This document shows positions 1 to 64,000 of a stretch of DNA of 64,000 bases, piece after piece. Source of the stretch: Azolla caroliniana (Eukaryota > Plantae > Polypodiophyta); assembly GCA_043228905.1 (NCBI GenBank), contig JBHGNT010000012.1, forward strand, positions 7,006,001 through 7,070,000. The letters are read 5' to 3'. Position 1 is the stretch's first letter. Each line of letters opens with the position of its first letter. The notes under the pieces are model-generated. The model searched no databases. It saw only the letters and a program-made list of their open reading frames with translations, and had not been told where the DNA came from. Made by a program: the position numbers and the translations under genes.

Positions 1-83
1 TATTGCAAATGCATAAAGCGTTTTGTGCCATACTAACACCGATCATATGTGGAATATCTCTAAGTTTATGCACAAGTACACCC

Positions 84-87
<4 letters not shown>

Positions 88-120
<33 letters not shown>
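88..120. repeat. (CA)n microsatellite
   Basis: Perfect CA run. Confidence 0.95.
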
Positions 121-122
<2 letters not shown>

Positions 123-1239
123 CACAACACATTTGATGTTAGATTTTACATCTGAAACTTTGCTCTCTCATATGAAGTTAATTATGACACGTAGACAATG
201 TTCAAGGAATTTAAATGCCCAAATGTATAACGGGGAGTATGGTAAGAAAGTTAATACATGATCCACTTCCTTTAGTTGTATAACATAATTTATACATTTT
301 TTAGGCATCAATCGCTTCTTACAAACACAAGTTAAAGTTTCTGCTGAAATGGGGTGGTTCTCCCATGATGGTCAAATATTCGACAAGGCCTAAGTGGAAC
401 TACCAAGCACCCAAGTGGCTATTTCCGCCAATGACTCCCAATATTGTACAAGGGATGTAAATATGTATAGCTACGGTACAAGTTACCATAGTTGTGTTAC
501 CCAGATAACTTTGTTGCAAAAGAGTAGGTGGGATCATTTTGTCGTAAAAGAGGGGTGGGGATTATTACCAGATTTGTGGGGGGAAGGACAACGTGAGTTT
601 TGCGGAATTTGTTGTTGTTTTTGGTGTTGTTGTAAACTTGTATATATTGATCCCTCTAAGGTTAGTCCTTGTGAATCTTTGTGTTTGAACTTTGTTGTAT
701 TTTGTTTGCTAACTAATGCGAAGTAGTGTTTTTTTTTGGAAAAAAGGCCTTTTTTTAGGGATTGGTTGCTTGTAACAAATAGAAGTTAGTTAAATGTACA
801 ATTTTTTAAGGCCTTGGTCACTCTAAATCATTCAAATAAATCATATTGTCGTAAGTCCTAACAAAAACGATGTCCAATAAAGCTTTCATAGTTTTATACT
901 TTAAAAGGAACTTCTTTGACAAATTTATGTAAAAATGCGTACCCAATGTGTAATGCTAAGTTGTAAATATTAACCATCAAGTTTTTGTTTATATGTACTT
1001 TTCGAAACTAATGCCTTATATTTATTAAAGCAACAATGTAATGCATGCACTAAGCCAATATTAATACACCAATTCATTCCAAACAACTAATGCAAACTAT
1101 TTTGACAATGGCTTCGCTTGTACACTCAATTCACATCTTCAACATCTTTTCTTCGGTTGTCAATTGAGGTTTCTCACAAATTCATTCCCACTTCTCCCTT
1201 CCAAAAAATGTGAATCTTCTCCCACATTGATATTATGCC

Positions 1240-1370
1240 AAAAGTTAACTTTAAGATACAAAGCTTTCAAAACCATCACCTTCATACTTGACAAAATAAA
1301 TCCAAACCATCCTGGTATAATCATCAAAGAACATCACATAGCAAGTGGAGCTGCCAAGGCATGTGCATAA
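1240..1370 (-). pseudogene. Highly decayed Ty1/Copia integrase fragment
   Basis: The minus strand translates to CYVMFFDDYTRMVWIYFVK, which resembles the Copia integrase motif Y-x-x-x-F-x-D-D-x-(S/T)-R-x-x-W-x-Y. Confidence 0.6.
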
Positions 1371-1789
1371 CTAAATAAATGTCTTGTCTTGGTGTAAAGA
1401 TAACCATAACATTTATAAAGTTGGAACCTTGTATTCTAATCCCTTCTTTAAGTGTAGATGTACAACACCATTATTTTGGGGTCTTTTTTTTTTAACAAAA
1501 TATCTTTCCATTAGTTTTTGAAAAAGGCATATCAGCTACAACCTACAAAATAGGTGGAAAGGAAGTGACCACTGACTATCCTTCCCAATCCCATCTTGTG
1601 TAAGACAATGGCTAGCCATGGATCACATGATTACATTAATTGAGAGGTTAGATTTCAAGTAATCATCAAATGCCCTTGTTGGATGACAAGATGTTAAATG
1701 TGAGCATAGCTAGTACTTATGCTATTCCAATGTATATACCCATTGCTTGCATATAAGTTTACACAACAGATCTATATAAAGTGTCCCCC

Positions 1790-2176
1790 CCCCTTTTTTT
1801 GGTTGAAACGGCATTGTCTCTAACATTGCAATGTCTTCATCAAGTTGCCCAGAACGAGTGAATAGGTCGATCACACAGTTGTAATGCTCTAGTGTTGGAG
1901 AGAGACCATATTTTTCCATAGCTTTAAAGCACCTCTCTCCGATGCTGACAAGACCTCCATGTCTATAGACAGAAAGAACCTTAAGTAACATCACGCAATC
2001 TGAACCTATGCTTTGATTTGTGACCTCACGAAAGAGATGAAACACTTCCTCACACGCTCCACATTGTGCATGACTTGTCATTAATGCATTCCATGACATT
2101 GCAATTGATCACAACATTTCATCAAACACCTTATGAGCATCTACCATGATCCCACATTTTCCATACATGTCAATGA
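1790..2176 (-). pseudogene. PLS-class pentatricopeptide repeat (PPR) gene fragment, C-terminal motifs
   Basis: Minus-strand translation IDMYGKCGIMVDAHKVFDEML*SIAMSWNALM...LKVLSVYRHGGLV...EHYNCVIDLFTRSGQLDEDIAMLETMPFQP has typical PPR motifs. It contains an in-frame stop and has no N-terminus or E/DYW continuation. Confidence 0.85.
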
Positions 2177-4610
2177 TTGTATTTTGGGGTTATTAATATT
2201 CGTCATACTAAATTCTTCCTAATTTTGTGTTTAAGAATGCATAAAAAAGCTACAATGGAGGGGATCATCAAGGAGTTCGTTGTGAAATATAGAGGGAATG
2301 CATATATCCATGTGGAGGGTTGGTCGGGTAATACTCCAAGGTTATTGAGAAATAGCTCTAAGATCAAACAAAGTTGCCGGAGGTTAAGTAGGCAAGGATC
2401 TCTTCGGTTATTAAGCAATATGCCTTTAGAGGGCAAAGTTAATGTTTTCATTCAGAACTAACAATTCGTGCCCATTAACGTAAACTAAAATTATAAAGAC
2501 AAAAGGGGGACCTCTAGTTGTTATACTACATGTGATGGTGTTGATTGGAGAATACTCTAACCTGATTGAGAAGGAACTCTTTCATACTATCACGTGGACA
2601 CTATAGAACAAGGTCGAGAAAGGCAAGAGAAGCTCCTTGGATTTGTTGGTGTTACCTTTATAACGACAAATGGAAAAAATGGTAATGTGGTAATACATTT
2701 CTTTTCGGAGTAAACAATAAATGTGCATGATCTCAAATGAAACTCATAAAGGATACAATTATTGTTTTCACTCCTTTTGTCGAGGAAACAATGTTAATGT
2801 TTGTGAAGCTTTTCTTTTTTTGAGCAAACTAGTGTGCATGATCTTAAACAAAATGTAGAAATAGACATAATAATGAACACAACAGCAAACCCATGCCTCA
2901 TTACTACAACTCGTTACCTAAATGTTGAAAAGTGTAGTTCTGAATTTTAGAATCCCAATAAATTTATGAACTCATGGATCTATCATTGGTACTCCATATG
3001 GACAGTTAAAGTCTTTTATATACATTATGTTTAAAGTCAAGGATTTTGCATTGTATCATCAGCGAGGAATGTATTGTCTTATCATCAAATGAATGATTAA
3101 ACTCTAAGGTAACTAAATAGAATAATTCGTTGCTTAAAGTCAAAAGATTGCCATAATAAACAATTTATATTATAAAGTGGAAACCACCTTACCATAACCA
3201 GTGATGCTACAGGAACTCTTCATAATATCTTGCAAGTGCCCATTATGTATGCAATATGTGATTCAATATTTGTGTGCACAAACATGATTGATTCCTAATC
3301 TTATCTTTACAAGTATTGTCGGCAAGTGACAATACACCATGATAAGTGGTTCTAGTATGAGTTGCAAGTAAGTGAGAGACTTGCAAGAGAGAATATGCTT
3401 AGATGGAGAGAGAGAGAGAGAGAGAGAACTATTGAAAACAATTGTGTATATCACATGTAAGAAAACAACTTTTAGTATGAGGGAGATCATTAAGAGTGTT
3501 ATCCATCAATATTGTATAGACATCTCTAATCAATAAATTTGGACACACTTCACATAGCAAAGGAAAGAACCTAATATATACTATGTTGCTGATCTTGCAA
3601 GGAGGAGGACTTGAATTAATGCTGAATGATATCTTTCATACAATTTATAACATGCACAAAGAACTCAAGCATGATTTAAGTAGATTTTTCAATGTTGGGG
3701 AACATGTCCAATTGGATTATTCGATTTAACTATATTTCAAAGAAGGCCTTAGTTCATGCGTTCAATTTTATGTTTTCTAAGTTCTTGAGGGATTAAAATA
3801 GCAAACTTTGATTGAGTCGTAAGATTGAAAGGCTTAGGGAGCAAGATTTTCCATTTTGAGTCGTGTGGTTAGAGCATTTGTTAAGTTGGCCTTGGGTTTT
3901 ACTACTTTTCTTTTGTTACTATATTATTGTCCTAAGTACTTATATGATAGTATCAATGAAAACATGTGGTATAGTTGAGGATTTTCTAATTCTCATCATT
4001 TATATTTTGGGCAAGAAATTGAGCATGCAACTTTAATGAGGTCTCTAATATAAAATTTAAATATAATTGTATTTGGAAAGGAAAAAAAACACTTTCTTGA
4101 TTAATCACATATTTGAAGTTTCCAAAGTACTTGTGTATGTGAAGTTTTTCTTTTTTGTCGAGGTTGGTTCTACCTTCATTCACACTTTCTACTCATCATA
4201 TAGAGACTTTGTGGATTGCTTTTGATGATTATCTTGGGAAGGTTTGAGGTTCCTCTTCCCCTTATGGGTGGTATCCAATTTGGGCAATATTTTAATGAGG
4301 TTTAAAGTCCTTGTATTAAAGAGGATTGCAAATTGCAAAGGCTTTTACATTGTCGAGGTCTAGGAGTTATCAGAAATCTGGTAGATAAACATTGGAATTT
4401 GGCACCTTCCACAACTTTCAAGGCAAAGTTGTCACACCTTGGCCATCCAAATGCATAGCAAAGATATACATATAGTTTTATTGTTAACCCATTCATGAAA
4501 AAGAAGATCATAGTCAAAGAAACTCTGTGGTGTATGTTTCATAATAGTTTTTTCCTACTTGTGAGTTGTGTGTGTAAAAAAGGTTTATTAAGGACAATAT
4601 CTATTATCAA

Positions 4611-4616
<6 letters not shown>

Positions 4617-4646
<30 letters not shown>

Positions 4647-4650
4647 CTTC
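4617..4650. repeat. (TTC)n microsatellite
   Basis: Perfect TTC run. Confidence 0.9.
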
Positions 4651-5171
4651 TTTCCTACGACATTATTTATGTTGGAGATTGCAGTTTAAAAGGCAAACAT
4701 GCAACCTAGAAACTAGCATGCATTCAGTCGTTTCCAATGCCATTATTGACATTTAGCTACATAATGACAAGAATTGAATAACACAACTTGGTTTGGTAGT
4801 ATTGGGAAATTCAAGCTTGGTTAAATAAGGCCACAATCCAATTCCACCCTCTACTTGTAATTCTTTTATATTGTAATATCTTGGATTAAAAATTGATGTC
4901 TTCATGCGATCGAAATGATTTCATCGATTCTAAGATATAAAAACTATTTTGCGATCGTTTAAGTTACAGTATATTGAGTGAAAATGGCCAAGTGGGACAA
5001 GATGCCTTGACTTACATATCTAGTTTGAGAAGCCCCTTCAAATTTCAAGTATAGCCCTTGTAGGAAAGACTATGCTTGAATAGTACATGACAATAAGGTG
5101 TCGGTTAGAGAGATTCCATGTTCCATGTAGAGAGAATAGAAACATAAAAGATACCACTACATTGTCATACA

Positions 5172-5382
5172 TATATTCAAATAATGGCAACGAGTCATCG
5201 TTGTGTTTGATCGATCAGAAAACTGAATATACAATTCTTCTAAACTTACTTCTAATTCCTTAAACTCAATGCTATATTCAAATAATGGCAATGAGTCATC
5301 GTTGTGTTTGATCGATCAGAAAACTGAATATACAATTCTTCTAAACTTACTTCTAATTCCTTAAACTCAATGCTATATTCAA
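5172..5382. repeat. Tandem duplication, 2 x 101 bp
   Basis: The unit TATATTCAAATAATGGCAA...AAACTCAATGC starts at 5172 and 5273, and the copies are nearly identical. Confidence 0.9.
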
Positions 5383-6367
5383 TGTCATCATCATATGACA
5401 CATCATTGCTTCAATATCTTGACCTATTAAAAGGAAAGGTCTTGATAAGTTACAAATAATCATTGTTCAGAATACTTTAGAGTGCTTCCTATTATACTCG
5501 ATGATGAAACAATATTTCTAAGCCATTAACTAATATCTACAAGTCAAGAGTCTCATCTCACTCAAATCAAGCATTGTTTTATCACCAATTGTTCTCCTGC
5601 ATATGAAGTGTGAAAGAGACATCTTTGAGCACTACTGTTGTAGATAAAGGAAAGTAAGAAAAGCAATTATTCCTCTCATCACACTAGAATGCCCTTTTTG
5701 TACGATCCTTTGCACCCACAACATCTAATGTTCATCTAACAATATGATACCTCACATCAAGCTTTCATCTCTCACAAGGCCCACCCACGTGTCCATCAAT
5801 TTTTCGAGAACTCAAGTGGCTTAAAATGTCATCCAAACATTGTATTTCTTTGTTAGCACATTTGCCACCTTCAATAAATTATTGTTCACCATATCATATT
5901 GCATTATAAATGGGATCGAGTCTTCAAAATTTACTTGTAGGATCTGACCATATTCCTACTAACAATTTACAAGGCATATAAAGGTACAACTTCCTCCAAC
6001 TCACATGAAACATGCTAGAACAAGAATTTGATCATGTTTTAAAAAGTAGAGATATCAAAGGAAACCGTAAGCAATTGCCCTAAGACTTCACCAAAAGATC
6101 TAATCAAACTAAACAAAAGGAGGTTATTGAACAAATTCCAAAGATCTGAAAAAGACAAACGAAAGTGTGCTTGGTGACAACTTTTATAAGCGACAACTAT
6201 GAAATGCACATGTAGTTTAGACATCATCTAACACACCAGTTTGTATGGGGAGAAGTTTAGACATTGTAAGAATCAAACATCTGTAATAATGGGGTTTTAT
6301 ATATGAAATTGTTCTTTTTTTTCCCTTTACATGAGAGTTACATCCAAATACAAATCCCTCGCCAAAC

Positions 6368-6677
6368 AATCATACCAATTGGGTTACAAGTGTCTAGGCA
6401 ATATATGAGTCTCTGCCTCTCTCTCACACACATCACGTAACATATCAACCATCTTAAGTTAAGCTTCAATATATTTATATGTATCCAACCAAAATAACAT
6501 GCCTTACATAATCTGGCACAAGAATCATACCAATTGGGTTACAAGTGTCTAGGCAATATATGAGTCTCTACCTCTCTCTCACACACATCACGTAACATAT
6601 CAACCATCTTAAGTTAAGCTTCAATATATTTATATGTATCCAACCAAAATAACATGCCTTACATAATCCAGCGCAAG
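6368..6677. repeat. Tandem duplication, 2 x 155 bp, downstream of the small gene
   Basis: The unit AATCATACCAATTGGGTTACAAG...CCTTACATAATC starts at 6368 and 6523, and the copies are nearly identical. Confidence 0.9.
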
Positions 6678-6952
6678 AAAAGCACCTTCGGTTGTAAAAT
6701 CAATCTAAAAGAATATATAACAAGGTCCCAAAAAAAAGACATGCATAATATACAAAATACATGAGATTAAGTTAAAAAAGTGAGATTTTCTCCTTCTCTA
6801 CCCAAAAAACTCTTGTCGGAACATCACAGAGTGTAGCAAGAAGGGAACTGTAGGAAGGCTCAAGCAAAGACCATGCATAAGCAAAGACCATATCGAAGAA
6901 AAAGCCAAGCAACGACATTTAGTAAAGTCAAAACATAGACCATAGTTGGGAG

Positions 6953-7294
6953 TCAAGCAAGACCGGCCATGAATTCTTCAAAGTTCCAGTCATTGAAGAG
7001 GTCTCGGCGCACGGCGTGGCATCGAAGGAGGCGGGGGGTGTCATCGGACGTGAGAGAAGCATTGCGAGAAGGAGCCGGAGCTACTTTAGATCCCGAGTTC
7101 GAATCCCCATTAGGGAGAGGAGCTAAATGTTGTTGATGATTATGATGATTATGTCTATGTTGTGGAGGTTGTTGAGGCGTCTTCCTTGTAGTTGCCCAAC
7201 AACACGAGACTTCGATATCAGATCTTGTGGATTGGCTCCTCGCAAACTCTCGCGAGGTATCCATTGCAGGGCATATAATGCAGGCTAAGCTCAT
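6953..7294 (-). CDS. Conserved small plant protein of unknown function (113 aa; N-terminal MSLACxxC, C-terminal PRLLRCHAVRRDLFNDWNFEE)
   Basis: Intact ATG-to-stop ORF that is GC-richer than its flanks. The terminal motifs match my recollection of an uncharacterised land-plant family (MSLACLVCH...PRLVRSxAVRRDLVRDWNFDE). A Q/H-rich linker lies between them. Confidence 0.85.
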   Translation of the reverse strand: MSLACIICPAMDTSREFARSQSTRSDIEVSCCWATTRKTPQQPPQHRHNHHNHQQHLAPLPNGDSNSGSKVAPAPSRNASLTSDDTPRLLRCHAVRRDLFNDWNFEEFMAGLA

Positions 7295-7352
7295 TTCTCG
7301 TGCATTAAGTAAGTCAAGGGATGTTTGTTTGCTATGTTATGTCAATTCACGC

Positions 7353-7616
7353 CTGCGCAAAAATTTAAAGCACAGAATTTACATGCATTTTTTTTAAAGG
7401 GAAAAAAGAGGGTAAAACAAAACAAAATATTCTATTTTCTTCCATTATAGATTTCATTGGGATTTCCTTTTCCTTTTTTTTACCTCCTCTATACCACATA
7501 TTTACTATACATACATACATTCATACATACACACATGCATGCATGCATATATATGCAGAGCCATTTCTACCACATATAGATACACATGCACATGCATTTA
7601 GTCTTTCAAACCAGAT

Positions 7617-7656
<40 letters not shown>

Positions 7657-9140
7657 TGTACATACATACATACATACATACATACATACATACATACATA
7701 CATACATACATACATACATACATACATACACATATATATGCAAAGTACATGCATATTCAAACATTGTTTGGCTGCCCTCGTGTATACACTACCCATACAA
7801 CCAAACATGCAAATATACATATAAAGAAAAGGGGAACAAAAACTGACAGAAAAAACATGAATTTGTGGATACATTTCCAGGTTAAGTTTGTGGTGCTTTT
7901 TTTTCATAATTTCCTACTATGTTAACCAGGAAATAGAACACACATATAAATATACCAGTACTCTGTTTGTTTGACATACACAAACATAATCCTATGTAGT
8001 AATAATACAACATGTGTATTAAAAGTTGGGAAACCTCAAAGAGAGGAAAGAAAACCCAGAGAAACTATAAAAACCATGCATACACACGCCTGCCGGACAC
8101 ATGATGCGGACATATGTGCACATACACATACATATCTACATACATACACATGTTACATAAACACCTTGATCCTTGACACATACATTCAAGCACACAGATC
8201 TAGACATATATATCTTATTCCACCTTGTATGCATACATGTACAGATCTAGATACAACTTGTCACATACAGATCTAACTACATCCCGCTATGGATGTCCCG
8301 CCATTATCCATACAGACCTACATACATATTGCCATCATGAACATGACAAAACATATGCATTTATGTGCATACATCATCATGCAGGCAGCCATCACAATCA
8401 CACATACCACATACACCTGAGAGAACATCCAGAGGTACATGCATGCCTCTTCTTAAACACAATAAAACTTCCAAATACCCATGTACATAACCATTCAAAG
8501 AAACAGGAAGAAAAGCATATGGATCTGCCTTTTAGAAACACAATAAAACATACATATGTGGGTGGATACATCATCATGCAGAAAACCATCAGACTGTATG
8601 CATACCACATACCCAAATCTACATAAACACAACAAATCAGCCTTGTATTTTAATACAACAGTCAATCATCAAAATCACACATACCACTTACATACATGGA
8701 GGCCACATAAATATAAAGATACCCCATATACATACAGATACATATACCAGATACATATACATAAATACAAACCACATACACATACATATATACACATGTA
8801 CAAATACCAGATCTACATAAACCTTGCCTTCACAAACACCAACAATCCATGCCATGTCTGAACATATTACTATTTGAAAAGTGGAATTTGAGGTCACTCT
8901 CCACCTTCATAACTAGTACATTAACCAGCATATCTATCTATCTATCTCTCTATCTTGCTCTCTGCAATTAACATAACTCTCTGTAATTAGGCCCTCTGTC
9001 TAATTATAATTAGCACATCTTTCTGGCATCTTTCTCCTTAATTGGCCCCTCTATCTCTGTGTGTGTGTGTCTTGTCTCTGTCGCTGTGAATTACAAAGAA
9101 AACAGAGGAAAACAGTAAAGGGTGGGGGGAAGAGACAAAC
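7353..9140 (-). other. Putative 5'UTR intron of the 113-aa gene
   Basis: On the minus strand there is a donor CTCTCAG|GTTTGT at 9140 and an acceptor TTTTTGCGCAG|GC at 7353, about 58 nt before the ATG. The interior is rich in TG/TATG low-complexity sequence. Confidence 0.55.
7616..7738. repeat. Compound microsatellite (TA)n(CA)n(TACA)n
   Basis: Directly visible, and the source of the spurious YIHT-repeat ORFs. Confidence 0.95.
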
Positions 9141-9379
9141 CTGAGAGCAGAAGGGAGGAGAAAGCAAAGAGATTTTTGTGTGTTGTTTAGGGAGTGCTGG
9201 GTCATTGAAGGAGGGCAGAGGAGAGGGGAAAGGCAGGCAGGAAATCGCCCAAATTAAGCAAACAGAAGCAACATCAACAAAAAAGGGCTACAGAAAGACA
9301 CACTACACTCTAAATATGCCATCACTCTTTTCTTTTTCCTCTTCTTTTTCCAAAAACCCCACAACCAAGAAATACCTTT

Positions 9380-9690
9380 ACTTTTTTCTGCCTTCTGTTT
9401 TTTTCTGCTTTTTGCTTTTTTTGCTCTCTTGTTTCTTGCTTTTATCAGATCCAACCATTCCCCTCTTTTGCTTTCTGCTCTCTGTTTTTTTTGCTGTTTG
9501 CTGTCTGTTTTTTTTTTTGCTTTTTATCAGATCCAACCATTCCCTTCTTTTGCTTTTGCTTTTTGCTTTTGCTTTTTGCTTTCTGCTTTCTGCTTTTTTG
9601 CTTTTACATGAACCAATCTCTCTTTTGCTTTTTTGCTTTTCCGGCATTTGCTTTTATCAAGATCCAAGTTCTAACCATTCCTTCTTTGTA
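9380..9690. repeat. Degenerate repeat tract of GCTTTT(T) motifs with recurring TTTATCAGATCCAACCATTCC unit
   Basis: More than 20 GCTTT motifs, plus near-copies of TTTATCAGATCCAACCATTCCC at about 9441 and 9522 and a variant at about 9654. Confidence 0.75.
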
Positions 9691-10150
9691 TCGTATTGGA
9701 AACCCTAATGGACCACTTCGCATCGATACAGACCTGCCTTCTTTTCCGCATTCCAACTACATATAAGAAAGAGTGAGGGCTAAAAAAAACCCCCGAGTCG
9801 CTCGATTCACATTAGCGATCTGCTCTCTCCTTAGAAGAACTTGATTCGAAACTTATCCCACCCGGGGAACAATAAAAGAAGAGTCGCACTCTCTTCTCAA
9901 GTTGAACATTATGCAGATATCATTGATGGAATTCTTCGGCCCCTGTTTTTGTTTTTAACTCTGTTGGGCCCATATACACACATGCAGGAGAGACCATAGA
10001 AGCCACCCACACACCCCATGTGCTTCCACTCTGGCAAGTGGAATTCTGTGCTCCCACGCCCACTCCTTCACGTGCACCAGACGATCTTTTTACTGATCAC
10101 TTCCACCACCACCCCACCACTTGCACCCCCGACAAAAAACATATGACTAC

Positions 10151-10154
<4 letters not shown>

Positions 10155-10203
<49 letters not shown>
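10155..10203. repeat. (CT)n microsatellite
   Basis: Perfect run. Confidence 0.95.
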
Positions 10204-10205
<2 letters not shown>

Positions 10206-11167
10206 CATGCCATCCGCGAAAAAGGAATCGTCTTGTGCGGAAAGTTAAGGCTCGGAGATTGCTTGTCCCTCTCCCACATTGCCATCATTGACCCCACCTT
10301 CTTTCTTACATATTGTTAGCTTTTCTTACCGCTGGGGTCTTTTTACACTTTATCCTTCGCATATAGTTGAGTGCATTCGAAATTGGTCATACCCCATCAA
10401 TTAAATAATCCCCCCCCCCCCCCCCCCCCCCTTACAAATAATACTTGTTAAAATGCTCATTGATTGCTAGATTCTTAAAGTAATAACTCTTCTCCAAATG
10501 AATATTTGTATGTGTGTGTGTGTGTGTGTATGTAATCATTTTATAGTTACTAAGACCCTAGGTTTACAAAGTTTGTGGAATTTAGGTTTAACAGAGCATG
10601 AGTATTTCTGACAACAACATGATAATGTGACATAAAGTATATCACGTCATATAGGTTATTGAAAATGATAGGAAAGTTATCTCCCGATAGAAAATGGTCT
10701 ATCTCAATCGAATAGTTGGAATATAATAAACTATAGCAAATCATTACATGCTAAACCAAGATGTGGAAACATTACCTTTATACATGATCTAAGAGACTTT
10801 AGACACCCCCATCAATTCGATCTGACCAAATTGTGGCTTATCAATTTACAATCTTATGTTTATATTATGAATGCACCCATTGCATGATTAGAATGGTAAA
10901 ACAAGTGTAACCTCACAATTTCAAGTTGCAAGCAATTGTTTTGATGTTATGCTCTTGGTAGAAAGAATCTTCATACTTTTACGCTTGAGGATCATCTACA
11001 CTCATAAGTTTCTCCCAAAATTTGCTTTGGAAGTTTCACTTAGGAGGTCAAAACAATATCTTTCCTCACAAAAGGCAATGTTAACAAGGAGAAGAATGAT
11101 ATGCAAGCCAATTAGTCCACAATGAGTGCTTAACGTAAAATTCCAAAGGTTGTAAGAATGAAAAAAA

Positions 11168-11277
11168 GTTGTTTAACATCTAAGTTCAATTGAATATAGG
11201 CAACACATATAAAATTTTGAATGTTGTTTAACATCTTAGTTCAATTGAATCTAGGCAACACATATAAAAAATTGAAT
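11168..11277. repeat. Tandem duplication, 2 x 55 bp
   Basis: GTTGTTTAACATCT-AGTTCAATTGAAT-TAGGCAACACATATAAAA occurs at 11168 and 11223. Confidence 0.85.
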
Positions 11278-14200
11278 GAACCGAGAATATTCAATTAACA
11301 TCTCAATTCTCATTGATTGTTACATTCACACAAATACTGTTTGGTATGTATTTATGTCAATAGATCACCTAATACTCATATCATGTGTCCAATTATACCA
11401 TGTTTGTTCATGTTGCATTTGTGCCTTGTTCCATGACCTTGTCTTCATGCCCATGATTGTATGTAGCAATATTAAATTTTTATTTGCTTGCTATGTTGTG
11501 AAACTCAAGAGCAATATCAAATTCTAGAGTATTGTTCTAGCAACATTTGTATGTATGTACTGTTGAAATCCTTGTTGCAAGTATATTGTTCCAATCTATA
11601 TAACGAGAGCAACATAGGTTATTTTTTTATATTAAGAACAAATAGGATAATTATATATCAGCAAATAAGTTTACATCGAAGATGTGATGTGAAATTGCAA
11701 AAAATTATAAAGAAAATGATATGAAAGCTATTTAAAACCTTAAGTTGATGAAATATAAGGAAAATTATAAAAGGATTTTCTGTGTTAGAATTATATTTTT
11801 GGAATGCTTTATTCATGTGTTGAGGATTATTGGATAATGTGGAATGCTAAGTAGATTATATCTCATGCTCAATCAATTACCAAGAAGCTCAATTGTTGTA
11901 TCAATAATATAAAAGGTTAGCTACAATTGTGGCACTCAATTCTCCATTGTTCATTCTCTGGTCTATGGTTATCCTCGGTCTAAGTTGAAGTACATGCTTC
12001 CCACTTCATCATCTATAATGTGCACACCAATTTTAACATACAAGATAACGCCCTTGGGTGTAGTAAATATATTATTAGTACCTCAAGACAACTTCAGAAC
12101 GTTAGCTTAGGGGATATATGGTTGGGTGCCAAAAATGCAACATGTTTTAATTAATAAATTGATTTGTTCTTCTAGCGAACTCTAGGGTGTTAGATCAAGG
12201 GATTATTGGGTGTTCTACATTCAACTTATTTATGTGATTAATTTATTATATTAAATATGTGATTAAAAGATTGTGACTCTGGCAATTTATTTAGAACAAT
12301 AAGGTGTCTTTGTTTTTGCTTCATTGTTTGTTGTTTATATTAACTTTGGTGCTAAATGGATTCACCTCGATCATGGTTGGATATTTATCAACCTATTCTT
12401 CTATTGATTCATAAATTAGTATGGTTACGAAGTACATCGAGCTGTAAAGTTGTGATTCATGGATCATTGTTACTTTTATGGAGTTTGTGTTAAGACGTTG
12501 CATGATTGTAATGAATGGATGAGGGATACAAGTCACATTCATCATGATAGCATTTACGATATGTTTGATGAATGGTTGGTGGTGATGTTCAATGTTTGGC
12601 ACATTTATATTGCCAATCCTTTCTTCATTGAAAGAGAGGATAGGAGACCACATGAATATGCATAACTTAAAGGGACATCATTTTTTTCATCTTTGTCTTG
12701 TGGAAAAGTTTCAATCCTAATGATAGTAGAACAAATTGGCAATGCAAATTTCTCAAAGTATGAGATGTCGATGTGGCATGACATCAAGCTATAAATTTGT
12801 GTGTAGGAGCTTAAGCTAAACATATGCATAATATTAATTCAATGTCAAATGCATTGTTGCCAAACTAAACCCACCCCTCTATGTTGTAAGGCACAATATG
12901 TACTACTACACCATTATGGATTTAAACACAATAACTAATCTAGATGTCTAAATCTCCTTTTATGATGTATAAAGGCAATGCTCCAATCTTGTGTTTTTTC
13001 ATGCAATGTCTTCTTTTAGTTAGTCTTTCACTACTGCATTTTCTAGATTTATTGGGGCTCTTCATAGTATCGTCATGACAAGTATCGTATTTTGTATTGA
13101 TTGTGCTACAACTATATATGGTGGTCATGAAACGTGGAATGATAAGGATTAGTAAACGTTTTCCTTCTTTCTCATAGGTTATATCTTAATACGTGATATG
13201 CTATTCCGGTTATACTTTAATCCTTTATATGTTATTCCCGATGCATTTTTGGAAGATTGATACATACATGGTAAATGGATATATTTTCTTGAAATATACA
13301 TAGACACTTTCTTATGCATTTCATGTATATACATGCATGCATTTATGTAGATAGGACCTTTGTTATTTGTCTTATGTATCTGTGCGCATGCAACTTGTCA
13401 GTATGTTGACTTACGTACAACCTTTGATATGAACATCCCCATGAATGTATATAGTATAGGGCAAATTGTAGTTGTGTGCCTATGTGGTATTTTGTATACA
13501 TATATTATAATGCATGAGTGTATGTGATGTATTACATGCATTACCTCTAGTTGTATGGGGCGAAAATGTATGTGATGCATTACATGCAGTTGTGTGTGCC
13601 TATGGATGTATTTGAAATACAATATAGTTTTTGGGGTGGGTTTCAAAGGTATTTAAAGTAAACCTTAAGAATCGTGATTCGTTATCAAGACCGGTCACTT
13701 GATTGTGGTGTTATTTGCGCACTTACTTATAATCATCTAAATTTACTTGAGGTCTTTTTTAGTTTAATAAGCATGGATGCAACATGATTACATAATTCTA
13801 ATTTTGACACTTATATCAGGTTGCAGAAACATTGGTTTAAAGCAGGCATTGGTTTCAACGACATTGGTTTCTTGGAGGCATGCTTTTATCAAGTTGTAAA
13901 GACGCCTTATTTTCTTTCCTTCAATAAACTAAGCATGCTCTTATGTTGGTCAGTATATCCTTCATTTTTTAGATAGTATATACATGATCATATGTACATT
14001 TTTTTTAGATATGAGTTGGCTGGAGAAGCTGAGAGCTGAATTGGTTGAAGAAGCCGAATGTCCAATCAACTAAAGAAGTCGAATGTCGGATTGATTGAAG
14101 AAGCCGAAAGCCGGATCGGTTGGAAGTTGACATGTTGTTAGGGCCTACATTCCTATTTTAGTAATAGGAATATTATAGGCTATTTAGTGTTAGAGCTCAT

Positions 14201-15650
14201 AAGTGAGCATTAAAGTACTTGTCAGTACTTTTGTCAGCCCGTTGTTAGGGGCTTGTATAAAAAGTGCTCTATGAGCACATTGTATATAAAGAGTGTTGTT
14301 ATTTTGAATTTAAGTTTTTTGTTGTTTGATAACTCTGTCTCTCTCTTACTTTGTGCTCCATTCTTTGGGTTTTACCTAACCGTCTACTATTCTCTGACTC
14401 AATCAGTTGTGTTTGTTGTGTAAAGCTTCCGCACACGTAAACTTTTTCATGGTATTACAACGCGAGGGTTAGAAGAATCCTTTGCAGTCGACAAACACTT
14501 CGACATACACAAGCTTTTGAATTCAAAACAAAAATTGAAAGGAGCATGGACAGAGGAATGTGTAGCTCCCTGCCAACAAAAAAGCTTGATAGGAGCAACT
14601 ATGCATCTTGGGCATACAAGATGCACCAATACTTGCTTAGGCATGGGTATTGGAGCTATGTGGAAACAAACGATGCAACACCGGAGCCGACACATAGGGA
14701 TTTCCCGGTCTGGGAACAGGCGGCAAGCAAATTCCTATACTTCTTTGCATCATGTGTGAGCGATTAGTTGCTCGGCTACATCCGGAATGCAAGACGCCAA
14801 AAGAAGCTTGGGGAAATCTGAAGAAGATCTTTATTGCAAGCACAACGACCAAGAAGTTGTAGCTTAGGCAAGGGCTGAACAACATCCAATAGAGACATGT
14901 CGGTGGCCGATTATATAGGTCTCAAAGATCAAGGAGATTTGTGATGCACTAGGCTCCATCAACATGACGGTGGATGACGATGAGATGGTGCAGGTCTGCC
15001 CAGGAGGTTTGGCATAGAGGTTCAGATCATTCCGAATGACGATCTACACGAGGGACAAAACATTGTCCTTCTACGAGTTGCAATCAATGCTTCTCGTCGA
15101 GGAGAAACATGTGGGTGTGTCGACGAGCACGCATGCCGACAACAAAATGTTGTACACGGAGGTAGATTAGCCCCGTGGTCATGGAGGATGAGGCGGTTCG
15201 GCACACAACAATGGTGGCTGACATGAGCCGAATTAGAGGCACAACAGGGGTGTCGATAACAATAGTGGACCCTCCACAAGTAGGGGGAGTCAAGGTGGAG
15301 CTGGAAGTTGACAAAACAAAACCACTGATTGTTGCTATTGTGGTAGGAAGGGTCATAGGGAAAACAAGTGCTACAAGAAATGTGTTGATTCGAACAAAGG
15401 CCAAACCAAGCCGAACCGACACCGAGCGTCGGTAGAGATCGCACTACCCAGAAGGATTAGGGCAAGCCGGACAAGCCCTACATTTGTCATGAAGCACAAA
15501 GCCAATCAAATGGGCTTGAGCACTTTGAAGCATGTATTTTTAGAGGAAACTTTAACTCTTATTAGAAAAATTGTAACTAATGAGGTGTTGGGAGACAGGT
15601 CCCTCCGGATGGGAAGGGAGAAGAACAGTGCCGATCGGCCGAGGCCGAAA

Positions 15651-15949
15651 CCAGATGACGAGTACCCGGCTACGGAGAGCCGGATGGTGCAGACCCGATG
15701 AAGACCGGATGAGGAGTACCCGGCTACGGAGAGCCGGATGGTGCAGACCCGGTCAAGACCGGATGAGGAGTACCCGGCTACGGAGAGCTGGATGGTGCAG
15801 ACCCGGTGAAGACCGGATGAGGAGTACCCGGCTACGGACAGCCGGATGAGGAGTACCCGGCTACGGAGAGCCGGATGGTGCAGACCCGGTGAGAACCGGA
15901 TGAGGAGTACCCGGCTACGGAGAGTCGGATGGTGCAGACCCGGTGAGAA
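15651..15949 (+). repeat. 54-bp tandem array in U3 of the B1 5' LTR (5 full units plus a 29-bp partial)
   Basis: Unit CCGGATGAGGAGTACCCGGCTACGGAGAGCCGGATGGTGCAGACCCGGTGA(AGA/GAA). Confidence 0.95.
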
Positions 15950-16451
15950 GTGCTCACCGGATGAAGAGACATATTCGTAAATATGTTTCTGAGAGTCCAT
16001 CATGGCTATATTTGTAAATAGCCAAAAAGTCATATTAGTATAAATATGACTTAGGGCAAACTTTTAGTTGTGGTTGTTATTCTTGTTGGTGCAAGAAGAA
16101 GAGAGAGCGCGTAACAGTGTACAGAGAGAGAGAGAGAGAGAGAAAGAGGTCGTTGCCTCTGTTGTAACCGCCGCCTGTGGCGAAGATCGTGAGCACGAGG
16201 TCGTTGCCTCCGTGAACTCATTGTTGTACATTCTAACATAGTGATAGTTTGCAGCTTGTGGGCTGCCGTGGTTTTTCCCTTAGTTTGGGTTTTCCATGTA
16301 AACATCCTGTGTACATTTTTTCTTCCCCTTTGTGTCGCGTGTTTTTCGTTTCCTATTTTCTGTGTATGATTCTAAGCTCGGTCGTGGCCGAGCGTTGCAT
16401 AAGGAGCGTTGAGTTCCCGTCAAGTGGTATCAGAGCGAAACGACACAGAAA

Positions 16452-19400
16452 ATGGACGAATCGTTAGGAGGCATGTTCAAGCTCACCGGCTCCAACTATT
16501 CGGTATGGAAGTCGAAGATGAGGGACATGCTCGCGGTTAAAGACCTCTGGCTGCCGGTTCAGTTCGGGGACAACAGATCGGACAAAATCGACGCTGCGAT
16601 ATGGGAGGTGATGCACATGAAGACAACGGCGTACATACGGTGCTTCATCGACATGAGCCTGTACAACAACTTCAATGAGGAGAGCAAGGCTCACGAGCTC
16701 TGGGAGAAGATCGACATAATGTTTCAAAACAAAAATGCTGTTAATCAGGTTTCGGTATTCCGGAAGCTAGTAAGACTCCGGTACCAACATGGCTCCAGCA
16801 TGGCGGAGCACATGAATGCCTTCCAGGGGCTGATCCACCAGGCAACATCATTGGAAGTACCTCTCGCCGACGAGGTACTAGCGCTACTCCTGCTTGGTTC
16901 CCTCCCGGATAGTTGGGAGACGTTGGTTGTCACTTTGGGCAACGCCGGGCCGAAAGGAAAGCGGTTATCCCTAGCAAGAGTAAAGTCGAGCTTGCTAGAT
17001 GAGGAGGCGCGTCGGAAAGATAAAGATATGAGCTCCGACTCCAAAGCGCTCCTTACCGAATCGGAACGCGGAAGACATATAAACCGTAGTCCCCAGAACC
17101 GGGAGAAGTCGGGTACACGGTCAAAGTCAAGGGGGAGGCCCACTTGCTTCTATTGTGGCAAGCCGGGACACTTCCAAAAGAACTGTCGGCATTTCCGTAA
17201 CGACGAGGAAACCGACGGTACCGATTCGAAGCGGACCCCGGACTGGAACGGTAAAGACCGGAGGGGAACGGACCGGAAGGGAACGACGACAATCACGGCA
17301 AGTGAAGAAGAGTTGATGCTCATCACCGAGGAGAGTGAGATAAACCTTGCCGACGACGAGATGACCTGGGTGGTCGACTCTGGAGCGTCGTTCCACCTTA
17401 CCCCGGACCGGAAATGCTTCTCATCCTACTCAGCCGGTGATCACGACTGTGTCCGGATGGGGAATGAAGGAACATGCCGAATTGTCGGCATAGGAGACGT
17501 GTGGCTGACAACACCAACCGGATGCAAGTTGCTGCTGAAGGATGTTCGACACGTTCCGGAGGTTCGTATGAACCTGATATCAGCCGGTCGGCTAGATGAT
17601 GAAGGCTACACGGGTAGCATCCGGAACGGTGTCATGAAGTTCAGCAAAGGGAGCCTCATTGTGGCTCGGGCCTAGAAGGTCAACACACGTTACCTGATGA
17701 ATGCTCGGTTATGTCCGGAAGTAGTGAACGTGGCATCCGACACTGCCGGTGAGCTGTGGCACAAGAGGCTGTTTCATATGAGCGAGAAGGGGATGAAGAG
17801 GCTTGCAGACGACAACCTCATTCCAGTGAAGAACATGCACTTGGAGAAGTGCACTGATTGTCTGGCCGGTAAGCAAAACCAGACTTCCTTCCGACGAAGG
17901 CCACCGATGAGACGTAATGCACTACTGGAGTTGGTGCATACGGATGTGTGTCAAGTAGACACGAAGTCACATGACGGAGCGCAGTACGTCGTGACGTTCA
18001 TAGATGACCACAGCCGGAAGCTGTTGGCCACACCGTTGAAGACGACAGATCAGGTGCTATCCGTCTTCAAAGAGCTCCACGTGAGAGTGGAAAGAGAAAC
18101 CGGCCGGAAGCTGAAGGCGGTTCGAGCAGATAACGGAGGAGAATACCGGGGGCAGTTTGAGGAGTACTGCCGCTCGAAGGTAATCCGGCTCGAATTTACC
18201 GTGCCGAAGATGCCAGAACTAAACGGACTGGCGGAGAGGATGAACCAGACCATAATGGAGAGGGTTCGGAGTATGCTAGCGCATGCAAAACTACACAAGA
18301 AGTTTTGGGCTGAGGCACTATCGAGGACGACATATGTGATAAATAGATCACCCTCAGTACCCTTGGACGGAGACACGCCATAGACAGTGTGGACCGGTAA
18401 GGAAGTATCCTACCGGCATCTGAAGGTGTTCGGGTGTCTCGCGTACGTGCATGTAGCTAAGGACCGGAGAGGAAAGTTAGATCCAAAGACCCGGCCATGC
18501 ATATTCCTCGGTTACGGCAACGATGAGTTCGGCTACCGAGTGTGGGACTTGGTCGACAAGAAGGTATTCCGGAGTCATGATATTATCTTCATGGAGGACA
18601 AGACGCTCGCCGACTGGGAGTCGGAGAAGAAAATAATGAGCTCCGAGTCGACCGGTAAGGATCGACTCTACGATGAGCAGACCCAACCGGCAAGAGACCG
18701 GTTAGCACTCGAGGGACCAGCCGGTTACGGTGAGGATACCAAACAGGCTGAAGAAGAAGTAGAGGAAGCTTAAACCGGAACCGGCCAAGACCCCGAATCG
18801 GATTTGGATGAAGAGCAAATGAAGGAGCCGGTTACCGAAGCCTGAAGACGGAGATATCCTCTCAGAGAGAGAAGGCCCCCCCGGAGATTTCCGGATGCAG
18901 AGCATGTTTTGCTGACCGATGAGGGGGAGCCGGAAAGCTTCGAAGAAGTGAAGGATGACGCCCACAACCACAAATGGTTAAGTGCCATGCAGGATGAGAT
19001 GGATTCCCTGCATGAGAACCATACGCACGAATTGGTGGAGTTGCCGAAAGGAAAGCGGGCACTCCGAAACAAGTGGGTGTACAAGTTGAAACCGGGAGAT
19101 GCCGGCAACCCCCCGAGATACAAAGCCAGGATCGTGGTGAAGGGGTTCCAGCAGAAGAAGGGCGTGGACTTCGACGAGATATTTGCCCCGGTAGTAAAGA
19201 TGACCTCCATCCGGACGGTGCTGAGTATAGCGGCAAGCATGGACCTGGAGGTAGAGCAGCTAGATGTGAAGACGACATTCCTTCACGGTGACCTCGAAGA
19301 GGAGATCTACATGCAGCAATCGGAAGGATTCGTGGAGAAAGGGAAGGAGCACCTGGTTTGCCGGTTGAAGAAGAGCCTCTACGGGTTGAAGCAGGCCCCT

Positions 19401-20498
19401 CGGCAATGGTACCGGAAGTTCGACTCCTTCATGACCGATCAAGGGTACCACAAGACCCAGGCCGATCACTGCGTGTTTGTGAAGAAGTTCGAAGGAGGCG
19501 ACTTCCTAATACTCCTTCTGTACATGGATGACATGTTGATCGTCGGACGCGACCAAGTCAAAATACGGATGCTGAAGAAGGCTCTCAACTGGAACTTCTC
19601 AATGAAAGACTTGGGTCCGGCAAGACAGATGCTCGGGATGCACATCATTCGGGACCGGTCAAAGAAGCAATTATGGATGTCACAGGAGAAGTATGTGACA
19701 AAGGTGCTTCACCGGTTCAACATGTCAGATGCGAAACCAGTCGGCTCGACACTTCCGGCAAACTGCAGGCTATCCGGTAAGCAAAGCCCGAAGACGAAAG
19801 CAGAGAAGGCGGATATGATGAAGATTCCATATGCCTCTGCCGTCGGGAGCTTGAAGTACGCAATGGTGTGTACCCGACCGGATATAGGATATGCAGTCGG
19901 AGTGGTGAGCCGGTTTATGAGCAATCCCGGCAAGGAGCACTGGAACGCGGTCAAATGGATACTCCGGTATTTGAAGGGCACTTCAAATATGTGTTTCCGA
20001 TTTGGCTCCGGAAAACCTCAACTTGACGGTGTCACCGATTTGGACATGTCGGCTGATGTGGACACCAGCCGGTCTACATCCGGGTATGTAATGACATATG
20101 CAAGGGGAGCTGTTTAGTGGCAGTCGAGGTTGCAGAAGACGGTTGCATTGTCAACCACGGAGGCGGAGTACATGGCGGCTGTGAAAGCCGGCAAGGAAAT
20201 ATTATGGATGAAGGACTTCATCGGAGAGCTCGGTATCCGGCAATATGAATACCGGCTCTATTGCGACAGTCAAAGTGCCATCCATCTTGCTAAGAATGCG
20301 GCCTACCATTCCCGGACGAAGCATATCCAGCGAAGATATCACTGGATCCGGGAAAGAGTAGATGACCAGGAGTTCGCACTAACGAAGATCTACATGACCG
20401 AGAACGGGTCAGATATGTTGACCAAAGTGCTGATACCCGACAAGTTGGATGCATGCCGGAAGAGGATCAGACTAGTAAGACACCCCATGCCGGAGTGA
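16452..20498 (+). pseudogene. B1 gag-pol polyprotein broken by in-frame stops
   Basis: Consecutive in-frame ORFs carry the zinc knuckle CFYCGKPGHFQKNC, protease WVVDSGASFH, integrase LELVHTDVC/DNGGEY, RT LYMDDML and RNase H STTEAEY. Confidence 0.95.
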
Positions 20499-20573
20499 AG
20501 GGGGAGTTTGTTGGGAGACATGTCCCTCCGGATGGGAAGGGAGAAGAACAGTGCCGATCGGCCGAGGCCGAAA

Positions 20574-20898
20574 CCGGATGACGAGTACCCGGCTATGGAG
20601 AGCCGGATGGTGCAGACCCAGTGAAGACCGGATGAGGAGTACCCGGCTACGGAGAGTCGGATGGTGCAGACCCGGTGAAGACTGGATGAGGAGTACCCGG
20701 CTATGGAGTGCCGGATGGTGCAGACCCGGTGAAGACCGGATGAGGAGTACCCGGCTACGAAGAGCCGGATGGTACAGACCCGGTGAGAACCGGATGACGA
20801 GTACCCGGCTACGGAGAGCCGGATGGTGCAGACCCGGTGAGAACCGGATGAGGAGTACCCGGCTACGGAGAGCCAGATGGTGGAGACCCGGTGAGAAG
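20574..20898 (+). repeat. 54-bp tandem array in U3 of the B1 3' LTR (6 full units)
   Basis: Same unit as in the 5' LTR. Confidence 0.95.
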
Positions 20899-23629
20899 TA
20901 CTCACCGGATGAAGAGACATATTCGTAAATATGTTTCTGAGAGTCCATCATGGCTATATTTGTAAATAGCCGAAAAGTCATATTAGTATAAATATGACTT
21001 AGGGCAAACTTTTAGTTGTGGTTGTTATTCTTGTTGGTGCAAGAAGAAGAGAGAGCGCGTAACAGTGTACAGAGAGAGAGAGAGAGAGAAAGAGGTCGTT
21101 GCCTCTGTTGTAACTGCCGCCTGTGGCGAAGATCGTGAGCACGAGGTCGTTGCCTCCGTGAACTCACTGTTGTACATTCTAACATAGTGATAGTTTGTAG
21201 CTTGTGGGCTGCCGTGGTTTTTCCCTTAGTTTGGGTTTTCCACGTAAACATCTTGTGTACATTTTTTCTTCTCCTTTGTGTCACGTGTTTTCCGTTTCCT
21301 GTTTTCTATGTATGATTCTAAGCTCGGTCGTGACCGAGCGTTGCATAAGGAGCGTTGAGTTCCCGTCATGAGGATTTCAAGTATCTGGTGGTTTCTCACT
21401 AGACATTATAGGGAGGTTTATGATATTTTCAGTCCTTCACCTGTTCGCAACCTCATGTTCAAAAAGCTCTAACTACATAGAATTTGAAAGTCCATCTTAT
21501 GTTCATATTTTCTATGCTTGTAGTATGAATAGTTCGTTCAATTCTATGGATACACACACGTGCCTGTTAAACAAAGACGAAGTTCCATTTTTTGCTTCTC
21601 AAATTGACTACAAGGTTCTCTTCGGGTTTGGGGAAAGCCCTTGGACTTTCTCCATCACTCACTCGTTGCCTCTCCGCAGCAAGAGCTTCATTTATCATGC
21701 CCGAAAAGAGTATATGGGATTTGATACCCTCCTCGCCTACAATCAATCATTCCCAAGGGGGTTATCAATCAATTATCTCTCCTTGCGTAGGATTTTCTCA
21801 CGATCTGACAAGCAAGCTATGCCTCTCTTGCGAGTAAATCTTTTCTTCGGAATAGTAGTACTGATGAAGAAAAAGCCTTTTTTCCGCCTAGATACTTAGG
21901 ATGTAACAACATGGGCCTCGATCATGCCTTGTGTAGAAAAGTATTTATATCTCCTCCGAGATGGGCGAGTGATCTTCCTCCTAGCAAGTGAGCGATTTTG
22001 GGTGCGAAGATGCAAAAAAATAGTCAATGGGAGAATCCAAGTATGGTACGTGGACTTTGGCGCATCGAACCACATGATGAACCATAAATAATGGTTCTCC
22101 AACTCTAGAGAAGCCGGAGTAACCAAGTGTCATTGAGACGGGCGACAACACTACTCACTCAATTGAGCACATTAGAGATGTCCCTTTGAGCCATGTCGGC
22201 TAGAGAGGAATCATGAGGAACGTCCTGCATGTGCTGACGATCACCAAGAATTTGGTGTCAGTTAGACAAATCGTCAATCAAGGCATGCATGTGCAGTTCA
22301 CTCACCATGGCTGCTTCATCGAGGAAGAAGGCCGGATCATCGCGCGAGGGTGCAGAGACGAGAGGATGTTCATCCTTGATACCAATGATGTCGACGCCAC
22401 TATGTTCACCAAAAGGCAAAAGGTCGAGTTTGACATCGATCTGTGGCACAAGCAGATCAACCATATCAACTTGCCACGACTTCAAGAGATACAAACGAAG
22501 CAAATTGTTTTCGGCTTGCGGAAATTCAGTCAAGTAGGGAAGCAACACCAACTCCCATTCCCTAATGAGCACAACCGGAGTCGAAACAAGCTCGACTTGA
22601 TTCATTCAAACATATGGGGATTGGCACAGAATGTTAACATTGGCAGGAGTCAATATTGTGTCTCCTTCATTGATGACTACACCAGACACACATGGATCTA
22701 TTTGATAGAGAAGAAAAGTGATGTCTCCTCTTGTTTCTGGAATTTGAAAAATCTGATAGAGAGGGAAACAGAAAGAAAGATCAAGTGCTTGTGGTCAAAT
22801 GGCGAAAAAGAATACTTTTCTGGCCAATTCAACTAATATCTGCATCAGGAGGGAATTCGACACGAATTCTCCTGTAGATACACACTGGAGCAGAATGATG
22901 TGGTGGAAAGGAAGAATTGGATGATCGTGGAAGTGACCGGGGCAATGCTCGAGGCAAAGAGCATGCCGAAGTTCTACTAGGCTAAAGTCGTTAGGACGGT
23001 TTTCTACATCCAGAATTAGATTTCTACACATGGAGCCAAAGTGTCGCCATGAACTGTACTTCAGCCGGATGCTGAACTTGGTGCATTTGAGGATGTTTCG
23101 TAGCATAGTGTATGTGCATGTGCCGGACGAGAAGCGAAAGCATCTTGATGTCAAAGCCAAAAAATGCTTCTTGCTTAGCTAATCAAATGAACAGATGGGG
23201 TATAAGTATTATAACCCCACGACGAAACATGTGTGAGTCAGCCAAGATGTTGTGTTCAACGAATCGGCTTCGTGGTATGCACTTCTTGCTACTCTGACTC
23301 CAGAGAACTCCTTGCCGAATTCTGAAGATGAGATGAGTGAGGCCTATATAATTGAGGAGGAAATCGTCACTCAGGAGGAGAGTTTGATTTCATTTCGGTT
23401 GAGTGGGCCGATTGAAGAATCGAGCCATGAGAAGCTAGCGAGCGATGAGGACTCGACCGTGAAGTCCCCCAAACAAAAGTCCAAGAGAAGGCTGTCTCGT
23501 AGAGAGAAAGGGAAGAAGAAGATGCCAGAGTACAGCACAGATGATATGAGTAGTGATGGAGGACCTCAAGAATTGAGGTCGGATTCGGCCAAGAGCGTCT
23601 TGAAATCGGCTAACGAGAAGTTATGCCAT

Positions 23630-26372
23630 TGTTGCGAAGATTCGCGCGTGCGTGTGCTACTCGAGCGGGACCGCCGGGGTCTTAGACCAAGGAGGACGTT
23701 CACCAAGTTATCGAGAAACAATGTTACCCTTGAGAAGATCAAAGGTTGATGATTATAAGAAGAACAATAAGAAGTATAATAAGATTGATCGAAGATAAAA
23801 TAAGAAGTACAGTAAGAAGTATAATTATAAGAAGAATTTTATATTGATGATGATGATGATGATGATCTTCCAATTTAGCCCCCCTTACACAAGCCCAACT
23901 AGAGGCTTTTATAGGTCTCTCCATGCTTGTGACATACAAAAAACCATGGGTTTGAAGCCATGGTTTTTGTTCACACGGTTTTGCTTGTGACATGCATAAA
24001 ACCATGGGCTTGGAACCATGGTTTTCGTGCACACGGTTTTGTATGGTTGTTTCCTATGTAATTTGAATTAGAAAAGGAAATACATAAAAGTTAAAGAACT
24101 TGATAATAACCCTAATGGTAAGTCAAACATTTTTTTATCTTGGAGGTGCAAGGTTCAAACCCTACTTGCACCCCTTGTATGGAGTAAAATGAGACTAAGC
24201 CTTAGGCTTATTCATATCTACAAGTGTTTGTGTAATGTTTGTGGACCCACACTTTTTCATTTTTTCTCCCATTGGACACGCAACATCGCGACATTCACCC
24301 CCACCAAACTGCACATCCTCCGACATTTGCCAAGAAGAAAATAGTGATGTGGCGGGATCAACGGTGGTTGCCCTTTGATTTCCTCCTTCATTGCTCCTCG
24401 CTTGTGCCGTTATTTTTCCTCCACTTCGAATCTCTCCCTTCTTTCAACCCAAAACGCCACCGCCATCTGACCCACCATATCCTTTGCCTGTACCTTTCAC
24501 CACGACCGGATGCCGTGGGCTCCATGGCTTGCATCAAGTATATCTCTTTGTGCACCATGCATGTGCCACCTTCATACCGTCCATCTCCTTGGTCAAAACA
24601 CTTTGATCCTTCATCCTTTCTCCTCTTGTGCTTGCCTTCAAAAAGCCCCATCCGAAAACCGATGTTGACTACCCATAATAGTCCTTTCTTCAAGTACATG
24701 CTCACCTCGAGGTCCTTAAGTGACAACATTGCATGCTTCCCATTTCGTCCACTCTCGTGGTATACTCTCATGATAGAGTTTGCCAACTACTCCAATCTCC
24801 ACGCTAGTGTCCTCCTCCACATTAGATGTCGTCATTAAATCTCGAAGAACACCCTTCAAATCCACCCAACCGGCTTGGCCATCACCGTCTGTCGTCATGC
24901 TTCACTTCGTCTATTCATTATACACACCAGCTTAATCCTTTGCTTCCTCGCCGCCACCTTCCGTATCCTCGGTCTCACATTGGTTCTCGGATGCAACTAC
25001 CAAAGCCTCAAGAACTAGTAGGGAGAAAGACTCGGCACTGTCGTCTTTCGTTGTTTTGCCCATGGCCACCTCAACCATCTCTCCACCGTATGCATAGGCT
25101 TTGACCTTCGTTTCCTCGCCGCCACCTTCCCATCTCTTCGGTCTCACGTTGGTTCTTGGATGCAACTACCAAAGTCTCTGGAACAAGTGTGGAGGAATCC
25201 TCTCCATGGTCATTGCTCGCTCTTGCCGATGTCATCATCTGCGTTGTCTTGGTCCTTCTCTTACTCGCTGCCACCATTTGTCTCTTGGGTCTGACGTTGG
25301 TTCCCAGATGCAACTGCCCTAGTCTTTGGAACTAGTGTGGGGGAAGTCTCAACACAACCATCCACCATCGACTCGTCCATAGCCACCTTCGCCTTGACGT
25401 CGTTATCCGTCGCTATCTCTTCAACTCATAGGCATGACCCTCTTTTTCCTCCTCGATCATGCAAGGTTCGATTATGCTTGCCCCTTCATCACCTAATGTT
25501 TCAAAGTGGTGTTTGCCACTCTCGAATCATCGACCTTATCCTTGGTTATCATTCCTTTGCAAGATGAGAGGATGGCTTGCTCCACACCCTCTCCCATGGT
25601 ACCATCGTAACATACTTTGGTCTTTGTATTGGACACATAATTCGACCTCAATCATTGGGAGGCAACTTCCACCTCGTCCATCATTTGCCTCGGCTTTGGC
25701 TCTATTGTAACCTTCTCTTCGGCCTCGGCCTTCTCCTTCAAGCTCTCATACACCTCCCTTATCAAGGCTTCCATGTCAAGTACCACCAAACCTTTATGCT
25801 TCGAGACCTCTTCCTTTGTTGGTAGCTCGTCGTCACATTTCACCTTTCTTTGACCATCTCTTGTGGGCCGTGTTGTTACTGACGAGATTCCGACTCGCCC
25901 CTTATCTTGTAGTCAACATACTCTTTCCACTTTGGTTCAATCCTCGGCGAGGCCATTTGCACCATCATCATCTTCGAGTTTGAGTCCAATGACCATCCTT
26001 TCCATTCGATCAATCGACTTCATGGACAATAACACTTTATCCACCCCCACCAATCTTTGATCCCACTCTGAGAGTTCGGCAAAATGATGCTCAAACTCTA
26101 GGAACGCATGCATGGCACCTTGGTGGGTCTTCGTCGATGACACCCATCGGTCGAACTCGCACTGACCTTCTCCCTTCGGTTTTTCGTAACCATATGCCTC
26201 CAATAGGCCTTCCTCGAAGGACACCCACAAATCATGAGCTTCTCGAAGCTCTTTGACCTCTTTGTGTATCGGTACTACTACTACCCGGAAAAAATATTCT
26301 AGTCTCATAGCTTCGTCGACACCTCGCCAATCCATCTTGGCATTGTAGGATTTTAGAAACATTTGAACTTCG
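23630..26372 (-). mobile_element. Element C: non-autonomous Gypsy-like element (3' LTR 23630-24293, PPT, decayed gag-like region). The 5' end is missing.
   Basis: Termini TGTTGCGA...TCGCGACA. Minus-strand PPT TGGTGGGGGTGAA at 24294-24306 and minus TATAAAAG near 23910. Gag-like ORF at 25937-26362. The LTR shares a ~95-bp block with the LTR of element D. No pol motifs seen. Confidence 0.75.
24969..25340. repeat. Three diverged internal repeats in element C
   Basis: GGTCTCAC-TTGGTTC---GATGCAACT-CC...GAAC-AGT occurs at about 24970, 25140 and 25288. Confidence 0.8.
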
Positions 26373-26653
26373 TGTTGGGAAATCGGTCCCTTCGGATGGG
26401 ATCCGGTGATGAATGAAAAGGACCCAATGAGAACTGGAAGAGATCCGGAAATCGGAGGAGACCTGGTGAGAACTAGAAGAGAAGAGCCAGTGAGAACAGG
26501 AAGAGAGACATATCTGTAAATATGTTTTTTCGAGTAAGCCTATTGAGGCTATATTTGTAAATAGCCCTAAGTTTATATAAGCATAAATATGACTTAGGGC
26601 AGTCACTTTATGTTGGTTGTGTGTTGTAGCCATATTGTTGTATGTGCATAACT

Positions 26654-26693
<40 letters not shown>
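26373..26693 (+). mobile_element. Truncated LTR related to the B family, ending in (GA)n
   Basis: It starts TGTTGGGAAATCGGTCCC and shares GGCTATATTTGTAAATAGCC and ATAAATATGACTTAGGGCA with the B LTRs. It breaks off at the GA microsatellite. Confidence 0.85.
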
Positions 26694-26695
<2 letters not shown>

Positions 26696-29583
26696 GACAT
26701 GAACGGTCCTAGAGAGTTCGGCAGAAGGGGGAGTCATCATGCCGAACCAAGCAATCGTAATACCCCGATCGTATGCGGGTACTGTGGAAAACAAGGCCAC
26801 TATGAAGAGGAGTGCCGGAAAAAGGTACGAGACTCGGCTTAAACGAGCCGACAACTCACGAACTACGCATCGAATTCCGACCACGACGATCGCAGTGGAA
26901 TGTTTACAAATTACGCCACGAATTCTGACTACGGCGACCGTAGCGGAATGTTCATAATGAGGCACGAAGCACACTTGATGTCAGCACAGACCTCAACTAG
27001 CGCCTACGCCGCAAATAACTGTTGGGAGACAGGTCCCTCCGGATGGTGCAGACCCGGTGAGAACCAGATGAGGAGTACCCGGCTACGGAGAGCCGGATGG
27101 TGCAGACCCGGTGAGAAGTACTCACCGGATGAAGAGACATATTCGTAAATATGTTTCTGAGAGTCCATCATGGCTATATTTGTAAATGGCCGAAAAGTCA
27201 TATTAGTATAAATATGACTTAGGGCAAACTTTTAGTTGTGGTTGTTATTCTTGTTGGTGCAAGAAGAAGAGAGAGCGCGTAACAGTGTACAGAGAGAGAG
27301 AGAGAGAGAAAGAGGTTGTTGCCTCTGTTGTAACCGCCGCCTGTGGCGAAGATCATGAGCACGAGGTCATTGCCTCTGTGAACTCACTGTTGTACATTCT
27401 AACATAGTGATAGTTTGCAGCCTGTGGGCTGCCGTGGTTTTTCCCTCACTTTTGGTTTTCCACGTAAACATCCTATGTGCTCTTGTCTCCATTGTGTCGT
27501 GCATTATTTTTCGTTTTCTGTGCATGATTCTAAGCTCGGTTGTGGCCGAGCGTTGTGCATAAGGAGCGTTGAGTTCTTGTCAAGTGGTATCAGAGCGAAA
27601 CGACACAGAAAATGGATGAATCGTTTGGCGGCATGTTCAAGCTCACCGGCTCCAACTATTCAGTGTGGAAGTCGAAGATGAGGGACATGCTCGTGGTTAA
27701 AGACCTCTGGCTGCTGGTTCAGTTCGGGGACAAGAGACCGGACAAAATCTACGCCGCGATATGGAAGGTGATGCACATGAAGACAACGGCGTACATATGG
27801 TGCTTCATCGACATGAGCATGTACAACAACTTCAATGAAGAGAGCAAGGCTCATGAGCTCTGGGAGAAGATCCACATAATGTTTCAAAACAAAAATGCTG
27901 TCAATCAGGTTTCGGTATTCCGGAAGCTAGTAAGACTCCGATACCAAGATGGCTCTAGCATGGCGGAGCACATGAATGCCTTCCAGGGGCTGATTCACCA
28001 GGCAACTTCATTGGAAGTACCTCTCGCCAATGGGGTACTAGCGCTACTCCTGCTCGGTTCCCTCCCGGATAGCTGGAAGACGTTGGTTGTCACTTTGGGC
28101 AACGCCGGGTCGGAAGGAAAACGGTTATCCCTAGCAAGAGTAAAGTCGAGCTTGCTAGATGAGGAGGTGCGTCGGAAGGATAAAGATACAAGCTCCGACT
28201 CCAAAGCGCTCCTTACCGAATCAGAACGCGGAAGACATATAAACCGTAGTCCCCAGAATCGGGAGAAGTCGGGTACACGGTCAAAGTCAAGGGGGAGGCC
28301 CACTTGCTTCTATTGCGGCAAGCCGGGACACTTCCAAAAGAACTGTCGACATTTCCGAAAAGACAAGGAAACCGACGGTACCGATTCGAAGCGGACCCCG
28401 GACCGGAACGGTAAAGACCGGAGGGGGCCGGACCGGAAGGGAACGACGGGAATCGCGGCAAGTGAAGAAGAGTTGATGCTCATCACCGAGGAGAGTGAGA
28501 TAAACCTTGCCGACGACGAGACGACCGGATATAGGATACGCAATCGGAGTGGTGAGCCAGTTTATGAGCACTCCCGGCAAGGAGCACTGGAACGCGGTCA
28601 AATGGATACTCCGGTATTTGAAGGGCACTTCAAATATGTGTCTCCGATTCGGCTCCGGAAAACCTCAACTTGACGGTTTCACCGATTCGGACATGTCGGC
28701 TGATGTGGACACCAGCCGGTCTACATCTGGGTATGTAATGACATATGCAGGGGGAGCTGTTTCGTGGCAGTCGAGGCTGCAGAAGATGGTTGCATTGTCA
28801 ACCAGGGAGGCGGAGTACATGGAAGCTATGGAAGCCGGCAAGGAAATATTATGGATGAAGGACTTCATCGGAGAGCTCGGTATCTGGCAAGATGAATACC
28901 GGCTCTATTGTGACAGTCAAAGTGCCATCCATCTTGCTAGGAATGCGGCCTACCATTCCCGGACGAAGGATATCCAACGAAGATATCACTGGATCCGGGA
29001 AAGAGTAGATGACTAGGAGTTCGTAGTGACGAAGATCCACACGGCCGAGAACGGGTCAGATATGTTGACCAAAGTGCTGATACCCGACAAGCTGGATGCA
29101 TGCCGGAAGAGGATGAGACTATTAAGACACCCCATGCCAGAGTGAAGGGGGAGTTTGTTGGGAGACAGGTCCCTCTGGATGGTGCAGACCCAGTGAGAAC
29201 CGGTGTCGTGAAGAAAACCGTCCACAAGCGGAATCGGTGCACCGGAGCGTAGAAACCGACTCTTCATGCACGGGCGCCTTATGTTGTATATAGGAGCGGG
29301 TCGGGGAATAACCGGGTGGAGCGATCCGGTCGAGGAGAAGACGGGCTTCGTAGAAGCCGCCTGCCAGAACTACGAGGCTCTGGTAGAAGACAAACGAGTG
29401 GGGAAAGCCGTAGCGGCCGGGCCTTCACAACGGTACGAGACCCGATTCGGGCAACGACGGAACGATGCTGGCGGGCCCAGCTCGCATGATAACCCCAAGA
29501 AGGGTGGATACTGACTGGGGACGGAAATAGAAAGGACTACGGACCTACGGAAGGTCCTAGAGGAACGGATCCTCGACAGCAAG

Positions 29584-30228
29584 GTGGAGCTGTCATTGCA
29601 GGAGGTGCTAGGGATCGCCAAGGAGTTCCACGACTCCATTGTAGACTTGGTGAAACGGAAGAGGCTGTCGACGGAGACGGATCCGGAAAGACCGGTAGAG
29701 GTGCGGACGACGCACATCGACGACTCGGCGCTGGTAGATGAGTGGGCGGAGAGCCACTATTCGAGGCCACACTGGGCCCGAGCGACCACGGAGACCCCGG
29801 TAAAGACCGGAGATGTTCGGGAACCGGTGGTGGCGTTGGTGGACCACGGTTCGGAAATAAACCCGATGTCCATGGACTTCTATAAGAAGGGGAAGTGGCC
29901 GATCAACACCAAGCACGGGTGGAAGATACGGGCGGCGACGCGCGCCACCGAGGAACTGCATGGGGCCTGCCCGAACGTGCGAGTCAAGATCGGCGACGTC
30001 GAGATTGACCAACACTTCTTCGTTCAGGAGACGTCTTCGCACCCGGTCATATTAGGTGAACCATACATCACGGCGGCGCGAATGGAGACCAAGGTGCTAG
30101 ACAATGGTTCGGCCTACGCAAGGGTCAAAAGCCAGGACAGGCGTCATTCGGTCCAATTTCTGACCGTGAGACCGAACCACGAGCGGAACCGCGAATCCCT
30201 CGGTGGCGAGAACCGGGAGGATTTTTAG
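29584..30228 (+). CDS. F gag C-terminus plus aspartic protease
   Basis: ALVDHGSEIN catalytic motif and HPVILGEPY. Confidence 0.85.
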   Translation: MELSLQEVLGIAKEFHDSIVDLVKRKRLSTETDPERPVEVRTTHIDDSALVDEWAESHYSRPHWARATTETPVKTGDVREPVVALVDHGSEINPMSMDFYKKGKWPINTKHGWKIRAATRATEELHGACPNVRVKIGDVEIDQHFFVQETSSHPVILGEPYITAARMETKVLDNGSAYARVKSQDRRHSVQFLTVRPNHERNRESLGGENREDF

Positions 30229-33200
30229 AGAGGGCTGCCAAGGCGTGGGGCCGAGACAGTCCGGACACTCGGGAAAGACCCCACAACTGTACGATAGAAC
30301 CGAAACCGAAGAAACCTTGTACGATAGGTAGAAAATTCTGCTTCTCCGGCAACGGAGGGTGTATGATAGTCGGCATCGTTGGGCGAGAAAAGACAAGGGC
30401 GGAAGTGCGACTTCGAGCGTGTGGAGTTCTCGGCCCGGACGAGGAAATCAGCGGAGTCGTGGAGGCGGTGTCCTTCGACGACACCTTGGGGATGCTGAGG
30501 AAGGTTGCCGGAGAAGACCTTAACGAAGACCGGACGATACCGGTATGTTCCGAAGAGATGTACGAAGTCATCGCGAACTTCAGTCGGGGGCTCGGGTCGG
30601 ATCGGACGGCCCGAGTTAGCACAAAGTACAAGGCTGTGGACCGGAAGGTAAGGCCAGTCGCGGCACCCTTACCGGAGGGCAGCGAGTCCCGGATCAGAGG
30701 GGTTGCGTCGGACCCCAGTTTACGAGATCCGGCCTGCATAGGACACACCTTCACCGACGGGACGCTCCGGGAGCTCAAAATCGGTGGGGGCGGGTTCCTA
30801 CTGCCGGCGGAGGAAGACCGGTTTCGGAGGATGCTCGGAAGGCACGGGAAAGCCTTCGCATTCTCACTGGAAGAGATCGGGTGCGTAGACCCGACGATCG
30901 TGGAGCCGATGGTGATATTCACGGTACCGCATGTGCCGTGGAATCTCAAGCCGATTCTGGTACCGAGAGCTCACATCCCGAAGTTGATGGAGCTATTGAG
31001 GCAGAAAGTAGATATGGGCATTCTCGAACCGTCAAGTGCCCCATACTCGAACCGATGGTTTATCGTACCAAAGAAAAACGGAACGATGCGCTTCATTCAA
31101 GACCTGCAGCCGGTCAACACAGTGACCATTCGGAACGCAGGAATCGGACCGACCATAGACGAGTTCGCGGAGGCCTTTGCCGGAAGGTCGATTTACTCGG
31201 TCGGTGATCTGTACTCGGGGTACGACCAGTTCCAGCTAGCCGTGGAGAGCAGAGACATTACGACGATGCGAACTCCCCTCGGCCTAGTGCAAATGTGTAC
31301 CCTGCCACAAGGAGGGACCAACTCGGTGGCCCACATGGTGAATGCAATGAACAAGGTACTGAGGGATTGCATCCCGGACATCACCATGCCGTTTCTAGAC
31401 GACATCCCTATCAAAGGGTGCCCGGTGGAAGAGAAGGACGAGACAGTCGGGCCGGACGGATGCCGGCGATTCGTGGCGACACACATCGACGACTGCGAGA
31501 AGGTGCTACAAAGGCTAGAGGATGCGAGGCTCACCTTCTCCGGGGAGAAATCGGCCTTCGGGCAATCTGAAATCTTGGTGGTCGGACACCTATGTGGACC
31601 CTATGGCCGGAAGCCGTCTCCGGCAAAGGTAGAAGCCATCTCCACGATGAAGACCGATTGTAGCTCGGTTACGGAAGTTCGGAGGTTCCTGGGGGCATGC
31701 GCGTTCTACCACATATGGATCCCGCATTACGCCCACGTGGCGGAGCCTCTATACGGGTTGCTGAAGAAAGGGAGAAAATTCGAGTGGCGAGACGAGCACA
31801 CGGAGTCGGTCCGGAAGCTGAAGGAAACTCTTGCAGCAACACCGGCGCTCCGGAAGGCTGTCTACGAGAAAGGTACCCCAGTATACATAACAGTGGATAC
31901 GAGTCCGACCGGGATCGGGTGGGTCGTCAACCAAGAAGACGAGGACGGCATTTGGTTCCCGATCCGATTCGGCGCGAAGGTTCTCAGTGAACGACAGCGA
32001 GGGTACGCCCAGGTTAAACGCGAACTCTGGGGTATCGTTTCGGCAGTAAAGGCCGACAAAGACTACTTGATCGGGACAGAAGTGGTTATCGAGACGGATT
32101 GCCTGCCGATTCTCGGCATGGTTTCCGGATGCGCGACACCGGACCTGGCGATGCTCAGGTGGATAGCATACATCAAGTCCCTGGACCCGGAAATACGACA
32201 CATTTCCGGAAAGGACAACGCCATGGCCGACATGCTTTCGAGGGCGAGGTTTGATGACGAGGGCGGCATGGTTTCGGAGGACGAAGAAGTCGGCGTGGAC
32301 TTCTTCGAGGCGGCGTACGTGACGACCGACGGGGCGAGCACTCCGGCACTTAACGGCTTCGACGAGAGCAAGTACGACGGCGAGTGGCTACAGATCGGTG
32401 GATTTTTGAGGACAATGACGCCGGATGCGTCATGGACGAAGGACGAGGCCAACCGGATCCGGAAGAAAGCATACCGATTCTTTCTCCAGGACGGATACTT
32501 ATGGAAGCACCCGAAGAAGAGGAACGACGTCCCGCTCCGGGTGGTGGCGATGAACGAAGAACAGGAGGAGCTGCTGACGGCCTACCACGACAGCCCTTGG
32601 GCTGGACACCGTGGAATGTGGTCCACGTTCGAGAAGATAAAGGGGAAGTACTGGTGGCCGGGACTGTACCGAGACGTGCATCGGTTCGTGACAACTTGCG
32701 AGAGCTGTCAGATGCACTCCATAGTCCGACATCGGGACGAGCTTCACCCTACGTACCCTCCGACCATCCAGTTCAAATGGATGGTAGATCTGGTGACGAT
32801 GCTGATGGGAGTAGGACAGATGCGGTATCTGGTCCTGGCTCGGGAAGATCTGACGAACCAGGTAGAAGGCCGAGCCCTTCAGAACAAATCAACCGCGGCC
32901 GTGTGTCGGTTCCTGATAGAGGACGTGATATGCCGGTACGGGTGCGTCGGGAAGATCGTGGCTGATCGCGGGGAGTTGGACGCCGAAGAGGCCGAGGAGC
33001 TGTTAGACCGGCTAGGAGTCAAGCTCTCGCTTACCACTGCATACAATCCGGAGGCGAATGGGAAGGTGGAGCACGGACACGGACCGATCGTCAAGGCGTT
33101 GGTTCGGGCATGCGGAGGTCAAGTCGGGAACTGGCCGCGGCTGTTGCCTTACGCGTTGTGGGCGGACCGAACTACGCACAGTTCGGTAACCGGATTCATG

Positions 33201-33722
33201 CCGGCAGAGCTGATGTTTGGGCAGAAGCCGATCATGCCGATGGAACGTACGATCTCCTCATGGGCAACCGTGGACTGGAGAGACGAGATGAACCGGGAGG
33301 AACTGTTGGCGGCGCGCATACGACAGCTCGAGCGAAGACCGGAGGACGTGGAGCAGGCCGCGGGAAAGCTTCGAGTGGCAAGGACGAGGAACAAAGCCCG
33401 GTTCGACCGAACGCACCGGCTCCGACCGAAGAGGATCGAGGAAGGCGACTGGGTGCTAGTCTACGACAACAACCTCGACAACTAGCACCGAGCGACACGG
33501 AAGTTCGCAAGAAGGTGGTTCGGGCCTTACGTGGTACAAAGCGCCAACGACAACGGGACGTACCATCTGGTGGAACTCGACGGTACGAGAATGGCGATAC
33601 CTGTAGCTGGGAAGCGGATCAAAGCATTCAAGAAGCGTCACGACGACGAGCTGGATCCGGTTGACTTGGACCGCGACGACGAGCGATCCGAAACCGAGGA
33701 AGAACCGACAGGCGGAGAATGA
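30219..33722 (+). CDS. F RT-RNase H-integrase, probably reached by -1 frameshift, with a premature TAG at 33483
   Basis: Motifs DLYSGYDQ, LPQGGTNS, FLDDI, TVDTSPTG, ETDC, H-x6-GH...CESC and YNPEANGKVE. The frame is open from 30219 into the 1040-aa ORF. Confidence 0.9.
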
Positions 33723-36634
33723 AGGCTGGACTGGTTTTCTCTGTCCCAACACAATTTGGCGCATGCCAGTGGATGCGCGGTTAGGTGGGGGCGGATGTCG
33801 TGAAGAAAACCGTCCACAAGCGGAATCGGTGCACCGGAGCGTAGAAACTGACTCTTCATGCACGAGCGCCTTATGTTGTATATAGGAGATCCTAGGAAGA
33901 TTCGGTAGGTAGGAAGTAAAGGGGAAACGGCTCCTTCCTTGCCTAGAAAAGGTGGGAGACAACGAGGGGCGAAGGATCGCGGAGAGTCGAGGACGAAGTG
34001 CTGTCGGTTTGCGTGCGAAGGCTTCTCTCTCTCTCTCTCTGGTTTGCAAACGCCATAGCTTCCTTCTGTGCAGGTTTCGGGAGGCTCGCGCTGCTTTGAG
34101 GAATGCCCGAGTGCTTCCGGCAGCACTTCCAACCTACTCCTTCCTCTCTGTGCGTTTACGAGCAGGTATCGGCATCTGTTCGCCGGCCTGTTCGGTTGTA
34201 ACCGACTTCGTGTTTTGTTGTCTTCGTGTTCTTGTTGTTTGTCTTTGTCAATACATACATACATTCGTGTCTTTCTGTGTCGCTGTCCCACTTGCGTCTT
34301 TGCGTCGAAGGGCCGTGTCCCTGTGGATCTACGCTCGCACGTAGAGGGATTCTTCCCCTCCTCTCTTGCCCTTTGGTACAGGACCCCCGAGGTTCCGTCT
34401 CATTCCACGCATCCGCGAGGAATACCTCGACACCGGATGAGGAGCACCCGGCTACGGAGAGCCGGATGGTGCAGACCCGGTGAGAACCGGATGAGGAGTA
34501 GCCGGCTATGGAGAGCCGGATGGTGCAGACCCGGTGAGGAATGCTCACCAAATGAAGAGACATATTTGTAAATATGTTTCTGAGAGTCCATCGAGGCTAT
34601 ATTTGTAAATAGCCGAAAAGTCATATTAGTATAAATATGACTTAGGGCAACTTTTAGTAGGGGTTGTTGTCGTTCTTGTTGGTGAAAGGAGAGAGAGAGT
34701 GTGTAACTGTGTATAGAGAGAGAGAGAGAGAAAGAGGTCGTTGCCTCTGTTGTAACCGCCGCCTGTGGCGAAGATCGTGAGCACGAGGTCGTTGCCTCTG
34801 TGAACTCACTGTTGTACATTCTAACATAGTGATAGTTTGCAGCCTATGGGCTGCCGTGGTTTTTCCCTCAATTTGAGTTTTCCACGTAAACATCCTGTGT
34901 GGTCTTGTCTCCATTTTGTCGTGCATTATTTTTCGTTTTCTTTGCATGATTCTAAGCTCGGTTGTGGCCGAGCGTTGTGCATAAGGAGCGTTGAGTTCTC
35001 GTCAATAACGTATGGTTTGTTGACTCGGGAGCATCCAACCACATGACGTCTCATGAAGAATGGTTTCGGGAATTATGAAAACCCGAACGACCCGGATATG
35101 TCGAGACAGGCGATGACACAACTCATCCAATACAACATATCGGGAACTTCCCATTTGGAAACAATGGCAACCAAACCTATCTCAAGAACATACTGCATGT
35201 CCCTACCATCACGAAAAACCTAGTTTCGGTCGGCCAGATTGTCGAACAAGGAATGCAGGTACGATTCAACGACGTATGCTTCATCGAAAGGGGTAGACAA
35301 GTCGTAGCCCACGGTCGACGAGAAGGCCATATGTTTATCCTTGAATCGAACAAGGTAAGGTCAACCATGTTCGCAAAGGGCCCTAAAGTCGAAACCGACA
35401 TAAATCTGTGGCAGAAGAGAATCGACCACATCAATTTCCAAAAGCTCCAGAACATGCAATCGAAAGGCGTCGTAATCGGACTCCTGAATTTTACGGCGAA
35501 GCAGGTTATGGGTGTATGCGAAGCATGCCAATTCGGAAAGCAACACCATCACCCATTCCCAAAGAAGCGGAATGTGAGCAAAGGAATCCTGAATGTCATA
35601 CATTCAGATGTATGGGGACCAGCCTACATAGCCACATTCGGCGGTTGCCGATACTATGTAACGTTCATCGATGACTTCTCTAGGAACACCCAGATCTACC
35701 CGATGAAACAAAAGAGCGAAGTGTTCGGATACTTCCAGAGATTCAAAGCTGAAGTTGAAAAAGCTACGGGTCAGCATGTACGCTACCTTCGATCGGATGG
35801 AGGCAAAGAATACTTCTCGGCCGAGTTTACGGCATATCTCCAAAACGAACGAATCCGACGAGAATTCTCATGCCGTCACACACATCAGTAGAACGGTGTA
35901 GCAGAGCATAAAAATCGGCACATAGTAGAATTCACACGGGCTATGATGAATGAGAAGAACCTGCCCAAATCGTACTGAGCAGAAACTACGAACACGGCTG
36001 TATACCTCATGAATAGGTGCACAACCTCGGGAGTACACGACATAACTCCTCATGAGCAGTTCTTTGGAAAGAAGCCGAACTTATCACATGCAATGCATGA
36101 GCACCAAATGGCAATCATGCATTGCATGGATCTCATACATTGTATGCATGTCTTACACCCTCACATCCATCATATGCATGGGGGCATCTATATAAGAAAG
36201 AAAGAAGGGAGGGATCAATCAATCGATGAATCCGTCAAGTTATGTATCAAATAAAAAATTAATAATAATAAAAAACCTAGTTATCTTATTGGTGATGTGC
36301 CTTGTTTTTCTAAATTGAAGTCAAGGGTTCAAACCTAGAATTGGAATTTCAGTACGTCTATCTATTTATCTATCTTAAACACTTCCTCAATTTTTGTTTC
36401 TCTCTCACTCTCACTCTCAACCACATTAGTGCCTCACTTCAACTGCCTACACGTCAATCCACCGCACCATTGAGTTGTGTTCGGGTGCATCTTCAACAAC
36501 AAAGAACAACCCGACAATAAACCTAAAACGGCTAATTCATCTCCTCCATAACCACTAGTAGATAGAGTCTCGGTGCTTGTGACGCACACATTGCGACGTT
36601 TGGCACGTGTGTCACGCGCGACACGACATCACTT

Positions 36635-36652
36635 TGGTGAACCCGATGTGAA
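36635..36652 (+). promoter_or_regulatory. Primer-binding site complementary to the 3' end of tRNA-Trp
   Basis: It matches the reverse complement of plant tRNA-Trp (...TTCACGTCGGGTTCACCA, from memory) with one C>T mismatch, 6 nt after the LTR. Confidence 0.8.
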
Positions 36653-36667
36653 CAACACAAGGTGGTA

Positions 36668-38026
36668 ATGGGGGCATCGCGAATGGTGGATGTGATCTTG
36701 GATGCATACGACTTAGAGGAGTCGATAAGAATAGAACGTGGTCTAGGGCTCATGTTGCTTCCATTTGTAAGGAAGGCCATCGAAATGATGTTGCACGATG
36801 ATAAGGATAGAGCGTTGGAGTATCTCAAGTTGGCAAGGCAAGTCGAAAGACTATATCAAGAAGTTCCGGATTGGTACGAAGCGGTTCTGACATCAAGATT
36901 CGGGCCTCAACCTTTTCATGGTTTGCTCGACAGTGACGACGATGAAGATGATCGAGATCGGCGTAGTTGCGGTGGTGAAGAGACATGTGACGAAGAACAA
37001 GGCTTTGAAGAGAGATATCGAGATCAACATGCCTATGGTCGTTACGAGGATCATTGCAAGCTCGACAAAAAAGAAACATGTGACGAAGAACGCGATCTTG
37101 AAGGGAGGGATTGTGATCGACATGTCTATGGTCATCATGAAGATCATTGCAAACTCAAGACAAGAGAGAGATGCATCAAAGAAGGATGCAATCGTGAAGA
37201 GATATGTGATGAAGAACGTGGGCTCAAGAGGGAAGATCAAGAAGGATGCGATAATAAAGAGACATGGAATGAAGAACATGCCTTTGAGGGAAAAGTCCAA
37301 GATACTCAAGGATGCAGTCATGAAGAGACATGTGACAAAGAATGTGGGCTTGAGGAGACAGATCAAGATCTACACGGTTATGACAAAGACAAAGATCATT
37401 ACAAACTCACAAAGAGTGCTCGAGATCTACAAGGTTATGATCATAACAAAGATTACTGTAAACACAAGAGGAGGAATAAATGTCGAGCTCTTCATGGTTG
37501 TGCTAATGAAAAAGCACTCGACGAAAGTCGTGATGGTGAGTGTAGTTGGGATCAAGACTCTCATGGTTTAAATTTTGATGACAAGAATGATAGGTTTAAT
37601 GAGAGCCACGAACAAGAGAAGAAGTTGCAAAGAGACGAAAACTTTACATTTAAACGTAATGACGGTGATGATAATAACGATACACATGATTTAAGGTTTA
37701 ATGATAGTAAGAGAGAGTGTATTATTGATGGTGAGAGTGAGTTCCATGAGAAGAATGAGGGTTATGATGATAAAAGGTTGTGCACTTTCTGTGGATATGG
37801 TTATGATAAGAGTAATGATGAGGGTGAGAGTGACGAACGGGAATTTTGTGTTTTAGGTTGCCTTGGTTTTCTTCGTGATAGATTTTATAAGGGTTTCACT
37901 AAATCAAATGGTGACATTCATGAGGACATCCATTATGAAAATGGAAAGGGGTTTTGCGATGATGAGGATGTTCTACAAAAATATGTCCATGATGATGTGG
38001 GGTTACATAATGACACAAGGGTATGA
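36668..38026 (+). CDS. Acidic, Cys/His-containing repeat protein of unknown function in element D
   Basis: Uninterrupted ~452-454-aa ORF starting just after the PBS, with repeated (E/K)ETCDEE...H-x-YG...DHCKL motifs. Confidence 0.55.
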   Translation: MGASRMVDVILDAYDLEESIRIERGLGLMLLPFVRKAIEMMLHDDKDRALEYLKLARQVERLYQEVPDWYEAVLTSRFGPQPFHGLLDSDDDEDDRDRRSCGGEETCDEEQGFEERYRDQHAYGRYEDHCKLDKKETCDEERDLEGRDCDRHVYGHHEDHCKLKTRERCIKEGCNREEICDEERGLKREDQEGCDNKETWNEEHAFEGKVQDTQGCSHEETCDKECGLEETDQDLHGYDKDKDHYKLTKSARDLQGYDHNKDYCKHKRRNKCRALHGCANEKALDESRDGECSWDQDSHGLNFDDKNDRFNESHEQEKKLQRDENFTFKRNDGDDNNDTHDLRFNDSKRECIIDGESEFHEKNEGYDDKRLCTFCGYGYDKSNDEGESDEREFCVLGCLGFLRDRFYKGFTKSNGDIHEDIHYENGKGFCDDEDVLQKYVHDDVGLHNDTRV

Positions 38027-38993
38027 GTAAGGAAAATCTAGAAAATGTTATTTGGAATGTGTATAATGATAATGTTGGTGTTGCGAGTGTGTGCGGGAAG
38101 GATGAGTTTAGGGTAGATAACATTGAATATGATGGTTATCAGTGATAAATGATTCAGTGATTAAAGATGTTGTTAGCTCAAAGGATTACTATAATGATGA
38201 TGTAAGTATAATGAACATTGAGGTTGTTATTGAAGAAGATGATGTTATGGTAAAATGGATGGTTATTACTTATAAAGAAGAAAGAAAATAAGTGATTGTG
38301 AGTACTACCCATAGGAAGGAAGGGAAAGATGCATCGAAATGGTGGGATGTCTAACTAAACAAAGGAGGTTGTATTGCCAACATTTCCATCTCCAATCTCA
38401 AAGAAAAAGATTGGCTAATTAGAAGAAGCACCCGGTTTTTAGATTTGGTTCAACAAGACACATCGACTACATCTCAAGAATATCGAAGAGAGAGGTCGGG
38501 TATTGATCTACGACAACAGCCTTGTCAAACCGACAACAAGACCGTTCGCAAGAAGGTGGTTTGGATCGTATGTGGAGCTAGAAGGATCAAGGCTGGCCAT
38601 ACCCATTGTAGGGAAAAAGAATAAAGATCTTCAAGAAAAGACAAGGTGAGGATCCCAAACTCGATGATCTCAACAATGAAGTTAGTAAAGCGGAACCCAC
38701 AAACATGAACGAGGTCAACGAGGACGTGGAGGAATCTCACACCGTAGCCTAAATCTCACATTCTCTTCTTGGCACATACCTGAGGACATGTGGTTTGGTG
38801 GGGATGGATGTCGTGAAGATTTTCGGCAACGGTGTGAAAATCGCGTGGAACGGAGAAAATCGAGAAGGTGCAATGTGCACACGAATGAATGGGGCGATGG
38901 TTACACTCGTACGTTAGCATGTTGTAAATATAAATGAAATGAGTACCCCTAAGGCCTAGTAGCATTTTCATGCATACCAAGGGGTGCAAGTAA

Positions 38994-39046
38994 GGTTTGA
39001 ACCTTGCGCCTCCAAGTTAAGACACAATTGACTTACCATTAGGCCA
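38994..39046 (-). promoter_or_regulatory. tRNA-type Pol III A-box/B-box module in element D U3 (homologue at 24108-24161, plus strand, in element C)
   Basis: On the minus strand, TGGCCTAATGG (39046-39036) and GGTTCAAACC (39003-38994), with starts 43 nt apart. Confidence 0.65.
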
Positions 39047-42000
39047 AGTTGTTACTTGTTATACTTTTATCATTGTATTTTTCACATGTAAATGTTCATA
39101 CATTAGAGATTGAATGACGAACATGGTCATCATGCATCACATGCGATGCATGAGCACCAAATGGCAATCATGCATTGCATGCATGTCTTACACCCTCACT
39201 TGCATCATATGCATGGGGGCATCTATATAAGAAAGAAAGAAGGGGGGGATCAATCAATCGATGAATCCGTCAAGTTATGTATCAAATAACAAATTATTAA
39301 TAATAATAAACCTAGTTATTTTATTGGTGATGTGCCTTTTTTTTCTAAATTGAAGTCAAGGGTTCAAACCTAGAATTGGAGTTTCAGTCCATCTATCTAT
39401 CTACCTACACGTCAATCCACCGCACCATTGAGTCGGGTTTGGGTGCGTCTTCAACAACAAAGAACAACCCGACAATAAACCTAAAACGGCTAATTCATCT
39501 CCTCCATAACCTCTATCGGATAGAGGTTCGGTGCTTGTCCACGCTTGTGACGCACACATCGCGACGTTTGGCACATGTGTCACGCGTGACACGACAACGC
39601 GACAAAAGCTCGACCCGAAGTCGGAGAAATGTATCCTCGTAGGATACTCACTCGAACAGAAGGGGTACAAATGCTACAACCCATCTACCCAAAAAGCTCG
39701 CGTAAGTCAAGATTTCGTTTTCGACGAGTCTGCATCCTGGTACGCACCAGAAACACCTTCAACTCTAACTCTGCTCGCCCCGGAATCCGCCGAAGTGGTG
39801 ATAAAAGACGAAGATCGGCTCACACGCATGTTTGAAGAAAGCTCGATTATGACACAGCTTAGTGGACCACGAGAGCTTTTGAGTGACCAAAGCACATTTC
39901 GACCGAGTCCGAAACTCGACAAAGGGAAGGCCAAGATGTCTGAATACGAAGATCCAATCGACAACGCGTCAACTCACTCCTTTGACAGTGAGTTCGTAGG
40001 CCTAGACATCCCAATCATCCGGACAAATGGAGCTAAGAAAGCCTTAGTATCCGCAAACGAGAAGCTCAGTCGATCGACCCATGAAAAGAACCCCATAAGC
40101 CACTTCGCCTACAACAATTATATGACATACCATTACGCCTTCATGATGAAGGTAGCATCAGTACGGGATCCGGAGACATTTTTCGAAGCCACAAAGGATC
40201 CACGATGGGTCGATGCGATGCATGAGGAAATGGAAGCGTTATGCAAAAACGAGACATGGGATCTCATCCCTAACATGCTGCACAACAGCCGCAAAAGGGT
40301 GGCACCTCCACTAGATGGACATGAAAAACGCTTTCCTCCAAGGAAAATTAGAAGAGGAAGTATATATGATTCAACCACCCGGATTTGAATCGTGTAGTCA
40401 TCTGCACGACGTATGCCACCTCAAGAAGCCATTGTACGGCCTCAAACAAGCACCCCGTGCGTGGCACTCGAAGATCAAACAATATCTTCATCAGATCGGA
40501 TTTTGAATGTCAATATCTGATACTTCCCTATACATTCGAAATGAGTCGGATAGCCCGATTGTCATCATCCTTTACATGGATGATTTGGTCATCTGAGGAA
40601 CAGATCTCGCCGAGATTAACAAAGTCAAATCACTTCTCTCCGGCAAATTTGAAATGAAAGACCTGCACGAGCTCCATTACTTCCTAGGCATTGAAGTAAT
40701 TCAGACACTAATCGGAATACCGATCTCTCAATGACACTACATTCTTAACTTGCTCTACAAGTTCAGAATGACCAAATGCAAACATGTGTCCACCCCTCTC
40801 GATCGTAATCTCAAGATGGATGTTGATTCCGGCACAGCCTTGTGCGAGTCAACTCAGTATCGTCAACTAATCGGCAACTTAATCTATCTCACCATTACGC
40901 GACCTGATCTCAGTTATTTGGTCGGCCTACTTAGCCAATTCATGCAGAATCCGTGAAACCTTCACCTCGATTGCACTAAGAGGATATTATGGTATGTCCA
41001 TACTACGATGAATTACGGCATTATGTATAAGTCAAATAAGACCATTCGACTCGAAGGATACACAGCCGCGGACTAGGCATGCTACAAAGTGGATAGACGA
41101 TCCACATCCGGATCTGTCTTCTCCCTCGGCAACGGAGCAATCTCCTAGAGCAGTAAGAAGCAGCCGACAATCCCACTATCAAGCACGGAAGCAGAATACA
41201 GGGGCGCGACAGTCGCCGCTTGCGAAGCCGTATGGCTCAAGCACATCCTAAAAGATCTAGGCCTTCCCATTACAGATCCAATTCGTCTCTTCTGCAACAA
41301 CATGAGCAACATCTACCTCACTCGGAACCCCGTCTTCCACGCGTGGACTAAACACATCGAAGTGCACTACCACTTCATCCGCGAGCGCGTATTGGCCGGA
41401 GAAATCGATCTACAACATATCAGTACACACCTCCAGATTGTTGATATTTTTACGAAGGCCTTAGGAGTCGACAAGCTCGGGCAATTCGCATTGGACCTTG
41501 GTCTAACACCATCCACATTTCCGAGCTTGAGGGGGAGTATTGCAGGCGACACACGCACTGTACGAAATTGACCGAGTACACAACACGCAAATTAATCGAA
41601 CCAAGCACGAAGCGGAAAAGTGGAACTATCCAGTTTGAGGATTACGAATGACGGAAGCCGGATTCTGAAGACCGAACCGAAACAACTTTTCGACAGATGG
41701 GAGTTGTGTTCGTAGGGGCGTGTTGAGAGTCGAACTCAACTTCCCATAGTAATAGGTTTCACACTAGCTCATGGACATATCAGACTACTTTTGTAAATAG
41801 TAGAAAGGGCACTTACCCTATCTTAGTTGGTATTTAAACCAACCCCTTGTAACTTAGTTACTGTTGGAAGTATTTTGGTTAATGTAATATAAAGTCTTTT
41901 ATCTCTCTCTCTCTCTCTTTGTTTTGCCTTACCTGCATACACACACACACAATCCTTCCACTGCATCTTAGCCACTCTTGGTCCTCATTTTATTTATAGT

Positions 42001-43341
42001 AGTTGATATGGTAGAATAAGAGATAAACGAAGAAATATCATGAGGAAAACCATAACGATTAGGTGGGACTCCTGCATTACTACGAGAGGTCCTCCTAACC
42101 TCTATAGAGAAGGAGAGGAAATCATATCACCTGTGATTTCTAGGTTTGGGAGTTCTATAGGTATTTCAGAAGTCGAGCTAGGTCGGGACATGGAACTTGA
42201 TGGCACAAGTGGCACTAAAGATGTGTTCATATTTCCTTCTTTCTGCCTCCTCTTCCGTGTATACACCTTTAGCTCCCCCTCAGCTTGAGTGCCAGCACAT
42301 ATATGATGTGGGGGTCAACAAAGGAATTGATCTTATTCAGCACCCTCTCACCATTATCTCCTTCCCTCATTTTTTCAGTCTCCATTAAGTCATCAAAAGG
42401 TGAAGTTACCGCTTGTTTATAATATGGCTCAGACTCTCTGAAATGCACATTCCTGCTCAAAAATAATCTCTTCTCTACTGGACTCCAACAAACATAGCCT
42501 TTTTGTATGGCAAAGTATCCCACAAATACACATTTCACATCTCTAGGATCAAGTTTTGCTACAAATGGTCCACTTTCCTTTACAAAATACACACATCCAA
42601 ACACCTTCAAAGGAAGGATTCCGGAGTTATTCCCTTGCAACAACTCACATGGAGACTTCCACTCCAATACTCTAGAGGGCATTCTATTGATCAATGCGGC
42701 AGCTGTCACAATTGCATGTGCCCACAACTGCTTTGGGACATTCATAGAAATCATCATGCTTCTTGTTACCTCTAGAAGGTGTCAAGTTTTCCTCTCTGCT
42801 ACCCCATTTTGTGTTGGTGTATATGGGCATGTAGTTTGATGTTGTATTCCTTGATTTGAGAGGTATGCCCTAAACGTAATGTTACCATACTCTGTTCCAT
42901 TATTAGACCTCAACGCTTTTACTAATTGCACCATTTTGAGTTTGAATTGCTCTATGAAAATCTTTAAAACAAGCAAATACTTCATTCTTTTTTCTCATAA
43001 AATATAACCAAGTCACACGAGAGGAGTCAATGAAAGAGACAAAATATCTATATCCATTAATAGAACTTGTGGAACTCGGTTCCCAAACATCAGAGTGTAT
43101 TACATCAAATGCATGGGAACTCCTATGACTCTAACTAACATATGAGCTTTTAGTAAGCTTACCAAATTCCCATGCATCACAAACAAGTTTTGTTTTATTA
43201 GCCTTTTCAAAAAGGTGTGGATACACAAGACTCAAAAATCCATAAGAGTTATGTCTCATATGTTGGTGGTAAAGTATCAACAGGTCCTCATAACTCATTT
43301 TAGATCCCCTTGCATTGGTTCCCTCCACCATAGATAGCTAA

Positions 43342-43644
43342 TGTTGAATCCAACCCTTCACGATCCAAATGAGAGGAATACACGGAATATTGCTCGGCCA
43401 CAACCGAGTCTTACAATCAACCACAGAAAGATGGGAATAGGAAGAAATGCACGTATACACACAAACATTAGAGCAAGAGAAAATACACAGGATGTTTACG
43501 TGGAAAACCCTAAATGGGAAAAACCACGGGAGCCCACTAGCTCCAAACTATCAGTGTGTTTAGAAGAATACAACAGGAGGAGCACAGAGGCAACAACCTT
43601 GAGCTCTCAATCTTCGCCAACAGGCAATTACAACAGAGACTGTT

Positions 43645-43684
<40 letters not shown>

Positions 43685-46600
43685 TGTTACGCTCTGTACA
43701 GTAGTTACACAATTAACACTATGCATCAAATAATGACAACACACTCCCCAAACTGTTTGCCCTAGGTCATATTTATACTAATATGACATTTGGGCTATTT
43801 ACAAATATAGCCCCAATGGGCTAATAGAAACATATTTACATATATGTCCCTTCATCTGGCGAGAGGTTCTCATCGGGCCTACATGATCCGGTTCTCACCA
43901 AATCTTCCTTGCCGGGTACACATCATCCGGTTCTCACCGGGCCTTCATCGTCCCATTTGGAGGGACCGAAATCGTAACAAACTCCCCCTTCACTCCAGCA
44001 TGGGATGTCTCGTTAGTCTAATTCGCTTCTGTCACACGTCCAGCTTGTCGAGTGTCAGCACTTTGGTCAACATATCTGACCTGTTCTCCTCCATGTGGAT
44101 TTTCGTTAGCACGAACTCCTGATCTTCTACTCGCTCCCGGATCCAGTGGTACCTACGCTGGATGTGCTTTGTCCTAGAATGATAGGCAACGTTCTTTGCA
44201 AGGTGGATGGCACTCTGACTGTTGCACTAGAGCTGGTATTCCTCTTGTCGGATCCCTAGCTCTCTGATGAAGTCCTTCATCCACAGTATTTCGTTGTCGG
44301 CTTCCACAGCTGCCATGTACTCCACTTCCGTGGTTGACAACGCAACCGTCTTCTGCAGCCTTGACTGCCACGAAACAGCTCCCCTTGCATATGTCATGAT
44401 ATATCCGGATGTTGACTGGTTGGTATTTGCATCAGCCGACATGTCTGAATCCGTGAATCCGTGGAGTTGGGGTTTACCTGAGCCGAATCGGAGGCACATA
44501 CTCGAAGTTCCTTTCAGATACCAGAGTATCCATTTTACCGCATTCCAGTGCTCCTTGCTGGGATTGCTCATAAACCGGCTCACCACTCCGATTGCGTATC
44601 CGATATCCGGTCGGGTACACACCATTGTGTACATTAAGCTCCCGATGGCAGAGGCATATGGTATCTTCATCATATCTGCCTTCTTTGCCTTCGTCTTCGG
44701 GCTTTGCTTACCAGATAATCTGCAGTTTACCGGGAGTGTCGATCCGACCGGTTTTGCTTCTGACATGTTGAACCGTTGAAGCACCTTTGTCATGTACTTC
44801 TCCTGTGACAACCACAATTGCTTCTTCGACCAGTCCCAGATGATATGCATCCCTAGTATCTGGCTTGCCGGACCCAAGTCTTTCATTGAGAAGATTCGGT
44901 TAAGGGCGTTCTTCAGCATCCGAATCTTCGCTTGGTCCTGTCTTATGATCAACATGTAATCCACGTACAGGAGGAGTATCAGGAAGTCTCCACCTTCGAA
45001 CTTCTTCACATATACGCAGTGATCGGCATGCGTCTTGTGGTACCCTTGATCGGTCATGAAGGAGTCGAACTTCTGGTACCATTGCCGGGGAGCCTGCTTC
45101 AAGCCGTAGAGGCTCTTTTTCAACTGGCAAACCAGATGCTCCTTCCCTTTCTTCACAAATCCCTCCGGTTGCTGCATGTAGATCTCCTCTTCGAGGTCAC
45201 CGTGGAGGAACGTCTTCTTCACGTCTAACTGCTCTACCTCGAGGTCCATGCTTGTCGCTATGCTTAGCACTGTCCGGATGGAAGTCATCTTTACTAGCAG
45301 GACAAATATCTCGTCGAAGTCCACTCCCTTCTTATGCTGGAACCCCTTCACCACGATCCTGGCTTTGTAGCTTGGGGGGTTGCCGGCATCTCCCGGTTTC
45401 AACTTGTACACCCACTTGTTCCAGAGTGCCCTCTTTCCTTTCGGCAACTCCACCAATTCGTATGTGTGGTTCTCATGCAGGGAATCCATCTCGTCCTACA
45501 TGGCACTTAACCACTTGCGGTTGTGGGTGTCCTCCTTTGCTTCTTCAAAGCGTTCTGGCTCCCCCGGATCGGTTAGCAGTACATGCTCTGGATCCGGAAA
45601 TCTCCGAGGGGGCCTTCTCTCTCTGAGAGGATATTTGCGTCTTTGGTTTCTGGCAACCAGCTCCTCTGTTTGTTCTTCATCCGAATCCGATTCGGGATCT
45701 TGGCCGGTTCTGTTTCCTGGTTCCTCTTCTTCTTCTTCTTCCGGTTCGGTATCCTCACCGTAACTGGACGGTTCTTCGAGTGTCAACCGGCTCTTAGTCG
45801 GGTAGGTCTGAATCTCATCGAACCGATCCTTACCGGTTGACTTGGAGTTCATTATCTTCTTCTCCGACTCCCAGTCGGCAAGGGTCTTGTTCTCCATGAA
45901 GATAATATCTCGACTCCGGAAAACCTTCTTGTCGACTGGATCCCACACTCGGTAGCCAAACTCATCATCGCCGTATCCGAGGAATATGCAAGGCCGAGAC
46001 TTTGGATCCAACTTTGCTCTCCGGTCCTTTGCAACATGCACGAAAGCGAGACACCCGAACACCTTCATATGCCGGTAAGACACTTCCTTACCGGTCCACA
46101 CTCTCTGTGGCGTGTCTCCGTCCAAGGGTACTGAGGGTGATCTGTTTATCACGTACGTCGCTGTCGCAAGCGCCTCAACCCAAAACGTCTTGGGTAACTT
46201 TGCATGTGCTAGCATACTCCGAACCCTCTCCATTATGGTCCTGTTCATACTCTCGGCTAGCCCGTTTAGTTCTGGCATCTTCGGCACGGTAAATTCGATC
46301 CGGATTCCCTTCGAGCGGCAGTACTCCTCGAACTACCCCCGGTATTCTCCTCCGTTATATGCTCGCACCGCCTTAAGCTTCCGGCCGGTTTCTCTTTCCA
46401 CTCTTGCATGGAGCTCCTTGAAGACGGATAACACCTGATCCTTCGTTTTCAACGGTGTGGCCCATAGCTTCCGGTTGTGGTCATCTATGAATGTCACGAA
46501 GTACTATGATCCGACATGTGACTTCGTGTCCACTTGACACACATCGGTATGCACCAGCTCCAGTGGTGCATTACGTCTCATCGGTGGCCTTGATCGGAAG

Positions 46601-48330
46601 GAGGTCCGGTTTTGCTTACTGACCAAGCAATCGGTGCACCTCTCAAGATGCACTTCCTTCACCGGAATGAGGTTGTCATCAGCAAGCCCCTTCTCACTCA
46701 TGTGACACAGTCTTTTGTGCCACAGCTCATCGGCAGTGTCAGATGCTATGTTCACTTCTTCCCGGCATATCCGGGCATTCATCAAGTACAGTGTGTTGAC
46801 CTTCCGGGCTCGAGCCAGTATTAAGCTCCCTTTGCAGAACTTCATGACGCCGTTCCGGATGCTACATGTGTAACCTTCATCATCTAGCCGACCGACTGAT
46901 ATCAAGTTCAGTTGAACCTCCGGAACATGTCGGACATCCTTTAGCAGCAACTTGCATCTGGTTAATGTCGTCAACATCACATCTCCTATGCCAATAATTC
47001 GGCATGTCCCTTCATTCCCTGTCCGGACACAACCATGCTCACCGGTTGTGTAGGATGAGAAGCATTTCCGGTCCCGGGTAAGGTGGAATGACGCTCCAGA
47101 GTCGACAACCCACGTTGTCTCGTCGACGGCAAGGTTCAACTCACTCTCTTCGGTGATGAGCATCAACTCCTCTCCGCTTGCCACGATTGCCGTCGTTCCC
47201 TTCCGGTCCGGTTCTCCCCGATCCGAACCGTTTCAGTACGGTGACTTCTTCGAATCGGTATTGTCGGTTCCCTTGTCTTTCCGGAAATGCTGACAGTTCT
47301 TCTAGAAGTGCCCCGGCTTGCCGCAATAGAAGCAAGTGGGCCTCCCCCTTGACTTTGACCGTGTCCCCGACTTTTCCAGGTTTTGGGGACTTCGATTCCT
47401 TTGTCTTCCGTGTTCCGATTCGGTAAGAAGGGCTTTGGCGTCAGAGATCACCTCCTTGTCTTTCCGACGCGCCTCCTCATCTAGCAAGCTTGACTTGACT
47501 CTTGCTAGGGATAACTGTTTTCATTCCGGCCCGGCGTTGCCCAAAGTGACAACTCACGTCTCCCAGCTATCCGGGAGGGAACCGAGCAGGAGTAGAGCAA
47601 GTACCTCATCGGCGAGAGGTACTTCCAATGAGGTTTCTTGGTGAATCAGCCCCTGGAAAGAATTCATGTGCTCTGCCATACTGGAGTCGTCTTGGTACCG
47701 GAGCCTCACTAGCTTCCGAAATACCGAAACCCGATTAACAACATTTTTGTTCTGAAACATAATGCCGATCTTCTCCCAGAGCTCATGAGCCTTGCTCTCT
47801 TCATTGAAGTTGTTGTACAAGCTCATGTCAATGAAGCACCGTATGTACGCCGTTGTCTTCATGTGCATCACCTCCCATATCATGGCATCGATCTTGTTCG
47901 GTCTCTTGTCCCTGAACTGAACCAGCAACCAAAGATCTTTAACCACGAGCATGTCCGTCATCTTCGACTTCCACACTGAGTAGTTGGAGCCGGTGAGCTT
48001 GAACATGCCACCAAATGAATCTTCCATTTTCTGTGTTGTTTTGCTCTGATCCTAGATTGAGAGGAATACGCAGAATATTGCTCGGCCACAATCGAGTCTT
48101 AGGATCAACCACAAAAAGATGAAAATAGGAAGAAATGCACGTATACACAAATAGTAGAGCAAGAGAAAGTACACAGGATGTTTATGTGGAAAACCCTAAA
48201 TGGGAAAAACCATGGGAGCCCACTAGCTCCAAACTATCAATATGTCTAGAAGAATACAACAGGAAGAGCACAGAGGCAACAACCTCGTGCTCTCAATCTT
48301 CACCAACAGGCGGTTACAACAGAGATTGTT

Positions 48331-48398
<68 letters not shown>

Positions 48399-48687
48399 GC
48401 TCTGTACAGTAGTTACACCAATAACTCTATGCATCAAATAATGACAACACACTCCCCAAACTGTTTACCCTAGGTCATGTTTATACTAATATGACATTCA
48501 GGCTATTTACAAATATAGCCCCAATGGGCTAACATAAACATATTTACATATATGTCCATTCATCCGGCGAGAGGTTCTCACCGGGCCTACATCATCCGGT
48601 TCTCGCCGGGTCTTCCTTGCCGGGTACACATCATCCGGTTCTCACTAGGCCTTCATCATCCCATACGGAGGAACCGAAATCCTAACA
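43342..48687 (-). mobile_element. Element B3: older B-family Copia, degenerate
   Basis: 3' LTR 43342-43979, PPT 43981-43991, 5' LTR ~48051-48687. Gag-pol fragments at 43990-48027 are homologous to B1. The U5 end and PBS are deleted, and the flanks GCTAA/CCAAA do not form a clean TSD. Confidence 0.92.
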
Positions 48688-49251
48688 CCAAATACCATAG
48701 TCCACTATGCTATGTGCTAGTCCCAAGTCTCCGACTTGTCCTTTTCCCCTAGAATATCACCTTGGGAATATCAAAAGAAACAACACATTTTAGTTGGAGT
48801 ATGATATAACTTATGAATAATAGGTTTACTGGTAAAGAAGGAGCATGCAACACATTAGACAATGTCACAGAGTCGGTACATTTCAGTGTACTTATACCAA
48901 CTATAGGTTGTGTTGTACTGTCAGCAGTTTGAATGCTCTCTGGCATTGCTAAGTGAGTATATGAGGAGAATTCACTAGCATTACCCATCACATGCCTCGA
49001 TGCACCAGAATCAATTGTCCATTCTGGTGTAGAGGCAAGAGTATTTCTGTTGCTAGTACTTGTGGCCAAATAAGCATAGGTGGAAATGTTGCCTCTTGAC
49101 ATGAATGAAGTATCATGTACGGCTCTTTGCTTCCTCCTAAGTATTTCTAAGAGAGCTTGATCCTCTTCAACAAACACCACCTTAGTTCCTTCGTCTTCTT
49201 CTGCTCCCATCAGGTTTTCCTAGTGACCTCTTCCACCTCTTCGGCCCCCTC

Positions 49252-52200
49252 TGTAGGGAATGAACAAGGATGTCAGTGCGGAAGAGATCACACAGTATGA
49301 ATCTATGAGGAAGAAATGCCTGCGTATGAGAGAGGCAAGAACAAATTACGTACAGAGAGGGAGAGAGAGAGAGAGAGAGAGAGAGGCACAAAGAATATAT
49401 CTATATTCATAAAGGGGGCAACCGTTACAACAATGACCAACCAACCTTTACAAAAGGTTACAAAGTCACTTTATATAGTGACTCACTTAGGGCAACTGCC
49501 CTTTATGTTATTTACAGAAATAGCCCGAACTTGGGCTCTCTAAGAGGATAGTGTGAATACGTCCATTATACATTTGTATTCGACACTCCCCCATAATGGG
49601 CATATACATGGGTTATCTAAAAAATACATGTATAGGCATAGGTTCTCGGATAGGTCGGTTTTGTTCGAATCGGCATGATCCATAGACAGAAGACCGAACT
49701 GGTCGGGTCGGAAAAGCTGAAGCCAATCGTCAGTGAACCGATGTCTGTTGTCCGAAACCATCCTGCACTATGTCCGGCTTTAACCGGACCGATATGTTGT
49801 TACGCCCATCTGTTGCCGAAGAGACCGGAACCGGTCTGCCGAAAGACACTTGGTTATTCCACCTGTGACATTATCGATTGTGGATATCTTCTCTAAACCG
49901 ATTTTCCCGGAAATGACGCAGTCCCGAACGAAGTGATATCGAACTTCGATATGCTTGGAGGCGTTGTGATGAACTGGATTTTTCGACAAAGCAACAACAC
50001 TCTGACTGTTGCTGTAGACAACTGGAGCCGAGTCGGAGTCGACTTGCCGAAACGTGTGCACCAGCCGACCGAGCCATAAAGCTTCTTTCGTTGTGTCAAA
50101 GGCAGCTACATATTCTGCTTTGGTCGTTGAGGTGGCTGTGCACTCCTGAAGTTTCGACTTCCACGAGATTGCTCCATTGCCGAATTTAAAGCAATATCCG
50201 GTTGTTGACTTGCGACTGTCCACACAGTCGGCGAAGTCTGAGTCGGTGTAACCGGCTATGCCTGAAGTTGAGTTCGGACCGAAAAGGATGACGTGGTCTT
50301 TTGTGCCAGCTAAATATCTGAACACATGCTTGACTGCGTTCCAGTGAGATCGGCCGAGATTGTGCATAAATCTGCTGATGACTCCTACGACGTGAGAAAT
50401 ATCAGGCCGTGTCGCGACCATCGCGTACATCAGAGAGCCTACTGTCGGTGTATACGGTACCGACTTCATGTCTTCCCCCTCTGGACCAGATGTTGGGCAG
50501 TCTCGCTGAGAGAGCCGAAGATGAATGGGGAGTGGGGTCGAAGCAGACTTGGCCGATTGCATGTTGAAGCGTTCCAAGACACGTCCGATGTAGTCGGTTT
50601 GAGACAGAAAAAGTTGTCTTTTGGCGCGATTCCGACTAATCTTCATTCCGAGTATGTGTCTTGCCGGACCGAGGTCCTTCATGGAAAACTTCAATCACAG
50701 TTTCCGAACGAGTTCGGTGAGCTCTCTGGTATGCCGACCGGAGAGGAGCATGTCGTCCATGTAGATGATGAGGAAGACGGGAGAACCATCTTGAGTTGTT
50801 TTGGTGAAGAGGCAGTGGTCCTCATCGCTCTTGGAGAAGTCGACCGACTGGATGAAATCGTCGAACTTCTTGTACCACTGTCGGGGTGCTTGTTTCAGGC
50901 CGTAAAGACTCTTCCTGAGTCGGCAGACTAGATGTTCCTGACCGGTGGCCACAAAGCCTTTCGGCTGCTCCATGTAGATTTCCTCCTTTAGATCACTGTG
51001 GAGGAATGCCGTTTTCACATCTAGCTGAATCAACTCCAAATTGTCGGCGGCCACAACACCAAGCATGAAACGAAGGGTTGTCATTTTCACCACTAGTGAA
51101 AAGATTTCGTCGAAGTCGACACCATATTCCTGTCGAAATCCCTTCGCAACTAATCTGGCCTTGTACTTTGGGGTGGTCGAGTCAGACGTCTCCTTTAGTC
51201 TATAGACCCACTTGCAAGGAAGAGGACGTCGATTCTTCGGTAAGTCGACCAGATCCCAAGTCTTGTTGGCGCGAATGGAGTGCATTTCCGACTCCATTGC
51301 CAGATGCCAGGTGGCTAAATCGGCAGTTGCTGATGCTTCTTCGTAGGACGTCGGTTCGCCGGCGTCAGTGAAGAAAATTCCGGGAGAGTACCTCTCCGGA
51401 GGTTGTGACAGTCTCTCAGATCTTCTAGGTATGACTGGGCTGGTTGCACCGGGTGTCGATGTCGGATGGTCGGAAGCCGAGCCATTCGGCTGTGCCGAAT
51501 CTGTGGGTTCGGTGCGAGAGAAGTCGGTTACCCGTGAAACCGGTCTCGTGTTGTGTGTTGGGCCGTCATGAAGGGTTGGCACTTCGGAAAATATTACCCT
51601 TCGAACTTCAATAGGCCTTTCGGCCGTTTTGTGCATAGTCGACTCGTTGAACACGACGTCCGAACTTCGGACGATTGGCCTGTGCTCGGGGTCCCAGAGT
51701 CGGTATCTGATCTCGCCGTCGGGTCCGTACCCGAGGAAAACGCATTTCCTTGAACTCGGTTCGAGCTTTCGGCAGTCGTCTTTCGGTATGAGGGCGTATG
51801 CCTCGCAACCGAAAATCCTCAGCTTATCATAATTCGGCTTTCTGCCGGTCCATATTTCCTGAGGTATCTTAAGTCCTAGAGGTCTACTTGGCGACATATT
51901 GATTATGTGTACTGCCGTGAGTAGAGCCTCTGCCCAGAAGCCATCCGACAGTCCGAAGTGTTGGAGCATGGATACAACGCGTTCTTGAATCGTCCGATTC
52001 ATGCGTTCTGCGATTCCATTCTGCTCCGGACTATATGGTGCCGTATATTCACGTCTAATGCCGCGTTCTCGGCAAAATTTGACGAATTCATCAGATTTGA
52101 ACTCACCTCCATTGTCGGTTCGGAGACACTTCAGTTTCCGACCAGTCAGGTTTTCGACCATTGCGAGCCAATCTGAGAAGATCGAGAACACCCGATCTTT

Positions 52201-54824
52201 GGTTCTGATGGGGTAAGCCCACACCTTCCGAGTCGAGTCGTCAATGAAACTGACGAAGTACGAGGAACCACCGAGTGACTGATGTGGCATCGGGCCACAG
52301 ACGTCCGAGTGGACCAAATCGAGCGGGCTCGACTCTCTTGGTGCTGATGTCGGGTGTGATGCGGCTACCTGTTTGCCGTACTGACAATGCTCGCAAAACT
52401 GATGGTCCGAGAAGGAGAGTTTCGGGATGTATCCGGCTCTGGATAGGTGCGTGATGCCGGCCTTGCTGAGGTGTCCAAGTCGTCCATGCCATAAGGATGA
52501 CACAGGGATATCTACCAGAAATAAGTCACCCTCTCTGAGTGTGACATACAAAGGGTACAATGAGTGTACCTTTGGTCCTCTAGCAAGCAGGAGGTTCCCT
52601 TTGTGGAGTGTCCACCCTCCTGATGAGAAACCAGCACGGATGCTAGCTTCATCAAGTTGTCCGACTGAGATCAGGGGTCGTGAGAGCTCAGGAACGTGTC
52701 GGACGTTGTGTAATACGAGTGTAGAGCCACCCGGAAGGTTGAGCTCTACGGTGCCGATTCCGATGATAGCACAGTGCTGCGAATTTCCGACTCGAACTGA
52801 GTCGGAGTGCCGGTCCGAATATTGCCGAAACTGTGATCGGTGATACGACGCGCCCGAGTCCAGAAGCCATGTGATTGATTCCTCAGTCGTAAGTAGAACT
52901 TCTGAATCAACTGGATTCTCTATGGACAATATGTTTGGGTCGGTCGTCAATATCTCGGCTGAAGAGCCGACATAGTTGACTTCCTCATATCGGTTACTCC
53001 TCTGATCAGCTCTCTGAGCTTTGTCTGTCTTTGACTTGAGTACCCGACAGTCGGCCTTGATGTGTCCCGGTTTCTTGCAGTAGTTGCAGATTCGGGTTTC
53101 CCGGGACTTGCTGCGGCTTCGCTGATTTGTCGGCGGTCGGGAAGAACTTCTTCCCCGGTTGTTCGATCGGTCGGTTGAACCTTGTACTACATAGGCTTCT
53201 TCTACCGAGTCTTTGGTGAAAGACTTTCTCCGAGCTGCTTCAGTCAGGATTTCACTTGTGACTTCGGAGTACTTGATGGCAGTCGTAGAAGCGTTGCACA
53301 CAGTTGTAACGAAGGTTTCACAAGAGGAGGGGAGACTGCTCATGAGTATCATTGCTCTGAGTTCATCCTCGATTGTCGTCCCCTGTGACGAGATTTGGGA
53401 GCTCAAACTTTCGTACTCGTTAAGGTGTGCCTGAACCGAATCAGAGTCTTTCATCCACAGGTTGTAGAGGCGTCGGATCAAATACATCTTCGTTGAGGCG
53501 ACCTTCTTTTCGTAGGTTTCCGACAGCTTCTTCCAAAGTTCGAAGGCTGTCGTGCACGATTGCACTGTGAAGTACACTGACTCCGACAGGTGCATCCGAA
53601 TCGTGGCACGGACGATTCTGTCCAGCTTCTGCCACTCATTTGCCTTGTATATTTCTGGAGCAGTTTCATTCTCAATCGGATCGATCTGACCCTTGACTAT
53701 AAGATAGTCCTGCATTTGCTCCTTCCAAAAATTGAAGTTCGAACCGTCGAACCTCCTTAGACTCATTTCCGATGAGCCGGATGTTGATGCCATCAGATTC
53801 GGTTTCGGTTGACAAAGCTTGGTTTGGAGTTGACTACGAACCTTGTTGGAGTCTAGCCGATCGGCTCACCCGATATCGTTCTAGTTGGATTTGAACCCGA
53901 GTCGGTTCGGTTTCGGATATATGTATTGTTGAACTTGCTCGAATTGACTCCGGTAACTCGAGGGACAGAACCGATTGGTCTTCCCGAATGTTACCGAGTC
54001 GGAGTGAGCCCGGTTTGCTTCCGAATATATATGCCAAATACCGATTATTGAAACCGATTATCTGGACCAATTCTGCTTCGGGTGACTGCAGCGACGAGAC
54101 AGACGGATCCAATTGATCCTCTCGAATGTCGATCAGCCCGATGAAGCACGAATTGGGGTTGTTGTCTTGAGACCGATCTACACCGAGTGGTTACAACGAG
54201 CGGTGAGCAGCGTTCGGTGACCTGTTCGGATGCCGTTTAACCGAGTGGAGCACGATCATGTCAATGTTGCACAAGGGGATTTCACCTCGAGCGGTTACGA
54301 TCACGAGGAACAGAGTATAGCCGGCTGGCTTACTCCAAGCGAAGATGATCTAACGCGATGAGATGCAAGCCTCGTTTTTCTTCTTCTTCTCTCTTCTCTG
54401 TTTCTTCAAATACAAAACAAAAAAAAACAGAATGTTGTGATCCAAAGATTCGAATGGCGGCCGACAGCGGGATGAAGGAAATCCAAGCTCTGATACCAAA
54501 TGTAGGGAATGAACAAGGCCGTCAGTGCGGAAGAGATCACACAGTATGAATCTATGAGGAAGAAATGCCTGCGTATGAGAGAGGCAAGAACAAATTACGT
54601 ACAGAGAGGGAGAGAGAGAGAGAGGCACAAAGAATATATCTATATTCATAAAGGGGGCAACCATTACAACAATGAACAACCAACCTTTACAAAAGGTTAC
54701 AAAGTCACTTTATATAGTGACTCACTTAGGGCAACTGCCCTTTATGTTATTTACAGAAATAGCCCGAACTTGGGCTCTCTAAGAGGATAGTGTGAATACG
54801 TCCATTATACATTTGTATTCGACA
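49252..54824 (-). mobile_element. Element H: near-intact Ty1/Copia
   Basis: LTRs 49252-49585 and 54501-54824. TSD CCCTC at 49247-49251 and 54825-54829. PBS-Met 54487-54498, and PPT adjacent to 49586. Confidence 0.97.
49780..53793 (-). pseudogene. H gag-pol polyprotein with a single in-frame TGA (50695-50697)
   Basis: The 1032-aa and 304-aa ORFs are in frame and abut. Motifs CNYCKKPGHIKADC, WLLDSGASYH, LDLVHSDVCGP, IYMDDML and KHIEVRYHFVRD. Confidence 0.93.
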
Positions 54825-57800
54825 CCCTCGACCACGACCTCTACTTTGTCCATGTCCTCCATATTCTCTCTCCTTAGATGGTTTAGGGCAAGCATTCTTT
54901 AAATGACCAACTTCACCACAATTGTAGCATTTTCGATTTTCACTTCCGCTTGAATTTGACACCATTAGTGTCGAGCGTACCCCTGGAAGTTCAATGGTGT
55001 CATAGAGCAGCTTCATTCTACTCTCCTCCTATATCATAGTTGCAGTTGCCTTATCAAGTGTGGGAATTTCAGCCTTGGCTAGAAGAACTTCCCTTCTTTG
55101 ATCAAACGACGGGTTGAGATGTTTCAAAAAGTGCATGGTTCTTCTTTGAGCAGAAACCTCCTTGCTCTTACATTGAGGATCGTTGCACACTGTCATAGGC
55201 GAGAAATGTTCATATTCTGCCCATAAGCGCTCTAATTCTATGGCATATTCCTGAATCATCCTATCTCCATGCTAGATGACATCTATCTCTTGCTCGATTT
55301 GAAATACTATCACATTATTTCCCCTCCAGCATACGTCTTTTGCAATTTCTCCCAAATCTCCTTCACACTTAAATTCCATCAACAGTTGCGGCGATTGATT
55401 GAACCATGAAGTTGAGAAGTCGCGTATACAAAGACATGTGGGTAGCTTTCCATTCACTACTCATTTTAACAAGAGGTTCTTTCTCTTCTCCTATTAGGTA
55501 GCCATCAAGGTTTCTCCCTGCCAAGGAACCCGTAATCCGACACGACCAGCTCAAGTACGTGGTTGGTCCATCGAGTTTGAACTCAACTAGGAGTAGTTCA
55601 AGTCGAGGTTGTGTTTGTGTCCTTGTCACACCTCCAGATGCTACAATCTCATCCCGCGTCATTTATTTCACCAATGTTTTCACCTCATCCTCATTCAATT
55701 TTGAGAACACCTCGTTGATTTTCTCAACTTAGCCTATCGTTGCTCTCCTCTTCTGTCTTCTTTTCTCAAGTCTCCTCTCAATCACATAGGAATGTCATCC
55801 TAAAAGGAGAAGCCCACTTTCCTCTCTTGGATGCTAAGACAATGTTGTTCCGATCGTTGTCGTACCAACAAAGGGGTGGATTTATGCTCTGATACCAAAT
55901 AGAAAAGTGAGGAAGCACATTTGTTCAATAATATACATTGGTATGTCACAACAGGAGGGAGAAAATACAGAGATCGCTCATATTTACATGAGGAGAAAGT
56001 TTCTCTTTATAAAGGTCGAGATCGGACCGTTGGGCTAACTAGTTGTTGGCGTTGACTAGCCATTGGGCTAGCTATTATAACTTTTAACCATTCTCAACAA
56101 TATTTGAATAATCTTTGATGATCTTGCGATAAAAGTTTGTGAACCCCAAAAAAAATTGTACACCTCGCATAGACTGTGGTGTTTGCCAATTAAAAACGGT
56201 TTGAACCTTTGCTAGATCCATAGAGATGCCATTTGAAGAGACCATGTGCCCCAAAAATTCCATTTGACACTAGTCGAAACTACACTTCTCCAATTTTGCA
56301 TAGAGACCATATTCTCGTAACTGCTGCAAAGCTTGGAAAACATGTATATCATGCTCCTCTTGAGTTTTTGAGTAGATCAAGATATCATCAAGGTAAATAA
56401 ACTGTGATATCGAGGAAGTCCTGAAAAATGTCATTCACTATATGTTGAAAAACGGTTGGTGCATTCATGGGACCTAACATTTACCATATGTTGAAAAACT
56501 GTTGGTGCATTCGTGAGACCAAATGGCATCATTGTATACTCAAAATGGCCATAGCGAGTGCGGAATGCATCATCCCCATGACAAATTCAAACAAGGTTGT
56601 AGGCACCTCGAAGATCTAAGTTCGTGAAATATTTTGGTCCGCTGAGGGCGTTCCAGAAGGCTTGAGATTAATGGTAGAGCATATCGGTTTTGATTAGTCA
56701 CTTTATTTAATTCCCAATAATCCAGGACCATACGAAGCGAACGATCTTTCTTCTTAACGAAAAAGATGGGTGCACCAGCCAGAGATCTTGAATGTTGGAT
56801 ACAACCATTTTCTAGGTTCTCATCGATATATTCTTGAAGAACTTTTAACTCCATAGGCGAAAGGTTATAAATTGGCCCCCATGGAGCCTCTTTTTTTGGC
56901 TACAAATCAATCCGGCAATCTTATGGCTGATGCTCTAGTAGTGTATTGGCCTTTACCTTATCGAACACATCTGAGAATTCTGTATACTTATTTGGTAGTT
57001 GGAGCCCCAATTCTTGTGAGCTAGATGAGGGAGTTGCTAAAATCGCAAATACAGACATGTCTTCCTTCCTCACGTAATTGATGTATAGAGATTGTTGAAA
57101 TCTTGTGGAATCCCAGACCCCTTGTTGGAGTTTTAATAGACTCGGACTATACCATGACCTTTTCAATAGTTCTTTTTCTCCAATCAATACTTGGGTTATG
57201 TAGCTCAAACCATGGAAGACCGAGAACTAGGGAGTGCTCTGGACTACTAATGATGTTGAATGAGATGACATTGGCCAAATTGCCTAGGAATACATGAATT
57301 TGTTCAGACTCTTCAACTATATCACTGTATGCTATGGGGTGTCCATCAATGACTCCAACAGACACTGGGTTTGGGAGTTAATGCAACTTGATACTATGAA
57401 TTATAGCAAAGTCATGATCCATGAAACAAGAGTTGGCTCCAAAATCTAAGAGGGAAAAAGTTGAGACTCAATGACACCTAGATGTGGTAAGCTCAACTTC
57501 TGTGCAGAAAACTCAACTAACTTGCCTGATGCAATGGAACCACTACTAGGGACATACAGTATATGCCTAGGACTATCCAACCAAATGGCTCCTATTTTGG
57601 TCGGACTTACCCATTTACCCCATCTTTGAATTGGCCCAAGACATCAAATGTATTTTTATGACAGGGGTTACTAGGCCTATTTAGGTTACGTGAAGACAAG
57701 GCAAAAATTGAAATGGGGTTGTCATGGGCACTTGGTTAACTTGTCATCTTGGTTTATGTGGACAATTCACAACTATATGTCCTAGACCACCACAATATAG

Positions 57801-60800
57801 GTATAGACGATTCGCTCGACGTCGTTGCTTATCAGCACCCAATAATGGTCCTCCGTGTCATGTTGTCTCGATTTCCATCGAAGTAGGGCCTTCCATCAAA
57901 CTAGGCTTTGACACTTGTTTTTTTTCTTATCAAGCCTAACATTTGTTGGCGTTCAGAACATTGTTCAAATAAAAATTGTCACAGCACACGTCCCAACTTA
58001 TTGCTTCAGTAAGAGATTTTAGATCATCAGGGAAGTTAAGAAGTAAATCCTTCACGTCGTTGCGCAGACCTTTATGAAATTAGTTCATTAGTGTAGCCTC
58101 ATCCCATGGAATATCACATGCCAAGAGGCGAAAATCTATATTGTAAGCAAAAGTAGGTGTCAGGAATAGTACTAAAGCAGAGATGGAATTAGTACTAAGA
58201 AGAGTAGTACTATTAGTACTAAGAGGATGGGACTGCGTATTATTCCCGAGAGAGAGAAAGTGAGAAGAGTAGAGAGAGAGATAAGATAATGACAGCAGCT
58301 CTTATATTATATGAAAGATAAGTACAAATCGGCTAAGAGGCTTAAGACTGGTGTTGAACCAATTTGGTTCAACATAATGCCTAGTGCTCTCTTTTATAGT
58401 GTTCTCAGGAATAATCCTGAAGCTTCTAGAATGTTCCAAAGAGATCTGGAATATACATCAATTTTCTATGATAACACATAAATGAAAATAATATCCTACG
58501 TATTACAATTCATAGTTTAATGGTAAGAGCTCGACCCATGTAGCATAAGGTCATGGGTTCGAGTCTTGCCATATCATGACACTATCTCTCCCTTAAAGAC
58601 GACGAGTGGAACGAGTCGGCGCTGATTGTGGACCGGGTTTGTCCGGATACTTTCGGTGAAAATCAGCAAGAAGATCCTGAGCATTGGCAACATGCTCGGA
58701 CTATAACCGAGCCAATCGACCAAGTAATAAAGTTTGTTGCGAACAAGTTTGGAATCGAGGATGGCAGCAACTTCATACTCCGTGCCGGCGTCCAACTCCA
58801 GCGGGGGCGGCGATGGTGTCACACGATCGGGAATGGTGTTGGCTTTATAAGGTTCCAGAAGAGAACAATGGAAAACCGGATGTATCTGAAGCTGCGGAGG
58901 GAGATCAAGGCGGAAGGTAACATCATTAATCTTACCCGTAATACGGAAGGGACCGAGTCGTCGATAATCCAACTTGTCGCACGGTCGAGTAGTCTTGACG
59001 TGACGACGTAAGAGCCATACTCGATCTCCGATGGCAAAAGAGGAGGGAATCCGATGACGATCCGCATAAGTCTTCTGTGTGTGTTGAGCATGACGAAGGT
59101 GAGTAGAGAGATCCATCTGGATCTTACGTAGCCTCTCCAAATGATCCTCGGCACGAGGGTTGGTAGGTAGCTCCGGAGTGTCGATCACCGACCAACGAGG
59201 ATGGAAACCGGTATAAGCGAAAAATGGGGAGACCTGAGTCGAGGAGTGAATAGCATTATTATACGCAAACTCCGCAAAGTGGAGAATCTCGGCCCAATCG
59301 TCCTGTTGATAACTCAGGAAACACTGGAGATATTGCTCCAGCGTTTGGTTTGTTCGTTCCGCCTGCCCATCGGTCTGAGGATGGTAGCTGGAGGAGAGGT
59401 TGCAGGAGACCTTGAGCATCTTGAAGAGATGCTACCAAAATTTGGAGACAAATTGCGGGCCTCGGTCACTGATAATACTGTCTGGGAGGCCATGATGCCG
59501 AAATACCTCACGCATAACAAGAGCGGCGGTTTCCTTGCTAGTGATGGCTTTAGTACATGGCACAAAATGTGTCATCTTCGTATATCGATCGACGACGGTT
59601 AGGATAGCATCGAACCCCTTCGAGACCGGCAGATCTATGATAAAATCAAGACAAATAGACTGTCACGGCTTACTTGGAATCGGTAAGGGTTCCAACAAGC
59701 CATATGGATGGTGTCGTGGCATCTTTGCTTGGCAGCAAGCATCACAGGTCCGAACGTAGTCGTCGACAAAACGGCGCATTTGGGGCCACCAAAAGGATTG
59801 TTGCACTAGCTCCAACATCTTAGTACTACCGAAATGTCCCGCCGTATGGGTGTCGTGACAATGTTGGACGATTTGAAGGCGACAGGAGCAATCAGGGACA
59901 TATACGCGCTTTTTAAAGAATAACAAACCATCATGATATTCGAATTGTCGGTAGTCAATACCTGGTTGTTGAGACTGAGAACAGGATGCCCGAGAAGTAT
60001 CAATGTGCGCCAGGATGTCTTGAGCAAAACTATCCGTCTTCAAGGTTGCACGTATGTCATCGGTAATCCGTGAATCCATCGGGGTGTGAAAAATCCGCGT
60101 TGTGTGTAATCGTGTTGGTCCCAAGATTACTTGCTTTTGATTATCAAATGTTGCGTCACCAGGACGAGGTGCAAGATATGAACGCCATGATAGTGCATCT
60201 GCTTTTCTTGCTGCTTCCCCGGTCGATATGTGATTTTGAAGTCGAAACGCGTGAGGAATTGCGCCCACCGAGCTTGCCGTCGATTCAGTACGCGAGCGTT
60301 CTGAAAATAAGCAATATTTTAATGATCGCTAAAGACAATGACCTGATGTGGAGAGCCCTCTAAGAAATGCCGCCATTGCACAAATGAATCCACGATGGCT
60401 AATAACTCCTTGTCATGTATTTCGTAGTTGATTTCTGCGTCATCGAATTTGCACGAATGGAAAGCCACCGGATGCAACTCTTCTTTATCGCCTTGTTGAG
60501 AAAGGATGCTACTGAGGGTGAAATATGATGCGTCGGCCTCCATGATGAATGGTTTGCTTGTATCCACATGAGCTAGAATCGGTGTTGATGTAAAGGCTTT
60601 CTTAAGATGCCGAAAAGCCATATCTGCTTCTATGGACCAAAGAAATGCTTGGCCCTTCTTCGTAAGTTGTGTGAGAGGTAAAATAATCTTCGAGTAATCC
60701 TGTATAAACTTACGGTAGAAGTTAGCAAAACCTAGTAAACATTGTACATCTCGTACCGACCGTGGAATTTGCCACTCTAGTACAGTTTGGATTTTAGCTG

Positions 60801-63355
60801 GATCCATGGTGATGCCCTTTGAGGAGATGACGTAGCCTAGAAATTCCACTTGCTTACAGTCAAAGCTACATTTTTCTAGCTTGGCATAAAGACCATTCTC
60901 GCGGAGTCACTTTAGTACTAATAGTACATGAGAATCGTGCTTTTCCTGGGTCTTCGAATAAATCAATAGATCATCCAGATAAATGATCAAACAGATATCC
61001 AAGAGGTCTCTGAATATATCATTTGCCATGTGTTGGAAGACTGCGGGTGCATTGGTTAGGCCAAACGGCATAACAGTATACTCGAAATGCCCATACCGAG
61101 TGCGAAAGGCGGTCTTCCACTCATCTCCCGATCGGATCCGCACGAGGTTATACGCTCCTCGTAGGTCGATTTTAGTAAAAAACTTGGCACCATTAACTCG
61201 CTCTAAAAGACTTGATATAAGAGGAAGTGCATACCTATTCCAGATGGTGACTTTATTCAATCCGCGGTAATCAACGACAAGACGAAGTGAGCCATCTTTC
61301 TTCTTGACAAAGAAGATGGGTGCACCGGCCGGAGATTTCGAATGGCGGATGAACCCGCTTGCCAAGTTCTCCTCTATGTAGGCTCGAAGGACTTCTAACT
61401 CGGTGGGTGACAAGTTGTAAATTGGTCCCCATGGTGGCTCGGTTCCTAGTTGTAAATCGATGGGACAGTCATAGGGACGGTGATGAGGAAGGGTACCGAC
61501 TTTTACCTTGTCAAATACATCGGCATAAGGATGATATTTTGCTGGAAGTTGTACTGAGGAGTCCTTCTTAATAGTGCTGGAAGGATGTACTGATATTGCA
61601 AATAGGAACATTGCCTCCTTGGGTCCTTCTTCGCGTAGTTGATGGAGTGAAATGGTCGAAACTTGGTGAGTTGATTCTGGGGGTGGTCAATATCAGACTT
61701 CTCTTGTTCTCCAATCTATGGCTGGATTATGTAATTCAAACGAAGGTAATCCTAGGACAATGGGATGCTCTGGACTACTAATTATATTAAATGATATTAC
61801 ACACACAAAACTACCTAGGACAACTTGAATGGGTTCTGATTCTTCTACAATATTCCCGGAAGCAATGGGACGACCATCAATGACTACTACAGATGCGGGA
61901 CAAGGAAGTTTTCTTAAGGATATCTGAGAAGCTTGGGCAAAATTTCGATCCATGAAACAGGAATTAGCTCCGGAATCTAAAAGTGCTAGGACGGGTACTG
62001 GGGGAGTACTTTTAGTACTAACAATGACTTGGGCTAGGAACACATTGCTAACTTGCTTGGAAGGAATGGAACCACTAATGGGCTGTACAGATCTAGGGTT
62101 GTTGTCCAACCAAACGGCTCCTATTTTGGCTAGACTCAATCGTTTAACTCTTCATCTAATTGACTAAGGATTTCAAATTTATTTGAGATACTTGGGCTAT
62201 TAGTACTATGAATACTATCAAACACTCTATTAGTACTATTAATACTATCAGACACTCCTAAGGGAAGAATTGACTCGGGTTTAGTACAAGCTACAATTTG
62301 ATTTACCTATCTTCTTGGCCTATGGGGACAATTGATTGCGATATGCCCTGGTCCACCGCAATAAAGACATAATCGATTTGCACGTCGTCGTTGCTTTTCT
62401 TCTTCCGATAACGGGCCGCGTCGACGCATGGTATCGATCTCCATCGGTGTCGAAGTATTTTCTTGAGGTATGTCTCGTGCAAACGGTCTAGCCGCGACTG
62501 CGGCGTAAGTGGGCTCCGGCCTAGCGCGTGGTATCTGTAATTGACGTTCCGAACGCCGTTCGAAGAGGCGGTTGTCACATCGGACTGCTCAACTGATTGC
62601 CTCCGTAAGAGACTTTGGTTCTTCGGGGAAGGTTAGAAGTAGATCTTTGACATCATTTCCCAGGCCATAGCGAAACTGCTCCATTAGCGCTTGATCATCC
62701 TAGGGTATGTCGGAAGCGAGTAGGCGGAAATCCGCCGCGTAGGCAGAGGCTGGACGATCGCCTTGACGCAATCGCCGGATCTTGTTGATCGCCGTCCTGA
62801 TGCTGTCGGTGTCTCCAAAGCAGGCTTTGAACTCACTAATAAAATCTTCAAAGTTATTAAGCAAGGGCGATTGTTTTTTTAGAAGCGGAGCGAACCATGC
62901 TAAGGCTGAGCCGCTAAGCAACGTGCCTATTAAGCCGACTCGGGATGCATCAGTGGGGTATCGGGAAGGATGCATTTGGAGGACTAATCGTACCTGATTA
63001 AGGAATCCCCTGAATTGCGATCGCGTTCCATCAAATTTCACAGGAAGTCCAATCTTCGGCTCTTTATGAAATCCTTGGGGACTTGATCCTTGTTGTTGCA
63101 ATGCAGCTTCGAGTTGTTGCACTCGTAACGCTAACTCCCCATGTTGTTGCTGCGTTTGTTGCTTTTCTAGAGCGATTTGTTGCAGATCCCCTATCAGCCG
63201 TTGGTTTTCTTGTTCCAGGGCAACAAACTTTTCTTTTAGGCACTGTAACTCGGAGAAAACGGATTGATATTCATGGGCGCTAACAGTAGCCATAGTAGAG
63301 GGAAAAAGGTAGGAGGATGAGGGAGAACGACAAGTAGGCTGGAGGAAAGAGGAAA

Positions 63356-63367
63356 AAATTGGTTCAA
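63356..63367 (-). promoter_or_regulatory. Non-tRNA (self-complementary) primer-binding site
   Basis: TTGAACCAATTT lies 2 nt after the 5' LTR and is perfectly complementary to AAATTGGTTCAA at 63579-63568 within the LTR. Confidence 0.8.
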
Positions 63368-63726
63368 ACTGTCAAGAATAGTACTAAAGCAGAGATGGAA
63401 TTAGTACTAAGAAGAGTAGTACTATTAGTACTAAGAGGATGGGACTGCGTATTATTCCCGAGAGAGAGAAAGTGAGAAGAGTAGAGAGAGAGAGATAAGA
63501 TGATGACAGCAGCTCTTATATTATATGAAAGATAAGTACAAATCGGCTAAGAGGCTTAAGACTAGTGTTGAACCAATTTGGTTCAACATAATGCCTAGTG
63601 CCCTCTTTTATAGTGTTCTCAGGAATAATCCTGAAGCTTCTAGAATGTTCCAGAGAGATCTGGAATATACATCAATTTTCTATGATAATACATAAATGAA
63701 AATAATATCCTACGTATTACAATTCA

Positions 63727-63780
63727 TGGTCTAATGGTAAGAGCTCGACCCATGTAGCATAAGGTCATGGGTTCGAGTCT
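63727..63780 (+). promoter_or_regulatory. tRNA-type Pol III A-box/B-box module in chromovirus U3 (second copy at 58513-58566)
   Basis: TGGTCTAATGG at 63727 and GGTTCGAGTCT at 63770, with starts 43 nt apart. Confidence 0.65.
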
Positions 63781-64000
63781 TGCCATATCATGACAGTAGG
63801 ACGATCTCCTTGTCGTAATCCTCGAATTTTATTTATTATTGTCCTCATGCTATGAGTGTATCCAAATCTAGCTTCAAAATCCTTTATAAAATCCTTCAAA
63901 ATCTTCTAATAATGGTGAGTGCTTCTCCAAGAGTGGTGCAAACCATGTTAATGCAGTACTAGTTAACAAGGTACCAACCAGTCCCACACGAGCAACATTG

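Follow-up and report, generated by a model that had tools for sequence, protein, structure and literature searches.

The window, by which we mean the whole 64,000-nt stretch of Azolla caroliniana DNA analysed here, carries near its right end a coding Ty3/Gypsy chromovirus of 5.6 kb on the minus strand (58158-63795), whose Pfam domains follow the order gag-AP-RT-RH-IN-chromo and are spread over separate open frames (Table 1). The 5' and 3' LTRs of this element differ by 8 transitions and one 2-nt indel. The chromodomain match (E 1.1e-4) stays below the Pfam cut-off because the reading frame breaks inside the domain; close homologues carry PF00385, and on inspection the aromatic cage residues Y, W and Y stand at the expected places. 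The chromovirus is nested in an older, decayed relative (56096-58157 and 63796-64000; 64% identity over 1.4 kb), the part of the window from 15.5 to 55 kb is largely made up of nested Copia and Gypsy elements, and a PPR frame at 1722-2108 speaks for a plant host. The family is highly repeated, with 2,584-4,534 contigs matching a 561-bp stretch in four DNA runs, and the viral sequence collection contains no relative of its integrase. Integrase-LTR-gag junctions in about ten of the related loci described below could be read as tandem arrays, an interpretation that we did not adopt, as an assembler can walk through identical LTRs.

Table 1. Features of the chromovirus and of the A/B-box module at its LTR tips (window coordinates)
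Feature	Position	Strand	Remarks
Target-site duplication, left copy	58153..58157	.	GTAGG, 5 bp
3' LTR	58158..58581	-	424 bp
A box, 3' LTR copy	58513..58523	+
B box core, 3' LTR copy	58557..58565	+	full B box 58556-58566; faces PPT and integrase gene
gag, protease, RT, RNase H, integrase, SH3-like, chromodomain	58574..63371	-	several separate open frames
Polypurine tract (PPT)	58582..58597	-	precedes 3' LTR
Self-priming PBS	63356..63367	-	12-nt match to LTR, no tRNA end
5' LTR	63370..63795	-	426 bp, TG...CA; PBS and gag come next on minus strand
Likely transcript 5' end / self-primer	63568..63579	-	33 nt past TATA, complementary to PBS
TATA box, likely Pol II promoter	63606..63612	-	115 nt inside from A box
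Imperfect inverted repeat over module	63724..63793	.	70 nt; specific to the window's subgroup
A box, 5' LTR	63727..63737	+	antisense to element; tRNA positions 8-19; 7/7 scored positions
Variable-loop-like pentamer	63762..63766	+	tRNA positions 44-48; kept clade-wide
B box core, 5' LTR	63771..63779	+	G53-C61; 8/8 scored positions; 16 nt from LTR end
CCA	63783..63785	+	aligns with relatives' CCA at tRNA positions 70-72; 7-column gap precedes in subgroup
Target-site duplication, right copy	63796..63800	.	GTAGG, 5 bp

The 12-nt complementarity between PBS and LTR recurs in 9 of the 10 related loci that include an LTR-gag junction, in three different sequences, and the self-priming PBS and the transcript start co-vary between families (L080, L082, L085, L086, L088, L090, L091, L100, L120). 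The transcript start of the window element falls inside a 23-nt palindrome (63567-63589), where a B-box-like heptamer is found on both strands. Among plant chromoviruses a self-priming PBS marks the Tcn1 clade (PMC6317226), and judging from its sequence the window element looks like a case of Tf1-type self-priming, as in the Tcn1 clade of the Tf1/Sushi group. The DNA that leads from the A box to the Pol II TATA contains short palindromic repeats of the TTCTAGAA type (63630-63672), which many families share and which recur in the same zone of L086, L081, L089, L092, L095, L136 and L119; the repeat zone coincides with the second peak in contig depth, and we presume that it might be a factor-binding array resembling a heat-shock element.

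The subject of this report is the A/B-box module at the U3 tip of the LTRs, which is antisense to the chromovirus and faces outward. The preliminary description had placed A and B boxes in both LTRs with their starts 43 nt apart, and we find them at 63727/63770 and 58513/58556; its statement that the module opposes the element's transcription is borne out by the Pfam order, which puts the element on the minus strand. The 11-nt B box that it quoted is present (63770-63780 in the 5' LTR, with G53 at 63771), although its final C is a T in the window. For scoring, 15 positions of TRGYNNANNGG and GTTCRANYC were counted at a T8-G53 distance of 43-46. Both LTR copies score 15/15, which 0/300 dinucleotide shuffles of each tip equalled, so that the outcome which would have told against the module as first described, equally frequent matches in shuffled LTRs, did not occur. 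Twenty block shuffles of the whole window yielded no 15/15 and 0.2 matches of 14 per window. The 18-mer at 63762-63779 occurs in 74 unrelated viral loci, inside an ARAGORN tRNA in 61 of them, and lies 42-45 nt from the viral tRNA start 57 times, which is the offset in the window if 63727 is tRNA position 8. ARAGORN predicted no tRNA genes in the window, and the module had no tRNA match in Rfam at E<=10. Derivation of the module from a tRNA is supported. In one run, which is RNA only by guess, 4 contigs of depth 3-9 lie over the LTR tip, their strand and start not being shown.

Relatives of the element were gathered by similarity to aligned integrase C-termini, not by the motif, which gave 77 metagenome loci. 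Tips counted as testable in 44 of these, whose sequence showed the PPT-LTR junction followed by 85 nt or more of LTR; the others comprised 13 outgroup loci, 10 ending in integrase, 3 with too little LTR and 7 without a locatable junction (among the last, L149 has a module scoring 13 and L133 an A box only). On the antisense strand 34 of the 44 testable tips score 13-15/15, with the module 11-60 nt from the LTR end, and the spacing is 44 or 45 in 33 of these 34. The remaining 10 score 10-12, several of them through visible deletions, duplications or insertions; tips below 13 include contigs of 11-71x coverage (L083, L093, L099, L131). The sense strand of the same 44 tips together with the next 170 nt never exceeded 12/15, and neither did the 13 outgroup loci over up to 620 nt past integrase. 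Many of the loci are near-copies: when 46 tips are grouped by integrase DNA identity, a threshold of 85% leaves 25 groups and one of 80% leaves 16. Between carrier families this identity is only 55-89%. In a quick tree of 67 of the 78 rows (11 with short segments were dropped), made without bootstrap, the 34 rows marked as carrying the module are all found within a single clade, which comprises 52 rows and has an SH-aLRT of 97. The earlier proposal that the module belongs to the replicating element is upheld by its presence in both LTRs and its retention across the clade.

One family of the clade has a second antisense A/B module of 14-15/15 (L081:2962, L086:1019 and 6343, L088:526, L090:4967, L091:3240), which lies between protease and RT, in a linker that a single open reading frame traverses without a break. 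In the LTR tip of L139 the apparent end of a related LTR is inserted, reversed, between the boxes, and in the tips of L107 and L151 the break falls 3 nt ahead of the A box, at a sequence starting with TG. The window also holds a second LTR family (36083-36628 and 38810-39596, with a related piece at 24111-24218) that is unrelated by blastn to the chromovirus LTR, and whose 461-aa ORF (36641-38026) has no Pfam match. Its U3 bears an antisense module with a B box at 39002 on the minus strand (15/15; 13/15 at 24153 in the related piece), and a sense module of 14/15 follows its TATA at 36327 and 39362. These modules hint at repeated capture.

What is conserved at the tips was examined in 17 representatives, one or two per group and related in pairs, which were chosen after the tips had been viewed; rearranged tips were left out, which raises box identity, and two weak tips (L083, L137) were retained. 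An unguided MAFFT alignment of the 17 recovers the tRNA register. Pairwise identity is 0.88 both at the A-box invariants T8, A14, G18 and G19 and at the B-box invariants G53-C56, A58 and C61. Elsewhere it is lower: 0.27 at position 59, 0.37 both in the anticodon arm or spacer and at positions 62-70, 0.41 at the free positions of the A box (10-13), and 0.48 in the 5' flank, which is A/T-rich. The check set out beforehand, whether the boxes are preferentially conserved across the family, therefore comes out in their favour (0.88 at the invariants vs 0.37 in the spacer). Fourfold integrase sites of the same loci have an identity of 0.41, where saturation would be 0.30. At positions 9 and 57 all tips (17/17) have a purine, A in some and G in others, and T8 is invariant. 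Constraint is looser at two box positions, G10 in the A box and C61, the latter being found in 12/17 tips. Two further traits lie outside the boxes: the variable-loop pentamer, whose identity of 0.81 is on par with theirs, and a CCA at positions 70-72 in 8/17 tips, against 0.9 expected (2 more tips, of the window's subgroup, have it behind a gap). Within the window's own family, counting contigs of at least 82% identity in four runs, 45 variants reach 4% or more. Among the 40 of these that are listed, 16 lie within 18 nt upstream of the A box, whereas G18, G19 and the stretch 63760-63795, which includes the B box, have none. As for the A box of this family, position 9 swaps G for A, positions 10-12 vary, and T8 and A14 are altered in about 7%, in one and two runs, respectively. 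The box positions are clearly held by purifying selection across the carrier families.

The tRNA fold has fared differently. The preliminary description had found no proper cloverleaf, in keeping with the absence of ARAGORN and Rfam hits, and over 26 tips the acceptor stem keeps 2.3 of 7 pairs and the anticodon stem 2.2 of 5, near the 2.9 and 2.0 of shuffled sequences and far from the 6.4 and 4.7 of 47 real tRNAs. Some pairing survives in the D stem (2.8 of 4 pairs) and in the T stem (2.4 of 4), compared with 1.6 in shuffles, though these stems are absent from some high-coverage families, and cloverleaf covariation across the clade was nowhere above shuffles. Cloverleaf mimicry was rejected as a cause on these grounds, with stems at shuffle level and no excess covariation. 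The hairpin described over the module does exist and proved longer than claimed, spanning 63724-63793 with z -6.1; in it the 3' half of the A box mirrors bases past the B box. Long hairpins with z from -3.7 to -8.5 occur in six tips of the window's subgroup, whereas z is near 0 in most other tips. Across 14 related tips of the subgroup, 87.7% of cells are paired and 7 of 11 pairs have changed on both sides, which 0/500 shuffles matched; across the 17 tips 62% are paired and covariation is not above shuffles.

The preferred interpretation of these findings begins with protein recognition of DNA. Isolated invariant bases, purine-only swaps and a fixed spacing without a shared RNA fold are what TFIIIC recognition would be expected to leave at type 2 Pol III promoters, and it is probable, as far as sequence can tell, that TFIIIC recognizes the boxes at the U3 tips of this clade. 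It can be hypothesized that a reverse-transcribed mature tRNA or a tRNA-derived SINE was captured once, by the ancestor of the clade, a source that the CCA remnant suggests, and that selection has since acted on the boxes at each round of retrotransposition. The boxes cannot transcribe the chromovirus, because they point outward. Across the clade loci the Pol II TATA lies 113-172 nt further in than the boxes, and A+T content peaks at 0.84 between 40 and 21 nt upstream of T8. TFIIIC would bind the outer edge of the 5' LTR and place TFIIIB on the A/T-rich DNA inside U3 that separates the boxes from the Pol II promoter. There TFIIIB would stand back to back with the TATA of that promoter, and the arrangement would work as a tDNA chromatin barrier does. 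The element's Pol II promoter could thereby be kept open against spreading silent chromatin. A tDNA barrier in fission yeast requires an intact A box, and B-box-only barriers differ from it (PMC2040200). A barrier or promoter-keeping role may well be the reason why the boxes are kept, although our belief in it falls a little short of our doubt. Several findings count against it: the conserved pentamer and CCA are not predicted by DNA promoter recognition alone, G10 and C61 are relaxed, and 10 of the 44 tips score below 13. The upstream signals of plant tRNA genes, sought at the places given by PMC3082873, also count against it, CAA being present in 0/17 tips and TATAW in 4/16. Moreover, tDNAs can repress nearby Pol II promoters too.

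The strongest rivals to a barrier are an antisense Pol III RNA and the annealing of a tRNA to U3. Under the former, the module would be a working Pol III gene and its antisense RNA the selected product, by which the element limits itself or feeds small RNAs; a transcript from the 3' LTR would cross the U3 tip and PPT into integrase, and the subgroup hairpin would stabilise the RNA. That the A box and the spacing are retained, and not the B box alone, would fit such a gene, as would the hairpin, which besides covarying folds better on the tRNA-sense strand (-35.9 vs -27.2 kcal/mol in the window), and in foamy viruses A/B boxes within the LTR do give rise to Pol III RNAs (PMC3993851). Nevertheless, only 10 of 38 loci have a T4 terminator run within the LTR, and it is missing from the window copies, past whose modules the first T4 stands at 63827, in the flank, and at 59910, 1.3 kb into integrase; the CAA and TATA signals are not conserved, most families lack the hairpin and the 14 covarying sequences are related to one another, so that we regard this reading as unlikely. 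In the latter case it would be the genomic RNA that is conserved. Its U3 tip is the complement of tRNA sequence (D arm, variable loop, T arm and CCA) and would anneal to a tRNA of the host, serving dimerisation, packaging or strand transfer, much as in Ty3 the 3' part of the bipartite PBS, in U3, pairs with the T arm and D arm of the primer tRNA (PMC5371799). Such pairing accounts for the strict antisense orientation, the U3 position and the missing terminator, and also for the two traits outside the boxes. The elements look self-priming, however, and conservation falls at isolated bases such as T8 and A14 rather than in contiguous runs, positions 10-13, 59 and 62-70 drifting like neutral sites; changes that would preserve a G.U pair are nearly absent at G18, G19, G53, T8, T54 and T55, and the CCA of the relatives sits 2-4 nt short of its tRNA place. 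The one tRNA compared with the window module, the tRNA-Pro of L135, matches it at 35 of 72 positions without gaps. We consider tRNA annealing improbable as well, if not strikingly so.

The other explanations are weaker. Retrotransposons aiming at Pol III start sites, or members of the clade itself, could use the boxes as landing pads, and some tips are indeed interrupted upstream of the A box; but the breaks are scattered (about 3, 43, 66, 92 and 98 nt), no insertion hotspot appeared among the loose-end contigs listed, and a module of at least 13 was found in none of 7 locus flanks and 2 window flanks, a small sample. ARAGORN predicts 3 tRNAs in the 77 loci, none adjoining a recognised LTR end, which gives no sign of Ty3-like targeting in this small sample, and a landing pad would not by itself account for selection on the host element, which makes it very unlikely. 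The three tRNAs (Asn, Thr and Pro) are at L102:552-627, L102:831-906 and L135:3322-3393, the tRNA-Pro having a CAA just upstream and an A box that resembles that of the window. A neutral passenger, left over when a tRNA or SINE inserted long ago, could explain why the spacer keeps some shared bases, with one column at 0.88, and it gains something from fourfold sites that are still short of saturation. It is largely refuted by the contrast between box invariants and the free positions interleaved with them (0.27-0.41), by a spacing that stays at 44-45 while the distance to the LTR end ranges over 11-60 nt, and by the listed variants of the window's family, which avoid the B box and G18/G19 and gather upstream. 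Finally, a terminal hairpin acting on RT, integrase or RNA stability could be the selected feature and the boxes a by-product of the inverted repeat, as the mirrored A box and the z value of the 70-nt hairpin in the window and the covariation in its subgroup might suggest. Most families keep the boxes without a hairpin, which refutes it as a clade-wide cause, and the occurrence of the 18-mer inside tRNAs of viral loci also speaks against a by-product; we give this explanation hardly any credence, and the hairpin may instead have a second, subgroup-specific function.

To return to the barrier, the LTR Pol III promoters of non-coding TRIMs are thought to replace a Pol II promoter. Here coding, TATA-bearing elements keep wrong-way boxes under selection, and another function is therefore called for. 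Tentatively, and with more reserve than for TFIIIC recognition or for the barrier role itself, we propose that autonomous chromoviruses may have turned a domesticated tRNA gene into a TFIIIC/Pol III barrier that moves with them and that unrelated LTR lineages may have converged on the same device. If so, each new copy would bring in, at the outer U3 tip of either LTR, a non-coding tRNA promoter that runs backwards and protects the copy's Pol II promoter in heterochromatin, and the plant genome would be seeded with very many sites for the Pol III machinery. Should TFIIIC bind, the family would offer a natural, high-copy test of whether plants support tDNA-type barriers, and a means of resisting silencing that is new for transposons; should a tRNA anneal, a tRNA would turn out to have a part in an element whose priming does without one.

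Pol III-type promoters in LTRs are known, and autonomous chromoviruses that carry them appear to be undescribed: we found no case of tRNA-type boxes in their LTRs in a literature search that had subscription journals and Repbase outside its scope. The preliminary comparison was with Cassandra, which like Ajax has in the LTRs of a TRIM an internal Pol III promoter taken from a small-RNA gene; these promoters, however, are 5S-derived, with A, IE and C boxes, and the elements are non-autonomous, the Cassandra transcript beginning in the 5S part and running through the element (PMC10886601). The closer precedent for tRNA-type boxes in LTRs is Helenus (TRIMp3; Kojima 2024, PMC10886601), whose LTRs contain tRNA-derived sequence with conservation centred on boxes A and B, mostly without a functional tRNA and with a putative role in the element, as in the sequences described here. 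Helenus elements are non-autonomous, 311-1263 bp long and tRNA-primed, in contrast to coding, self-priming chromoviruses of 5.6 kb. Their promoter is proposed to transcribe the element, whereas the chromovirus boxes point away from it and a separate TATA is present; the orientation of the Helenus boxes is deduced from the model in PMC10886601. That paper covered elements under 1 kb, argues that autonomous partners use Pol II, and mentions that 'not a few' LTRs in Repbase resemble part of a tRNA, long ones not being described in the portion concerned. A sugar-beet preprint mentions Helenus in passing only, and a paper on Culex describes tRNA copies inserted at the PBS of one element.

Among autonomous retroelements, the Pol III miRNA genes of foamy viruses also have A and B boxes in the LTR, and these units are mutationally validated, with stem-loop products and T-run terminators (PMC3993851). 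The chromovirus unit differs in having no shared terminator or hairpin and in keeping the tRNA spacing. Ty3, with its bipartite PBS, resembles the window element in having U3 sequence that is complementary to a tRNA in its T and D arms, but it is tRNA-primed and pairs with one tRNA (PMC5371799), while the chromovirus clade looks self-priming and keeps generic invariants only. The Tcn1 chromoviruses are, like the window element, from plants, self-priming and in possession of the chromodomain aromatic cage (PMC6317226, PMC2864245); 'polymerase III' has 0 occurrences in the main texts of those two papers. With the tDNA and B-box barriers of fission yeast the likeness is one of proposed working, TFIIIC at the edge of a domain; the chromovirus site, known from its sequence, is mobile, whereas the barriers of fission yeast are fixed host loci with shown occupancy (PMC2040200).
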